Under the pieces are notes generated by a model. The model made no database searches, was not told the origin of the DNA, and was given only the letters and a program-made list of their open reading frames with translations. DNA of 64,000 nt from Gammaproteobacteria bacterium (GTDB lineage Bacteria > Pseudomonadota > Gammaproteobacteria > SZUA-140). The first letter of the stretch is position 1, and every line of letters starts with the position of its first letter. Shown here one piece after another: positions 1 through 64,000 of the stretch. The stretch lies in NCBI GenBank assembly GCA_026981935.1, contig JALSIC010000002.1, positions 5,281 through 69,280 on the forward strand, given 5' to 3'. The position numbers and the translations under genes are program-made.

Positions 1-2132
1 CGACGGGCGAGCGCGGCATGACGCTGCTGCGTCTGTTCCCGCGCCTCTTCCAGTTCGCGGAGCCGCGCCGTCCCCCCGGCCAGCTCTTCTTCCAGGGCAG
101 CGACCCGTTCTGCGGTCCCCCTCAGGGTCTCTTGCAGACGCCGCAGGGTCTGCTCACGCTGCAATACCCCGGCTTCCTCGTCCGCCGGACGGCTCACCCG
201 CACCCAGTTGGGACCCAGCCACACGCCGCTGCGGGTCACCACCGACTCATCCAGACCCAGGCGCTCGCGCAGGAGCAGCGCCGAGGCGAGGTCATCCACT
301 GCATAGACCCCCCCCAGCAGGACGCCCAGATCCCATGGCGCCCGGACCTTGGCCAGCAAGGGGGGGGCCAGCTCCCCGGCGCGGGCAGAGGCCGCGCAGC
401 GCGTATCCAGCAAGGTGATCTCGCCCTCCTCCAGCGCTTCCAGCTCACGGGCAAGATCCGCCAGGCGCTCGATGCAGACCGCCTCCAGATAGGGGCCCAG
501 CACCGTTTCCACGGCCTGTTCCCAACCGGGTTCCACCTGCAGGGATTCCGCCAGCCGTTGCCGGCCGGCAAGTCCGCGGGTTTCCAGCCACTGCCGCGCC
601 GCACCGTCTCCCTTGCCCAGGGCTGCCTCCTGGAGCGCCTTCAAGGTGGCATGACGCGTCTGCTGCTGCTGAAGCTGGCGTCGTGCCTCATCGAGTTGCT
701 GATTCACTTCGTGGTTGTGTCCCCGCTGTGCCGTCAACCGCCGGAGCAACCCTTCCAGTTCCTCTTCCGCCCGGCGCCGCTCTGCATCCAGCGCCGCAAG
801 CTGGCGTGCCATGTCCGCCATGGCAGCCTCGTCCACCTGCCCTTCCAGGTGGCCTCGTTCCTCCTGGAGGCGCTGGAGGCGTTCGTGAAGCTGCAAGAGG
901 TGATCTTCCAGATGGTGAATGCGGGTGCGTTCCACCTCGGCCTGCTGGATCTGGGCGGCAGAGCGGGCATTGAAGGCATCCCATTCGTTTTGCCAGCGTT
1001 GCATCTGCCGTTCCGCCTCGACCAGCGCGGCACTTGAGCGCGCCTCCGCCGCCTGCGCCTGCGCCAGTTCCGGCTCGCTCTGCCGAAGCGACTGTCGCAG
1101 GCCCTCCATTTCGGCGCCATCCTGCGCCATGTGGTTGCCTATCTCCTCCCGGGAACGCTCCACCTCTGCCAGATCCCGCTGGTTTTTCTGCAGACGCTCC
1201 CGGGCATGCTGAATGGCCTGCTCCAGGCGGGCGATCTCGGCTCCGATGCTGTAGAAGCGTCCCTGAACCTCGCCAAAGGACTCGTTGGCATCCAGATGCT
1301 GCTGGCGCTGTTTCTCGATGTCGGCCTCCACGGCGCGTTGATCCGCCACTCTGGCTTCCAGGGCCGTCTCGCGCGCTGCAACCGCCTTTTCCCGCTCCTC
1401 CAGTTCGGCATCGAGGACCTGCCAGCGCAGGGCGATCAGCTGGGCCCTGACCTCGCGTTCCTCCTGTTTGACGACCTTGTATTTCTCCGCTGTCTTTGCC
1501 TGGCGCTTCAGTTTTTCCAGTGTTTTGTCAAGTTCTGACAATAAATCATTAAGCCTGCTAATATTTTCTTTCGTAGAGCGAATGCGGTTTTCGGTTTCCC
1601 TGCGTCGCTCCTTGTATTTGGAGATACCGGCGGCCTCTTCGAGAAAAACCCGCAGCTCTTCCGGCTTGGCCTCGATGAGACGTGACACCGTCCCCTGCTC
1701 GATGATGGCATAGCTGCGCGGCCCCAGGCCCGTGCCGAGAAAGATGTCGGTGATGTCGCGGCGCCTGCAGCGGGTCCCGTTGAGGTAATAGACGGACTGG
1801 CCGTCCCGGGACAGATGGCGCTTGATGGCAATCTCGCTGTACCGGGCATACTGGCCGCCCAGGCTGGCATCCGTATTGTCGAACACCAGCTCGATGGTGG
1901 CATGCCCCACCGGCTTGCGGGAACTGGAACCGTTGAAGATCACGTCTTCCAGGGAATCGCCGCGCAGGTGCTTGGCCGAACTCTCCCCCAGCACCCAGCG
2001 CACGGCATCGATGACGTTGGACTTGCCGCAGCCGTTGGGCCCGACGACGCCGATGAGCTGGCTGGGAAAGGTGATGGTGGTGGGATCGACGAAGGACTTG
2101 AATCCGGCGAGCTTGATCTTCTTCAATCGCAT
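1..2132 (-). CDS. smc: Chromosome segregation protein SMC, N-terminal part (runs off the window start)
   Basis: Manual translation from ATG at 2132: MRLKKIKLAGFKSFVDPT...VGPNGCGKSN (Walker A), followed by coiled-coil. Absent from the ORF track because it is truncated. Confidence 0.95.
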   Translation of the reverse strand, partial: MRLKKIKLAGFKSFVDPTTITFPSQLIGVVGPNGCGKSNVIDAVRWVLGESSAKHLRGDSLEDVIFNGSSSRKPVGHATIELVFDNTDASLGGQYARYSEIAIKRHLSRDGQSVYYLNGTRCRRRDITDIFLGTGLGPRSYAIIEQGTVSRLIEAKPEELRVFLEEAAGISKYKERRRETENRIRSTKENISRLNDLLSELDKTLEKLKRQAKTAEKYKVVKQEEREVRAQLIALRWQVLDAELEEREKAVAARETALEARVADQRAVEADIEKQRQQHLDANESFGEVQGRFYSIGAEIARLEQAIQHARERLQKNQRDLAEVERSREEIGNHMAQDGAEMEGLRQSLRQSEPELAQAQAAEARSSAALVEAERQMQRWQNEWDAFNARSAAQIQQAEVERTRIHHLEDHLLQLHERLQRLQEERGHLEGQVDEAAMADMARQLAALDAERRRAEEELEGLLRRLTAQRGHNHEVNQQLDEARRQLQQQQTRHATLKALQEAALGKGDGAARQWLETRGLAGRQRLAESLQVEPGWEQAVETVLGPYLEAVCIERLADLARELEALEEGEITLLDTRCAASARAGELAPPLLAKVRAPWDLGVLLGGVYAVDDLASALLLRERLGLDESVVTRSGVWLGPNWVRVSRPADEEAGVLQREQTLRRLQETLRGTAERVAALEEELAGGTARLRELEEAREQTQQRHAALAR

Positions 2133-2505
2133 GGGACGCCAAGATACAGGAAAAACCGCCGCAGAGACAAGCAGCGGATAAAGGTCCGTTCCTACCCTGC
2201 AAGACGGGGCAACGACGCCGGGCTCCGCTGAGCACTCGCTGAGCAATCCGTGAGGTGACCTTCCGGGAGGGGACGCAAAAAAATTTTCAAACGGGGTGCA
2301 TTACATGCTACGATCAGCGCGACTGCTGCCTTATCGCTCACTGTCAGATGTGGTCATGCCTTGCGCCTTCCCTGCCTGTATACGAAACAGCACTGCGAAG
2401 CAGTTCCTGGCCTGATCCCATATGCCAGCTTGCGAAGCAGGCGCCGGTTTCCGTCCCCGGAGGGGGTGGACAGTAACAATCTGTAATCAATAAAGGTATT
2501 TATCC

Positions 2506-2991
2506 ATGCAAATTGCAAACGACAAAGTGGTCACGATCGACTATGTGCTCACCGACGACCAGGGCAATGTCATCGACCGTTCCGAGGGCGGCCAGTTCGC
2601 CTATCTGCACGGTGCCCAGAACATCATTCCGGGCCTGGAAAAGGCGTTGACCGGCAAGGAGAAGGGCGAGCATTTCAACGTGGCCATCGCGCCCGAGGAG
2701 GGCTATGGACTGCGCGACGAATCATTGACGCAGGTGGTACCGCGCAATGCCTTCGAGTCACCGGACGACATTGCCGTGGGACGTCAGTTTCACGCCCAGT
2801 CACCCAACGGCCAGCCCCTGGTCATCACGGTCGTCGCCGTGGCCGAGGACGAAGTCACCATCGACGGCAACCATCCCCTTGCCGGCGCCAACCTGAACTT
2901 CGATATCAATATCGTCGATGTGCGCGACGCCACGGCAGAGGAACTCAGCCACGGCCATGTGCACGGCCCGGGAGGACATGCCCACGACTGA
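2506..2991 (+). CDS. slyD: FKBP-type peptidyl-prolyl isomerase SlyD
   Basis: YLHGAQNIIPGLE, APEEGYG, IDGNHPLAG motifs and a His-rich tail HGHVHGPGGHAHD. Confidence 0.95.
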   Translation: MQIANDKVVTIDYVLTDDQGNVIDRSEGGQFAYLHGAQNIIPGLEKALTGKEKGEHFNVAIAPEEGYGLRDESLTQVVPRNAFESPDDIAVGRQFHAQSPNGQPLVITVVAVAEDEVTIDGNHPLAGANLNFDINIVDVRDATAEELSHGHVHGPGGHAHD

Positions 2992-3008
2992 AGCCGCAGA
3001 CACAGCAG

Positions 3009-3045
3009 ACCGCCGGACAGCAGGTATCTGCCCGGCGGTTTTTTT
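3009..3045 (+). terminator. Rho-independent terminator of slyD
   Basis: ACCGCCGGACAG / CTGCCCGGCGGT stem (1 mismatch) followed by a T-run. Confidence 0.8.
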
Positions 3046-3225
3046 GCTTTGTTGACTGGCTCAGGAGTCTGCCGGACTCAGGACTGATCTACTGCGCGGG
3101 TGGAAGAGCGGCCCGAATCTCCCCGATTCCTCGTTGCGTAGTCCCACTATGCGCCTCGAAACCGTGAAGATTCGTTCTTGCTCTCCCGCCACGCTCGCTA
3201 CGATCGCCTGAATCCGACGGACTCC

Positions 3226-4041
3226 TTAGAGGGTCGCGCCCTTGCGATCCAGGGCCTCGCGGCTGAGGCGCTCGACGACATACCCGTAGGCCTCATCCAC
3301 CGAGTCCGTCTGAAACATGAGTTCCATGTCCCGGGCGCTGATGGTGCCGTACCGGATCATGGCATCGAAATTGATGACTTCACGCCAGTACGCCTTGCCG
3401 AAGAGAACGATGGGCAGGGGTTTGCGCATCTTGCGGGTCTGCAGCAGGGTCAGCAGCTCCGACAGCTCGTCCAGGGTACCGAACCCGCCCGGAAAGACCA
3501 GCACGGCCTTTGCCAGATAGGCGAACCAGAACTTGCGCATGAAGAAATAATGAAAGTGGAATGACAGCTCGCGGGTTACATAGCGGTTGTCGAATTCTTC
3601 CACGGGTATGGAGATGGTCAGTCCCACATTCATGCCACGTGCCTCGGAGGCCCCGCGGTTGGCCGCCTCCATGATACCCGGGCCGCCCCCCGTGCACACG
3701 ACGAAGCGACGTTTCTCATCCGCCAGCTGCTTGGACCATTCGGTGAGACGTCGCGCCAGTTCCCTGGCCGCTTCATAGTAGCGGGACATCTCCAGCATGG
3801 TACGGGCCCGTTCCCTGTCACCGCCTTCGCGTTCCACGCGTTCCAGCTGTTCGCGCGCCGCCGCTTCGGGCAGGATGCGCGCCGAGCCCAGAAAAACGAT
3901 GGTATCATCCACCGCATAGCGGGCAAACCGGCTGGCGGGCTCGTGATACTCCGCCAGAATACGCAGGGAACGGGCATCACGGCTGCTGAGGAACGCTTCG
4001 TTGCGAAAGGCTTCCACGGCCGTGCTGGATTTCAACGCCAT
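3226..4041 (-). CDS. LOG family nucleotide phosphoribohydrolase (TIGR00730-like)
   Basis: TGGGPGIMEAANRGA, YFFMRK and PGGFGTLDEL motifs. Confidence 0.9.
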   Translation of the reverse strand: MALKSSTAVEAFRNEAFLSSRDARSLRILAEYHEPASRFARYAVDDTIVFLGSARILPEAAAREQLERVEREGGDRERARTMLEMSRYYEAARELARRLTEWSKQLADEKRRFVVCTGGGPGIMEAANRGASEARGMNVGLTISIPVEEFDNRYVTRELSFHFHYFFMRKFWFAYLAKAVLVFPGGFGTLDELSELLTLLQTRKMRKPLPIVLFGKAYWREVINFDAMIRYGTISARDMELMFQTDSVDEAYGYVVERLSREALDRKGATL

Positions 4042-4185
4042 CTCTCCCTACCCTCTCCAAGTGATCTCAACTCATCCCCCTTTCATCATGCCAGAGCCGT
4101 GCCACACCACACCACAGCCCCTTGGGAATCCAGCGGTGTCTCATACCGGCGCCAGCCCTTCTCGCGCCCGTTCTTCCAGGCGCCC

Positions 4186-4632
4186 TCATGAATGATCGTT
4201 GTCAGGGCCATGAAGATCCCAGAATTTCTCCATGGCAAGATAAGTGAAGGACGCCGTCCAGGTAATCAGCATGAGGCCGATGAGGGCCTCGATCCCGGTG
4301 AGGATGCGCAATTCATCCTGCAGATAGAGGTCACCCAGGCCCAGCGAGGTGTAATTGGACAGCGAGAAGTAGAAATAGTCGTAAAAGCCATCCTGACGGT
4401 TTCCCGCCAGTGCCCCTACTCCCTGCAGCTCCACCAGGACGTAGAAGGCCGCTGCGAAGAGGGCCACCTCGAGCAGATGGGCGCCAAAGGCAAAGAAGAT
4501 CACCACCAGGATCCGGGCACGGGGACGGATGGCGATACATCCCAGGGAGGTGGACGCCAGACGCAGGACCTCGTAATGGATCAGCACGGTCAGGGCCACC
4601 AGGACAAGGCTGACCGCCAGTTCCACCATCAT
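4186..4632 (-). CDS. Small two-TM ion channel (K+ channel pore domain family)
   Basis: TM-pore helix-TM layout; filter-like YFSLSNYTSLGLGD. Confidence 0.8.
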   Translation of the reverse strand: MMVELAVSLVLVALTVLIHYEVLRLASTSLGCIAIRPRARILVVIFFAFGAHLLEVALFAAAFYVLVELQGVGALAGNRQDGFYDYFYFSLSNYTSLGLGDLYLQDELRILTGIEALIGLMLITWTASFTYLAMEKFWDLHGPDNDHS

Positions 4633-4674
4633 GGAATCCTGCCGGAGTGCAACGACCCTCCCCGCTCGTGCCTC

Positions 4675-5061
4675 TTATTCCTCGCAGGAATACCCCAGCA
4701 ATGACAGCCCCTCTTCCAGATAATCCGCCACCAGGGGGGTGGCAATGAGGTACTCGGCGGTACGCTCATTGTGCTGTTCATGGGCCGCCTCCAGGGCCGC
4801 AGCCCACTCGTCCACCTCATAGTCGCCCCGGCCCAGCCACATCAGCGCCACCAGCGCCTCCTGCTGATCGGGCTCGAGATCCTCGATGGTGGTCTTGAGT
4901 TCCAGGTAGGTGGGATCGTCCTCGTGATCGGCAAGGACCTGCAAGGCCCAGTCGTCAGCGGGATTTTCCGGCAGGTCCGGAATCACCACCTGCTCCTTGG
5001 CATGGAATTCATGGGCCTTGGCGATGATGAAACAGACGATCTCCGGATTAACTTCCAGCAT
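4675..5061 (-). CDS. DUF3775 domain protein
   Basis: LVALMWLGRGDY motif, acidic protein. Start moved to ATG 5061, which has an upstream GAGGGGG SD. Confidence 0.8.
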   Translation of the reverse strand: MLEVNPEIVCFIIAKAHEFHAKEQVVIPDLPENPADDWALQVLADHEDDPTYLELKTTIEDLEPDQQEALVALMWLGRGDYEVDEWAAALEAAHEQHNERTAEYLIATPLVADYLEEGLSLLGYSCEE

Positions 5062-5197
5062 GAACTCCCCCTCGGCATGTCTTCTCATGGAATTCGTTTC
5101 TCTCGTCAGTAAGGGGCGCATCGGCGATGCGGCAGCAAGGTGAATGCTCTATTATCAACCAGGCTTTGGCAAACCGGAACCCCTCAGCCGGAATCCG

Positions 5198-5779
5198 TCA
5201 GGCGTCCGCCCCGGCAATGGTGCCTGCTCCGTCAGGCGGGCATGATTGCGGATCAGGCGCGGCGTAGCGTTTCACTGCCTCCAGAAACAACAGGCGCTGC
5301 TTGCGATCGGCCCACCGGATCTCATCGATGATGGGCAGACCGGGCCGCCCGGCCCGCAGGCACTGGACAAACAGGCCCTCGTCCCGCGCCACTTCCAGCC
5401 CCCAGGCGTCGAACACAGGCACATCGAGACCGCAACTGGGCGAGCCGCTCTTCAGGATGAAACCGCTGATCTCGTCCAGCCCGGCGAGACGCCGCGCCGC
5501 CCGGGTCAGGACATCGGTGCGGTCGGCATGGGGCGCTCCCGCTTCCATCAGGCGCGTTCCGCCATCACGACGTACCAGTTGCATGGGCGGGCGGGGCACC
5601 CCCAGGCCCGCTTCCACCTCCGGGCAGACCGGTACCGCCTGGAGATGCAGGCGTGCCAGTTCGGCCTGCAATCCCGGAAACCATTTGTGGCGGCCATCAT
5701 AGCGGACGCGGTCCCCCAGCAGGCAACGGCTGACCCCCACCCGCAGAACCTGGCTGACCTCCGCTGTGGCCACCGACAC
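5198..5779 (-). CDS. DUF523 / TudS (thiouracil desulfidase) family Fe-S protein
   Basis: GVSRCLLGDRVRYDG, PVCPEVEAGLGVPR, FILKSGSPSCG. Confidence 0.85.
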   Translation of the reverse strand: MSVATAEVSQVLRVGVSRCLLGDRVRYDGRHKWFPGLQAELARLHLQAVPVCPEVEAGLGVPRPPMQLVRRDGGTRLMEAGAPHADRTDVLTRAARRLAGLDEISGFILKSGSPSCGLDVPVFDAWGLEVARDEGLFVQCLRAGRPGLPIIDEIRWADRKQRLLFLEAVKRYAAPDPQSCPPDGAGTIAGADA

Positions 5780-5782
5780 GCC

Positions 5783-6649
5783 CTACTCCACCAGCAGCTC
5801 GCGCAACCGCCGCAGTTTGTCCTTGACGATGCGTGCATTCTCCGGCCCCATGCGCAACAGCACCTTCTGGCCGGACGCGAGCCCCTCCAGGGCGGGGTCG
5901 GCAAACTTGTAATGGACAGAAGGCTGAACCAGCTCGATCTCCCCCGACAGGTCAGGCGTCTGCAGCAGGGTATCGATCACCGCCACCAGGCGCGCCTCGA
6001 AGGACTTGCCGGGATAGCCCAGTTCTTCGTAGGCAGCCTGAAAGAGGGAAGCAAAGCGCCGGTAGAAGGCCTGTAAATCCGAGGGATCGAGCTTTTCCAG
6101 CAGACTCACATAGGGGCGGTAACGATCATAGTTGGCAGGATCGAGATAGATCTTCTCCCCCCGGCGCCGCACACGGAATTCACCGCCCGGCGGGCGCAGG
6201 GGCAGGTACTTGACCGGCAGGCGCCGGTCCCTGAGATTGTCCGCGATGATGACACTCTTGCGCACAAGCTGCGGCGGACGCAGCAGATCACCGAGATCCG
6301 GCGCATCCACCAGGGCCGTCAGAGATTCGGCGAAGAACGCATCGCTCTCGTCCAGGGAGGGCAGCTCGGGGACGGCCGGGGCTGCCTCCGCCTCCGCTTC
6401 CCGGGTATCCGGCCCGGGCTCAGGTGCTGCAGGCGGAACAGTTTCCTCGAGGCCCGGCGCCTGTCCGGACAAGGCGACGGGCGCGGCTTCTTCCGTTTCA
6501 TTTCCTTCGTCCGGCCAGAAGTAGATCAGCAAGGTGGCGATGATCAGTCCCAGCAGGACCCCCACCACAACCCTGGTCAGCCGCTCTCCGCCGCGTGAAG
6601 ACGGGAACGATCCGTCATGCCATTCACGATATCGCTTCGCCTCTCTCAT
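5783..6649 (-). CDS. DUF3014 domain protein (N-terminal TM anchor, Pro/Ala linker)
   Basis: NYDRYRPYV, LFQAAYEELGYP, YKFADPALEGLASGQKVLLRMGPENA. Start uncertain. Confidence 0.8.
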   Translation of the reverse strand: MREAKRYREWHDGSFPSSRGGERLTRVVVGVLLGLIIATLLIYFWPDEGNETEEAAPVALSGQAPGLEETVPPAAPEPGPDTREAEAEAAPAVPELPSLDESDAFFAESLTALVDAPDLGDLLRPPQLVRKSVIIADNLRDRRLPVKYLPLRPPGGEFRVRRRGEKIYLDPANYDRYRPYVSLLEKLDPSDLQAFYRRFASLFQAAYEELGYPGKSFEARLVAVIDTLLQTPDLSGEIELVQPSVHYKFADPALEGLASGQKVLLRMGPENARIVKDKLRRLRELLVE

Positions 6650-6673
6650 CTCCCGACCGCCTCATACCAGTTC

Positions 6674-7576
6674 TCAGGCCAGTTCCAGGAATGACAGACA
6701 CGCCGGTTCCAGCATCTCCCGGGCCTTGGCAAGGATACGCGCCTCGTGCGCCGGCGACAACAGTTCCCGGTAACCGCCGCTCTGGCCCTTGCGAATGAAA
6801 CCGCCGGGCCGGAACAACGGCGCCTCGTCAGCGGAAAAGCGGGTGAATCGCTCGGCATGGGCCCGCATCCATGAGAACGAGCAGTATTCCAGCACCTTCT
6901 CCCGCTGTACCGGTGTCAGCGACCACCCCAGAAAGGCGGCGATGCGATCCAGGGCGGCAGGAAAATCCCGCTTCAGGTCTTCATAGCGAAGCCACAGGAC
7001 ATTGGGATCCCGGAAATGGGGCCACCAGCTCTGCACGTTCCGGAACCAGGCACCGAAGTCCAGCCAGCGCTCGAAGAATTCATCGAAAGAAGCGGGCCTG
7101 GGGATGCCTGCCCGCCGGCGCGCCTCAGGCGTCATGTCCATGAGGTGATGATAGAAGCTCACGCAGCAGTCGCGGGGATCCCGCGAGGTCAAGACGATGC
7201 GTACCGTATCGGCGGCCGGCGTCTGGGGATAGGTGCAATGGGTCTTGAAGATCCGGGGGTCGGACATGGCCTCGTATTCCGCCAGCACCACCCGCCAGTC
7301 CTTCCCGGGGCGCGGGCGCTCCAGCCAGGGCACCACGTCATAGATGGACCGGAAATCCGTATCCCCGCCGCTGCGCAACTGGTGCAGGATCTGCTGCATC
7401 CAGGTGGTTCCGGCCTTGGGCGCCGTCGTGATGAGCACGTCGCTGGGACGTCCCTTGAATCCGGCCAGCAGGCGCGGATCATGAAGGGGACCGGGACGCC
7501 CCCAGCGGGGGTCCGGTGCGGGGTCCTTCTGCATCCCCGTCCCGTCCCTGTCACCGTGTTTGTCCGAATCGGTCAT
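6674..7576 (-). CDS. PAPS-dependent sulfotransferase (Sulfotransfer_1)
   Basis: 5'-PSB motif PKAGTTW, KTH, 3'-PB motif RDPRDCCVSFYH, FIRKGQSG. Start set at ATG 7576. Confidence 0.9.
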   Translation of the reverse strand: MTDSDKHGDRDGTGMQKDPAPDPRWGRPGPLHDPRLLAGFKGRPSDVLITTAPKAGTTWMQQILHQLRSGGDTDFRSIYDVVPWLERPRPGKDWRVVLAEYEAMSDPRIFKTHCTYPQTPAADTVRIVLTSRDPRDCCVSFYHHLMDMTPEARRRAGIPRPASFDEFFERWLDFGAWFRNVQSWWPHFRDPNVLWLRYEDLKRDFPAALDRIAAFLGWSLTPVQREKVLEYCSFSWMRAHAERFTRFSADEAPLFRPGGFIRKGQSGGYRELLSPAHEARILAKAREMLEPACLSFLELA

Positions 7577-7580
7577 CTGC

Positions 7581-8903
7581 TCAGTCCGACAGATGGCGCG
7601 CCAGCAGCCCCATGTGATATCGGCCGGCCCCCAGGGGAATCCGGACGCGGTGGCCGCCACCCGGCGCCTCGCGAATGGCGCGCCCCCGGGCATCCTCCAT
7701 GGCCTCCAGGGTGAAGACCCGGTTTCCCTCGGGCAGAATCAGTTCCAGCCGGTCACCCACGGCGAACTTGTTCTTCACCGCCACTTCCACCATCCCCCCC
7801 GCGTCGGTCTCGTCCAGCACCTCGCCCACGAAGCGTTGCAGACGGCTCTCGGAACGGCCGCAGTCGTAGTTCTGGTACGCCTGGGGCGGATGGCGATCGA
7901 AGAAACCGCTGGTATAGCCACGGTTCGCGAGGTGTTCCAGGCTTCCCAGCAGGGTGGCATCGAAGGGCCGGCCCGCGACGGCATCGTCGATGGCCTGACG
8001 GTACACCTGGGTGGTACGGGCCACGTAATAATGGGATTTGGTCCGCCCCTCGATCTTGAGGCAGTCCACCCCCATGCGCACCAGGCGCTCCACGTATTCC
8101 ACCGCCCGCAGATCACGTGAATTGAGTATATAGGTGCCGTGCTCATCCTCTTCCACGGGCATCAGTTCACCGGGCCGGCTGCGCTCTTCCAGAAGATAAG
8201 CGGGCTTCTCCACCACGTCGCCGTTGTCATCACGCCGGGCGGGATGCAGGTCATATTGCCAGCGACAGGCATTGGTGCAGGTACCCTGGTTGGGATCGCG
8301 ATGATTGAAATAGCCCGACAACAGGCAGCGCCCCGAATAGGCGATGCACAATGCGCCGTGCACGAACACTTCCAGCTCCATCGCCGGGCACTCGGCACGA
8401 ATCTCCGCCACCTCGTCCAGCGACAGCTCGCGGGACAGGATCACGCGACGGATACCGAGCCGCTCCCAGAAGCGCACGCCGGCATAGTTCATGGTATTGG
8501 CCTGCACCGACAGATGCACCGGCAGATCAGGCCAGCGGTCGCGCACCAGCATGATGAGCCCCGGATCCGCCATGATCAGGGCATCGGGGCCCATCTCCAC
8601 CACCGGGGCCAGATCCGCAAGAAAGGTCTTCACCTTGCTGTTGTGGGGCAGAACATTGCATACCAGATAGAAACGCCGCCCCCGGGCATGTGCGATCTCG
8701 ATGCCCGCGGCGAGATTTTCCAGGCGATGGAAATCGTTGTTGCGTACGCGCAGGCCATATCGGGGCATGCCGGCATAGACGGCATCCGCCCCATAGGCCA
8801 GGGCATAGCGCAGGTTTCGCAAGGTACCGGCCGGCGCGAGCAGCTCGGGGGCATCCCGCCCGGCGGCAGTATCTCCGGAATCGTCACGCGTTGTTTGTTT
8901 CAT
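7581..8903 (-). CDS. trhP: U32 peptidase family, tRNA 5-hydroxyuridine modification protein TrhP/YegQ
   Basis: PELLAPAG, GADAVYAG, HGALCIAYSGRCLLS, KIEGRTKS. Start set at ATG 8903. Confidence 0.85.
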   Translation of the reverse strand: MKQTTRDDSGDTAAGRDAPELLAPAGTLRNLRYALAYGADAVYAGMPRYGLRVRNNDFHRLENLAAGIEIAHARGRRFYLVCNVLPHNSKVKTFLADLAPVVEMGPDALIMADPGLIMLVRDRWPDLPVHLSVQANTMNYAGVRFWERLGIRRVILSRELSLDEVAEIRAECPAMELEVFVHGALCIAYSGRCLLSGYFNHRDPNQGTCTNACRWQYDLHPARRDDNGDVVEKPAYLLEERSRPGELMPVEEDEHGTYILNSRDLRAVEYVERLVRMGVDCLKIEGRTKSHYYVARTTQVYRQAIDDAVAGRPFDATLLGSLEHLANRGYTSGFFDRHPPQAYQNYDCGRSESRLQRFVGEVLDETDAGGMVEVAVKNKFAVGDRLELILPEGNRVFTLEAMEDARGRAIREAPGGGHRVRIPLGAGRYHMGLLARHLSD

Positions 8904-8907
8904 ACAA

Positions 8908-9360
8908 TCAGGTCTGCATCTCCCACTGGGGTGCCCGGCCACACGCCAGGTAACAAAGATAATCGGCGAGGATCTGTCCGTGATCAAAGGCCAGCGCCAC
9001 ACCCGGCGTGCGCGGATCGACGAGCCTGACCTGCCGCGCATCGTCATGCGCCCGGGGAACACCCCGGGCATCGGCCACGTAGACGACGCTGGCCGTATGA
9101 CCCCGCGGATCCCGCCCTGGCGAGGAGTAACACCCCAGCAGGCAGCGCAGCCTCACCGCCAGCCCCGTCTCCTCCCGGGCCTCGCGCACCGCCGCCGCCT
9201 CCACGGTTTCGCCAAGGTCCACGAAACCGCCGGGCAAGGCCCAGCCCGCGGGTGGATTGCGGCGCTCGATCAGCACGATGCGTTCATCCGAATGCGTTTC
9301 GCCGGCACACTCGAGACGGATGATGACATCGGCTGCCAACAGGGGCGTGACTGGCTTCAT
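8908..9360 (-). CDS. NUDIX hydrolase
   Basis: Nudix box GGFVDLGETVEAAAVREAREETGL; RDPRGHT; LAFDH. Confidence 0.9.
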   Translation of the reverse strand: MKPVTPLLAADVIIRLECAGETHSDERIVLIERRNPPAGWALPGGFVDLGETVEAAAVREAREETGLAVRLRCLLGCYSSPGRDPRGHTASVVYVADARGVPRAHDDARQVRLVDPRTPGVALAFDHGQILADYLCYLACGRAPQWEMQT

Positions 9361-9610
9361 GGTCTTGGATCCGCTCAGGCCTGTGATCAGGAAATGGCCA
9401 GAGTGTAGCATATCGGGCCTTCCTCCCCGGACGGACCACGTCCAACAGTGCACCTGGCTGTACACTCAGCTGTCCCCCCCCGCTATTCACCTATATTTTT
9501 AATGGTTATGGGGGCTTGTAATATGGTTGAAGCTGCAGTAACAATGGGCCAGGGAGGGCCTTGGCATGTCATTGACCATCAGCCCAACAATACCTTGAAG
9601 GAGGTACACC

Positions 9611-9985
9611 ATGAACATGACGCGCGTCATTCCCGGTTTTTTTCTCCTTTTCTTCATACTGGGTTCCCCGCTTGTCCTGGCCGATTCCCGCACCGCCGAA
9701 ATGGCGGACATCATACTCCATCTCAACCACCATCCTTCGGGCGCCGAGAAACGGACGCTGCGGGAAATTCTCAACAGCGATCACGCCAGCAAGGGAGAAC
9801 GCATCCTGGCCATGGCTCTGCTCAACATGAATCACAAGGTCACGCCGGCGGACCGGGCCCAGTTGCGCGAGCTGGCACAGGACAGCGCGGCACCCGCGGC
9901 GGAGCGCGAACTGGCCGAGATCCTCATGAACCTGAACCACAAGCCCAGCGCCTCGGCCAAGGAGCGGCTGAAACGCCTGCGCTGA
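9611..9985 (+). CDS. Hypothetical secreted protein with three 35-aa repeats
   Basis: Signal-peptide-like N-terminus, RBS GAGG, repeats centred on LNHHPS / MNHKVT / LNHKPS. Confidence 0.75.
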   Translation: MNMTRVIPGFFLLFFILGSPLVLADSRTAEMADIILHLNHHPSGAEKRTLREILNSDHASKGERILAMALLNMNHKVTPADRAQLRELAQDSAAPAAERELAEILMNLNHKPSASAKERLKRLR

Positions 9986-10003
9986 AGCCCGGCCTGTATC
10001 TTC

Positions 10004-10034
10004 GCCTGGCCTGCCTCCGGGTGGCAGGCCAGGC
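10004..10034. terminator. 12-bp perfect hairpin downstream of the repeat-protein gene, possible terminator
   Basis: GCCTGGCCTGCC-N7-GGCAGGCCAGGC; weak U-tract. Confidence 0.4.
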
Positions 10035-10154
10035 CCTTGCCTCAAACGCAGGCTTGATTTTTTCCATAAACCGGAAATAATCCTAACAGGCCGGGCAGAC
10101 CGGCTGCTCCGGACCTCGACCCGGCAATGGCAGAGACTGCTGATTTTTCATGAG

Positions 10155-10622
10155 GTGACGAAGAGCATCATGGCTGACAAGGTGGTTTTCGCCTATCTGG
10201 ATGCCGGCGCAAAAAGCAGCCCTGTTGCGCTCGACCCTGGCCTCAGTACCGGCAAGCCGGAGACAGTCTGGCTTTTCAATCTGGCACGCGGCGAATTCGT
10301 CGAATACCGCCGTGACATCGTCGAGGCCAAGCTGCGTGACTTCAAAGAGGGCGAAGAGGCCCTCTGCAAGGAACTCAAGAAGGCCTTCACCCGGGCCCGC
10401 AAGACTTTTCACACCCGCGTGCCCCAACGCCTGAGCATCCCGCCGGACCCCCCCGCGCAGGCAGCGAAGAACACAGGGGATCCCCCTCAATCGACTCAGG
10501 CACCCACCCAGGCCGCCACTCTGGCACCCCCCCTGGATGAGGCCGAGGCCGTCGAAGACGAACTGCTGGATATCGATCCGGATCTGGAAACCGTAGAAGA
10601 CCTGGACGAGGATCTGGAGTAA
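10155..10622 (+). CDS. Hypothetical protein with Pro/Thr-rich linker and acidic tail
   Basis: Co-oriented with the kinase gene, coding-like composition; start may be ATG 10170. Confidence 0.7.
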   Translation: MTKSIMADKVVFAYLDAGAKSSPVALDPGLSTGKPETVWLFNLARGEFVEYRRDIVEAKLRDFKEGEEALCKELKKAFTRARKTFHTRVPQRLSIPPDPPAQAAKNTGDPPQSTQAPTQAATLAPPLDEAEAVEDELLDIDPDLETVEDLDEDLE

Positions 10623-10691
10623 CCCCCATTACCACAAGGTTTCTGCTAGAATAGGCTGCAACCTGTTCCGGCCATCTGAAAAAAGGCCGTC

Positions 10692-11429
10692 ATGGGGGCA
10701 CGCTCGAAAAACATCGTCATCGATACCTTCAACCTCTATCCCGGACGTATTCTGGCAGGCAAATACGAAGTCGTCAGCAAGCTGGGAGCCGGCTGGGAAG
10801 GCGAGGTCTTCCTCGTGCGCGAGAAGATCACGGGTATCGAGCGCGCCGCGAAATTCTTTTATCCCCAGCGCAACATCGACAACAAGGCCTGCATCTACTA
10901 TGCGCAGAAACTGCATCGCCTGAGCCACTGCCCCATCCTGATCCAGTACATCACCCAGGAAACCATCACCTATCGCGGTATTCCCATCACCTTCCTGGTA
11001 TCGGAATACGTGGAGGGTGAGCTCCTGAGCGAATTCCTGGCGCGCCAACCCGGCGGACGCCTGCCCCCCTTCCAGGGACTGCATTTACTCCACGCGCTTG
11101 CCAGCGGCATGGAATTCATTCACGGCATGAAGGAGTATCACGGCGACCTGCATACCGACAACATCATCGTCAAGCGCTTCGGCCTGGGCTTCAATATCAA
11201 ACTGCTGGACATGTTTCACTGGGGCGCACCGAAGAAGGCCAATATCCACCAGGATGTCTGCGACCTGATCCGCATCTTCTACGACGCCATCGGGGGACGC
11301 AAGCATTACGCCAAACATCCACCAGAGATCAAGGCCATCATCTGCGGCCTCAAGCGCACCTCGATCCTGAAGAAGTTCCGTTCAGCAGGGCAACTCAGGA
11401 GTTACCTCGAAACCATGCAATGGGGATGA
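10692..11429 (+). CDS. Atypical, short Ser/Thr protein-kinase-like protein
   Basis: LGAGWEGEV Gly loop, AAK lysine, HGDLHTDN catalytic loop, DMF in place of DFG. Confidence 0.85.
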   Translation: MGARSKNIVIDTFNLYPGRILAGKYEVVSKLGAGWEGEVFLVREKITGIERAAKFFYPQRNIDNKACIYYAQKLHRLSHCPILIQYITQETITYRGIPITFLVSEYVEGELLSEFLARQPGGRLPPFQGLHLLHALASGMEFIHGMKEYHGDLHTDNIIVKRFGLGFNIKLLDMFHWGAPKKANIHQDVCDLIRIFYDAIGGRKHYAKHPPEIKAIICGLKRTSILKKFRSAGQLRSYLETMQWG

Positions 11430-11557
11430 ATCGGAGACTGCGACAGGATGTTCCGCTTGTGCGCCTCTTTTCATCACCCTCTCGTATCCTGTATCTTGTA
11501 CTCTTGACGTAACACGCAACATCTCGTGCCTGCCTATGCCGGGCATCCGTAATTTCC

Positions 11558-12358
11558 ATGGTTCACAAAAAAATCCTGACGAATTGTCATATGGAAGGTT
11601 ATGGGGAAACCTATAACTGCTGTTCCTATGAAATCGCCGTCTACAGTTCCCGTTCTCCAGCACATGACAGTGCCAATGGTGACTCTGCGGCCTTGTTCTG
11701 CATGGACGGAAACGCCGGTATCTTTGCAGTGGCAGATGGCATGGGCGGCCTTTCCAACGCCGACCGGGCCTCTGCCATGGTCATCGAATCATTGGACGAT
11801 GCGTTGACCAGGGCGACGCCGGAGGGTGGTTTCCGCGAGGCTGTCCTCAACGGCATCGATGACGCCAACCGGCGCATCATCAGGCTTGGCGCAGGTTCCA
11901 CGCTCGCTGCCGTGGAAATCAACGACAACACCCTGCGCAGCTACCACGTGGGTGACGCGGCCATCCTGGTCACCGGCCAACGGGGCAGGATAAAATTACA
12001 GACCATTCCGCATTCCCCGGTAGGCTACGCGGTGGAAGCGGGATTCCTGGACGAGGATGAGGCCATGCATCACGAGGAGCGACATTTGCTCCTCAACATG
12101 CTGGGCAGCAGCGACATGCGCATCGAGATCGGTCCCACCCTGGCGCTTGCGCGGCGCGATACGGTGCTGCTGGGCAGTGACGGTCTGTTCGACAACCTGC
12201 ATATCGATGAAATCGTGGCCATCATCCGCAAGGGGGCCCTCTCGACCGTCATGGAACAACTGGTCACCTGCTGCCGGCAGCGCATGAACACGACGAGGCC
12301 CGGCCGCCCATCAAAGCCTGATGACTTGACTCTGATTTTGATCCGCCGTGGTGCCTGA
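11558..12358 (+). CDS. PP2C/PPM-family Ser/Thr phosphatase
   Basis: VADGMGG, HVGDA, LLGSDGLFDN, DDLT. Start uncertain. Confidence 0.88.
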   Translation: MVHKKILTNCHMEGYGETYNCCSYEIAVYSSRSPAHDSANGDSAALFCMDGNAGIFAVADGMGGLSNADRASAMVIESLDDALTRATPEGGFREAVLNGIDDANRRIIRLGAGSTLAAVEINDNTLRSYHVGDAAILVTGQRGRIKLQTIPHSPVGYAVEAGFLDEDEAMHHEERHLLLNMLGSSDMRIEIGPTLALARRDTVLLGSDGLFDNLHIDEIVAIIRKGALSTVMEQLVTCCRQRMNTTRPGRPSKPDDLTLILIRRGA

Positions 12359-12618
12359 GGTTTCCCAGGGCCGGGCGTTTCACCACCGGGCATTCGCAGA
12401 AGAAACCACGCCTGCGGAAAGGAAACCGATCCGGAAGCGCCCTCCCGGCACGAAGGTGGATCCCGGCCATCTGCCTGAAGGCCTTGGGGTTAATGTTTCG
12501 AGCAGGCGTGTCGATCTATTCTCACGGGTGGTATAAACTCCCCATTGGCGTGCACTGATGCCATACGGAACGAAATTCGGGCACGGAGGTCTCCCAGAAG
12601 AACAATGGACAAAAACGA

Positions 12619-13656
12619 TTGATGAACCAGGTCGGCATCCGCAAGCCTGCTGCCGAACTGCTGAGAATGGCCCTGCCCCTTCTGATGCAGTATGGCATTC
12701 CACCCACGCCACGCAACTACGCGGTGTGGTACGAATACGTGGCCGAGAGCAATCCCCACCTGAGCCAGGCCATCGACGACATCATCGCCGACGGCGCAGA
12801 CTTCGGTGACGAGGTCTGCGCCAGGCTCTACAACACCTACCTTGCCAGCAACAAGGAACAGGAAATCGAGGCGCTGCGCTCGGAACTCCAGCGGGTGATC
12901 GGCGAGTCCTCCCGGCACATCTCAGGCGCCACCCACGAAGCGGCACGCTACCAGTCCCGCCTCGAGGGCCATGCGCAGCGGCTGGTCAGGGATCTCGACA
13001 GCGAAAAGGTCCTGCGTATCATCGATGCCCTCAGCACGGAAACCCAGGCCATGGTCAAGACCAATTCCCAGCTCCAGGACAAGCTCAGCGGCATGGCTGC
13101 AGAACTGGTCAAGCTGCGCAACGAGCTGCAATGGGTCCATGAGGAACTGATGATCGACGCCCTCACCGGCCTGCTCAACCGCAAGGGCTTCGACCAGATG
13201 CTGGAGGAAACAACCCGCGAGGCCCGACAGCAGCAGGGACAGCTCTGCATGATGATGATCGACGTGGATCATTTCAAGCGCATCAACGACAATTTCGGTC
13301 ATATCGTGGGCGACGAGGTCCTGCGTTTCATCGCCGGCAAGATGCGTGAGGCCGTCAAGGGCCGGGACATCGTTTCCCGTTATGGCGGCGAGGAGTTCAG
13401 TATCATCCTGCCCAACACCCCCCTCAGCGGTGCCATGCACATCGCCGAGGAACTGCGCCGGATCATATCCACATCGAAACTCACTCGCAAACGCAAGAAT
13501 GATTATCAGGTGCTGGACCAGATCACCGTCTCCATCGGCGTGGCCTGGTACCGCAAGAACGAAGAGCCCCAGGATTTCGTCCACCGCGCCGACCGTGCCC
13601 TCTACCATGCCAAGCACACGGGCCGCAACCGCGTCGTCAACGGCGAAACCCTGTAA
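12619..13656 (+). CDS. Cytoplasmic diguanylate cyclase (GGDEF)
   Basis: DALTGLLNR, DVDHFKRIND, RYGGEEF, ADRALYHAK; N-terminal PTPRNYAVWYEY helical domain. Confidence 0.92.
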   Translation: MMNQVGIRKPAAELLRMALPLLMQYGIPPTPRNYAVWYEYVAESNPHLSQAIDDIIADGADFGDEVCARLYNTYLASNKEQEIEALRSELQRVIGESSRHISGATHEAARYQSRLEGHAQRLVRDLDSEKVLRIIDALSTETQAMVKTNSQLQDKLSGMAAELVKLRNELQWVHEELMIDALTGLLNRKGFDQMLEETTREARQQQGQLCMMMIDVDHFKRINDNFGHIVGDEVLRFIAGKMREAVKGRDIVSRYGGEEFSIILPNTPLSGAMHIAEELRRIISTSKLTRKRKNDYQVLDQITVSIGVAWYRKNEEPQDFVHRADRALYHAKHTGRNRVVNGETL

Positions 13657-13693
13657 GATACACCCTTGACACATTCATCGATACATCGACTAT

Positions 13694-13978
13694 TATTAAC
13701 CCGGCAATAATATATATCGTGTTCAGCCTTTCAGGCAGGTGCTGGATCAAGGCGCGGCACGCAGGGAATGGCCCGGCCCTTGCCAAGTGCCGCAACACCG
13801 AGCCGGCGCCTGCCTGAAACGCCTGACTTGTTGAAATTCATATGGCAGGCCGCCGCGTGCGCGCACGCAGACGGTGTTGGCGAAGCTTGCTGTAGAATGA
13901 CTACAGCGGCGCTCCGCCGCCTTGCCGCGTGTCCGCACGCGGCGGCTGAACATGACATATATTGTTGCCGGGTTAATA
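13694..13978. mobile_element. MITE-like element with 35-bp terminal inverted repeats (including flanking TA) and two internal hairpins
   Basis: 13694-13728 vs reverse complement of 13944-13978: 32/35 identical; TA at both outer ends; no transposase ORF. Confidence 0.7.
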
Positions 13979-14085
13979 TCAGCCGGCCACGATATGAATG
14001 GATGCGATAGGGTTGCAGGTAAATCAGCGGCTAGAGGTTCGCAAGACCGGCATCCAGGAGGACAGCTGGCATTTTTACCTCCACC

Positions 14086-14215
14086 TGTCATTTCGACCTC
14101 CTACCCTGTCATTTCGACCGAAGGGAGAAATCCTGTCCCCCTGCCTCCCAAGATTCCTCGCTGCGCTCGGAATGACAGGGATACTGTCATTTCCCGCTGC
14201 GCTCGAAATGACAAA
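14086..14215. repeat. Cluster of TGTCATT...AATGACA palindromic repeats (REP-like)
   Basis: CTGTCATTTCGACC twice; CTGTCATTTCGA...TCGGAATGACAG inverted pair; TGTCATTTC...GAAATGACA hairpin. Confidence 0.75.
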
Positions 14216-14390
14216 GTATTGAGGCTCTCATGGGTGAATGAACGCGATAGAGTTGCAGGTGAGTCAACGTGGTGACCCAATGTTGAAAGCCCGCAGGACA
14301 GGCATCCGGAGAAACAAACCGTGAAATCATGTCTTCCTGGATTCCGATCATCTTCATCCAGGCTGCGCGTATCAAGATCAGAGTTATACA

Positions 14391-15200
14391 ATGAAAACCA
14401 TCAGCATGCCTTGTTCAGCTATCGCGTATGGACTCGCAGCAAGGGGGGCTGCACGACATGAGACTGCCTGTCACTTCATTTTCTTTCCCTCCCTGCTCCT
14501 TCTCCTGTTTCTCCCACCGGCTTTGCAGGTTTACGGCAGTGAACTTCGTGTGGGCGCATTTTCCGACCTGACGCCTGGCTCCGCCCTGCCCCCGGCATGG
14601 GAGTTGCTCACCTTCCCCAGGATCACGCGTCACACGGAATATCAGCTGGTGGAAATCGACGGTACAACGGTCATCAAGGCCGAAAGCCGGAACGCCGCCT
14701 CAGGCCTGATACGCAGAATCACCATCGATCCCCGCCGCTACCCCACGCTCCGCTGGCGCTGGAGAGTCGACAGGCTCCTCCCCGGCAGCGATGTGCGCCG
14801 CAAGGCCGGCGATGACTATCCGGCCCGCCTCTACCTGACCTTCGCCTACGATGCCGACAAGATGAGTCTGGGCAGGCGCATGCGCTACCAGGCAGCGCGC
14901 CTGCTGTACGGCGACGTTCCTGCCGCGGCCATCAATTACATCTGGGCACGCAATGCGGCCAGGAACACCGTCGTCCCCAATGCCTATACCGACTTCACCA
15001 TGATGATTGTCGTGGAAAGCGGTTCTGAACGGCTCGGGCAGTGGATCACGGAAGAACGCAATATCGTTCAGGATTACCGTCGCGCCTTCGGTAGCGATCC
15101 GCCGCTCATCACCGGCGTGGCCATCATGACCGACAGCGATGACAGCGGTGGAGAGGCATCAGCCTATTACGGTGACATCACCTTCCTGTCTTCACCTTGA
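14391..15200 (+). CDS. DUF3047 domain protein (exported)
   Basis: LRWRWRV, GDDYPARLY, AINYIWA, GVAIMTDSD motifs. Start uncertain. Confidence 0.8.
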   Translation: MKTISMPCSAIAYGLAARGAARHETACHFIFFPSLLLLLFLPPALQVYGSELRVGAFSDLTPGSALPPAWELLTFPRITRHTEYQLVEIDGTTVIKAESRNAASGLIRRITIDPRRYPTLRWRWRVDRLLPGSDVRRKAGDDYPARLYLTFAYDADKMSLGRRMRYQAARLLYGDVPAAAINYIWARNAARNTVVPNAYTDFTMMIVVESGSERLGQWITEERNIVQDYRRAFGSDPPLITGVAIMTDSDDSGGEASAYYGDITFLSSP

Positions 15201-15275
15201 GCAGGCGTCGATTGTCGCACCAGGATGATTCCGATAGAATGAAAGGCCCTTAGTCACCAGGCGGAGGGTACCGCC

Positions 15276-15725
15276 ATGCAGATCACCCTTGACCGCAACA
15301 CCCGTTACTACGGCATACATTCTTACGCCAAGGGCGAAATCACCATCACCATTCCCCGCGCCCTGGAGGAAGCCAGGCCGGCCCCGGAGGAAAGCGACAA
15401 CGTGGAACGGCTCCTGCCGCCGCTGCGCCGCGAGACGCTCCATCGCAGCCTGATCCTCATGCCGGAACGCCTCATTCAGGACTGGCCGCCCCAGAGCTTC
15501 ACTGAACTCAACAAGGCGCATTTCGACGTGCTGGCAGAGCAGGACGTGGAACTGATCCTGTTCGGCAGCGGCGCCACCCTGCGCTGGCCCGACCACGACC
15601 TTCTGTGCTCCCTCATGCAACGGGGCATCGGCATCGAGGTCATGGATACCGGTGCGGCCTGCCGCACCTACAACATTCTCATGTCGGACCAGCGCCGCTT
15701 TGCCGCAGCCCTGCTCATGATCTGA
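15276..15725 (+). CDS. Mth938-like (DUF498) protein
   Basis: ELILFGSG, GIGIEVMDTGAACRTYNILMSDQR. Confidence 0.88.
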   Translation: MQITLDRNTRYYGIHSYAKGEITITIPRALEEARPAPEESDNVERLLPPLRRETLHRSLILMPERLIQDWPPQSFTELNKAHFDVLAEQDVELILFGSGATLRWPDHDLLCSLMQRGIGIEVMDTGAACRTYNILMSDQRRFAAALLMI

Positions 15726-15862
15726 TTCAGCGATCAGGGAACGAAAGAATGTCTCTCGCGCCTGGGGAGCGCTCCTGCGCGCTTCCTCTCTCCGCAGGAG
15801 CGCCCCCGGCCACGAATACCCTCGCTGGAAAGCCTTCCTTCACATCCCGTCCATGCCTGTCG

Positions 15863-16633
15863 TCAGATCTCCCACTCCAGGATGCTCTTGATGACGACGT
15901 CGTCACTGGCATCGGTCAGGCCGAAGGCACTGCCCAGGTTCCATTTCAGCTTGTGACCGACTTTCCAGGTGAGAGCGGGCACCAGATAGTGCTTCTGCTT
16001 GTCCTTGGGCTTGAGATCCACGAACTCGCCGATGCTGCCATAGGCCTCGAGCCCCCATTTGAAATGACCATGCCATGCGCTGTAAAAGCTGACTCCATAT
16101 TCGAATTCAATCCCCTCGGCCACATCAGGTCCACTGGTTGCCTTTTCTATTCTGGGATTGAGTGTCAACGTGTTACTCCCGATGTCCTTCTCCAGGATCA
16201 GGCGCAGTTCGGCCTTCTCATTGGCCTTGCCCTGCCAGCCGGTGCGGGGCAGATAATACTCCACATAGAGTGCCGTATCAAAAAAGCGTTCACCTTGTTC
16301 ACCGAAACGGTAACGCGCCGCTATGATGCGAGATTGAACAAACTCGAAATCCTCACCGGAGGGCTGCTCGAAATCCGCATAGGCAGCCAGCATGAACCGG
16401 TCCGTGACCCCGTATTCGACTTCCAGCGTATGAGCCCACAATGACTCACGGTCTGCCTCGGTGCCGAAATATTTCATCTTGTTGTCCGACTTCGCCACAT
16501 AATCGGTCCAGTACACCAGCTCGATTTCACCCGCTTCCGGCGTCTTGTAACCGTACACCTTGAAATCCCTGGCCATGCCCGCTGCGGGCAGCAACAGACA
16601 GGAAACCATCACCACGGTCAGTGCCTTTTTCAC
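15863..16633 (-). CDS. Hypothetical exported protein, probable outer-membrane beta-barrel
   Basis: Signal peptide, amphipathic aromatic-rich strands, C-terminal LEWEI. Confidence 0.65.
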   Translation of the reverse strand: MKKALTVVMVSCLLLPAAGMARDFKVYGYKTPEAGEIELVYWTDYVAKSDNKMKYFGTEADRESLWAHTLEVEYGVTDRFMLAAYADFEQPSGEDFEFVQSRIIAARYRFGEQGERFFDTALYVEYYLPRTGWQGKANEKAELRLILEKDIGSNTLTLNPRIEKATSGPDVAEGIEFEYGVSFYSAWHGHFKWGLEAYGSIGEFVDLKPKDKQKHYLVPALTWKVGHKLKWNLGSAFGLTDASDDVVIKSILEWEI

Positions 16634-16738
16634 AGCAATCCTCCTTTCAACCCCAGTCAGTCATTATTTTGATTTGTCTTTTTGCGATGCGGCCGCAAGG
16701 GGCAATGTCGTTCCGGGCACGGCCCCATGCCCCGGCGG

Positions 16739-17494
16739 TCAATCATCACCGCCCCGCGATGTTACTTTTTTTTTCGCCGGAAGGTAAGCCATGGGATCGA
16801 CGGGCTTGCCATCGACGCGAATCTCGAAGTGCAGCATGACCTGCGTCACCCCCGTGCCGCTGCGGCCCATCTCGGCGATCTTCTGGCCCTTGGCCACCCA
16901 GGCACCCTCTTCGACGAGCAGGCGACGGTTGTGCGCATAGGCACTCAGGAACTTGTCATTGTGCTTGATGATGAGCAGGTTGCCATAGCGGGGAATGCCC
17001 TTGCCGCTGTATACCACGCGCCCCGCCGCAGCGGCCTTGACCGGATCGCCCAAGCGACCCCCGATATCGATGCCCTTGCGCCCTGGCTTGCCGGGGGAGA
17101 AGCGGGTCAGGATGCTGCCTTCGGCGGGCCAGACCCAGGTCAACTTGCGGGGCGGCTGCGCCGGGGCAGTGACAGCAGGTCCCGTTTTTTCCACAACCGG
17201 CGCTGCAGGCCCCGTTTCCGGGCGCTTTGCAGGCGCCCGGCGTGGCTGGTTGCCGCCGTTGGGTGCCGCTGGGATTTTGCGCCGGTCAGGAGGCGGTGTC
17301 AGGCGCAGCCGCTGTCCCTCGCGGATGATGTAAGGAGGTGGAATGTCGTTCCAGGCGGCAACCTCCCGGTAGTCGTAGCCATAGCGCCAGCTGATGGAGT
17401 ACAAGGTCTCGCCTTTTCTCACCACATGATCGGCGAAGGTGCCGCAGCCCACCAGCCCCAGGAACATCATGACCGACAGCCAGCGCCACCTCAT
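16739..17494 (-). CDS. nlpD: LysM + M23 peptidase-like lipoprotein NlpD
   Basis: Lipobox LVGC, LysM (HVVRKGETLYSISW), KGIDI, YAHN, LHFEIR. Start set at ATG 17494. Confidence 0.9.
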   Translation of the reverse strand: MRWRWLSVMMFLGLVGCGTFADHVVRKGETLYSISWRYGYDYREVAAWNDIPPPYIIREGQRLRLTPPPDRRKIPAAPNGGNQPRRAPAKRPETGPAAPVVEKTGPAVTAPAQPPRKLTWVWPAEGSILTRFSPGKPGRKGIDIGGRLGDPVKAAAAGRVVYSGKGIPRYGNLLIIKHNDKFLSAYAHNRRLLVEEGAWVAKGQKIAEMGRSGTGVTQVMLHFEIRVDGKPVDPMAYLPAKKKVTSRGGDD

Positions 17495-17502
17495 CGACGC
17501 AC

Positions 17503-18072
17503 TCACCGCATGAGGAAATAAACCACGGCAGCGATCGCCAGCAAGGCCCAGCCGAGCCTGTCGATGTACTTGCGCAGGAAACGGTCCATGCGTTCTCCGC
17601 CCCAATAGATCAGGGCCGCAACCAGAAAGAAGCGCGCGCCGCGCCCGACGACAGAGGCCAGCACAAAAGGCAGGAAGGCCATGGCCGCGGCACCTGCCGT
17701 CACGGTGAAAACCTTGTAGGGTATGGGTGAAAAACCGGCCACGAAGACCACCAGCACGCCCCATTCCGCAAACCATGAACGTGCCTGCAGATAGGCCGGC
17801 CAGTAACCCAGATCGCGAATCAAGGGCGCCACGGCATCGAAAGCGAGCATCCCCAGGAGATACCCCGCCACGCCTCCGGCCGCCGAGGCCGCGGTCGTCA
17901 GGGTGGCGTAGAACCAGGCACGGCGTCGCCTGGCCAGCACCATGGGTGCCAGCATGACATCCGGCGGAACGGGAAAGAACGAGGCCTCGGCGAAGCTCAA
18001 CAGGCCCAGATACCAGGGAGCATGGCGGTGCGCCGCCCAGCTCATGACCCGGGCATACAGGGCAGAAAACAT
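17503..18072 (-). CDS. yqaA: YqaA/DedA family membrane protein
   Basis: SFAEASFFPVPPD, SPIPYKVFT; conserved pcm-yqaA-nlpD synteny. Confidence 0.88.
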   Translation of the reverse strand: MFSALYARVMSWAAHRHAPWYLGLLSFAEASFFPVPPDVMLAPMVLARRRRAWFYATLTTAASAAGGVAGYLLGMLAFDAVAPLIRDLGYWPAYLQARSWFAEWGVLVVFVAGFSPIPYKVFTVTAGAAAMAFLPFVLASVVGRGARFFLVAALIYWGGERMDRFLRKYIDRLGWALLAIAAVVYFLMR

Positions 18073-18106
18073 GGGATCAGGTGTCCACAGGCAGGCGTTG
18101 CCCGGC

Positions 18107-18766
18107 TCACGCCTCGCCTGCCACCAGGGGCACGAAACTCACCGTCTCCAGCACTTCCTGCTCGCAGGCCTCCGCCGTGCGGGTGATGAGCACCAGGCGC
18201 TGGGCACCGGGACGTCCCACCGGCATGACCAGGCGCCCCCCCACCGCAAGCTGCTCCAACAGGGCCAGGGGCAGCTCGGGAGGGGCCGCCGTGGCCATGA
18301 TGCCATCGAAAGGCGCATAGCCCCGCCAGCCCTCCATGCCGTCACAGTGCCGGAGCCGGATATTGCGCAGGCCCAGCTCCCTGAAACGCCGGCGCGCCTT
18401 GCGTTGCAGGGCGCCCACCCTTTCCACGGTGAATACCTCCTCCACCAGCCGGGCCAGCACCGCGGCCTGATAGCCCGATCCGGTGCCGATCTCGAGCACC
18501 CGGCGCAAGGGGCCGTCGCGCAGCAGGATTTCCGTCATGCGCGCCACGATGTAGGGCTGGGAAATGGTCTGGCCATGCCCGATGGGCAATGCCGTATCCT
18601 CATAGGCACGGCTGGCCAGCGCCTCGTCCACGAAGATATGACGGGGTATCTCGCGCATGGCCTCCAGCACGGCCTGGCTGCGGATCCCTTCCCGCATGAG
18701 ACGCTCGACCAGCCGGTTGCGTGTCCGCTGGGAGGTCATTCCGATGCCTTGCAGGCGACTGCTCAT
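18107..18766 (-). CDS. pcm: Protein-L-isoaspartate O-methyltransferase
   Basis: [20 protein letters not shown]; ATGA overlap with surE stop. Confidence 0.95.
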
Positions 18767-19518
18767 GACTGCTCCAGTGCCGCCACCCATCGGGCGGTCG
18801 TCTCCAGTGCACTGTGGCGGGTGAGATCCACCTGGAGCGGCGTGACGGAAACCTGGTTGTGCCTGATGGCATGAAAATCCGTGCCGGGCCCGGCATCCTG
18901 TTCCGGGCCGGAGGGCCCCACCCAGTAGATGGGACGTCCGCGAGGGTCCGTCGCCTTGATCACCGGCTCGGCCTTGTGCCGGTGGCCGAGACGGGTGGCG
19001 CGAAAACCGCCCAGTTCGTGCCAGGGCACATCCGGCACATTGACGTTGAGAATGAAGTCGGCAGGCAGGGGCGATTCGCGCAGATGGCTGACCATGATCT
19101 CCACCACCTGCGCGGCGGTCCCGAAATGCCGGCAGTGTGCGCCGGCCAGGGAAACGGCCATGGCGGGATAACCCAGGAAACGGCCCTCCATGGCGGCCGC
19201 CACGGTCCCCGAATACAGCACATCGTCACCCAGGTTGGCCCCGGCATTGATGCCGGCAATCACCATGTCAGGCTCTTCATCCAGCAGACCGGTAATGGCC
19301 AGATGGACGCAGTCGGTTGGCGTGCCGTTGACCCGGATGAAACCGTTCTCCAGGACCGTGGCGCGGATGGGATTCTCCAGGGTCAGGGAGTTGCTGGCAC
19401 CGCTGCGGTCCCGGTCCGGCACCACCACGACGATATCCGCATGCCTGCGCAGGGTCTCGGCCAGGCAGGCCAGGCCCTGCGCACGGTAGCCGTCGTCATT
19501 ACTGATCAAAATACGCAT
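18763..19518 (-). CDS. surE: 5'/3'-nucleotidase SurE
   Basis: [26 protein letters not shown]. Confidence 0.97.
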
Positions 19519-19612
19519 GGCAACGACTGTAGCGTATTCGGCCCTGGCATGACAACGGAAGGGGACAGGGGAAAGGCTGCTCCGCCGGCCTCTCCTGGAA
19601 AACCCGGAAATA

Positions 19613-21052
19613 TCAGCGCAGAACGGTCACGCAAAGGGCCATGAGGCCGCTGGGATAGATGCCCAGGCCGAGGATGAGCAGACCATTGGCGCTGATCGTC
19701 GCGCGCATGTCGAAATTGCTCTGCAAGGCGCTCTCGTCGCCGGGTTTGTCGAAATACATGTACTTGACGATGCGCAGATAGTAGAAGGCGCCGATCACCG
19801 CCGACAGGACGGCAAGTACCGCCAGCCACACCAGGCCGGCATCGATTACAGCCTGGAGCACGGCCAGCTTGGCATAGAAACCCACAAAGGGCGGCACCCC
19901 GGCCATGGAAAACATCAGGATCAGCATGACGAAGGCGAACCACGGGCTGCGCTCGTTGAGCCCCTTGAAATCCTCGATCTCGTCCGCCTCGAAACCGGCC
20001 CGGCTCAGCATCAGGATCATGCCGAAGGCGCCCAGCGTCATGAGTGCATACACCAGCACATAGAACATGGCGCCCGCATAGCCGTTTTCAGTACCCGCGA
20101 GGATACCCAGAAGGAGAAAACCGACGTGGGCAATGGTGGAATAGGCCAGCATACGCTTGAGATTGCGCTGGGCAATGGCAATGACACTGCCGGCAACGAT
20201 GGACAGCGCGGCCAGAATGACCAGCATGTCCTGCCACTGCACGTGCAGGGGGCCCAGCCCGTCCACCAGCAGACGCATCACCATGGCGAAGGCGGCAATC
20301 TTGGGCGCCGAACCGATGAACAGCGTCACTGGCGTGGGAGCCCCATGATAGACGTCGGGAATCCACATGTGAAACGGTACCGCCCCCAGCTTGAAGGCCA
20401 GTGCCACGATGATGAAGGTGAGCCCCAGGAGCAGCACCATGTCATCACCGGGACTCATGCGCAAGGTGTCGGCGATGACTCCGATATCCAGGCTGCCGGT
20501 GGCGCCATAGATCAGGGACATGCCATAGAGCAGCATGCCGGAGGCAATGGCGCCGAGGATGAAATATTTCATCGCCGCCTCGGAGGCCGGCATGGAATCC
20601 CGGTGCATGGCCACCATGGCATAGAGAGACAGGGACAGCAGTTCCAGCCCCAGATAGATGGTCAGGAGACTATGCCCCGATACCATGACCATCATTCCCA
20701 GCACCGCGAACAGGCCCAGCACGAAGAACTCGCCCTTGAAAAGCTTGCGCACCACCAGGTATTCCCGCGAATAGAGAAAAACGACGGCAACCACCAGATA
20801 GATGAACACCTTGAGGACATCGCCCATGCCGTCGCGGATGAAACCGCCGCTGAAGGTCAGCTCGGTGCTGTTGTTGTGAAGGCTGACGGTGAGCACCGCC
20901 GCCCCCAGGAGGGTGGCCTGACTGAGCAGGTAGGTGATCACGCGATTGCGCTCGGTCAGGAACAGATCGACGATCAGCACCACGCATGCCATGGTGAGCA
21001 CAAAGATTTCCGCCAGCGCCGGAACAAAATTGGGAAATTCGAAAACCATCAA
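19613..21052 (-). CDS. nuoN: NADH-quinone oxidoreductase subunit N
   Basis: [26 protein letters not shown]; operon position. Confidence 0.96.
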
Positions 21053-21100
21053 TCCAGTACTTTTTTCATTTGAGTTGGCAATTCAGGTCCACAGCATTCA

Positions 21101-22618
21101 TCACAGCTTGGAGGTGGTCGCCTGCTGCAGCAGATGGTCCACGGTGGCATGCATCACATCCAGAAGCGGATCGGGCCACACGCCCACCAGCAGCACCAGG
21201 AAAGCCAGCGAACCCAGCACCACGGTTTCACGGGGATTGAGGTCACTGAGCTGCGCCACCTTTTCGTTGCCCGGCTTGCCGAAGACCACCCGCTTGATCA
21301 TCCAGAGCGTATAGGCAGCACCCAGGATCAGTGTCAGGGCCGCAAAAAAGGCATACCAGAAATTGGCCTTGAAAGCGCTCATGATCACCAGGAATTCGCC
21401 GACGAAACCCGAGGTTCCCGGCAGGCCGGTATTGGCGAGAGCGAACAACACCATGAAGGATGCAAAAACAGGCATGGAATTGACCACCCCGCCATAGTCG
21501 CTGATACGCCGGCTGTGCATGCGGTCATACATCACGCCGACACACAGGAACATGGCGCCGGAAATGAGACCGTGGGAAATCATCTGCACCAGCGCGCCCT
21601 CCACGCCCATGGCCGCCCCATGAGTATCGCCCGTGTTGGCAACGATGGCGAACACCGTGAAAAAGCCCAGGGTGACGAAACCCATGTGGGAGATGGAAGA
21701 ATAGGCGATGAGCTTCTTCATGTCCTCCTGAACCAGCGCCACGAGGGCGATATAGACCACCGCGATGAGTGACAGGGAAATGATCAGGCCGTTCAGCTCG
21801 GCACTGGCATCCGGGGTGATGGGCAGCATGAAGCGGACAAAGCCATAAGCCCCCATCTTGAGCATGATGGCCGCGAGGATCACGGAACCGCCCGTAGGCG
21901 CCTCGACATGGGCGTCAGGCAACCAGGTATGGACCGGCCACATGGGAATCTTGACGGCGAAGGCCACGAGAAAGGCGATGAATATCAGGATCTGGGCGGC
22001 CAGCCCGATCTTGACGCTGTGAAAATCCAGGATGGCGAAACTCTCCGCCTGGAAGAAGAGATAGATCAGCGCCACCAGCAGCAGAACGGAACCAAGAAAG
22101 GTATACAGAAAGAACTTGAAAGCGGCATAGACCCTGCGCGGCCCGCCCCAGATGCCGATGATGAGGAACATGGGGATGAGCATGGCCTCCCAGAACACAT
22201 AGAACAGGATGCCGTCCAGGGCGGCAAAGACGCCGTTCATGAGCCCTTCCATGATGAGGAAAGCGGCCATGTACTGGGCCACCTTGTACTGGATCACTTC
22301 CCACGCCGCGATCACCACCAGCACCGTGGTAAAGGTGGTCAGCAGGATCAGGGGCATGGAAATGCCGTCCACGCCAAGGTGGTAATGAATGTTGAAAGTG
22401 GGAATCCAGGCGGCACGCTCCACGAACTGCATATGATGCGTGGTGGTGTCGAAGGCTGTGAACAGGGGAATGGAAACGAGAAAGGTCAGGGTGGATACGA
22501 CCAGCGCCACCCAGCGCACCAGGCGATCGTCACCACTCCTGGCCGTCACCAGGGCGGCAATACCACCGGCGATGGGCAGCCAGATCACAGTACTCAGCAA
22601 GGGGAATCCAGATAACAT
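21101..22618 (-). CDS. nuoM: NADH-quinone oxidoreductase subunit M
   Basis: FWEAMLIPM, HTWLPDAHVEAPTGGS. Confidence 0.97.
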   Translation of the reverse strand: MLSGFPLLSTVIWLPIAGGIAALVTARSGDDRLVRWVALVVSTLTFLVSIPLFTAFDTTTHHMQFVERAAWIPTFNIHYHLGVDGISMPLILLTTFTTVLVVIAAWEVIQYKVAQYMAAFLIMEGLMNGVFAALDGILFYVFWEAMLIPMFLIIGIWGGPRRVYAAFKFFLYTFLGSVLLLVALIYLFFQAESFAILDFHSVKIGLAAQILIFIAFLVAFAVKIPMWPVHTWLPDAHVEAPTGGSVILAAIMLKMGAYGFVRFMLPITPDASAELNGLIISLSLIAVVYIALVALVQEDMKKLIAYSSISHMGFVTLGFFTVFAIVANTGDTHGAAMGVEGALVQMISHGLISGAMFLCVGVMYDRMHSRRISDYGGVVNSMPVFASFMVLFALANTGLPGTSGFVGEFLVIMSAFKANFWYAFFAALTLILGAAYTLWMIKRVVFGKPGNEKVAQLSDLNPRETVVLGSLAFLVLLVGVWPDPLLDVMHATVDHLLQQATTSKL

Positions 22619-22678
22619 GCTTATGCCTTATCGTATTTCCAACCGTTCACGCGTTGTCCCGCACATCCTGTCCGCACA

Positions 22679-24631
22679 TCAGAGCAGCACGTAGAAGCTG
22701 ATGAGTATGAGCAGACCGATGATCATGGCAAAGGCGTAATGATACAGCAGCCCTGTCTGGGCCTGGCGGATGCGCGCGGCGATCCAGCCAATGCCCTTTG
22801 CCGTGCCATTCACCGCCACCCCGTCGATCACCGTCTCATCGCCGGTGCGCCAGAAGAGGCGCCCCAGGCCACGGGAGCCGGCGGCAAAAAAGGCCTCGTT
22901 GAAATCATCGAAGCCATACTTCCTGTCAAGGATCCTGTAGAGGAGTTCAAAACGGGCCTTTATCAGCCCGGCCAGTTCCGGCCGCTGCAGATAGATGTAC
23001 CAGGCCGTGGCAACTCCGGCCAAGGCCAGCAGGACAGGCATCCCCAGCATGCCGTGAAAGAGAAATCCCAGCGCGCCGGTGAAATCCTCGCCGATCCTGG
23101 CCAGCACGTCATGCGCCGCGGCCACATAAATCGAATCCGCAAAGAATTCACCGAACAACAACGGCCCGATGGCCACCATGCCGACGAGGACCGAAGGTAT
23201 GGCCAGGAGGATCAGCGGCACCGTCACCACCAGGGGCGATTCCCGCAGATGGGTCCGGGTGTGTTCGTCCATGCGTTCCTTGCCATGGAACACCAGGAAG
23301 AAGGCACGGAAGGTATACAAGGCGGTGACGAAAACGCCCAGCAGCACGGCCAGGTAGGCGAAGCCCGAACCCGGCAGATCGGACGCATGCACGGCCTCGA
23401 TGATGGCATCCTTGGAGAAAAATCCCGCCGTACCCGGAAAGCCGATGAGCGCCAGGGCGCCGATGAGGAAGGTCCAATAGGTGATGGGCATGTATTTCTT
23501 CAGCCCCCCCATGTTGCGGATATCCTGGTCATGGTGCATGGCGATGATCACCGAACCCGCGGCGAGGAACATGAGGGCCTTGAAAAAGGCATGTGTCATG
23601 AGGTGGAAAATGGCCGCACTGTAGGCGGAAACACCCAGCGCCACGGTCATGTAGCCCAACTGGGACAATGTCGAGTAGGCCACCATCCGCTTGATGTCGT
23701 TCTGCACGATACCCAACAAACCCATGAGAAAGGCCGTCAGGGCGCCGATCACCAGCACCACGCTCAACGCCGTTTCCGAGAGTTCATACAGCGGCGACAT
23801 GCGCGCCACCATGAAGATACCGGCGGTCACCATGGTGGCGGCATGGATCAGGGCCGAGATGGGCGTGGGGCCTTCCATGGAATCGGGCAGCCACACATGC
23901 AGCGGCATCTGTGCCGACTTGCCCATGGCCCCGATGAACAGCAGGATGCAGATCACCGTCAGCAGGGACCATTCGACGCCCGGGAAGACCTGGATGGTGA
24001 CATCGCTGAGCAAGGGCGCGGCAGCGAAGACATCGGCGTAATCCAGGCTGTTGAAATACATGAGGATGGCGGCAATACCCAGCAGAAAACCGAAATCGCC
24101 CACGCGGTTGACGAGAAAGGCCTTGAGATTCGCATAGATCGCCGATTCCCGCTGGTACCAGAAACCGATGAGAAGATACGAGACCAGGCCCACGGCCTCC
24201 CAGCCGAAGAACAGCTGGAGGAAATTGTTGGCCATCACCAGCATCAGCATGGAAAAGGTGAACAAGGAAATATAGCTGAAGAAGCGCTGATAACCCGGGT
24301 CGTCCTTCATATAGCCGATGGTATAGATGTGCACCATCAGGGAAACGAAGGTCACCACCACCATCATCAGGGCGGTGAGACGATCGATGAGAAAACCGAT
24401 CTCGAGACGGATGCCGTCACTGATGAGCCAGGTATAGACACTTTCGTTGAAGGTGGGCGCCCCGTCGATGACGATATGCTTGAAGGCCACCAGGGACATG
24501 AGGAAGGACAGGGCCACGCCGGCAATGGTCACCCCATGGGCACCGGTCTTGCCGATCTTCCTGCCGAACAGGCCGGCGATGATGGAGCCGATCAGGGGCG
24601 CCAGGACAACTGTAAGGTAAACACCCTTCAT
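22679..24631 (-). CDS. nuoL: NADH-quinone oxidoreductase subunit L
   Basis: GWEAVG, KSAQMPLHVWLPDSMEGPTP, THAFFKA. Confidence 0.97.
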   Translation of the reverse strand: MKGVYLTVVLAPLIGSIIAGLFGRKIGKTGAHGVTIAGVALSFLMSLVAFKHIVIDGAPTFNESVYTWLISDGIRLEIGFLIDRLTALMMVVVTFVSLMVHIYTIGYMKDDPGYQRFFSYISLFTFSMLMLVMANNFLQLFFGWEAVGLVSYLLIGFWYQRESAIYANLKAFLVNRVGDFGFLLGIAAILMYFNSLDYADVFAAAPLLSDVTIQVFPGVEWSLLTVICILLFIGAMGKSAQMPLHVWLPDSMEGPTPISALIHAATMVTAGIFMVARMSPLYELSETALSVVLVIGALTAFLMGLLGIVQNDIKRMVAYSTLSQLGYMTVALGVSAYSAAIFHLMTHAFFKALMFLAAGSVIIAMHHDQDIRNMGGLKKYMPITYWTFLIGALALIGFPGTAGFFSKDAIIEAVHASDLPGSGFAYLAVLLGVFVTALYTFRAFFLVFHGKERMDEHTRTHLRESPLVVTVPLILLAIPSVLVGMVAIGPLLFGEFFADSIYVAAAHDVLARIGEDFTGALGFLFHGMLGMPVLLALAGVATAWYIYLQRPELAGLIKARFELLYRILDRKYGFDDFNEAFFAAGSRGLGRLFWRTGDETVIDGVAVNGTAKGIGWIAARIRQAQTGLLYHYAFAMIIGLLILISFYVLL

Positions 24632-24644
24632 GGCCTTGTTCTCC

Positions 24645-24950
24645 TCAACCCTTCAGTGAATCAATCTGGCCCACGTTGATGGTGCGCCGGTTGCGGAACA
24701 GGACAATGAGGATCGCGAGACCGATGGCTGCCTCGGCTGCCGCCACGGTGAGAATGAAAAAGACGAAAACCTGTCCCGCGGTGTCACCCAGATAATGCGA
24801 AAAAGCCACGAAATTGATGTTCACCGCAAGCAGCATCAGCTCGATGGCCATGAGGAGGATGAGCAGATTCTTCCGGTTGAGGAAGATCCCCGCCAGACTG
24901 ATGCAAAACAGCAGCGCCCCCAGAATGAGGAAATCAGATAATGCGATCAT
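24645..24950 (-). CDS. nuoK: NADH-quinone oxidoreductase subunit K
   Basis: [20 protein letters not shown]. Confidence 0.97.
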
Positions 24951-25022
24951 TGTGGTCTTGAATATGGCCTAGTTGTTATTTTCCAGTGGTCCTCGTGACC
25001 GTCCGTCTTCCCGGCATGCCTT

Positions 25023-25652
25023 TCAGTCGCCTTCCGCCCCTTCAGCAGATCCCGCCTTTTCCGCCTCCATCTTCACCAGACGAACGCGGTCTTCACGCCG
25101 CACCAGCACCTGCTCGGCAGGATTCTGGTACTTGGTCTGCGGCCTGCGCCGCAGCGTCAGCGAGATGGCTGCCACGATGGCCACCAGCAGGATCACTGCC
25201 GCGATCTCGAAGGGATAGGCGTATACCGTATAAAGTACGCTCCCCAATTCCGCCGTGTTGTTGTAATCGGCGCCGTGGCGGGGTGGCGGTGCAACCTGAT
25301 CAAGGCCGAAATTCTCCGGACCCACCACCACCGCGATCTCCAGCAGCATGATCACGGCCACCACCAGGCCCACGGGCATGTACTTGATGAACCCCTCCCG
25401 CAAGGGCGTGAGGTTGATGTCGAGCATCATCACCACGAACAGGAAGAGCACCATCACCGCGCCCACATACACCAGCACCAGGACCAGGGCCAGGAATTCC
25501 GCTTCCAGAAGCAGCCACAAGGCAGCGCTGTTGAAGAATGCCAGCACCAGAAACAGGGCCGCAAACACCGGGTTGCGTACCGCAATCACCATCACGGCGG
25601 CAAAAACCAGAACGGCGGAGAAAATATAGAAAAGGACGGGCTCGATGCTCAT
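25023..25652 (-). CDS. nuoJ: NADH-quinone oxidoreductase subunit J
   Basis: VYVGAVMVLFLFVVM, YPFEIAAVILL. Confidence 0.96.
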   Translation of the reverse strand: MSIEPVLFYIFSAVLVFAAVMVIAVRNPVFAALFLVLAFFNSAALWLLLEAEFLALVLVLVYVGAVMVLFLFVVMMLDINLTPLREGFIKYMPVGLVVAVIMLLEIAVVVGPENFGLDQVAPPPRHGADYNNTAELGSVLYTVYAYPFEIAAVILLVAIVAAISLTLRRRPQTKYQNPAEQVLVRREDRVRLVKMEAEKAGSAEGAEGD

Positions 25653-25694
25653 AAATTTCTGCTTGTTGTGAGTTGTTTCACCTGCCCCGGGATC

Positions 25695-26183
25695 TCAGCG
25701 ATACGGTGCATCCGCGGCGCGGTCGGCGGCAATCTGCTGTTCGTACTTGTCGCCCATGGCCAGCAGCATTTCCTTGGTCATGATGTTCTCACCGCGGTTC
25801 TCGAAATGATATTCGTATTCCCGGGTCTCAACAATAGCATCCACCGGGCAGGCTTCTTCGCAGAAGCCGCAATAGATGCATTTGAAAAGATCGATATCAT
25901 AGCGCGTCGTGCGCCGGGAACCATCTTCGCGAGGTTCCGCCTCGATGGTGATGGCCAGCGCCGGGCAGACCGCTTCGCAAAGCTTGCAGGCGATACAGCG
26001 CTCCTCGCCGTTGGGATAGCGGCGCAGGGCGTGGCGCCCGCGAAAGCGCGGCGACTGCGGTGTTTTCTCCTCCGGGTACTGGACGGTTATCTTCTTGGCG
26101 AAAAAGTATTTGCCCGTCAGGCGCAACCCCTTCAACAGCTCCAGCAGCACGAAGCTCTTCAATATCTGTTGCAGGCTCTTCAT
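25695..26183 (-). CDS. nuoI: NADH-quinone oxidoreductase subunit I
   Basis: [12 protein letters not shown] and [12 protein letters not shown] 4Fe-4S motifs. Confidence 0.97.
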
Positions 26184-26216
26184 CGTTTCACCCTCACGGT
26201 AGATTTTCAGCCACGC

Positions 26217-27272
26217 TCAGTCGAACCATGGACCGAGATGTGCCATGATGGCCACCCCGATCACCAGCAGCCAGACGATAGTGATGGGAATGAACACCTT
26301 CCACCCCAGGCGCATGATCTGGTCATAGCGGTAGCGGGGAAAGGTGGCCCGAAACCAGAGAAACAGGAACAGAAACACGGACATCTTGAGCAGCAGCCAG
26401 ACGATGCCCGGCACCCAGGCGAACAGGTCCTCCAGCCCCGGGATACCCTGGAACGGTGACAACCAGCCCCCCAGGAACATCACGGCAGTCAGGGCCGATA
26501 TCAGGATCATATTGGCGTATTCGGCCAGAAAGAACAGCGCGAAGCTCATGCCGGAGTACTCGACGTGGAAACCGGCGACGATCTCCGATTCGCCCTCCGC
26601 CACGTCGAAAGGCGCGCGGTTGGTTTCCGCCACGCCGGAAATGAAATAGACGAAAAACAGCGGCAGCAATGGCAACCAGAACCAGTGCAGGAGACTGCCT
26701 TCCTGGGCGCGCACGATCTCGCCGAGGTTGAGGCTGCCGGCGGCCATGAGCACCCCCACCAGGGCGAATCCCATGGCGATCTCATAGGCGACCATCTGTG
26801 CGGCGGAACGCATGGCGCCGAGAAAGGCATACTTCGAGTTGGAGGCCCAGCCTGCAATGATGATGCCGTACACGCTCAGCGAGGTCAGGGCCAGCACATA
26901 CAGCAGCCCGGCGCTGATGTCCGCCAGCACCATGCCGTCATCGAAGGGTACCACGGCCCAGGCGGCAAGCGCCGGCGCCAGGGCCAGCAGCGGTGCCATG
27001 AGAAACAGGAAGCGGTTGGCCCGGGTGGGAATGATGATCTCCTTGAGGGCCAGCTTCAAGCCATCGGCTATGGGCTGCAGCAGCCCCCGCGGTCCCACGC
27101 GGTTGGGCCCGATACGCACCTGGATATAACCGATCACCTTGCGTTCCGCCAGGGTCAGATAGGCCACGGCCAGCATGATGGGCACGGCAATGGCGAGAAT
27201 CTTGACGATGATCCACAACAGGTTCTGCCATGTCTCGGGAATGGCTTCCCATACTGCCAACAGCGTTTCCAT
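26217..27272 (-). CDS. nuoH: NADH-quinone oxidoreductase subunit H
   Basis: [23 protein letters not shown]. Confidence 0.97.
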
Positions 27273-27406
27273 GATGCGCGGCCTTCGTTCCCCTTCTTCT
27301 TATCGGTTCTTATCGGATTTCGGAAAAAAAGCAGGGTGCGTTCCTGCCGGGCGCAATGCCCGGAAAAGCAACCTGATGAATCATCTCGCCCGGGTTACGC
27401 GACATG

Positions 27407-29830
27407 TCATCCCCCCTGCGATGCCTGGATCTTTTCCAGCGTCACGGCAGCGCCCACTGCGCCCAGGGCGAGTGTCTCTCGCAATGCCTGCGGTATCAGC
27501 ACACAGTTGTCGGGCACGCGATCATCCACGACGACTTCAAGCGATGCCTGTCCCTGCCCGCCTTCCTCCTTCACCAGCACCCGCTCCCCGGCGCCAAGCT
27601 CGAGGCGCCTGGCCGTCCTGGCATTGATGCCTGCCCGGGGAACACCCGCATCGGCCGTCTGTTGCAGGGCTGTGGCCCGGCGCACGATCCCGTCACACGC
27701 ATAGAGCGGCACGTCGCCGAGCCGGACCGTCGCCTCACCAACCACATTCAGTTCTTCAGGACAGGGCCAGTCACAGTCGTTGCCGGGCTGCCGGTCACCC
27801 AGCAGACCGCGCGCTTCGTCACGGACTTCTTCCGAGGACAGGTAATCGAAACCCGCCACGTCGCAGAGGTTGCCCAGCACGCGCAATACCTTCCACGCGG
27901 GCCTGGCCTCGCCGCGCGGCGCCACCGCCCCCTGAAAGCTCTGCCAGCGGCCTTCCACATTGACAAAGGTTCCCGCAGTTTCGGTCCAGGGCCCCACAGG
28001 CAACATCACATCCGCGCAGGCCGCCAGGTTCTCGCTGTGGAAAGGCGTCAGGGCAACGACGAAATCCGCGCCCGCCAAGGCCGCCGTGGCAGCACGTGGC
28101 ACGGCGCAATCATACTCGGGCTCCACTCCCAGGAGCACATAGGCGCGGCGCCCTTTTTCGAGCATGGCGCGGGCATCCAGCCCCGCCTCCACCTGCGCGC
28201 CCGCCGGCCCGCGGTGCGGCACGGCCCCCGCCAGCCAGGCGCCCGCGGCATTGGCGCCATCACTGAGAAACCCCAGGCGCCCCCTGGCAGCACGGGCAAC
28301 CACGTCTGCCAGGGCGCAAAGCGTGCCGAAGGCAGGATGCATGAATGCCTGGCTGCCCAGCAGCACCGCAACCCGCCCGCCGGCGGCGAGGCGCCGCGCC
28401 ATGTCCTGGTTGACATTCTTGATGCGCACCTGCTTGAGGAGGTTCCTGATGTCGTCCGGCACAGGCACCTTGGTCTGGGACAACAGGGCCTTGGCCGTCG
28501 CCGCCAGTTCGCGTTCCATGGCCGCGGGCGCGCCGGCAAGCTGGGTGTGAACGGGAAAATTGAATTCGTAGGCCACGGGATTGATGAACATCACGGCCCC
28601 GCCGCCCAGTGCCGCCTTGCGCAGGCGCAGGCCTGCCAGCGGCTGTTCCTTGCGCACATTGGAGCCGATCAGGAGAACGGCATCGAGGCGCTCCAGGTCG
28701 GCGATGGACTGCCCCAGCCAGGGAAACAGCGGCATGTGTTCCTGGGCGCTGAAATCCAGCTGGCGCAGGCGATGATCCACATGGTGACTGCCCAGGCCGC
28801 GCACGAGTTTCTGCAACAGGTACATCTCTTCCACTGTCGCGTTGGGCGATGTGAGGGCGCCCAGGGCATCCCCGCCATGCGCAGCAACGATCTCGCGCAG
28901 GCGCTGTGCCGTGAATTCCAGCGCTGTACTCCAGTCCGTTGCCTGCCATTCGCCGTCACGACGGATCAGGGGCTGTTCGAGGCGCTCCGGGCTGTTGACC
29001 CCCTGGTAGCTGAAACGGTCACGATCGGAGAGCCAGCATTCGTTGATGGCCTCGTTCTCGCGTGGATCGACACGCATCACCTCGTTGCGCCGCACCTTGA
29101 GAAGGATGTTGGAACCCAGGCAGTCGTGGGCGGCGATCCCCTCGCGGTCTTCCATCTCCCAGGCGCGCGCTGTAAAACGGAACGGCTTGGAGGTCAGCGC
29201 TCCCACGGGACAGAGATCGATGACGTTGCCCGACAGTTCGGAATTCACCGCGCGCTCGATGTAGGTGCCGATGCGGGTGTTCTCGCCACGGCCGGTGGCA
29301 CCGAGTTCGCGCACGCCGGCGACTTCCTCGCCGAAGCGCACGCAGCGGGTGCAATGGATACAGCGGGTCATCTCGGTGGCGATGAGCGGTCCGATGTCCT
29401 TGTCGGGCACGACGCGCTTGGGCTCATGATACTCGGACCGATCGCTGCCGTAGCCAATGGAGATTTCCTGCAGATCACACTCGCCACCCTGATCACATAT
29501 GGGACAGTCCAGCGGGTGGTTGATGAGCAGAAACTCCATGGTGCCGCGCTGGGCCTCGATGGCGCGGGGCGAGCGCGTGTAGACCTTCATGCCCTCGGTC
29601 ACCGGCGTGGCACAGGCAGGCAAGGGCTTGGGCACCTTCTCCACTTCCACCAGGCACATGCGGCAATTCGCCGCGATGGAGAGCTTCTTGTGATAGCAGA
29701 AGCGGGGAATGTCGATGCCGGCGGCATCCGCCACCTCTATGATCATCTCGCCGCGCCGCGCCTGCAGGGGGCGACCGTCGATCTCGAGACTGATGAGATC
29801 CTGTTTTACGTCGTCCGCCGTCGCACTCAT
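27407..29830 (-). CDS. nuoG: NADH-quinone oxidoreductase subunit G
   Basis: [29 protein letters not shown]; ATG 29830 overlaps the nuoF stop. Confidence 0.96.
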
Positions 29831-31137
29831 GCTGCTTGCTCCGCTGCCGCGCCGCCGGGGCCGGGACCGTCCACCAGACAGCGCTTGTGTTCGATGTGAT
29901 AGGCGAATTCGTCCCGGAAGTGCTTGAGAAAACTCTGTACGGGCCAGGCCGCGGCGTCGCCGAAGGCGCAGATGGTGCGTCCCTCGATGCGTCCTGCCGT
30001 GTTGATCAGCAGTTCCAGATCCTCGGGACGGCCCTGGCCGTTCTCGATGCGGTTGATGACCCGCCACATCCAGCCCGTGCCTTCGCGGCAGGGGGTGCAC
30101 TGGCCGCAGGATTCCTTGAAATAGAAACGGGAGATGCGCAACAGGGCCCGGACCATGCAGGTGCTGTCATCCATCACGATGACCCCGCCCGAGCCCAGCG
30201 CGGAACCCACCTTGGCCAGGGAGTCGTAGTCCATATCGCATTCCATGATGATGTGGGCGGGCAACACCGGCATGGAGGAGCCGCCGGGTATGACGGCCTT
30301 GAGCTGGCGGCCGTCCCGCACACCGCCCGCCATCTCCAGCAGTTCGCGAAACGGCGTGCCGAGGGGGATCTCGTAGTTGCCCGGCCTGTTGACGTGCCCC
30401 GAGACGGAGAAGATCTTTTCCCCCCCGTTGTTGGGCCGTCCCAGCTTGAGAAACCAGTCCGCCCCCTTGCGCATGATGGCGGGTACAGATGCCAGCGTCT
30501 CGGTGTTGTTGATGGTGGTGGGGCAGCCGTAGAGCCCGAAATTGGCGGGGAAAGGCGGCTTGAAACGGGGCTGGCCCTTCTTGCCCTCCAGGGATTCCAG
30601 CAGCGCGGTCTCCTCGCCGCAGATATAGGCGCCCGCGCCGAGATGGGTATGAAGTTCGAAATCGAAACCCGATCGCAGGATGTTGCGGCCGATGTAACCG
30701 GCGGCACGGGCCTCTTCCAGTGCGGCCTCGAAACGCTCATAAGGCTCGTGGTGGAATTCACCGCGCAGGTAGTTGTATCCCACCGTCGCGCCGATGGCAT
30801 AACCGGCGATGGCCATGCCCTCGATCACGGCATGAGGGTTGTAACGGAGAATGTCGCGGTCCTTGCAGGTGCCGGGCTCACTCTCGTCGGAATTACAGAT
30901 GATGTATTTCTGTCCCGGCGACTGGCGCGGCATGAAGCTCCATTTCAGTCCGGTGGGAAAGCCGGCACCGCCCCGGCCGCGCAGCGCGGATTTCTTCAAG
31001 GTGTCGATGATGTCTTCCGGGGCGATCTTCTTCTTGAGAATCTTTTCCCAGGCCTGGTACCCCCCTTCCTTGCGGTAGTTTTCCAGGGTATAGGGCTTGT
31101 CATATTTGAGGGTCGTGAAACAGACTTGATTCGTCAT
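29827..31137 (-). CDS. nuoF: NADH-quinone oxidoreductase subunit F
   Basis: [28 protein letters not shown]. Confidence 0.97.
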
Positions 31138-31141
31138 GACG

Positions 31142-31645
31142 TCACTCCAGGCCATCGAGAATGGCATCCACCTTCTCCGGGGTGAGATGCTCGTAATAAT
31201 GGCCGTCGATGGCCATCATGGGGGCACCGGCACAGGCGGCCAGACACTCTTCCTCACGCTTGAGGGTGAACCTGCCGTCGGGCGTGGTCTCGCCCACCTT
31301 GATGCCCAGCTTGTTTTCGATATGGCGGATGATGTCGTCGCCGCCGCAAAGCATGCAGGATATGTTGTTGCAGACCGTGATCTTGTGACGCCCCACCGGT
31401 TCCAGGTCGAACATGCTGTAGAAAGTCGCCACTTCATAGACGGCAATGGGCGGCATCTCCAGGTACTCGGCCACGGCATCCATGAGCTCCGTGCTCAACC
31501 AGCCGCCATTGTCCTCCTGGACGAGGGTGAGGGCCGTGAGCACCGCGGATTGCTTGCGATCCTCGGGATACTTGGCCAGCCATTGATCGATCTTGTGCCG
31601 CGTAGCCTTGGAAATCGCGGCGCGCTTTTCCTTCACAGCAGACAT
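31142..31645 (-). CDS. nuoE: NADH-quinone oxidoreductase subunit E
   Basis: [24 protein letters not shown]. Confidence 0.96.
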
Positions 31646-31646
31646 A

Positions 31647-32900
31647 TCAGCGATCTATTTCTCCAAAGACGATATCCTGGGTTCCGATGATGGCCACCAC
31701 GTCGGCCAGCATGTGCCCCCGGCACATCTCATCGAGTGCCGCCAGGTGGGCGAAGCCCGGTGCGCGGATCTTGAGCCGGTAAGGCTTGTTGGCACCATCC
31801 GAGATGATATAGATGCCGAACTCGCCCTTGGGATGCTCCACGGCCGCATAGGCCTCTCCCTCGGGCATGCAGAAGCCTTCGGTGTAGAGCTTGAAATGAT
31901 GGATGAGAGACTCCATGTCGCCCTTCATTTCGGTGCGCTTGGGGGGTGTGATCTTGTGATTCTCCAGCATCACCGGGCCGGGATTGGCGCGCAGCCAGTC
32001 GATGCACTGGCGGACGATGCGGTTGGCCTGGCGCATCTCCTCCATGCGCACCAGATAGCGGTCATAGCAGTCGCCATTGACCCCCACCGGAATATCGAAG
32101 TCCAGGCGGTCGTAGACATCGTAGGGCTGCTTCTTGCGCAGGTCCCACTCGATGCCGGACCCCCGCAGCATGGGACCGGTGAATCCCAATTGCAACGCCC
32201 GTTCCGGCGACACCACGCCGATCCCCACCGTGCGCTGCTTCCAGATGCGGTTGTCGGTGAGCAGGGTCTCGTATTCGTCGAGATAACCGGGGAAACGCTC
32301 CGTGAAATCCTCCAGGAAATCCAGCAGGGACCCCTGGCGGTTGCGGTTGCGCTGCGCGGTTTCCTTGGCATTGTGCCATTTGGAAGGCTGGTACTGAGGC
32401 ATGCTGCCGGGCAGATCGCGGTAGACACCGCCCGGACGGAAATAGGTGGCGTGCATGCGGGCGCCTGAGACGGCCTCGTAGGCATCGAGAAGATCCTCGC
32501 GCTCGCGGAAGGCATACAGGAACACGGTCATGGCGCCGATATCCAGTGCATGCGCCCCCACCCACAGGAGATGGTTCAGGATCCGGGTGATCTCGGCGAA
32601 CATGACCCGGATATACTGGGCCCGCAAGGGCGGCTCGATGCCCAGCAGCTTTTCCATGGCGAGCACGTAGCCATGCTCATTGCACATCATGGAGACATAA
32701 TCGAGCCGGTCCATGTAACCGATGCTCTGGTTGTAGGGCTTGGTCTCCGCCAGCTTCTCCGTAGCCCGATGCAACAGGCCGATATGCGGATCCGCACGCT
32801 CGATGACCTCGCCGTCCATTTCCAGCACCAGGCGCAACACCCCATGGGCGGACGGATGCTGCGGCCCGAAATTCATGGTGTAGTTGCGAATCTCAGCCAC
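31647..32900 (-). CDS. nuoD: NADH-quinone oxidoreductase subunit D
   Basis: [23 protein letters not shown]-terminal GEIDR; start GTG 32900. Confidence 0.97.
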
Positions 32901-33513
32901 GTCCCACCTCGCCTTCATCCTGTACATCGACATAGCGGTGATCGTGGCGGATCACCCGTGGCACGGTGATACGGGGCTCGATATTCACGGGTTCATAGAC
33001 CACACGCTGCTTCTCGATATCGTAGCGCATCTCCACATACCCGCTGAGAGGGAAATCCTTGCGAAATGGATGCCCCACGAAACCATAGTCGGTCAGCAGG
33101 CGGCGCAGGTCGGGATGTCCTTCGAAAAGAATACCGAACAGATCGAAGCACTCCCGCTCGTACCAGTTGGCCGAGGCCCAGATGTCCACCACCGATTCCA
33201 GCCGGGGATCCGACTCCTCGACGAAGGTCTTGACGCGCAGGCGCTGATTATGGGCCACTGACAGCAGGTGATAGACCACGGCGAAACGCGGTCCCTGCCA
33301 GGGCTGCTCGCCATATTCCAGGTAATCGACGCCACACAGGTCGATGAGGATCTCGAAGCGGAACGGTTCCTCGTCCCGAAGAACCAAACATATCTCGTGG
33401 AGTTTTTCCCGGGGGACACGGATGGTGAGTTCTCCATGTCGGATCGCCACGTCTTCCAGGGCATCACCGAAGTGATCCCGTACCCGGGCTGACAATGTCT
33501 GGGTATCAGGCAT
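32893..33513 (-). CDS. nuoC: NADH-quinone oxidoreductase subunit C
   Basis: [20 protein letters not shown]. Confidence 0.96.
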
Positions 33514-33522
33514 GATGCGGTC

Positions 33523-33999
33523 TCAGCGGGCTATGGTGTTGGTGCGTTTGATCTTGTTCTGAAGCTGGATGACGCCGTAGAGCAGGGCCTCGGCAGTCGG
33601 CGGGCAACCCGGGACGTAGATGTCCACGGGCACGATGCGGTCACAGCCGCGCACCACGGAATAGGAATAATGATAATACCCTCCCCCATTGGCGCAGGAG
33701 CCCATGGAGATCACCCAGCGCGGTTCACTCATCTGGTCATAGACCTTGCGCAGGGCCGGGGCCATCTTGTTCACCAGGGTGCCGGCGACGATCATGACAT
33801 CGGACTGGCGCGGACTGGGCCGGAACACCACGCCAAAGCGGTCGAGATCGTAGCGCGAGGCGCCGGCATGCATCATCTCCACGGCACAGCAGGCCAGGCC
33901 GAAGGTCATGGGCCACAGGGAACCGGTCCTCGCCCAGTTGATGAGCTTGTCCGCCGTGGTGGTCACGACGCTTTCCTTGAGGATACCTTCGATACCCAT
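33523..33999 (-). CDS. nuoB: NADH-quinone oxidoreductase subunit B
   Basis: [21 protein letters not shown]. Confidence 0.97.
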
Positions 34000-34054
34000 A
34001 CGTCACTTACCCTCTGCCATAGCGATCAAGAATCCAAAATCATCATGCGCTTCC

Positions 34055-34352
34055 CGCGCCCACTCGAAATTGGCGCATCCCCGCTTCGCGGGGCCCCTGC
34101 TTGCTGCTCGGGGCGGCGCGCACGCCTCACCAGACAAACTGCCTGCGCAGCAACTCCGCGCGCTCTTCGCGCCCACTCGCGCCCTCTCGAAATTGGCGCA
34201 TCCCCGCTTCGCGGGGCCCCTGCTTGCTGCTCGGGGCGGCGCGCACGCCTCACCAGACAAACTGCCTGCGCAGCAACTCCGCGCGCTCTTCGCGCCCACT
34301 CGCGGACGCGCGCATCCCCGCTTCGCGGGGCCCCTGCTTGCTGCTCGGGGCG
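34055..34352. repeat. 123-bp tandem repeat (2 copies plus a 43-bp partial third) in the nuoA-nuoB gap
   Basis: 34063-34181 identical to 34186-34304; third partial copy 34310-34352. Confidence 0.92.
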
Positions 34353-34709
34353 CTACTCCCATTCCAGGGCGCCTTTTTTCCATTCGTAGATGAAGCCGAT
34401 GACCAGCAGGCCGAGAAAGATCACCATGGCCATGAAACCGAACATGCCGATCTCGTCCAGGACGATGGCCCAGGGAAAGAGAAAGGCAATCTCCAGGTCG
34501 AAAATGATGAACAGGATGGCCACCAGGTAGTAGCGCACGTCGAATTTCATGCGCGAATCCTCGAAGGCCTCGAAACCACACTCATAGGGCGCAAGTTTTT
34601 CACTGTCGGGGCGTCGCGGGCCCAGCATGAAACCCACCATGAGGGGCATGGCGCCGAAAAAGATGCCGAGCACCAGAAAGACAAGTATGGGAAGATAATT
34701 TTCCAGCAT
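34353..34709 (-). CDS. nuoA: NADH-quinone oxidoreductase subunit A
   Basis: [24 protein letters not shown]; start ATG 34709. Confidence 0.97.
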
Positions 34710-34982
34710 CGAGAGGATTCCCCGCCCCGTTTTTCTCAATATATTTATATTTATAATGACAGCGTTACCGCCCGCCCGCGACGCCTCCCACAACGCCCGG
34801 CGAATGGATGAGTCTAGGCCAGCGAATCAGTCCCTGTCAAGCGACGTTTTGGAAGAAAAGAAGGATAATCAACCTGTTATTTCTGTGGATTTAGGGAACG
34901 TTGGAAAGGGAGTAATGAGGGATGAGCAATGAGCGCCAAAAAGCTGCTCCATTTATGCACTCTTGAGCACTCCCTGCCCGAA

Positions 34983-35067
34983 TGGTGCCGATGGCCGGAG
35001 TCGAACCGGCACGGCTTGCGCCACCGCCCCCTCAAGACGGCGTGTCTACCAATTCCACCACATCGGC
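34983..35067 (-). tRNA. tRNA-Leu(GAG)
   Basis: Reverse complement GCCGATGTGGTGGAATTGGTAGACACG...CTTGAGG...GTTCGACTCC...CACCA; long variable arm, anticodon GAG, encoded CCA. Confidence 0.97.
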
Positions 35068-35159
35068 TGAATCTGCCGTAAAAACACACGGCTGCCCTGC
35101 TGCCCCATCAGATCGCACTGCCATGGTGGCATGCAGGCTTCACGACCGGGCATTCCCGG

Positions 35160-35579
35160 CTACGAAGCCCCGCTCTGCGCCCCGCTCCCGCCAGCGGCAC
35201 CATCGCCGGTGGCAGGTTCATGATCCATGGGCACCTGCGGCACATCCAGCGGCACAGGAGGCAGATCAGGCGGCACATCGGGTGCGGATTCAACGGGTTG
35301 CGGCACGGTCTCTTCCACCGGGAGATCCGTCACACTGCGACGCTCTCCCTTCTGCGCATAGAGATAGGCCAGGGTCAGGCTGGTCACGAAAAACACCGTG
35401 GCCAGCACCGCTGTCGTCCGGGTCAGAAAAGAGGCAGATCCCTGGCTGCCGAAAACGGTCTGGGAAGCGCCGCTGCCGAAGGCCGCGCCGATGTCGGCCC
35501 CCTTGCCACGCTGGATCAGGACAAGGCCGATCAGGGCCACGGTAACCAGAATATGAACTACCAGTACGATCGTCAACAT
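35160..35579 (-). CDS. secG: Preprotein translocase subunit SecG
   Basis: VLIQRGKGADIGAAFGSGAS; tpiA-secG-tRNA synteny. Confidence 0.95.
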   Translation of the reverse strand: MLTIVLVVHILVTVALIGLVLIQRGKGADIGAAFGSGASQTVFGSQGSASFLTRTTAVLATVFFVTSLTLAYLYAQKGERRSVTDLPVEETVPQPVESAPDVPPDLPPVPLDVPQVPMDHEPATGDGAAGGSGAQSGAS

Positions 35580-35594
35580 AAAATGCCACTCACA

Positions 35595-36356
35595 TCATGA
35601 CATGGCCGCACGGCAGATGGCCAGGAAATCATCCGCGTGCAAAGAAGCACCCCCGATGAGGCCGCCATCGATATCGGCCATCCCGAACAGTTCCGCGGCA
35701 TTACCCGGCTTGACACTGCCACCGTAGAGAATGCGGATTTCGCCCGCAAGCGCCTTGTCATGCGTTGCAATCCGGCTGCGGATGAAGGCATGCACTTCCT
35801 CGGCCTGGGCAGGCGTGGCCGTCTTGCCCGTGCCGATGGCCCACACCGGCTCATAGGCAATGACTGCCTGTCTCAGCGCCGCCACCCCCTCACCGTCCTG
35901 CAAAAGGGCATCCAGCTGACGCGCCACCACGGCCTCGGTCTGTCCGGCCTCTCTTTCTTCCAGGAGCTCGCCCACGCAGACGATGGGAGTCAGACCGGCA
36001 CGGACGGCCACGCGACACTTTTCCGCCACCAGGGCATCGTCCTCGCCATAGATGTTGCGGCGCTCCGAGTGGCCCACGATCACGTAACGACAGCCAAGAT
36101 CCAGCAGCATGGCATCTGAAATCTCCCCCGTATAGGCACCGGAACCCGCCACCTGGCACAGGTTCTGCGCACCCCAGGCGATCCCGGTGCCCTGCAGGAG
36201 TCCCGCCACCTGCCCCAGATAGACGAAAGGCGGACAGACCGCGACATCCACTCCCCGGACGTCCGCCATGCCACCCTTGAGCCCCTCGATCAGGGCCGCC
36301 ACACTGGCCCTGGAACCATGCATTTTCCAGTTTCCGGCTACCAATGGCCGCCGCAT
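35595..36356 (-). CDS. tpiA: Triosephosphate isomerase
   Basis: AGNWKM, GHSERR, AYEPVWAIGTG, LIGGASL. Confidence 0.98.
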   Translation of the reverse strand: MRRPLVAGNWKMHGSRASVAALIEGLKGGMADVRGVDVAVCPPFVYLGQVAGLLQGTGIAWGAQNLCQVAGSGAYTGEISDAMLLDLGCRYVIVGHSERRNIYGEDDALVAEKCRVAVRAGLTPIVCVGELLEEREAGQTEAVVARQLDALLQDGEGVAALRQAVIAYEPVWAIGTGKTATPAQAEEVHAFIRSRIATHDKALAGEIRILYGGSVKPGNAAELFGMADIDGGLIGGASLHADDFLAICRAAMS

Positions 36357-36454
36357 GCCACGCTCCCCCCGCTATAAGGCTGATTCAAAAACAAACGCTG
36401 GAGTTTACCGGTAGCGGGAGGAAAAAATCAACATGAATGCGGGAACACGCCTCC

Positions 36455-36520
36455 GTCCTCTGTCCTCTGTCCTCTGTCCTCTGTCCTCTGTCCTCTGTCC
36501 TCTGTCTTCCGTCCTCCGTC
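36455..36520. repeat. Heptamer microsatellite (GTCCTCT)7 plus 2 variant units
   Basis: Counted directly; lies between the glmM stop and tpiA. Confidence 0.95.
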
Positions 36521-37892
36521 ACCCGCATGCCTGGTTGCCAGCCGCATTCTGCTGTACCTGCGCAACGGCCCTGGCGAGCTGATCGGCAAGACGCCTTACC
36601 TGGCCGGCATCCGTGCCTTCGACCATGACGCGGATCACCGGTTCGGTACCGGAAGGCCGCAACAGGACCCTGCCCTGATCCCCCAGCTCAGCCTCCACGG
36701 CCTTTACCGCTGCCTGGACCTCGGCCGAATGCCTGCAGTCGAAACCGGCCACCACCGGTACATTGACCATGTGCTGAGGATACTTGTGCATGCCGGCCTT
36801 GAATTCGTGCAGGGGCTGGCCGGCCTTCACCATGGCCGCCAGGACCTGCAGGGCCGAAATGATGCCATCCCCCGTCGTGGTCCGGTCGCGGCAGATGATG
36901 TGCCCCGATGACTCGCCCCCCAGCAGCCAGTCGTTCCGGCAAAGCATATCCAGCACATGGCGGTCACCCACCGCCGCGCGGCGCAATTCCACCCCCAGCG
37001 TGCGCAGCGCATGCTCCAGCCCCAGATTGCTCATCACCGTGCCCACCACGGCACCCTGCAAGCGGCCGGCCTGCTGGCGGGAACGGGCGATGATGAACAG
37101 CAGTTCGTCGCCATCGAGCACTTCGCCCTTGTGATCCACCATCATGACCCGGTCGCCGTCTCCATCCAGGGCGATGCCCAGATCCGCTTTTTCCTCCAAG
37201 ACGCGACGCTGCAGGGTCTCCAGGTGAGTGGCGCCGCATGCCAGGTTGATGTTCAGGCCGTCGGGCTCGGTGCCCACCGCAACCACCTCGGCACCCAGTT
37301 CGGAAAAAACGCAAGGGGCAACGTGATAGGTGGCACCATGGGCACAATCCACGACGATCTTCAGTCCACGCAGGGTCAAGGTGGAGGGGATCGTGCTCTT
37401 GCAAAACTCGATATAACGGCCTGCCGCGTCGCTCACCCGCTCCGCCTTCCCCAGGGATCCGGAGTCACGGGTCTCCATGGGGCGCTCCAGCATGTCCTCG
37501 ATGGCGACCTCGATCTCATCGGGCAGTTTCGTTCCTTCGGCGGAAAAAAACTTGATACCGTTGTCGTAATAGGGATTGTGCGAAGCGCTGATGACGATGC
37601 CCGCCTGGGCCCGCAGTGTACGGGTCAGGTAGGCGATGGCCGGTGTGGGCATGGGACCCAGCAGCAGGATGTCGATGCCCGCGGCCGACAGGCCGGCCTG
37701 CAGGGCGGATTCGAACATGTAGCCGGAAATGCGCGTGTCCTTGCCGATGAGGACGCTGCCGTGGTTTCCATTGGCCAGCACGCGGCCGGCCGCCCAGCCC
37801 AGCTTGAGCACGAAATCAGGCGTAATGGGCGCCTCGCCCACCCGCCCCCGGATGCCGTCGGTCCCGAAATACCGTTTTGTCGTTCCTCCCAT
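36519..37892 (-). CDS. glmM: Phosphoglucosamine mutase
   Basis: [29 protein letters not shown]. Confidence 0.97.
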
Positions 37893-37985
37893 GACCTGTC
37901 ACCTTCTTGTTCTGCAATTGAAATTCAGGCAACTGATACGTTTGGCCGGGGACGGCTGCCATCCCCTGTCCCTTTGCCCTCCACC

Positions 37986-38020
37986 CTCTGTCATCCGTCC
38001 TCTGTCATCCGTCCTCCGGC
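37986..38020. repeat. Heptamer array (CTCTGTC/ATCCGTC), 5 units, overlapping the folP stop
   Basis: Seen directly; the folP TGA lies inside the array. Confidence 0.8.
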
Positions 38021-38851
38021 AACGGCATGACAGATGCGAACCGCGTCCACCGTGGGGCGCACGTCGTGGCAGCGGACGATGGCTGCCCCCTGCCACACCG
38101 CCAGGGTCGCCAGGGCGATGCTGCCATAGAGACGGTCTCCCACCGGGACATCCAGAATACCCCCGATCATGGACTTGCGCGACACGCCCACCAGCACCGG
38201 ACGCCCCATCTCCAGAAAACGATCCAGATGGCGCATCAGTTCCAGGTTATGAGCAAGTTCCTTGCCAAAACCAAAACCGGGATCGATCAGCAGGCGCTCT
38301 TCAGGGATGCCCGCGGCCCGGCAGGCGGCGACCCGTTCCTCCAGGAACGCCAGCACGTCTGCGACCACGTCACGATAACGGGGGGCCTGCTGCATGGTCC
38401 GGGGTTCACCCTGCATGTGCATGAGACAGACCGGCACGCCCGCCGCCGCCGCCGCCTCCAGCGCGCCTGCAACACGCAAGGCCCGCACATCGTTGATCAT
38501 CCCGGCACCGGCGGCAACGGCCTCGCGCATCACCCGCGGCTTGGAAGTGTCGATGGAAACGGGCACGGGCAGCGCCTCAGCCAGGGCCTCGATTACGGGA
38601 ATCACGCGGCGCAGTTCCTCCTCCTCGGCGACAGGCGGCGCACCCGGCCGGGTGGACTCGCCGCCGACGTCGATGATGGCCGCGCCTTCCTCCACCATCA
38701 ACCAGGCGTGGGCGACCGCCGCCTCGCGATCAAAAAAAACACCCCCGTCCGAGAAGGAATCGGGGGTGATATTCAAGATCCCCATGACCTGGGGTTGACG
38801 CAGATCCAGTGCGTGCGAGCCGCACCGCAAGAACCTGCCCGCTTCATTCAC
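37991..38851 (-). CDS. folP: Dihydropteroate synthase
   Basis: MGILNITPDSFSDGG, GGESTRPGA, DPGFGFGK, SRKS. Confidence 0.97.
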   Translation of the reverse strand: MNEAGRFLRCGSHALDLRQPQVMGILNITPDSFSDGGVFFDREAAVAHAWLMVEEGAAIIDVGGESTRPGAPPVAEEEELRRVIPVIEALAEALPVPVSIDTSKPRVMREAVAAGAGMINDVRALRVAGALEAAAAAGVPVCLMHMQGEPRTMQQAPRYRDVVADVLAFLEERVAACRAAGIPEERLLIDPGFGFGKELAHNLELMRHLDRFLEMGRPVLVGVSRKSMIGGILDVPVGDRLYGSIALATLAVWQGAAIVRCHDVRPTVDAVRICHAVAGGRMTEDG

Positions 38852-38891
38852 GACCGCAATCCCTCCCGCGGCCCGGACACCGAAGCACTAC

Positions 38892-40838
38892 TCAGTGCTG
38901 GCTGGCAGGCCCGCCGATCTTGCCGTCAGGGGCGGGCTTGTCACGCTCTTTCTCTGCGTCGTCCGAGTCCGCCGTATCCGGGGCGCTGCCGCTGGAACCG
39001 GGCCCCTCGTACTGACCCCAGTCCCGGGGCGGGCGTGGCTCCTTGCCGGCCATGATGTCGTCGATCTGGTCGCTGTCGATGGTTTCGTACTTCATCAGGG
39101 CATCGGCCATCATGTGCAGCTTGTCCAGGTTCTCCGTGAGGATCTTGCGGGCCCGCTCGTAATTGCGGTCCACGATGGCCCGCACCTCTTTGTCGATGGC
39201 GTGGGCCGTTTCATCGGAGACATTCTTGTGCTGGGTGACGGAATGGCCGAGAAACACTTCGCCTTCCTCTTCGCTGTAGGTCAGCGGCCCCATCTTTTCC
39301 GACAAACCCCACTTGGTCACCATGTTGCGGGCGATCTCCGTGGCCCGCTGGATGTCGTTGGAGGCACCCGTGGTGACCGCATCGGCGCCAAAGATCAGTT
39401 CCTCGGCGACACGGCCGCCGAACATGCTGGAAATCTGGCTCTCCAGGCGTTGCTTGCTGTAGCTGTGGCGGTCCTCCTCGGGCAGGAACATGGTGACACC
39501 CAGGGCCCTGCCGCGGGGTATGATGCTCACCTTGTGCACGGGATCATGGGCAGGCACCAGGCGTCCCACGATGGCATGACCGGATTCGTGGTAAGCGGTG
39601 AGGCGCTTTTCTTCCTCGCTCATCACCATGGAACGGCGCTCCGCACCCATCATGATCTTGTCCTTGGCCTTCTCGAAGTCCTCCATGTCCACCACGCGGC
39701 GGTTGGCACGGGCCGCGAAGAGCGCCGCCTCGTTCACCAGGTTGGCGAGATCGGCGCCGGAAAAACCGGGCGTGCCGCGGGCGATGACCGCCGGCTCCAC
39801 GTTCTCGGCCAGGGGCACCTTGCGCATGTGGACCTTGAGGATCTGCTCCCGGCCGCGGATGTCGGGCAGGGGCACCACCACCTGGCGGTCGAAACGGCCC
39901 GGGCGCAACAGGGCGGGGTCCAGCACATCGGGCCGGTTGGTGGCCGCGATCACGATGACCCCTTCGTTGCCTTCGAAGCCGTCCATCTCCACGAGGAGCT
40001 GGTTGAGGGTCTGTTCCCGCTCGTCGTGACCGCCGCCCAGGCCGGCACCACGGTGACGGCCCACGGCGTCGATTTCATCGATGAAGATGATGCAGGGGGC
40101 ATGTTTCTTCGCCTGCTCGAACATGTCGCGCACCCGGGCCGCGCCCACGCCGACGAACATCTCCACGAAATCCGAGCCGGAAATGGTGAAGAACGGTACT
40201 TTCGCTTCACCGGCGATGGCCTTGGCCAGGAGGGTCTTGCCCGTGCCAGGCGAACCCACCATCAGGACGCCCCGGGGAATTTTCCCCCCCAGTTTCTGGA
40301 ACTTGCTGGGATCACGCAGGAACTCCACCAGCTCGGCCACTTCTTCCTTGGCCTCCTCCACCCCGGCCACGTCGTTGAAAGTGACCTTGACCTGGTCATC
40401 GCTCAGCATGCGGGCCCGGCTGCGACCGAAGGACATGGCGCCCCGGCCTCCGCCCCCGCCCTGCATCTGGCGCATGAAGAAGATCCATACCGCGATCAAC
40501 AGCAGCATGGGGAACCAGGAGATGAAGATCTGCATGAGGAAACTCTGCTGCTCCTGGGGGCGGGCGCGGATCACGACATTGTTGTCCAGCAGGTCACCCA
40601 CCAGGCCGGGATCCCCCGGGCTGTAGGTGGTGAACTTGTCCCCGGCCTGGGTGGAACCGTGGATGGCCCGGCCATCGATCACCACTTCCTTCACATCACC
40701 GTTTTTCACACTCTCGATGAATTCCGAGTAGGAAAGCTGGCGCGAGGCGATCTGGGGCGGGCTGAAATTGTTGAACACGGAAATCAGCACGATGGCGATG
40801 ACCACCCACAAGATGATGTTTTTGACCATGTCGTTCAA
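38892..40838 (-). CDS. ftsH: ATP-dependent zinc metalloprotease FtsH
   Basis: [18 protein letters not shown]; start could be ATG 40829. Confidence 0.98.
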
Positions 40839-41036
40839 GTTACTGTCCTCTGACTGGCTGACTCATGAATTCGACTCATGGATTCTGGCCTGTGAATGAA
40901 TAACAGATGATTGTTTGACCACAGAGATCGGATATTAGTTGCATCCATTACCCATCGGCCATTACAAAGGCAGATCAATCCTCAAGTGCTGCCCATCATT
41001 ATGGCATAAAATCAGGGACCTGTTAGCCCGGCCCCC

Positions 41037-41696
41037 TCAATCCTGCCCGATCTCCCCGGTTGATTCCAGCGCCTGCCGGCTGTCGCCACGGAATCCCCGG
41101 CCGAGCACATACACCTCGCGTGACCGGGGCCTGGAAGCGCGGGGCTTGCGTATCAGCACCTTCTCATAGCAAGGATGCAAATCCCTTACCAGCTCCTGAA
41201 ACCCCGCCCCCTGAAATACCTTGGCCACCAGGGCACCGCCCCGGCGCAGCACCGTATTTGAAAATTCAACCGCCAATTCAACGAGATGAATAGACCTCGG
41301 TTGATCCACGGCCCGTACACCACTGATATTGGGCGCCATGTCCGAAATTACAAGATCCACCGGGCGGCCGGCCAGTCTCGCCAGCAGCTGGTCCAGGACG
41401 GCCTGCTCACAGAAATCACCCCGGATGAACTCCACCCCTGCCAGGGGCGCCATGGGCAGAATGTCCACGGCCACGACCCGGCCGGCCGCCCCCACCCGGT
41501 CCGCAGCCACCTGGGACCATCCCCCCGGTGCCGCCCCCAGATCCACCACCGTCATGCCCGGCCTGAACAGGCTGTCCTTGGCATCCAGCTCCAGCAGTTT
41601 GCAGGCAGCGCGGGAACGGTAACCCGCCTGGCGGGCCTGCCGTACATAGGGATCGTTCTCGTGTTCCGCCAGCCAGGAGCTGCGACGCCTTGCCAT
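41037..41696 (-). CDS. rlmE: 23S rRNA Um2552 methyltransferase RlmE
   Basis: GYRSRAACKL, DLGAAPGGWSQ, SDMAPN. Confidence 0.95.
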   Translation of the reverse strand: MARRRSSWLAEHENDPYVRQARQAGYRSRAACKLLELDAKDSLFRPGMTVVDLGAAPGGWSQVAADRVGAAGRVVAVDILPMAPLAGVEFIRGDFCEQAVLDQLLARLAGRPVDLVISDMAPNISGVRAVDQPRSIHLVELAVEFSNTVLRRGGALVAKVFQGAGFQELVRDLHPCYEKVLIRKPRASRPRSREVYVLGRGFRGDSRQALESTGEIGQD

Positions 41697-41726
41697 GGGA
41701 AATCAATCGCTGTCTTTCATGCAGGG

Positions 41727-42050
41727 TCAGGAAAAATCGATGCGCGGCTTTTCCGCCGGCCGGTAGATCACCGCGATGCGCCCGATGTTCTGCACCCAGG
41801 CGCTGCCTGTGGCGCGGCAGATCGCCTCGGTCATGCGCCGGCGGACTTCACGGTCGGCTGCGCCGAGACGGATCTTGATCAGTTCGTGATGCGCCAGGCT
41901 GAGATCGATCTCACGCAGCACGGCCTCGCTGAGGCCCGACTGGCCCGTCGTGACCACCGGCTTGAGCTTGTGGGCCAGGGCACGCAGCCGGCTGCGCTGG
42001 GCCGGCGTCAGTTCCGGGGGTGGTGTCGCACCCTGCGCCATGGCGGGCAT
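41727..42050 (-). CDS. yhbY: YhbY/CRM-domain RNA-binding protein
   Basis: LAHKLKPVV, HHELIKIR, IGRIAVIYR; start may be ATG 42041. Confidence 0.9.
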   Translation of the reverse strand: MPAMAQGATPPPELTPAQRSRLRALAHKLKPVVTTGQSGLSEAVLREIDLSLAHHELIKIRLGAADREVRRRMTEAICRATGSAWVQNIGRIAVIYRPAEKPRIDFS

Positions 42051-42527
42051 TCAGATATATTCCACCGACAGGATCTCGTACTCCTGTTCCCCGCCCGGCG
42101 CCTTGACCACGGCGATGTCTCCTTCCTCCTTGCCGATGAGGGCCCGGGCGATGGGCGAACTGATGGAAATGCGTCCCTCCTTGATATCGGCCTCGTCGTC
42201 GCCGACGATCTGGTAGGTCACCTCCTCCCCCGTGCTCTCGTTGAGCAGGGTCACCGTCGCACCAAAGACGATGCGTCCGCCGGCGTTGATCTTGGTGACA
42301 TCGATGATCTGGGCATTGGCCAGCTTGGCGTCGATCTCGGCAATACGACCCTCGATGAAGCTCTGCTGCTCCTTGGCTGCCTGATATTCGGCGTTCTCAC
42401 GCAAATCGCCGTGCTCCCGGGCCTCGGCAATGGCCTCGATCACCCGCGGGCGCAAAACGGTCTTGAGTTCATGCAGTTCCTGGCGCAGCCGTTCCGCTCC
42501 TCTGGTCGTCATAGGCACTTTGTTCAT
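42051..42527 (-). CDS. greA: Transcription elongation factor GreA
   Basis: [20 protein letters not shown]. Confidence 0.97.
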
Positions 42528-45500
42528 TGCGTCAGCTCCCGATGTAATTGCTGCAAACTGTACACGTCGTAGTTGTCCGTCTGCTGCAAGGCCAGGCAGG
42601 TCGCCAGGGCCCCGGTGATGGTGGTCACATAGGACACCTTGTGCTGCAGGGCCTCGCGCCGGATGGCGTAGGAATCGGCGATGGCCTGCCGGCCGTCGGT
42701 CGTATTCACAATGAGACTGATTTCCCCGTTCTTGATCATGTCCACGACATGGGGGCGACCCTCTGCCACCTTGTTGACCCGTTCGCAGGGCACACCCGCG
42801 GCCTCCAGCGTCCGGGCCGTGCCCCGCGTCGCCAGCACCCGGAAACCCAGGGCCACCAGCGTCCGCGCCACTTCCACCGCACGGGCCTTGTCCGCATCGC
42901 GGACGCTGACGAAGGCCTTGCCCCCCCGGGGCAGGTCAACACCCGCCGCCAGCTGGGATTTGGCAAAGGCTTCGGCAAAACTGCGTCCCACGCCCATCAC
43001 CTCGCCGGTGGATTTCATCTCCGGCCCCAGGATGGGATCGACGCCGGGAAACTTGGCAAAGGGAAACACCGCCTCTTTCACGGAATAATAGGGCGGCAGG
43101 ACTTCCCTTGTCACCCCCTGCCCGGCGAGCGTCTGCCCCACCATGCAGCGGGCCCCCACCTTGGCCAGCGAAACACCGCAGGCCTTGGAAACAAAAGGGA
43201 CAGTACGCGAGGCACGGGGATTGACTTCCAGGACATAGATCTCGCCTTCCTTGACCGCGAGCTGCACGTTCATCAGCCCCACCACGCCCAGTTCCCGGGC
43301 CAGCAGGCCCACCTGTTCCCGGATGCGGTCCAGTACCGCATGGTCCAGGCTGTAGGGCGGCAGGGAGCAGGCCGAGTCGCCGGAATGGACGCCGGCCTGT
43401 TCGATATGTTCCATGATGCCGCCGATGATCACGTCGCTGCCATCACACACCGCATCCACGTCCACCTCGATGGCATCGTCCAGGAAACGGTCCAGCAGTA
43501 CCGGCGAATCGTTGGAGACCTGCACCGCCTCGCGCATGTAGCGGCGCAGGTCGTCTTCATGATAGACGATCTCCATGGCCCGCCCGCCCAACACATAGGA
43601 AGGCCGCACTACCAGGGGATAGCCGATCTCGCGCGCCAGGACAATGGCCTCCTCGGCGGTGCGGGCAGTGCGGTTGGGCGGCTGACGCAGTCCCAGGCGC
43701 TGGAGCAAGTGCTGAAAGCGCTCCCGGTCCTCGGCAAGATCGATGGCATCGGGGCTGGTGCCGATGATGGGGGCGCCGGCCGCTTCCAGATCCCGCGCCA
43801 GCTTCAAGGGCGTCTGGCCGCCATATTGCACGATGATGCCGCGGGGCCGCTCCAGAGCGACGATCTCCAGCACATCCTCCAGGGTCAGGGGCTCGAAGTA
43901 AAGCCGGTCCGAGGTATCGTAATCGGTGGACACCGTCTCAGGGTTGCAGTTGACCATGATGGTCTCGTAGCCGGATTCGCTCATGGCAAAGGCCGCATGC
44001 ACGCAACAGTAGTCAAACTCGATCCCCTGTCCAATGCGGTTGGGACCGCCGCCCAGCACCATGATCTTGTCCCGCGACGTGGGCGCCGCCTCGCATTCCT
44101 CCTCGTAAGTGGAATAGAGATAGGCAGTGGCCGAGGCGAATTCCGCAGCGCAGGTATCCACGCGCTTGTACACGGGCCTGATACCCAGCTCATGACGCCG
44201 CGCACGCACCGCACCCTCATCCGTTCCCAGCAGTTTCGCCAGGCGACGGTCGGAGAATCCCATGCGCTTCAGGCGGCGCAGCCCGGCTTCATCCAGCCCG
44301 TCCAGACGCCGCCCGGCGAGGCCCTGTTCGGCCCGGACAATGGCCTGGATCTGGACCAGGAACCAGGGGTCGATGGCGCTCAGCTCGTATATCTCCCCCA
44401 CGTCCATGCCCCAACGAAAGGCATCGGCCACATACCAGATGCGATGCGGACCGGGGGAACGCAGCTCCTGGTGCAGGATGTCACGCGCATCGGCCGCGCC
44501 CGGGTCGAGGCGCTCGTCCAGGCCGTCCGTCCCCGTCTCCAGGCCGCGCAAGGCCTTCTGGAGTGATTCCATGAAGGTGCGGCCGATGGCCATCACCTCG
44601 CCCACCGACTTCATCTGCGTGGTCAGGCGGGCCTCCGCCTGGGGAAATTTCTCGAAGGCGAAACGGGGAATCTTGGTCACCACGTAATCGATGGCCGGCT
44701 CGAAGGAGGCCGGGGTGGCTCCCCCCGTGATCTCGTTGCGCAATTCGTCCAGGGTATAGCCCACCGCCAGTTTCGCCGCCACCTTGGCAATGGGGAAACC
44801 CGTGGCCTTGGAGGCCAGCGCCGAGGACCGCGAGACGCGGGGATTCATCTCGATCACCACCATGCGCCCGTCCTCGGGATTGATGGCGAACTGCACGTTG
44901 GAGCCCCCGGTATCCACGCCGATCTTGCGGAGGACGGCGATGGAGGCATCGCGCAGGCGCTGGTATTCCTTGTCGGTCAGGGTCTGGGCCGGCGCCACGG
45001 TGATGGAATCGCCGGTATGCACCCCCATGGGATCCAGGTTCTCGATGGAGCAGACGATGATGCAGTTGTCACGGCGGTCACGCACCACCTCCATCTCGAA
45101 TTCCTTCCAGCCCAGCACGGACTCCTCGATGAGCAGCTCGCTGGTAGGCGAAAGGTCCAGGCCACGCTGGCAGATGGTTTCGAATTCCTCCCGGTTGTAG
45201 GCGATACCGCCACCACTGCCTCCCAGCGTGAAAGAAGGCCGGATGATGGTGGGATAACCGATACTGGCCTGTACCTGCAGGGCCTCTTCGAGGCTGTGGG
45301 CGATGGCCGCGCGGGGACAGGCCAGGCCGATCTCCGCCATGGCACGGCGGAAACGTTCCCGGTCCTCGGCCATGTCGATGGCCTCGCGGCTGGCGCCGAT
45401 GAGTTCCACGCCATATTCCTCCAGCACCCCCCGGCTGGCCAGATCCAGGGCGCAGTTGAGCGCCGTCTGTCCGCCCATGGTGGGCAGCAGCGCATGGGGA

Positions 45501-45745
45501 CGCTCCCGCGCGATGATCTTCGCCACCGTCTCCCAGCGCACCGGTTCTATATAGGTGGCGTCCGCCATGGCCGGGTCGGTCATGATGGTGGCGGGATTGG
45601 AGTTCACCAGGATGATGCGGTAACCCTCCTCTCGAAGAGTCTTGCAGGCCTGGGCACCGGAATAATCGAACTCGCAGGCCTGACCGATGACGATAGGCCC
45701 GGCACCGATGATGAGAATACTTTCGATGTCGTTGCGCCTGGGCAT
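42524..45745 (-). CDS. carB: Carbamoyl-phosphate synthase large subunit
   Basis: [11 protein letters not shown], two ATP-grasp halves, MGS domain. Confidence 0.98.
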
Positions 45746-45750
45746 CAGAG

Positions 45751-45785
45751 GACGGAGGATGGAGGACAGAGGACAGAAGACAGAA
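45751..45785. repeat. Heptamer array (GACRGAG-like), 5 units, filling the carA-carB gap
   Basis: gacggag gatggag gacagag gacagaa gacagaa. Confidence 0.85.
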
Positions 45786-46988
45786 TCATGTGGGGGCGCC
45801 TTCCTTGCGGGCCTGCATCAGGTGAATAAAGCGGTCGAACAGGGGCGCCGCGTCGCGGGGGCCGGGACTGGCCTCCGGGTGTCCCTGAAAGCCGAAGGCC
45901 GCCCTGTCGGTGCGTTCGATACCCTGGAGGGTGCCGTCGAAAAGCGAACGATGGGTGGCACGCAGATTCTCCGGCAGGCTGGCCTCGTCCACCGCGAACC
46001 CGTGGTTCTGGCTGGTGATCATCACCTGCCCCGTTGCCAGGTCCTGGACCGGATGGTTGGCGCCGTGATGGCCGAACTTCATTTTCACGGTGCGGGCACC
46101 GCTGGCCAGGGCCAGGAGCTGGTGCCCCAGGCAGATGCCGAACACCGGTATGTCCGCTGCCAGGATCTCACGAATGGCCGCGATGGCATAGTCACAGGGT
46201 TCGGGATCACCCGGCCCGTTGGAAAGGAACACCCCGTCGGGCGCCATGGCGAGCACCCGGGCGGCAGGCATGCGGGCGGGCACCACCGTGACGCGGCAAC
46301 CCCGGTCCACCAGCATGCGCAGAATATTGCGCTTCACCCCGTAGTCATAGGCCACCACGTGCCAGGGCAGGTGCGCTTCCAGGGGATGGGGGGCCGCAGG
46401 CACCCCGTGCTCGAAGGTCCAGCTCCCCTGGGCCCATTCATAGGGGATACCGGTGGACACCTCGTCGGCCAGATCCATGCCCTGCAGGCCCGCGAAATCC
46501 CGCGCCGCCGCCAGCGCCGCATTCACATCCACCGCCTCGCCCGCCATGATGCACCCGCCCTGCGCGCCTTCCTCGCGCAGGATGCGGGTGAGGCGCCGGG
46601 TGTCGATGTCAGTGATTCCCACCATGCCATGGCGACGGAGAAAACCGACCAGGCTCTCACGGGCCCGCCAGTTGCTGTCGATGAGGGGCAGATCGCGGAT
46701 CACCACCCCGGCAGCGTGGATACGGGAAGACTCGTCGTCGTCCTCATTGGTACCGGTATTGCCGATGTGGGGATAGGTGAAGGTGATGATCTGGCGCGCA
46801 TACGACGGATCGGTGAGAATCTCCTGATAGCCCGTCATGGCGGTGTTGAATACCACCTCTCCCACCGCCTGCCCGACACGCCCCAGGGCCGTGCCGCGGA
46901 AAACGCTGCCATTGGCCAGGGCCAGAACGGCCTCCTGCGCCCCCCCCGTCTGAGGCCCCATGTCAGGCATAGAAAACGGGAGAAGCAT
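45786..46988 (-). CDS. carA: Carbamoyl-phosphate synthase small subunit
   Basis: [31 protein letters not shown]. Confidence 0.97.
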
Positions 46989-47092
46989 GCCGACTTCTCC
47001 CGTCTCCAGAAACGCTGCTTTGAATGACCCGGTACCCCATCATGATGCGCAACCGGGGCAGATTCTACCATCAAGGCGCGCGGGGTGTCCAT

Positions 47093-47148
47093 GACGGAGG
47101 ACGGAGGACAGAGGACAGAGGACGGAGGATGGAAGACGGAGGAGGGAG
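47093..47148. repeat. Heptamer array (GACRGAG-like), 8 units, upstream of carA
   Basis: Counted directly. Confidence 0.88.
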
Positions 47149-47249
47149 AACAGGAGATGGCAGCCAGGGCGGATCGCCGGGTTGTACCCGGCATCAAGCC
47201 CCGGCCCGCCACAAGCCCGGCGCTGAGACCGGGACATCAACAACCAGCA

Positions 47250-48008
47250 TCAAAAACCGGCATACAGCCCCAGGTAGAACCCGGAGAACTCGATGTTGGC
47301 ATAGGAATCATCGAAGTCGTCCAGGTCCAGCTTGAGTGAACGATACCCCAGGTCCACGCCCACCACCCAGGGTGTGTCATAGGTGACCCGCACGGTGTAG
47401 TCGTAGAACTTGCTGTCCTGATAACCGATATAGCTGCCATCCGCGCTCACCGCCAGCCCCGTGAAGGGCAGATCCACCCCCACGCCACCATAGAGCATGG
47501 GCACCCAGCCCGAGACCTCGGCCTCTTCAGTGGTGGACAGCGTCTGGCTGGTAATGCGTGCCTTGCTGCTCAGGTACTTGGCATTGATACCGAAATCGAG
47601 GCTGACCACGTTGTCCAGGGGCTGGTAATAGAGCGTGACATCCACCTGGTCGAGTTCCAGGGCGCTGTCCACGGGTTCATTGACGCTGAAATTGGCACCA
47701 CCATAGGTAAAGTTGGCGGTCATCACGCCACTGGCTTCGGTATCGATCGTGGTCTTGCTGAGACGGATATTGGGCAGCAACGGCACGGGGTGCTCCAGCT
47801 GGACATAGCCAAACACCAGGTTATCGTCGCTGTAGCCCAGATCGTCCTGGACATCGATGTCATCCGCCGGATCCGTACTCTGGTAACGGGCGAACCCCTC
47901 GATGTCGTAACTCCAGTAGGCCAGCCCGGCCCTGACCCCCAAGGTATCCGCCACCGCAGCACCGCCACCCAGCAGCAGGCACAGAACAACAGGCAGTCTC
48001 AGTCTCAT
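47250..48008 (-). CDS. Outer-membrane beta-barrel protein (TIGR04219-like)
   Basis: Signal peptide, EHPVPLLPNIRL, DVTLYY, C-terminal Phe. Confidence 0.75.
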   Translation of the reverse strand: MRLRLPVVLCLLLGGGAAVADTLGVRAGLAYWSYDIEGFARYQSTDPADDIDVQDDLGYSDDNLVFGYVQLEHPVPLLPNIRLSKTTIDTEASGVMTANFTYGGANFSVNEPVDSALELDQVDVTLYYQPLDNVVSLDFGINAKYLSSKARITSQTLSTTEEAEVSGWVPMLYGGVGVDLPFTGLAVSADGSYIGYQDSKFYDYTVRVTYDTPWVVGVDLGYRSLKLDLDDFDDSYANIEFSGFYLGLYAGF

Positions 48009-48088
48009 CACACCCGGCACCCTCGTGTTGTCGTATGAAAAAATCCTTTCAAACCAATGTGGTATGATCTTGATCAGGCACGTAGCAC

Positions 48089-48168
48089 GTAGCCCGGATG
48101 AAGCGCGAGCGGAATCCGGGAACGGCGTTTACACGGATTCCGGCCCTTGAGACCTGCATCCAGGCTAC
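48089..48168. repeat. GTAG-type REP doublet, copy 1
   Basis: GTAGCCCGGATG...AATCCGG...CCGG...CATCCAGGCTAC inverted pair. Confidence 0.85.
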
Positions 48169-48213
48169 ACGATGATCATCATTCGACAATAAGACTCAAT
48201 GGAAACAGTCCGA

Positions 48214-48972
48214 TCAAAAATCATAAACCACGGTCACCGCCGATTTGACGTCGGTCTTGTCCGTGTCGGGCGGCACATCGGTATTGTGCGTCACCCTGAC
48301 TGACATTTTAACGGCCAGTTGGCCGATGACCTTAACCTTGAGTTCGCTGAGCGAATCCGTCACGGCGTTGTCCTCGCCGATTTCGGAATACAGTTCCTGG
48401 AGAAATTCGCTGGTTTCGCTGAGCTGCCACTTGAACTTCCCTGCCACGCGGCCCACGGCCTCGCTGACATCTCCGGTATCGATGTAGGCCGTCTTGCGGC
48501 CGCCGGCGCCGATCTCCAGCTCCAGCAGCAGGTCCTCTTCGTGCAGGATCTTGCGCCCGATACCGACCGAGCCCACGAGCCGGTAATCGTAGCCGGCAAA
48601 ATCGTCCTGCTCGTAGCGCGCCGTCGCAAAGCTGAACTGCCGGTCCGACCACTTATAATGGGACTGGCCCTGCAGGAAAGAATTCTTGGCCGTGGTCCGG
48701 CCCGAGTCCTCGTTGCGGATGGCATTGTAACGCAGCTCGTGCGCCCACCGCGGCCGGGCGTTCTCCACCTTGGCCTTGAGCACGATGTTCTCGATATCGG
48801 TATTGCCCGTCGTCCGGACATAACCGAGTTCCACCTCGCCACCCCATCTGATATCCGCATCACCCGGCGCGTCCACGGCCTGCGCATCGCTCATCACCAT
48901 CAGAAAAAACGCCGCAGCAGGCACCACGGCACAAGCACGCAAACCATCACGGAAAGTCCCCACAGCCAACAT
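48214..48972 (-). CDS. DUF481/YdiY-family outer-membrane beta-barrel
   Basis: GEVELGYVRTTGNT, YEQDDFAGYDYR, C-terminal VVYDF. Start uncertain. Confidence 0.82.
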   Translation of the reverse strand: MLAVGTFRDGLRACAVVPAAAFFLMVMSDAQAVDAPGDADIRWGGEVELGYVRTTGNTDIENIVLKAKVENARPRWAHELRYNAIRNEDSGRTTAKNSFLQGQSHYKWSDRQFSFATARYEQDDFAGYDYRLVGSVGIGRKILHEEDLLLELEIGAGGRKTAYIDTGDVSEAVGRVAGKFKWQLSETSEFLQELYSEIGEDNAVTDSLSELKVKVIGQLAVKMSVRVTHNTDVPPDTDKTDVKSAVTVVYDF

Positions 48973-49071
48973 CCTTTGTCCCCTTCTTGTTTATTTGGCA
49001 AAAGCAGGGAGGCTAGGCGAGAGCCGCAGCCCTGTCAAGCAAAAGGCAGGTCGATGGCCCGGACGATCTCC

Positions 49072-49557
49072 CTATCTTCCGCCTTCCGTCCCCTGCCCCC
49101 TGTTCTCTGTCCTCTGTCCTCCGTCCTCCGTGCTCTGAAACCGGCAACCGTGCCGGATACAGAACTGCAGCCATTCCCTGAGGAACAGATTGACCTGGCG
49201 CTTCTCGAAGGGCTGGTACATGTGCGGATTGGGATAGTCGTAGACGGGCAGAAAGCGGGAATGGCGCTGATAGGCGGTCACCTCGGCCAGGCGGGCATCG
49301 TGATAGGCGCGCACCTGCAGGTGCATGTCGGCCACCAGCCGGCTGTTCACGCTGAGGTAATGGGTGATGGAAAACAGGGAGGTATACTTGCACTGCTCTC
49401 TCATATGGATGAACAGCACGGGGCGACCGTGCAGCTTCGACACCACCGACCCCCGGATCTCGCGCAGGCGGGGCAGGATGTACAGCAGGCGCCGGTAATT
49501 GCCCTCGTAGACCTGCATCATGTTGTAAAGGTCGGGCTTCCTTCTCACCAGCTGCAC
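49072..49557 (-). CDS. DUF1249 (YqiB-like) protein with a repeat-encoded C-terminal tail
   Basis: YEGNYRRL, VRAYHDARLAEV, EKRQVNLFLREWL. Confidence 0.85.
   Translation of the reverse strand: MQLVRRKPDLYNMMQVYEGNYRRLLYILPRLREIRGSVVSKLHGRPVLFIHMREQCKYTSLFSITHYLSVNSRLVADMHLQVRAYHDARLAEVTAYQRHSRFLPVYDYPNPHMYQPFEKRQVNLFLREWLQFCIRHGCRFQSTEDGGQRTENRGQGTEGGR
49077..49137. repeat. Degenerate heptamer array (about 9 units) inside the 3' end of the DUF1249 gene
   Basis: ctctgtc ctctgtc ctccgtc and variants, encoding [20 protein letters not shown]. Confidence 0.8.
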
Positions 49558-49736
49558 GGCACATACCCCTGTTCAAATCACCTGACGACATTATCGCTTC
49601 GCGCCGGGGGCGCTGCTTCTCCCACGTTTCCATTTCCCTCCGCGAAAGCGCCTCCCGGATCGCGGATCTCTCATTCCTTCTATATCATTTCGCGCCGCCG
49701 TAGGAAATCTTGACTTCGGTGAAAATTTGTAGATAC

Positions 49737-49816
49737 GTAGCCCGGATGGAGCGCCAGCATAATCCGGGAACGGTGTTTCCCCGGATTCCGGTCCTGCGGA
49801 CCTGCATCCGGGCTAC
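49737..49816. repeat. GTAG-type REP doublet, copy 2, bracketed by 25-bp direct repeats (49710-49734, 49849-49873)
   Basis: Similar to 48089-48168; DR TTGACTTCGGTGAAAATTTGTAGAT. Confidence 0.88.
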
Positions 49817-49872
49817 ACGATGGCTGCCGAATTTATGCAATGATCAGGTTGACTTCGGTGAAAATTTGTAGA

Positions 49873-50649
49873 TCACTCATCATCCATCCCGCCGCCGCGG
49901 CGCAACACCTGCTGCAAGGGCTCCAGCAGATCCATGGGGAGGGGAAAGACGATGGTGGAACTCTTGTCCCCCGCGATCTCGGTGAGCGTCTGCAGATAGC
50001 GCAACTGCAGGGCCTGGGATTGACGGGACAGGATCTGCGAGGCCTCCAGCAGTTTCTGCGAGGCCTGCAGCTCGCCCTCGGCATGGATGATCTTGGCGCG
50101 CCGCTCGCGCTCCGCCTCCGCCTGGCGGGCAATGGCGCGGATCATGCTCTCGTCGATGTCCACGTGCTTGATCTCCACGTTGGCCACCTTGATACCCCAC
50201 GCGTCTGTCTGCTGGTCCAGGATCGCCTGGATGTCCCTGTTGAGCTTGTCCCGCTCCGAGAGCATCTCGTCCAGTTCGTGCTGGCCCAGCACGGAACGCA
50301 GCGTGGTCTGGGCCAGCTGGCTGGTGGCCATGTCGTAGTTTTCCACCTGGATGATGGCCTTCTCGGGATCGATGACGCGGTAATAGATCACCGCATTCAC
50401 CTTCACCGAGACGTTGTCCTTGGAAATGACATCCTGGCTGGGCACATCCATGACGATGGTGCGCAGATCCACGCGACGCATCTGCTGGATGTAGGGTATC
50501 ACCAGGCGGATGCCGGGCCCCTTGACCTTCCAGAAATGACCGAAAGTGAATACCACACCCCGTTCATACTCGAAGATGATGCGGATAGCGGTGGCGAAAA
50601 AGGCGATCACCACCCCCACGATGATGTAAATGGCCGTTGCACTGATCAT
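49873..50649 (-). CDS. SPFH/stomatin-like (slipin) protein
   Basis: [42 protein letters not shown]. Confidence 0.93.
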
Positions 50650-52028
50650 TGCCGCTCTCCTTTTCCGCTGGATTGTTCGACAGGCTCCACCACCAGGGTC
50701 AAGCCATCCACTTCCACGATCCGCACCCGCTGCCCCGGCACCAGGGGGTGCTGTGCGCGCGCAGCCCAGGACTCGCTGTGCACTCTTACCCGCCCTTCAC
50801 AACCCCCTCCCTCGATCACCTTGGCCTCGATCACCTCGCCCTCGCTGTGCAACAGCTCCTCCACGCCGCTGACCACCGGGCGGCGCCGCGCCTTTACCAC
50901 CATGGCGATGACCAGCATGAAAAAGGCGGCGCTGAGCAGGGCGAAGGCCCCGATGAGGGGAATGGAGATTCCATAACCCGGCACGTCCGTGTCCAGGAGC
51001 ATGATGGAACCGATGACGAAGGCGATCACGCCGCCGATGCCGAGGGCGCCGAAACTGGGCACGAACACCTCGGCGATCATGAAGGCGATACCCAGCAGCA
51101 TCAGCGCCAGCCCGGCATAGTTGATGGGCAGCACCTGGAAGGCGAACAGGGCCAGCAGCAGCGAGATGGTGCCCACCACGCCGGGCAGGATCATACCGGG
51201 GCTGGCAAATTCATAGATCAGGCCGTAGATCCCGATGAGCATGAGGATGTAGGCCACGTTGGGATCGGTGATGAGGGCCAGCAGCCGGGTGCGCCAGTCG
51301 GGTGCCTGACGCTCCACGGTCACACCCTGCGTCGCCAGCGTCACCTCCCGCCCCAGCACCTGCACCTCGCGGCCATCGAGCTGTGCCAGAAGGTCCGCCA
51401 GATCGCCGGCCAGCAGCTCGATCACCCCCGCGGCCCGGGCCTCCTCGGCGGAAAGGCTGACACCCTCGCGTACCGCCCGTTCCGCCCAGTCGGCATTGCG
51501 CCCCCGCATCTGGGCCAGCCCGCGGATGTAGGCCACGGCGTCATTGACGATTTTCCGGCTCATGGCATCGCGGGGCGATTCACCTCCAGCCCCGTCTTGC
51601 TCTTCTTCCTTCCCTTGCGCCCCCTTGTCCCTCCCGCCACCGGGCATGCCGCCCAGCTGCACGGGCGTGGCGGCACCCAGGCTGGTGGCAGGCGCCATGG
51701 CCGCCACATGCGTGGCATACAGGATATAAGTACCGGCGCTGGCGGCCCGTGCCCCGCCAGGGGCGACGAAACCCACCACCGGCAATGGGGAGGCAAGGAT
51801 GTCCTGCACGATATCGCGCATGGCGGTATCCAGTCCCCCCGGCGTATCCAGCCGCAACACGATCAGCCGCGCACCCCGCTCAGCCGCCCGCCGCAGCCCC
51901 CGCCCCACGTAATCCGCCGTGGCCGGCCCGATAGCCCCCTCCACCTCCAGCACCACCACCAGGGGGCGATCGACAGGTACCACGGGCGCCTGCTGGGCCA
52001 TCACCCACGATGGCAGCCACCACAGCAT
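50646..52028 (-). CDS. nfeD: NfeD family membrane-bound serine protease (long form)
   Basis: LDTPGG, AASAG, GAATPV, C-terminal OB-fold; overlaps the SPFH start. Confidence 0.92.
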
Positions 52029-52164
52029 CAACACACCGAGATGAAAGGGGGTGGGAAATGAGACACGAAACACGCGGGCACCTCCTCATTGCACCGACGC
52101 CTACCATGATACGCCCAATGGCGCAGAAATGTCGGTTGAGAGAAAGGAGATGACGAAGGGGCGC

Positions 52165-53508
52165 TCAGTGTCGTGCCAGGCACAGGGCCAGGCGGGCACC
52201 GCCCATGGGAGCTGCTTCGATGCGACATTCGCCTCCGTAGGCAGCGGCGATGTCCTGCACCATGGCAAGACCGATGCCATGGCCGGGCACGGTGTCGTCG
52301 CCGCGTGCGCCCCGCTGCAACAGGCGCTGGACCGCGTCGGCTGCAATGCCGGGACCGTCGTCGTCCACCACGATCTCCAGCCCCCGGTCCACCTCGCGCG
52401 CCGTCACCGCGACCCTGCCGCGGCACCACTTGCAGGCATTGTCCAGGAGATTGCCCAGCATCTCCATGAGGTCGGCCTCGTCGCCGGCGAAACGCAGCGC
52501 GTCGGGCACCTCGATCTCCCAGGCGATGTCCTTGTCGGCATAGACCTTGTCCAGGGCCTGGACCACCTTCTCCACCAGGGGACGCACCTCAACCGGCGCC
52601 GCCATCACCGAGGGACCCGAAGTGGCACCCCGTTGAAGCTGGTATTCGATGATGCGTGACATGCGCGCGACCTGCTCCTCCACCACGCGGCGCAGCTCCT
52701 CGGGTGAAGACGGGCTCTCCACCGTGCTGCGCAGCAGCGCGAGGGGGGTCTTGAGACTGTGGGCGAGATCGTCGAGGGCGTGGCGGAAACGGCGCAGGTG
52801 TTCACGCTCACTGTGCACCAGGGCGTTGAGATTGTCGGTGAGCGCCTGCAGTTCGCGGGGATACCGGCCTTCCAGCCGGGTCTTGATCCCGGCCTCGATG
52901 TCGCGCAATTCGGCGGCCACCTGACGCAGGGGGCGCAGGCCCCAGCGCAGGATGAGGCCCTGGACCGCCAGGAGCACCACCGCCACCATGCCCAGCGCGC
53001 CCCACAGGGTGCGGCGGAAACCGCGGATGTCCGCTTCCAGCGTATCCAGCACCTCCGCAACGCTGAAGGTGTAGCTGCGCGCCGGCCCGGCCGCCTCCTG
53101 CCAGCTCACGCCGAGGTTGAAGCTGTAGAGACGCAGACCACCGGGCGTCTCCAGCTGCTGGAAGCGGCGCTCGCCACGGCGCAGGCCACCGGGAAAGGGA
53201 ATCGCCAGCCCCGCCGCCGAGGGTGACACCCACGCATAACGGCCGTCGTTGCGCAGCACCTGGCCATAGAGACCGGAACCCGGCGTGAACAGGCGCGGAA
53301 TGGGCAGGGCGTTGGTGATGTGGACCTCCCCCTTGGCATCGGGCTCCATGACCGCCACCAGGGCATAGGCGTAACCCTGCAGGCGCTCCTGCAGGGCCGC
53401 CTCGGCACTGTGCCGGTAGGCACTGTCCAGCACCAGGCCGGTGATGCCGAAAAAGGCCGCCAGCACCGTCGTGGCCGCCAGCAGGATGCGCGTGTGCAGA
53501 GAAGCCAT
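52165..53508 (-). CDS. PhoQ/CarS-like sensor histidine kinase
   Basis: Two TMs, HAMP, DLAHSLKTPL, GNLLDNACK, DDDGPG, GHGIGL. Confidence 0.9.
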   Translation of the reverse strand: MASLHTRILLAATTVLAAFFGITGLVLDSAYRHSAEAALQERLQGYAYALVAVMEPDAKGEVHITNALPIPRLFTPGSGLYGQVLRNDGRYAWVSPSAAGLAIPFPGGLRRGERRFQQLETPGGLRLYSFNLGVSWQEAAGPARSYTFSVAEVLDTLEADIRGFRRTLWGALGMVAVVLLAVQGLILRWGLRPLRQVAAELRDIEAGIKTRLEGRYPRELQALTDNLNALVHSEREHLRRFRHALDDLAHSLKTPLALLRSTVESPSSPEELRRVVEEQVARMSRIIEYQLQRGATSGPSVMAAPVEVRPLVEKVVQALDKVYADKDIAWEIEVPDALRFAGDEADLMEMLGNLLDNACKWCRGRVAVTAREVDRGLEIVVDDDGPGIAADAVQRLLQRGARGDDTVPGHGIGLAMVQDIAAAYGGECRIEAAPMGGARLALCLARH

Positions 53509-54192
53509 TCAGGCGTCGCTCCGCGGCAGGGTGAAGCGATACCCCCGCCCGCGCAGCGTCTCGATGGGCTGCAGGCGGCCCGCCGGATCCAGCTTGCGTC
53601 GCAGGCGGGCAATGAAGACCTCGATCACGTTGCTGTCGCGGTCGTAGTCCTGATCGTAGAGATGTTCGGTGAGCTCGGTCTTGGAGATCACCTCGCCGCT
53701 ATGGAGCATGAGATATTCCAGGGCCTTGTACTCATAGGCGGTCAGATCCACGGCATGTCCGTCCACCGTGACCGCCTGGCGCCTCAGATCCAGGCTCACC
53801 GGCCCGCAGCGCAGCAGGGAACGGCTCCAGCCCGCGGCGCGGCGCAGCAGGGCCTTGAGCCTGGCCAGCAGTTCCTCCATGTGAAATGGCTTCACCACGT
53901 AGTCGTCTGCACCGGCATCCAGCCCTTCCACCTTCTCCTGCCAGCGGCCCCGCGCGGTGAGAATGAGAATGGGGAAGCGCCGCCCTTCCTCCCGCAGGCG
54001 CCGGATCACCTCGATGCCCGACAGGCGCGGCAGGCCCAGATCCACCACGGCCACGTCGAATGGATACTCGCGCCCCAGATAGAGGCCTTCCTCCCCATCG
54101 GCGGCGGCATCCACGGCATAGCCCGCTGCCTTGAGGCGCGCCGCAAGCTGCTCCCGCAGGGAAGGCTCGTCCTCGATCACCAGGATGCGCAT
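53509..54192 (-). CDS. OmpR/PhoP-family response regulator
   Basis: MRILVIEDE, VDLGLP, GADDYVVKPF, ETLRGRGY. Confidence 0.93.
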   Translation of the reverse strand: MRILVIEDEPSLREQLAARLKAAGYAVDAAADGEEGLYLGREYPFDVAVVDLGLPRLSGIEVIRRLREEGRRFPILILTARGRWQEKVEGLDAGADDYVVKPFHMEELLARLKALLRRAAGWSRSLLRCGPVSLDLRRQAVTVDGHAVDLTAYEYKALEYLMLHSGEVISKTELTEHLYDQDYDRDSNVIEVFIARLRRKLDPAGRLQPIETLRGRGYRFTLPRSDA

Positions 54193-54313
54193 GGCACGCA
54201 GGGGGCAAGGAACAGGCAAGGAAGAACGGACACGGAACCTGCCCTTTCTCTCTCAGGCTTCATCGATGACTGCTCGCATGTCCGTCATTGGACAGCGCTT
54301 CTTCGCCGATGTC

Positions 54314-54345
54314 AAAAAGGGGCAAGGCCCGATGCCTTGCCCCTT
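54314..54345 (-). terminator. Rho-independent terminator of the cytochrome c gene
   Basis: 12-bp stem AAGGGGCAAGGC/GCCTTGCCCCTT with a T-run on the minus strand. Confidence 0.7.
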
Positions 54346-54364
54346 CTCCGTTGCCTCCCGCCTT

Positions 54365-54736
54365 TTACTTCGCAAGGGACAGGACGAAATCCACCAGCTT
54401 CTCGATATCGGCATCCGCCACGCGCGGCGAGTAGGGCGGCATGGGCACCCCGCCGGTGACCTCCGTCCAGTTGCCCTTGCCACCGGCCTTGACCTTGGCG
54501 ATGAGAAGCTCGCGGGCGCCGGCATCGCCCTTGTAACGGGCTGAAACGTCCTGCCAGGCCGGCCCCACCACCTTCTTCTCCACGCTGTGGCAGGCCAGGC
54601 AGCCGCTCTTCTTCGCCAGCGCCAGTGCATCCTCGTCCGCCAGTGCCGTGGCCGGCAGGGCCATGACGATCAGCAGGGCGAAACCAAACAGGGCACCCAG
54701 CACGGCCAGTCCGAAATTCAAGTTGGCATGTTTCAT
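54365..54736 (-). CDS. Periplasmic monoheme cytochrome c (c551/c552-like)
   Basis: Signal peptide, CLACH, VVGPAW, axial Met in GVPMPP. Confidence 0.93.
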   Translation of the reverse strand: MKHANLNFGLAVLGALFGFALLIVMALPATALADEDALALAKKSGCLACHSVEKKVVGPAWQDVSARYKGDAGARELLIAKVKAGGKGNWTEVTGGVPMPPYSPRVADADIEKLVDFVLSLAK

Positions 54737-54910
54737 GGCATTTCTCCTCTCAATGAGCTGACTCCTTGAATTCACCCCGACAGCCCTTCGGCTCCAGGGA
54801 CAGGATCACTGTACGCCCGGGCGCCTGAACCGAAGCTGAATCCGGTCCGCCCCCATCTTTTCCTGTTTCCCGTCACCCTCCCGGCCATGCGCTGCCCCCC
54901 ATTGCCCCCA

Positions 54911-54939
54911 TTGAAAGTTCTCATAAAGTTCTCTATCCT
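54911..54939 (+). promoter_or_regulatory. Sigma70-like promoter (TTGAAA-N17-TATCCT) with a GTTC-N7-GTTC LexA box in the spacer
   Basis: -35 at 54911-54916; GTTC at 54917-54920 and 54928-54931; -10 at 54934-54939; lexA ATG at 54946. Confidence 0.7.
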
Positions 54940-54945
54940 GAAAAC

Positions 54946-55566
54946 ATGGATCACGATGATGACACACTCGTCCTGCTCGCTCCCCGGGCGCGGGATACTT
55001 ACGAATTCATCCGGCATTTCTTTGCCCGCCACGGCCGGGCCCCGCTGCTGACGGAAATCGCGGCGGGACTCGGTATCCGCTCCAAGGGCACGGCACACCG
55101 TTACGTGCAGGCACTGGCCGAAGCCGGGCTCATCGAGCAGCGGCGGGGCCGGCACCGGGGGATACGCCTGCGCGAACACACATCTGCCACCACCCTGCCT
55201 CTCCTGGGCCGCATTGCCGCCGGTCGCCCCATCGAGGCCATCCCCGACGAGGATTGCGTGGACCTGAGCCAGTTCTTCATGGGACCCGGCCGTTTCATCC
55301 TGCGGGTACAAGGCGATTCCATGGTGGAAGCGGGCATCCTCGACGGCGACATGGTGGTGGTGGAGCGATGCGAGACCCCTGCCGACGGCGACATCGTGGT
55401 GGCGCTCATCGACAACGAAGAGGCCACCCTGAAATACCTGCGCCGCAATCGCGACGGCAGCATCACCCTGGTGCCGGCCAATGCCCGCCTCGCCCCCGTC
55501 ACCTACAACGCGGAACGCCTGCGTATCCAGGGCGTGGTGGTGGGTCAGTTACGCAGCTACCGGTGA
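54946..55566 (+). CDS. lexA: LexA repressor (non-enterobacterial recognition helix)
   Basis: wHTH, IAAG cleavage site, GDSM catalytic Ser, TLK catalytic Lys. Confidence 0.93.
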   Translation: MDHDDDTLVLLAPRARDTYEFIRHFFARHGRAPLLTEIAAGLGIRSKGTAHRYVQALAEAGLIEQRRGRHRGIRLREHTSATTLPLLGRIAAGRPIEAIPDEDCVDLSQFFMGPGRFILRVQGDSMVEAGILDGDMVVVERCETPADGDIVVALIDNEEATLKYLRRNRDGSITLVPANARLAPVTYNAERLRIQGVVVGQLRSYR

Positions 55567-55572
55567 GCACCC

Positions 55573-56823
55573 ATGTCCCCCGCGCTCGATCGCTGCCCCC
55601 GCCTCTGGCCCCGTGCCATCATCCACATGGACATGAACGCCTTCTTCGCCGCGGTGGAACAGCGCGACGACCCGGACCTGCGGGGCCGCCCCGTGGCCGT
55701 CACCAACGGCCTGCAAGGCACCTGCATCATCACCTGCTCCTACGAGGCCCGCACCTTCGGCATCCACACCGGGATGCGCCTGACCGCGGCACGCCGCCTG
55801 TGCCCGGCACTCGTCCAGCGCCCGGCGCGACCGCGCGTCTATGCCCGGGTCTCGGCGGCCATCATGACGGCCCTGCGGGACCGGGTCAGCCCGGACATGG
55901 AAGTCTTCTCCGTGGACGAGGCCTTTCTCGACGTGACCCGCTGTCAGCGCCTCCACGGCACCCCCCTGCGCATGGCCCGCATGGTGAAGGCCATCGTGCG
56001 CGAGGTCAGTGGCGGCCTGAGCTGTTCCGTGGGTGTGAGCGGCGACAAGACCACCGCCAAGTTCGCCGCCAAGCTGGAGAAACCCGACGGCCTCACCGTC
56101 ATCCCTCCCTGGGAGGCCCGCGAACGCCTGCGGGACATCCCTGTCACCGCCCTGTGCGGTGTCGCCGAAGGCATCGGCCGCTATCTCGCCCGCCATGGGG
56201 CGCGGACCTGCGGCGACGTGGCGGCACTGCCGGTGAGTGTCCTGGCGCGCCGCTTCGGCAACCTGGGACGGCGCATCTGGCTCATGTGCCAGGGCCGGGA
56301 CCCGGACCGGATCCATCTGGACACGCCGCCGCCCAAGAGCCTGGGCCACGGGAAGGTGGTGCCACCTGCCACCCGCGACCGCGCGCTCCTGCTCACTTAT
56401 CTGCAGCACATGAGCGAGAAGGTGGCGACGCGCCTGCGGCGCCATGAACTGGAGGCGCAGGTGTTCTTCATCGGGCTGCGGGGTGAATCGGCATGGCTGG
56501 GAGAGCGCCTGCAGACGGCCGTGCCGGTCTGCGACGGCGGCGCCATCTTTGCGCTGTGCCGTGATTTCATGGACAGGGCCTGGCACAACGAACCGGTCTT
56601 CCAGGTCCAGGTCACGGCGCTCGCACCGCGTCCCCGGCGCCTGCAGCTGACCCTGTTCGAGGAAACGGCATCCCCCAGTGATGCACTCAATGTGGTGATG
56701 GACGAAATCAACCGCTGTTATGGCGAGTTCACCATTGCGCCGGCCCGGCTGTTGCAACGCTCCACCATGCCCGATGTGATTGCCCCCGCCTGGAAACCGG
56801 CGGGACACAGACAGAGCCTCTGA
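55573..56823 (+). CDS. dinB: Y-family DNA polymerase IV
   Basis: HMDMNAFFAAVE, SYEARTFG, SVDEAFLD, clamp-binding QLTLF. Confidence 0.92.
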   Translation: MSPALDRCPRLWPRAIIHMDMNAFFAAVEQRDDPDLRGRPVAVTNGLQGTCIITCSYEARTFGIHTGMRLTAARRLCPALVQRPARPRVYARVSAAIMTALRDRVSPDMEVFSVDEAFLDVTRCQRLHGTPLRMARMVKAIVREVSGGLSCSVGVSGDKTTAKFAAKLEKPDGLTVIPPWEARERLRDIPVTALCGVAEGIGRYLARHGARTCGDVAALPVSVLARRFGNLGRRIWLMCQGRDPDRIHLDTPPPKSLGHGKVVPPATRDRALLLTYLQHMSEKVATRLRRHELEAQVFFIGLRGESAWLGERLQTAVPVCDGGAIFALCRDFMDRAWHNEPVFQVQVTALAPRPRRLQLTLFEETASPSDALNVVMDEINRCYGEFTIAPARLLQRSTMPDVIAPAWKPAGHRQSL

Positions 56824-56904
56824 ACCGCTGTCGTCAAAGGCCAGAGAGGGAAAACCCCGTAACCGGGTAACTTTCGTGGTCGGCCTGCCAGTGACCCATT
56901 ACTA

Positions 56905-57078
56905 TCAATCCGGATCGACGGCTTCCACAGCAGTTTCCTGACGCGCCTGGGTCCGGGACCGGGCCTCCGCTTCTTCCGCCTCGCGGCGTTTCATATTGCG
57001 CCAGTCGCCATAGGCGATGAGGCCCAGCAACAAGGTCAGCAGGGAGATGACCACGATTTGCAGAATGATCATGCCCAT
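56905..57078 (-). CDS. Small single-TM hypothetical protein
   Basis: Hydrophobic N-terminal helix then charged tail; short ORF only. Confidence 0.45.
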   Translation of the reverse strand: MGMIILQIVVISLLTLLLGLIAYGDWRNMKRREAEEAEARSRTQARQETAVEAVDPD

Positions 57079-57128
57079 ACGGAGCGAGAGTAGCACAAAC
57101 ACGCACTTCACACAAAGATTTTTGTGAT

Positions 57129-57545
57129 TTATGTATGATTATTTCGATTATTGCAGACCGCTCGGTCGGGCAGCTTCTGCCAGCGCCACTGGAACAAGGG
57201 CATCCTGCGCAGCCAGTGCTCGCTCCAGGCATAGAGCACCAGGCCCAGGCCGTCTGCGATCCAGTCGAGAACGGAGGCGGAACGATAGGGCAGAAAGTAC
57301 TGCACCACCTCGATGAACAGACCATAGCCCAGCAGTATCAGTGCCTTGCGCCAGCGATAGGGCATGTGCGGATAGGCGAAATCCAGCAGGAAGGCGAGAA
57401 AGAAGAATGCGGCGAGGTGCTGAAGCTTGTCACTGATGCTGCGCAGCACCGAATCCTCCGGTACTGGCGCAAAGGCGAGATAGCTGGCAATGACAATGGC
57501 GCCGAAGAAGGCCCAGCGGAATCCTGCGATGTAATGCGCCACCAT
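57129..57545 (-). CDS. VanZ family membrane protein
   Basis: DKLQHLAAF, YGLFIEVVQYFLPYRSASVLDWIAD. Confidence 0.88.
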   Translation of the reverse strand: MVAHYIAGFRWAFFGAIVIASYLAFAPVPEDSVLRSISDKLQHLAAFFFLAFLLDFAYPHMPYRWRKALILLGYGLFIEVVQYFLPYRSASVLDWIADGLGLVLYAWSEHWLRRMPLFQWRWQKLPDRAVCNNRNNHT

Positions 57546-57601
57546 GGCGATCCCCTTTACCTGCAAAACGCCACAGTCTACCCTCACGGGATGAGCGCGA
57601 C

Positions 57602-57630
57602 AAAAAAAGGGGTGCACGCCGGTGCACCCC
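57602..57630 (-). terminator. Rho-independent terminator not belonging to any annotated CDS
   Basis: 9-bp stem GGGGTGCAC/GTGCACCCC followed by T7 on the minus strand. Confidence 0.75.
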
Positions 57631-57752
57631 AAAGCTTGAGGGAGGTGAAAGATGAAAAGGGCACTGATCGGGCCCTAATCTTTCACCCGGGATTGATGCA
57701 CACTCCATGCCAGGTCATGCATGAAGCCTGCCGTCATGAATCCACGGCATGC

Positions 57753-57842
57753 GCAGGCCGGACGAAGCACAGCGAAATCCGGGACAAAGGGCGTCTTTGC
57801 CGGGATTCCGGCCCCCGCGGGCTGCGTGCAGGCTGCACGATG
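57753..57842. repeat. Degenerate REP doublet, copy 3
   Basis: GCAGGCCGGACG...AATCCGGG...GGATTCCGG...GGCTGCACGATG matches copies 1 and 2. Confidence 0.7.
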
Positions 57843-57934
57843 AACGCGAGACATGCCACCTGCCGACCCGGTTCTTGAAACCCTCGACAAACTGTCGCCG
57901 ACGAGATTCCGCCACCTTCGCCACAAAAACGTCA

Positions 57935-59419
57935 ATGCCCGGATCCGCGCCAGCCCCCTGTCACCAGCGCTGCTATCTGCTCCTCGATCAGGGCGGCCAT
58001 GCCAGCCGCGCCCTGATCTACGACGGTGCGGGACGCCTCCTGAGCGAGGGCCGGGCGGTGCTCGCCGCCCGCGGCGGCGACCTGTGCTGGGAGTACGATC
58101 CGAAGGCCCTGCTGCGAAGCCTGCGCGAAGCCATGCACAGCGCGCTGGCAACGCTGGGAGACGACGCGCCCCCCGTGGCGGCAGCGGGCCTGGCCACCCA
58201 GCGCGCCAACACCGCCTGCTGGGACCGGCGCGACGGCACGCCCCTTGCCCCTGTCATCGCCTGGCAGGACCGGCGCGCCACGGACCTGTTCGAGGCCCTG
58301 GATGCCGGCCAGCACCGCCTCATCCGGGAAATCACCGGCCTGGCACCCTCGCCACACTATGGCGCAGGCAAACTGCGCTGGTATCTGGAACGGGTACCGG
58401 CAGTCAGGCGTGCCCGGCGTGACGGCCGCCTCGCCATGGGCCCCATGGCCGCTTTCCTCGTCCGGCGCCTGACCCGGGAGGGCCATTCCCTGGTCGATCC
58501 CGTGAATGCCTCCCGCACCCTGCTCTGGGACCTGCGGCGGCGCACGTGGTCCGCCCCCCTGCTGGCGCTCTTTGGCATCCCCGCCGACGTCCTGCCCGGC
58601 TGCGTGCCCACCTGTCACGACTTCGGCCGGCTGCAGGGTGGCGAGGCAGCGCCGCCCCTGCGTGTGGTGACAGGTGACCAGGCCGCGGCGCTCTTCGCCC
58701 GGGGCCGGCCGGACACCGAAACCGCCTGCATCACCCTGGGCACCGGGGCCTTCGTTCTCCAGCCTGTGGGTCCCGAGCCAGTGACATGCCAGGGCCTGCT
58801 CTCCAGCATCATTCAGGCAGCGCCCTCCCCCCTCTACGCGCTGGAAGGAACGGTCAACGGTGCCGGCAACGCCCTGCGCTGGTTCGAGAGGCACACGGCC
58901 CGGTCCATCGACTATGAACAACTGGATGTGCTGCTGGCCGAAGACGATGACGCCCCGCTTTTCCTCAACGGCATCGGCGGGCTGGGGACGCCCTTCATGC
59001 AGCCTGATCTTCCTTCCCGTTTCATCGGCGGCGGCGATCACGATCGACGCCTCGTGGCACTCGTGGACAGCATCCTGTTCCTGCTCCAGCTCAACCTGGA
59101 ACGGCTCTCAGAGGCCGCCTCGGAGGCCGGACATCCTGCGCCGCGCCGCATCGAGGTCGGCGGCGGCCTGGCCCGCCTGGATCACTTCTGCCGGCGCCTC
59201 GCCGCCCTCAGCGGCCTGCCCGTGGAGCGCTGCCGCGATCATGAGACGACCGCCCGCGGCCTGCTGTATCAGCTCGCCGAGGCCTGTGACGCACCACCCC
59301 CCCAGCCACCGCCCGTCGATCACTTCGCCGTACATCCCCGCCCTCGCCTGAAGCAGCGCTATGGCCGCTGGAAGCGGCTGCTGTATGATGCGGTACGGGA
59401 CGGAGACCGCAAGAAGTGA
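57935..59419 (+). CDS. FGGY-family carbohydrate kinase (glycerol kinase-like)
   Basis: LLDQGG, ATQR, IAWQDRR, DPVNASRTLL, GDQAAALF, GTGAF, VGGG; start set at ATG 57935. Confidence 0.85.
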   Translation: MPGSAPAPCHQRCYLLLDQGGHASRALIYDGAGRLLSEGRAVLAARGGDLCWEYDPKALLRSLREAMHSALATLGDDAPPVAAAGLATQRANTACWDRRDGTPLAPVIAWQDRRATDLFEALDAGQHRLIREITGLAPSPHYGAGKLRWYLERVPAVRRARRDGRLAMGPMAAFLVRRLTREGHSLVDPVNASRTLLWDLRRRTWSAPLLALFGIPADVLPGCVPTCHDFGRLQGGEAAPPLRVVTGDQAAALFARGRPDTETACITLGTGAFVLQPVGPEPVTCQGLLSSIIQAAPSPLYALEGTVNGAGNALRWFERHTARSIDYEQLDVLLAEDDDAPLFLNGIGGLGTPFMQPDLPSRFIGGGDHDRRLVALVDSILFLLQLNLERLSEAASEAGHPAPRRIEVGGGLARLDHFCRRLAALSGLPVERCRDHETTARGLLYQLAEACDAPPPQPPPVDHFAVHPRPRLKQRYGRWKRLLYDAVRDGDRKK

Positions 59420-60318
59420 CGGCACCCGATCAGCATCAGAACAGGAAACCCGCCGGGTGTCACCTGCCCCGCCTGGTGGCGCACCGCGGCTACCCGTATC
59501 GTTATCCTGAAAACACCCTGCCGGGCATCACCGCGGCCCTGGCAGCAGGCGCGTCCCATATCGAGGTGGATGTCCAGCTCAGCACCGACGGCGTGCCCAT
59601 GCTTTTCCACGACGTTTCTCTGGCCCGCACCACCGGCCGCGCAGGCAATATCATGGACCTGGACTGTGCCACCCTGAGCCGCATCCCGGCAGGAGAACCC
59701 CGGCGCTTCGGCCGGCGCTTCGCCCACGTCACCATCCCGACCCTGGCGGCGCTCGCTGAGCTGCTCGGCACCTGGCCGGCCGCCGAGGTCTTCGTGGAAA
59801 TCAAGACCGAAAGCCTGGCACGTTTCGGCACGCAGGCCGTGGTGACGGCCGTCATGGCCGCCGTCGAGCCCCTGGGGATGCGCGCCATTCCCATTTCCTA
59901 CGCGGCCGAGGCCCTGCAGGCGGCCCGCCGCCGGGGCGCACGCCGGGTGGGCTGGGTCCTGTCCCGGCCCGATGCCGCCCATCGCCGCCAGGCCGAAGCC
60001 CTGCGGCCCGACTATCTCTTCTGCAACCACACCCGGCTGAAGCCCGGGCCCGAGGCCCTTTGGTCCGGCCCCTGGGCCTGGGTACTCTACGAGATCGCCG
60101 ATGCCCGCCTGGCCCTGGACTGGCATGCGCGCGGTGCGCGCTACATCGAAACCATGGCGGTGGGCGAACTGCTGCGCCAACTGGCATCCATGACAGGATC
60201 CGTACCGGAATCCATGCTGGGATCCATACCGGGATCCATACTGGGATCCACACCAGGGACAACCTCAGGGGGCAGCCCGCTGCAGCGAGGCGGAACCCGG
60301 AACGATGGGGATGAATAA
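59416..60318 (+). CDS. Glycerophosphodiester phosphodiesterase family protein
   Basis: VAHRG, PENT, IEVDVQLSTDG, HD, VEIK. Confidence 0.88.
   Translation: MTAPDQHQNRKPAGCHLPRLVAHRGYPYRYPENTLPGITAALAAGASHIEVDVQLSTDGVPMLFHDVSLARTTGRAGNIMDLDCATLSRIPAGEPRRFGRRFAHVTIPTLAALAELLGTWPAAEVFVEIKTESLARFGTQAVVTAVMAAVEPLGMRAIPISYAAEALQAARRRGARRVGWVLSRPDAAHRRQAEALRPDYLFCNHTRLKPGPEALWSGPWAWVLYEIADARLALDWHARGARYIETMAVGELLRQLASMTGSVPESMLGSIPGSILGSTPGTTSGGSPLQRGGTRNDGDE
60183..60254 (+). repeat. Six 12-nt tandem units within the GDPD 3' end
   Basis: GGGATCCATACY-like units encoding ASMT GSVP ESML GSIP GSIL GSTP. Confidence 0.8.
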
Positions 60319-61492
60319 CACGGACATCATCGTCATCGGCGCAGGCATCCATGGCGCCGGCGTGGCCCAGGCTGCTGCCGCCGCGGGCCATGAGGTCCTG
60401 GTGCTGGAACAGCGCGCCCTGGCCTTCGGCACCTCCAGCCGCTCCAGCAAGCTGATCCACGGCGGCCTGCGCTATCTGGAGTCGCGCCAGTTTGCCCTGG
60501 TACGGGAATGCCTGCGGGAACGCGCCCTGCTGTTGCGCCTGGCACCGGAGCTGGTCCGCCTTCAACCCTTCCACATTCCCGTCTACCGTGACACCCGCCG
60601 CCGCCCCTGGCAGTTGCGTGCGGGACTCGCCCTGTATGCCCTGCTGGGCGGACTTGCACCGGGCACCCGCTTCCGCACCCTGCCACGGCGCCAGTGGGAA
60701 GCCCTGGACGGCCTGGACACCGGCGGCCTGCAACAGGTCTTCCAGTACCACGACGCCCAGACCGACGATGCGGCGCTCACCCGCGCGGTGATGCGATCGG
60801 CCCAGGCCTTGGGCGCCCGCCTGGAACTGCCCGCCGTCTTCACCGGCGCCGAACTGGCACCCGGCGAGGTGATCGTCCACTACCGCTGCGCCGAGCGGGA
60901 GCACAGCTGCCGGGCCCGCGTCCTGGTCAATGCCGCCGGCCCCTGGGCCAACCAGGTGCTGGCCCGCATCACGCCGCCGCCCCCTACCCTGGCGGTGGAC
61001 CTGGTGCAAGGCAGCCACATTCTCCTGGACGGACGACTGGAACGGGGCTTCTATTACCTGGAGGCGCCCCGCGACCGGCGTGCGGTCTTCGCCATGCCCT
61101 GGCACGATCGTATCCTGGTGGGCACCACCGAGGTACCCTATGAAGGCGATCCGGCCGCCGTTGCGCCCACCCCCGAGGAAATGGACTATCTGCTGGGGAC
61201 CTTCGCCCATTATTTTCCCGCCTGGCGCGGCGCGGGCCGCGAACGGATCCGGGACGCCTTCGCCGGCCTGCGGGTGCTGCCCACCGCCGCCGGCAGTGCC
61301 TTCGACCGGCCGCGGGAGACCATACTCCACACGGACCGCGCACGACGGCCGCGCCTGCTCACCGTCTACGGCGGCAAGCTCACCGCCTACCGCGCCACCG
61401 CGGAAAAGGTCATGAAACGCCTGGCCGCGAGCCTCCCGGCGCGCAGACCCCGGGGCGACACCCGCAAACTGCCCCTCACCCCCGCAACATAG
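60305..61492 (+). CDS. FAD-dependent glycerol-3-phosphate dehydrogenase-like (short GlpD)
   Basis: IGAGIHG, GTSSRSSKLIHGGLRYLE, VNAAGPW, VGTT, GGKLTAYR. Confidence 0.85.
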   Translation: MGMNNTDIIVIGAGIHGAGVAQAAAAAGHEVLVLEQRALAFGTSSRSSKLIHGGLRYLESRQFALVRECLRERALLLRLAPELVRLQPFHIPVYRDTRRRPWQLRAGLALYALLGGLAPGTRFRTLPRRQWEALDGLDTGGLQQVFQYHDAQTDDAALTRAVMRSAQALGARLELPAVFTGAELAPGEVIVHYRCAEREHSCRARVLVNAAGPWANQVLARITPPPPTLAVDLVQGSHILLDGRLERGFYYLEAPRDRRAVFAMPWHDRILVGTTEVPYEGDPAAVAPTPEEMDYLLGTFAHYFPAWRGAGRERIRDAFAGLRVLPTAAGSAFDRPRETILHTDRARRPRLLTVYGGKLTAYRATAEKVMKRLAASLPARRPRGDTRKLPLTPAT

Positions 61493-61549
61493 CCACCGGT
61501 TCGCGGCCCTGAGACCGCGCAGAAGCACCGCCTCGGGGCAAAAGAGGAT

Positions 61550-61894
61550 TCAGCCCGGCGGCCATTTCATGGGACGCCCGCCGAGGACGTGCAGGTGGAG
61601 GTGAAAGACCGTCTGACCCGCCTCCGCGTTGCAGTTCATGACCGTGCGATAACCCCGCTCGGCCAGGCCCTCCCGCCGGGCGACTTCCCTGGCCGCGAGA
61701 TAAAGCCGGCCCACCAGTTCGGCATGCGACGGCTCCAGGTCGTTGATCGTAGCGATATGCGTCCGCGGCACCACCAGCACATGGGTTGGCGCCTGGGGAT
61801 TGATATCCCGGAAAGCCAGTACCGCATCGTCTTCGTAAACCACGTCGGGTCGAATCTCGCCCGCGACCATCTTGCAGAACAAACAATCCGTCAT
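61550..61894 (-). CDS. hinT: Histidine triad nucleotide-binding protein
   Basis: DCLFCK, DINPQAPTH, HLHLH triad. Confidence 0.92.
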   Translation of the reverse strand: MTDCLFCKMVAGEIRPDVVYEDDAVLAFRDINPQAPTHVLVVPRTHIATINDLEPSHAELVGRLYLAAREVARREGLAERGYRTVMNCNAEAGQTVFHLHLHVLGGRPMKWPPG

Positions 61895-62013
61895 GTTCCT
61901 TCCCTCCCATTGGTTTCACCGATTGCTACAGCCTGCTCGCGCCGGGGGCGGCGTCCTGCACCGGCACCCTGTGTCGGCGCCCTCCCGGCCGCCTGCCTCC
62001 CCGCCCGCGCCTG

Positions 62014-62796
62014 TCACCGACAAGTCCCCGAGCGAGTTCCGGCCAGGGACTCGCTCAATCGCTCCACGCCCGTTTCCACCGTTCCGTCTTCCCCCAGGGC
62101 CAGCCAGCGGTAACCGGGCCGGGCGGTGTCCAGGGCAAACTCCTCGGCATCCGGAAGGAACTGCGCCATGGTGGAGGGCGTGGCCAGCAGGCGCACGCCC
62201 CGGCGCAGCTCGTCGTACGCCTGGTGGACGTGACCCCACAGCACCGCGCGCACGTTGGCGTGGGCATCGAGCACGCCGAACAGGGCCTCCGGATTGTCGA
62301 GAACGAGCCCCCGGTCCAGCCAGGCCATGCCGCAGGGACGCGGGGGATGGTGCAGGCATACCAGGGCATGGGACCCGGCATGCCCGTCCAGCAGCCCGTC
62401 CAGGGCAGTCAGCTCCGTTTCATCCAGATGCCCCCGCACCTCGCCGGGCACACTGCTGTCCAGAAACACCAGCAACCAGTTTCCGTAGCGGGCGCTGCGT
62501 TGCCAGGTCACCGGCGGCGAAGAGAAGACCCTCCGCATGGCGGCCTTGTCGTCGTGATTGCCGGGCACGCAATGAACCGGCATGTCCAGCGTGGCGAGAT
62601 GGGCCCGCAGCCGCGGGTAGGCCGCGGGTGCGTCGTGCACCAGATCGCCGGTCACGAGGGCGGCCCGGCAGCCGCGCTCACGGGCGCGGGCCGCCGCCAG
62701 CACGGCCTGCAAGGTGGCATCGGGCTGCACGCCGTAACTCACGTGCGCGGGATCCGCAAACAAGTGCGTATCCGTGAAATGGAGCAGGCGGATCAT
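62014..62796 (-). CDS. cpdA: 3',5'-cyclic-nucleotide phosphodiesterase CpdA
   Basis: TDTH, TGDL, PGNHD, HHPP, GHVHQ metallophosphoesterase motifs. Confidence 0.88.
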   Translation of the reverse strand: MIRLLHFTDTHLFADPAHVSYGVQPDATLQAVLAAARARERGCRAALVTGDLVHDAPAAYPRLRAHLATLDMPVHCVPGNHDDKAAMRRVFSSPPVTWQRSARYGNWLLVFLDSSVPGEVRGHLDETELTALDGLLDGHAGSHALVCLHHPPRPCGMAWLDRGLVLDNPEALFGVLDAHANVRAVLWGHVHQAYDELRRGVRLLATPSTMAQFLPDAEEFALDTARPGYRWLALGEDGTVETGVERLSESLAGTRSGTCR

Positions 62797-63119
62797 GGAG
62801 CACCTGCCTCCCCGCTGTCGCTCACCACCTCGAACATCTCCAGCACGTTGCGCCCTGCATACATCTCCGGCGGGGTCTGGCGGGCCTTCTCATGGGCACG
62901 GGCGAAGGATTCGCTCCGGGTCCATGCCTCGAAGGCCGCCTTGCTCTCCCACAGCGTCATGACCACGTGATAATCGCTGCTGCCTTCCGCCGGGCGCAGG
63001 ATCAGGTTGCGCACGAATCCCGGCGACTGCTCCACCAGGCCGGCACGATTGCGGAAACGCTCCTCGAAGTCTTCCCAGAATGCCTTGCTGACCGGTATGC
63101 GGTTCATGACGACAAACAT
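62793..63119 (-). CDS. ABM-family monooxygenase, IsdG/MhuD-like
   Basis: MFVVMNRIPV, PGF, LWESKAAFEAW, FARAH; ATGA overlap with cpdA. Confidence 0.82.
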   Translation of the reverse strand: MFVVMNRIPVSKAFWEDFEERFRNRAGLVEQSPGFVRNLILRPAEGSSDYHVVMTLWESKAAFEAWTRSESFARAHEKARQTPPEMYAGRNVLEMFEVVSDSGEAGAP

Positions 63120-63145
63120 GGCGGTTCTCCTCTGTGGATCGTTGC

Positions 63146-63850
63146 TCATTCCCTCCCGCGATCGGTGGCGTCCGCTTTTTCCGCCACCACCTTGTCGCGC
63201 AGGTAGACCGGCAGGGCCTGCGCGGGATCCACGGCCCGGCCCGCACGATAGAGCCCTGCCCCCAGCACGGCAATGTCGCGCGCCCGCGGCAGGGAGTCTC
63301 CCGCCCAGGCGGCGAGCCGCGGTCCAAGGCGCCTTGCCAGGATCTCGCCGTGGCACGCCCAGGCCGTCCCGGCACCGAACCATCCCTTCCCCGGCGGCAC
63401 GGGCACGACCTGCGGGGGACAGACACACTCCTCGCCCACGCATTCCATAACGCCGGCTTCAACCCCGCGATAGATGCCCCAGTACACTTCCCCCATGCGG
63501 GCGTCGATGCCCGCCAGCACGGCCGTCTCGCCCCGCTCGCGAAAGGCGCCATGCGCCAGCGCCGCCAGGGTCGAGACGGGCACCACGGGCAGTTCCGCCC
63601 CCAGGGCGATGCCCTGGGCCACACCGGCGGCGATGCGCAGGCCGGTGAACGCGCCGGGACCGCGCCCGAAGGCGAGGGCGTCCAGGCGCGAGAGGCTCAG
63701 CCCCGCCTCGTCCAGGAGCGACTCCAGCATGGGCAGCACCAGTTCGGCATGACGCCGGGGCGCGACTTCGTAGCGCTCCAGCACCTCCCCCTCCACCAGC
63801 AGGGCGGCGGAACAGGCCTCCGTGGCGGTATCCAGGGCCAGCAGCCTCAC
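63146..63850 (-). CDS. tsaB: t6A biosynthesis protein TsaB
   Basis: LALDTATE, GPGAFTGLRI, DARMGEVY, PVYLR; GTG 63850. Confidence 0.95.
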   Translation of the reverse strand: MRLLALDTATEACSAALLVEGEVLERYEVAPRRHAELVLPMLESLLDEAGLSLSRLDALAFGRGPGAFTGLRIAAGVAQGIALGAELPVVPVSTLAALAHGAFRERGETAVLAGIDARMGEVYWGIYRGVEAGVMECVGEECVCPPQVVPVPPGKGWFGAGTAWACHGEILARRLGPRLAAWAGDSLPRARDIAVLGAGLYRAGRAVDPAQALPVYLRDKVVAEKADATDRGRE

Positions 63851-64000
63851 GCCCCCGCCGCCCCCGCCCGTCTTTCCGGCAATGCCGCGAAAAAGGCCTC
63901 CACGTCCGCCAGGTCGCGGCTGCGCGGCATGGGCGGCAGGTTGGCGAGAAAGGTCCGCCCGTAGGGACGGCTCAAGAGACGCGGGTCGCACAGCACGAGC
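63847..64000 (-). CDS. yoaA: DinG/YoaA-family helicase, C-terminal end (partial)
   Basis: Manual translation LVLCDPRLLSRPYGRTFLANLPPM; yoaA-tsaB synteny, GTGA overlap. Confidence 0.8.
   Translation of the reverse strand, partial: LVLCDPRLLSRPYGRTFLANLPPMPRSRDLADVEAFFAALPERRAGAAGA

Follow-up and report, generated by a model that had tools for sequence, protein, structure and literature searches.

In a hydrothermal-vent gammaproteobacterium, an intact lexA gene and a gene for a Y-family DNA polymerase lie in one operon, behind a predicted direct-repeat operator. The present study makes it quite probable that this lexA and its Pol IV-like translesion polymerase constitute a self-repressed, vertically inherited chromosomal DNA-damage operon. 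Judged by its sequence, the repressor belongs to a large family of LexA proteins found in non-enteric Gammaproteobacteria, among them sulfur oxidisers, methylotrophs, methanotrophs and symbionts, and this family most likely recognises a direct repeat of the alphaproteobacterial style instead of CTGT-N8-ACAG. The operator form GTTC-N7-GTTC has been described for alphaproteobacterial LexA (PMC8565304, PMC3323433). Thus, what is new is a variant of a known LexA-operator type in non-enteric Gammaproteobacteria, as the direct-repeat site itself is already known from Alphaproteobacteria. Our literature search, which did not reach the most relevant work of the Erill group, brought up no description of a GTTC/GTTCTC LexA box in Gammaproteobacteria.

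The features of the operon are collected in the table. A promoter scan found exactly one sigma-70-like site between positions 54700 and 57000, TTGAAA and TATCCT with a 17-nt spacer. The predicted operator GTTCTC-ATAAA-GTTCTC, a direct repeat of two hexamers (54917-54922 and 54928-54933) with an 11-bp period, fills this spacer exactly, and the -35 hexamer directly abuts the first half-site. The original prediction had placed the repeat AAAGTTCTC at 54914-54922 and 54925-54933 and had seen GTTC-TCATAAA-GTTC within the 17-bp spacer of TTGAAA...TATCCT; the coordinates and the period were reproduced, and the alphaproteobacterial form GTTC-N7-GTTC is present as GTTCTCATAAAGTTC at 54917-54931 and kept in orthologues. 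It had also noticed no CTGT-N8-ACAG at this promoter. This holds beyond the promoter, as the canonical beta/gammaproteobacterial SOS box has zero matches both there and in the window, i.e., the whole 64-kb stretch of DNA that was analysed. A conserved predicted box in the spacer of its own promoter is consistent with autoregulation by LexA, and the earlier notion of an autoregulated lexA-polymerase operon with a direct-repeat operator is supported by this anatomy and by the conservation described below. Because the -10 hexamer ends 6 nt 5′ of the ATG, the lexA mRNA is probably leaderless or nearly so. The loci L082 and L083 have equal geometry, with TATACT followed by 7 nt and then ATG. A search of sequencing runs with the locus sequence returned DNA runs only and zero RNA runs.

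Table. Features of the predicted lexA-polymerase operon (positions in the 64-kb window)
Feature	Position	Strand	Basis
-35 hexamer TTGAAA, lexA promoter	54911..54916	+	promoter scan
Predicted LexA operator GTTCTC-ATAAA-GTTCTC	54917..54933	+	sequence, matrix score, conservation, helix co-variation
-10 hexamer TATCCT	54934..54939	+	promoter scan, intergenic alignment A2
lexA, 206 aa	54946..55566	+	TIGR00498, Pfam, alignment to E. coli LexA structures, family alignment A1
Pol IV-like Y-family DNA polymerase, 416 aa	55573..56823	+	Pfam, PDB match, 24 orthologues

The encoded protein is a predicted self-cleaving repressor. It passed the LexA repressor equivalog model TIGR00498 (150.3 bits vs a cut-off of 110.95), and Pfam assigns to it LexA_DNA_bind (PF01726) and Peptidase_S24 (PF00717), i.e., an N-terminal winged-helix DNA-binding domain and a C-terminal S24 peptidase domain. 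Its residues A92-G93, S125 and K163 align with A84-G85, S119 and K156 of E. coli LexA. The cleavage site Ala92-Gly93 and the residues Ser125 and Lys163 are invariant in the family alignment A1, in agreement with the earlier claim that the cleavage and catalytic residues are intact. The claim of a non-enterobacterial recognition helix was likewise borne out, since the alignment to E. coli LexA (PDB 7b5g/1jhh) sets SKGTAHRYVQAL against SPNAAEEHLKAL. The helix of the family follows the pattern S-K/R-G-x-x-H-R/K. The base-contacting helix positions of E. coli LexA, N41, A42, E44 and E45 (PDB 3JSO), all differ here, being occupied by G, T, H and R, respectively.

Within the window, the bare GTTC-N7-GTTC is not distinctive, with 5 matches vs 1.26 expected, and GTTCTC-N5-GTTCTC with at most one mismatch has 1 match vs 0.15 expected. 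The operator scores 28.3 bits with a position weight matrix and is the sole match at or above 12 bits in 64 kb; no second box reaches that score in the window. The main argument that the motif did not arise by chance is its conservation across genomes, as judged from sequence comparison, and not the window counts. In 80 related genomes, the lexA promoter zones (18 kb in all) contain 72 matches to GTTCTC-N5-GTTC vs three in 556 kb of flanks, a 635-fold enrichment. In 54 of the 80 loci, an exact GTTC-N7-GTTC is found in the 200 bp before lexA, and at least one box of 10 bits or more by the position weight matrix is present in 76 of 78. Conservation upstream of orthologues, proposed as a check by the original prediction, was thus found, and it supports the GTTC-N7-GTTC form rather than CTGT-N8-ACAG. 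Most orthologues carry two repeats in inverted orientation, amounting to four hexamers. As the consensus of the upstream boxes is TTgaa.GTTCTCtaaatGTTCTCTAtt, the box appears to sit in the -35/-10 spacer across the LexA family; at the orthologous loci, the -35 position reads TTG in 24 of 39 upstream (+) boxes, and in 30 of these 39 the second hexamer is followed by TA. In the intergenic alignment A2 of relatives with 64-82% identical LexA, the sole conserved island is TTGAAAGTTCTC..AAAGTTCTCTAT.CT.

Since the repeat overlaps core promoter elements that are themselves conserved, and LexA binding is predicted from sequence, one could regard the GTTCTC tandem as a promoter or spacer feature, or as the site of another regulator, unrelated to LexA. 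We consider this scarcely conceivable. In most orthologues, the second box, which is inverted, is located 3′ of the -10 and is devoid of promoter hexamers, and the motif tracks lexA genes through unrelated gene neighbourhoods. The same kind of repeat, GTTCCACATTCGTTC, is carried by the alphaproteobacterial-type control locus L212 (trpC-moaC-moeA-lexA-comEC-gltX).

Furthermore, the half-site shifts together with the LexA recognition helix. With Lys or Arg at helix position 2, GTTCT pairs were found in 53 of 65 loci. With Gln or Pro at this position, as in the Methylophaga clade, GTTCT pairs were found in 0 of 12, and A/T-TTCT pairs occur instead; the co-variation rests on essentially one clade and takes no account of kinship. 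The sequences thus associate Lys/Arg with GTTCTC and Gln/Pro with TTTCTC. K/R with G and Q/P with T would be a directly testable recognition rule.

The polymerase gene starts 6 bp after lexA, which agrees with the spacing given originally. Pfam recognises IMS (PF00817, 4.6e-42), IMS_C and IMS_HHH_1 in its product, and the best PDB match is the Pol IV structure 7yll (E=2e-49), to which DMNAFFA and SVDEAF align. The active site and the clamp motif of the supposed DinB are intact as claimed. The motifs DMNAFFAAVE and SVDEAFLDV are present, the catalytic motifs are kept in 24 orthologues, and a beta-clamp-type motif (QLxLF/QxxLxL), QLTLF, occupies residues 358-362, of which Q..LF is kept in orthologues. 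The motif is internal rather than terminal and is followed by a conserved 54-aa C-terminal extension. The label ‘dinB’ stands only in part: the Y-family core and the match to 7yll agree with it, but all NCBIfam Pol IV cut-offs were missed (nearest, NF002677, 227.7 vs 256; top-scoring, NF003015, 230.4 vs 367). Therefore, we call the enzyme Pol IV-like. UmuDC (Pol V) was considered and rejected, as the UmuC model gave 80.4 vs a cut-off of 431 and, in place of umuD, the preceding gene encodes a complete LexA, DNA-binding domain included. The reading frames beyond the polymerase gene, for a small membrane protein and VanZ, are convergent. Among the relatives, 34 of 80 loci have a polymerase gene 3′ of lexA on the same strand, in most cases immediately after it.

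The original prediction had offered lateral acquisition as one origin of the cassette. A recent transfer of cassette and operator type from an alphaproteobacterium would account for the operator form, and the helix S-K-x-x-x-H-R is common to the alpha-type LexA. However, the gene order around lexA (histidine kinase, response regulator, cytochrome c, lexA, polymerase, VanZ, FGGY kinase) is kept in relatives whose LexA is 82% identical. The G+C content of the locus (0.64-0.70) fits that of its flanks, and neither the annotation of the window nor the synteny comparison showed mobile-element genes next to the operon. Matches to the LexA family were obtained in at least 597 stretches of species-representative genomes; the named ones are nearly all Gammaproteobacteria, and the named close homologues are gammaproteobacterial without exception. 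The alphaproteobacterial-type LexA P0262 is only ~44% identical to the LexA studied here and, with 232 aa vs 206 aa, has a longer linker. P0262 is presumed to be an alphaproteobacterial LexA from its gene neighbourhood and box. Lateral acquisition is thus not supported, and the recent-transfer reading is highly improbable. We favor instead, with good confidence as part of the best explanation, a native chromosomal operon that was inherited vertically.

More distant kinship with the alphaproteobacterial repressors is another matter. A LexA phylogeny, which the original prediction had called for, places the family and alphaproteobacterial LexA in one clade (support 86/84), apart from the E. coli type. 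The grouping with the alphaproteobacterial rather than the E. coli type thus received moderate support, but the family forms a separate branch within this clade, at the ~44% identity mentioned above; union with the alpha type was not rejected by the AU test. Alphaproteobacterial LexA proteins (Rhodobacter, Rhizobium/Sinorhizobium, Caulobacter) likewise have a GTTC direct repeat with an 11-bp period before lexA. The differences lie in length, with a short linker of E. coli length here rather than the long linker of proteins of ~230-240 aa (232 aa in P0262, 244 aa in P0242), in the strict GTTCTC hexamer, in the two inverted repeats of most orthologues, and in the gammaproteobacterial hosts.

How far the regulon extends bears on the rank of this LexA in its genome. 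In six loci of relatives, genes for MrfA-type helicases are divergent from lexA or have a box of their own. The gene of ~800 aa that is divergent from lexA in some relatives was considered as plsB, as in E. coli, and was rejected, since Pfam identifies an MrfA-type helicase. Contigs of Arenicellales- and Acidiferrobacterales-like lineages have cinA-thpR-recA-recX in divergent orientation to lexA, and their only box is that of the shared intergenic region; by eye, the recA near lexA appears to have its own box-free -10-like element. Among the lexA loci, tblastn found recA in L023 only, and further recA loci were fetched via RecA homologues. Three stand-alone recA promoters, from genomes of related lineages taken irrespective of their LexA type, carry neither a GTTCTC box nor CTGT-N8-ACAG. 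Because stand-alone recA lacks the box and the recA near lexA seems to have a box-free -10-like element, the regulon may be small. A pattern scan of metagenome contigs with 14 specified bases (GTTCTC-N5-GTTCTCTA) gave 123 matches, 57 of them intergenic, and 8 to 10 of these 57 precede homologues of lexA. The 20 other neighbouring genes annotated included no further SOS gene and had unrelated products (mannose-1-phosphate guanylyltransferase, thiolase, TatC, transposases and others); the 14-base pattern is too noisy to inform on other SOS genes.

These data leave some room, if not much, for an accessory, LexA2-like repressor with a minimal regulon, which would repress its own operon only while a second, canonical LexA runs the main SOS response via CTGT-N8-ACAG. 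The single box in 64 kb, the box-free stand-alone recA promoters of related lineages and a metagenome motif found mainly at lexA would fit such a role. There are precedents, too. Pseudomonas putida LexA2 is encoded in a lexA2-imuA-imuB-dnaE2 mutagenesis cassette with a non-canonical box, and Geobacter LexA proteins reportedly do not bind recA. However, neither the window nor the three stand-alone recA promoters contain a canonical box, the protein scores above the LexA equivalog cut-off, and the family is widespread, at conserved chromosomal positions. The box is also common to mrfA and cinA-thpR-recA-recX in relatives, unlike that of a self-contained cassette. On balance, an accessory role is rather unlikely, and this LexA is presumably the main one of its genome. 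Self-repression would hold under an accessory role as well, the sole difference being the rank of the repressor.

Of the known systems, the P. putida cassette also resembles our operon in joining lexA to an error-prone polymerase in one transcript (predicted here), under a non-canonical box in a gammaproteobacterium. In contrast, a single Pol IV-like gene follows lexA here, without imuA, imuB or dnaE2, by which a lexA2-imuA-imuB-dnaE2 cassette was rejected; the motif is another one, the chromosomal sites are conserved, and the box is shared with mrfA and the cinA-recA operons in relatives. E. coli LexA controls lexA and dinB via CTGT-N8-ACAG. The likeness to E. coli is that of a self-cleaving S24 repressor of itself and of a Pol IV-type polymerase, with the same fold and catalytic residues. 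In E. coli, however, the SOS box is a palindrome rather than a direct repeat, and lexA and the polymerase gene are separate loci rather than one operon. Sanchez-Alberola et al. 2015 (J Bacteriol 197:2622; cited in PMC8565304) reportedly described a non-canonical LexA in Sideroxydans/Gallionella and related Betaproteobacteria, with a GAAC-N4-GTTC-like palindrome. There too, a lineage expected to use CTGT-N8-ACAG has another LexA and motif, but the lineage belongs to the Betaproteobacteria, and its motif is reportedly a palindrome, unlike the direct repeat found here.

Taken together, the preferred reading of a self-repressed operon suggests the following mechanism. A LexA dimer would bind the tandem hexamers GTTCTC-N5-GTTCTC, the 11-bp period of which would put both half-sites on one helix face. 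Since the site covers the whole -35/-10 spacer, bound LexA would shut out RNA polymerase. Upon DNA damage, RecA-stimulated self-cleavage at Ala92-Gly93, carried out by the Ser125/Lys163 dyad, would remove the repressor, and LexA and the polymerase would both be made, probably from a leaderless transcript. As the operon couples a translesion polymerase firmly to the gene of the repressor, mutagenic bypass would be induced with every SOS response.

A broader proposal can be made, albeit tentatively, and we rate it as possible rather than probable. The GTTCTC-repeat LexA may act as the primary and only SOS repressor in a large non-enteric gammaproteobacterial radiation, whose named members include Methylophaga, Thiohalophilus, Sedimenticola, Methylococcales, Arenicellales-/Acidiferrobacterales-like lineages and tubeworm symbionts. 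It may be homologous by descent with the alphaproteobacterial LexA/GTTC-N7-GTTC pair, the direct repeat being the older proteobacterial state and CTGT-N8-ACAG having arisen, or having replaced it, later in some of the Gamma- and Betaproteobacteria; Lys or Arg at helix position 2 (K47) may read the G of GTTCTC.

The finding bears on the evolution of LexA specificity. If a short-linker, direct-repeat LexA is indeed kin to the alphaproteobacterial protein, the direct repeat would no longer be an alphaproteobacterial peculiarity. Besides, genome-wide predictions of SOS regulons rely on LexA boxes specific to each class, for instance in work on stress-induced mutagenesis and prophage induction. If it is true that a large share of environmental Gammaproteobacteria read GTTCTC repeats, searches with CTGT-N8-ACAG would miss their damage response entirely.

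The original prediction placed a lexA-dinB mutagenesis cassette under a GTTC-N7-GTTC operator in this window, which comes from a hydrothermal-vent metagenome. The repeat, the promoter and the two genes 6 bp apart were all recovered at the predicted positions, and the promoter region reads cattgcccccaTTGAAAGTTCTCATAAAGTTCTCTATCCTgaaaacATG. The promoter scan gave a single sigma-70-like site in 54700-57000. The E. coli-type SOS box CTGT-N8-ACAG, not noticed at this promoter originally, has no match in the entire 64-kb window. Since the -10 element ends 6 nt before the sole in-frame lexA ATG (54946) and no Shine-Dalgarno sequence precedes it (54934-54948), the lexA mRNA is probably leaderless. The same geometry recurs in L082 and L083, fetched loci (Lnnn) of relatives with 82%-identical LexA. 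Only the upstream box is present in the window and in its nearest relatives, where the ATG comes directly after the -10 element. More distant relatives possess a leader bearing a second, inverted box.

Features of the window and of related loci (Lnnn)
Feature	Position	Remarks
Repeat AAAGTTCTC, two copies	Window 54914-54922, 54925-54933	11-bp period
Box core GTTCTC-ATAAA-GTTCTC	Window 54917-54933	Whole 17-nt promoter spacer
Sigma-70-like promoter	Window TTGAAA (54911), TATCCT (54934-54939)	17-nt spacer; promoter scan
lexA	Window 54946-55566	206 aa; PF01726 + PF00717; TIGR00498
Y-family polymerase gene	Window 55573-56823	416 aa; 6 bp 3' of lexA
NfeD-like membrane protein, histidine kinase + OmpR-type response regulator, small c-type cytochrome	Window 50646-54775	Upstream neighbours; cytochrome divergent from lexA
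Methylophaga-type operators	L011, L012, L019, L020, L024, L026, L029, L033, L034	Roughly 20-80 bp 5' of lexA
Gene of 140-147 aa	L008 4614-5045; L020 5858-6298; L022 4026-4448; L026 5891-6334; L027 2059-2487; L033 5854-6297	
MrfA-type helicase gene	L052 1507-3969; L053; L057 1470-3914; L058; L068 1518-3935	Divergent from lexA
MrfA-type helicase gene with own box	L069 127-2523	Box 2617-2639, 24.9 bits, 94 bp upstream
lexA/cinA-thpR-recA-recX-alaS	L206 2102-5534; L208 2073-5550; L210 2250-5566; L023 949-4306	Divergent loci

Judged from the window alone, support for the box being above chance is modest: bare GTTC-N7-GTTC occurs 5 times (1.26 expected) and the full hexamer repeat, with at most one mismatch, once (0.15 expected). 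Conservation across genomes is decisive on this point. LexA homologues number in the thousands; the closest named ones (62-82% identity) belong to uncultured Gammaproteobacteria, Sulfuriflexus and Ca. Thiodiazotropha. A LexA relative is encoded in at least 597 matched stretches of species-representative genomes (597 of the 600 listed), and our counts rest on the 80 best loci among these, including Methylophaga, Thiohalophilus, Sedimenticola, Methylococcaceae, Ectothiorhodospiraceae and tubeworm symbionts. Of the 80, 54 have an exact GTTC-N7-GTTC no more than 200 bp ahead of lexA, in agreement with the predicted alphaproteobacterial-type direct-repeat operator. Conservation upstream of orthologues, a check set beforehand, was found with a weight matrix in 76 of 78 loci (at least one box at ≥10 bits). 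Promoter zones totalling 18 kb contain 72 copies of GTTCTC-N5-GTTC, against 3 in the 556 kb outside them, which amounts to a 635-fold enrichment. In a motif scan of metagenome contigs, 8-10 of 57 intergenic matches were at lexA homologues.

The commonest layout consists of two inverted boxes, i.e., four hexamers ('+-' pattern in 38 loci). The upstream-box consensus is TTgaa.GTTCTCtaaatGTTCTCTAtt; therefore, the upstream box is embedded between -35 and -10 in the whole family. The downstream inverted box is free of promoter hexamers. When intergenic regions of the window and relatives with 64-82% LexA identity were aligned, everything had diverged save TTGAAAGTTCTC..AAAGTTCTCTAT.CT. A box that forms the promoter spacer and is conserved upstream of lexA in relatives argues for the autoregulated lexA-polymerase operon originally proposed. 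Besides, the half-site arrangement seems flexible in this LexA family, because compact palindromes replace the direct repeats in L051 and L059 (GTTCTC-N6-GAGAAC, just upstream of lexA) and in L078 (GTTCTATAATAGAAC).

The recognition helix of the window LexA is SKGTAHRYVQAL vs SPNAAEEHLKAL in E. coli, and every base-contacting position of E. coli LexA (PDB 3JSO) is substituted in the alignment. The Ala-Gly cleavage site, Ser and Lys are all kept when aligned to E. coli LexA structures, and the protein scores above the equivalog cut-off of NCBIfam model TIGR00498 (150.3 vs 110.95 bits). Where helix position 2 is Lys/Arg (K47 in the window), GTTCT pairs occur in 53/65 loci; where it is Gln/Pro, as in the Methylophaga clade, in 0/12. 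Operators of that clade are A/T-TTCT pairs (TTTCTC-N5-TTTCTC, ATTCTC), often same-strand tandems such as the two boxes of TTTTCTCTATATTTTCTCTTCTCGGTTTTTTCTC. Fisher's test of helix residue against half-site gave p = 7e-8, a value that comes from essentially one clade and hence one or two evolutionary events. The half-site thus co-varies with the recognition helix, which bears on LexA as the putative reader, and the Methylophaga clade looks like a natural specificity switch.

GTTC-N7-GTTC is the LexA box of alphaproteobacteria (PMC8565304, PMC3323433). Of the 150 proteins chosen to represent the nearest LexA families, two of alphaproteobacterial type, P0242 and P0262, carry the helix SKSG(I/V)HRLISAL. 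A GTTC direct repeat precedes lexA in both systems (GTTCCACATTCGTTC ahead of P0262 lexA), whereas LexA is 232-244 aa long in the alpha pair and 206 aa in the window. The P0262 gene lies in trpC-moaC-moeA-lexA-comEC-gltX, the typical alphaproteobacterial lexA neighbourhood. A Sedimenticola/Methylotuvimicrobium/Competibacterales family with helix SRGSLHKH also has GTTC repeats. In the tree, this family groups with the window family and the alpha pair in a single clade (support 86/84), apart from the E. coli type and the S-x-A-T-V-H-K-H family. Since they share this clade and the AU test did not reject the union of the window family with the alpha pair, direct-repeat specificity in both by common descent is plausible.

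Lateral acquisition, offered originally as one origin of the cassette, is not supported, because gene order is conserved, the cassette G+C (0.64-0.70) equals that of the flanks and no mobile-element genes adjoin it. The window and 82%-LexA relatives share histidine kinase, response regulator, cytochrome c, lexA, polymerase, small ORF, VanZ and FGGY kinase, and synteny of the NfeD-like, kinase/regulator and cytochrome neighbours is kept in L082-L085. In several relatives, a gene of 140-147 aa directly follows the polymerase gene (no Pfam match in the three scanned, L008, L026 and L033); the window lacks it, and genes after the polymerase there are convergent.

The name dinB holds only in part. 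The IMS core, acidic motifs and clamp-type motif (QLTLF; orthologues keep Q..LF) are intact, but the protein falls below all NCBIfam Pol IV cut-offs and is therefore best termed Pol IV-like, not DinB proper; its UmuC score is far below cut-off. Past the clamp motif, a C-terminal extension matching no Pfam model (56640-56820, residues about 358-416) is strongly conserved in the subfamily, with the consensus N..MD.IN.RYGEF.LAPARLL.RS.MPNVIAPAWKP.GHR.

A genuine damage regulon is unproven for this family; polymerase, mrfA and cinA-recA contexts count for it, and the single box in the 64-kb window counts against a broad one. In 34 of the 80 best loci, the polymerase gene lies 3' of lexA and is read in the same direction, mostly as the very next gene. 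MrfA-type repair helicases (about 800 aa) combine DEAD, Helicase_C and MrfA Zn-binding domains. In five loci their genes diverge from lexA, 32-90 bp from the matched lexA segment, with the LexA box in the intergenic region common to both, and a sixth has a box to itself; they are likely regulon members in Sedimenticola/Competibacterales-type lineages. Another divergent arrangement, lexA opposite cinA-thpR(LigT)-recA-recX-alaS, occurs in Arenicellales- and Acidiferrobacterales-like contigs; their only box (GTTCTC-N5-GTTCTC, 22-25 bits) lies within the shared 37-140 bp and begins 4-6 nt from the lexA ATG, and recA there has, by eye, its own apparent box-free -10-like element. Three stand-alone recA loci from related lineages of undefined LexA type have neither this box nor CTGT-N8-ACAG, and the metagenome motif scan found no SOS genes other than lexA. 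In L080, a Sedimenticolaceae contig, a 25.6-bit box (1616-1638) sits about 650 bp downstream of lexA with no same-strand ORF of at least 80 aa after it; it possibly serves a small damage-induced gene or RNA.

In the accessible literature, we found no paper describing such a LexA system. As read from sequence, it would combine LexA/SOS logic with an alpha-like direct-repeat operator atypical of the class and a repressor-polymerase operon.
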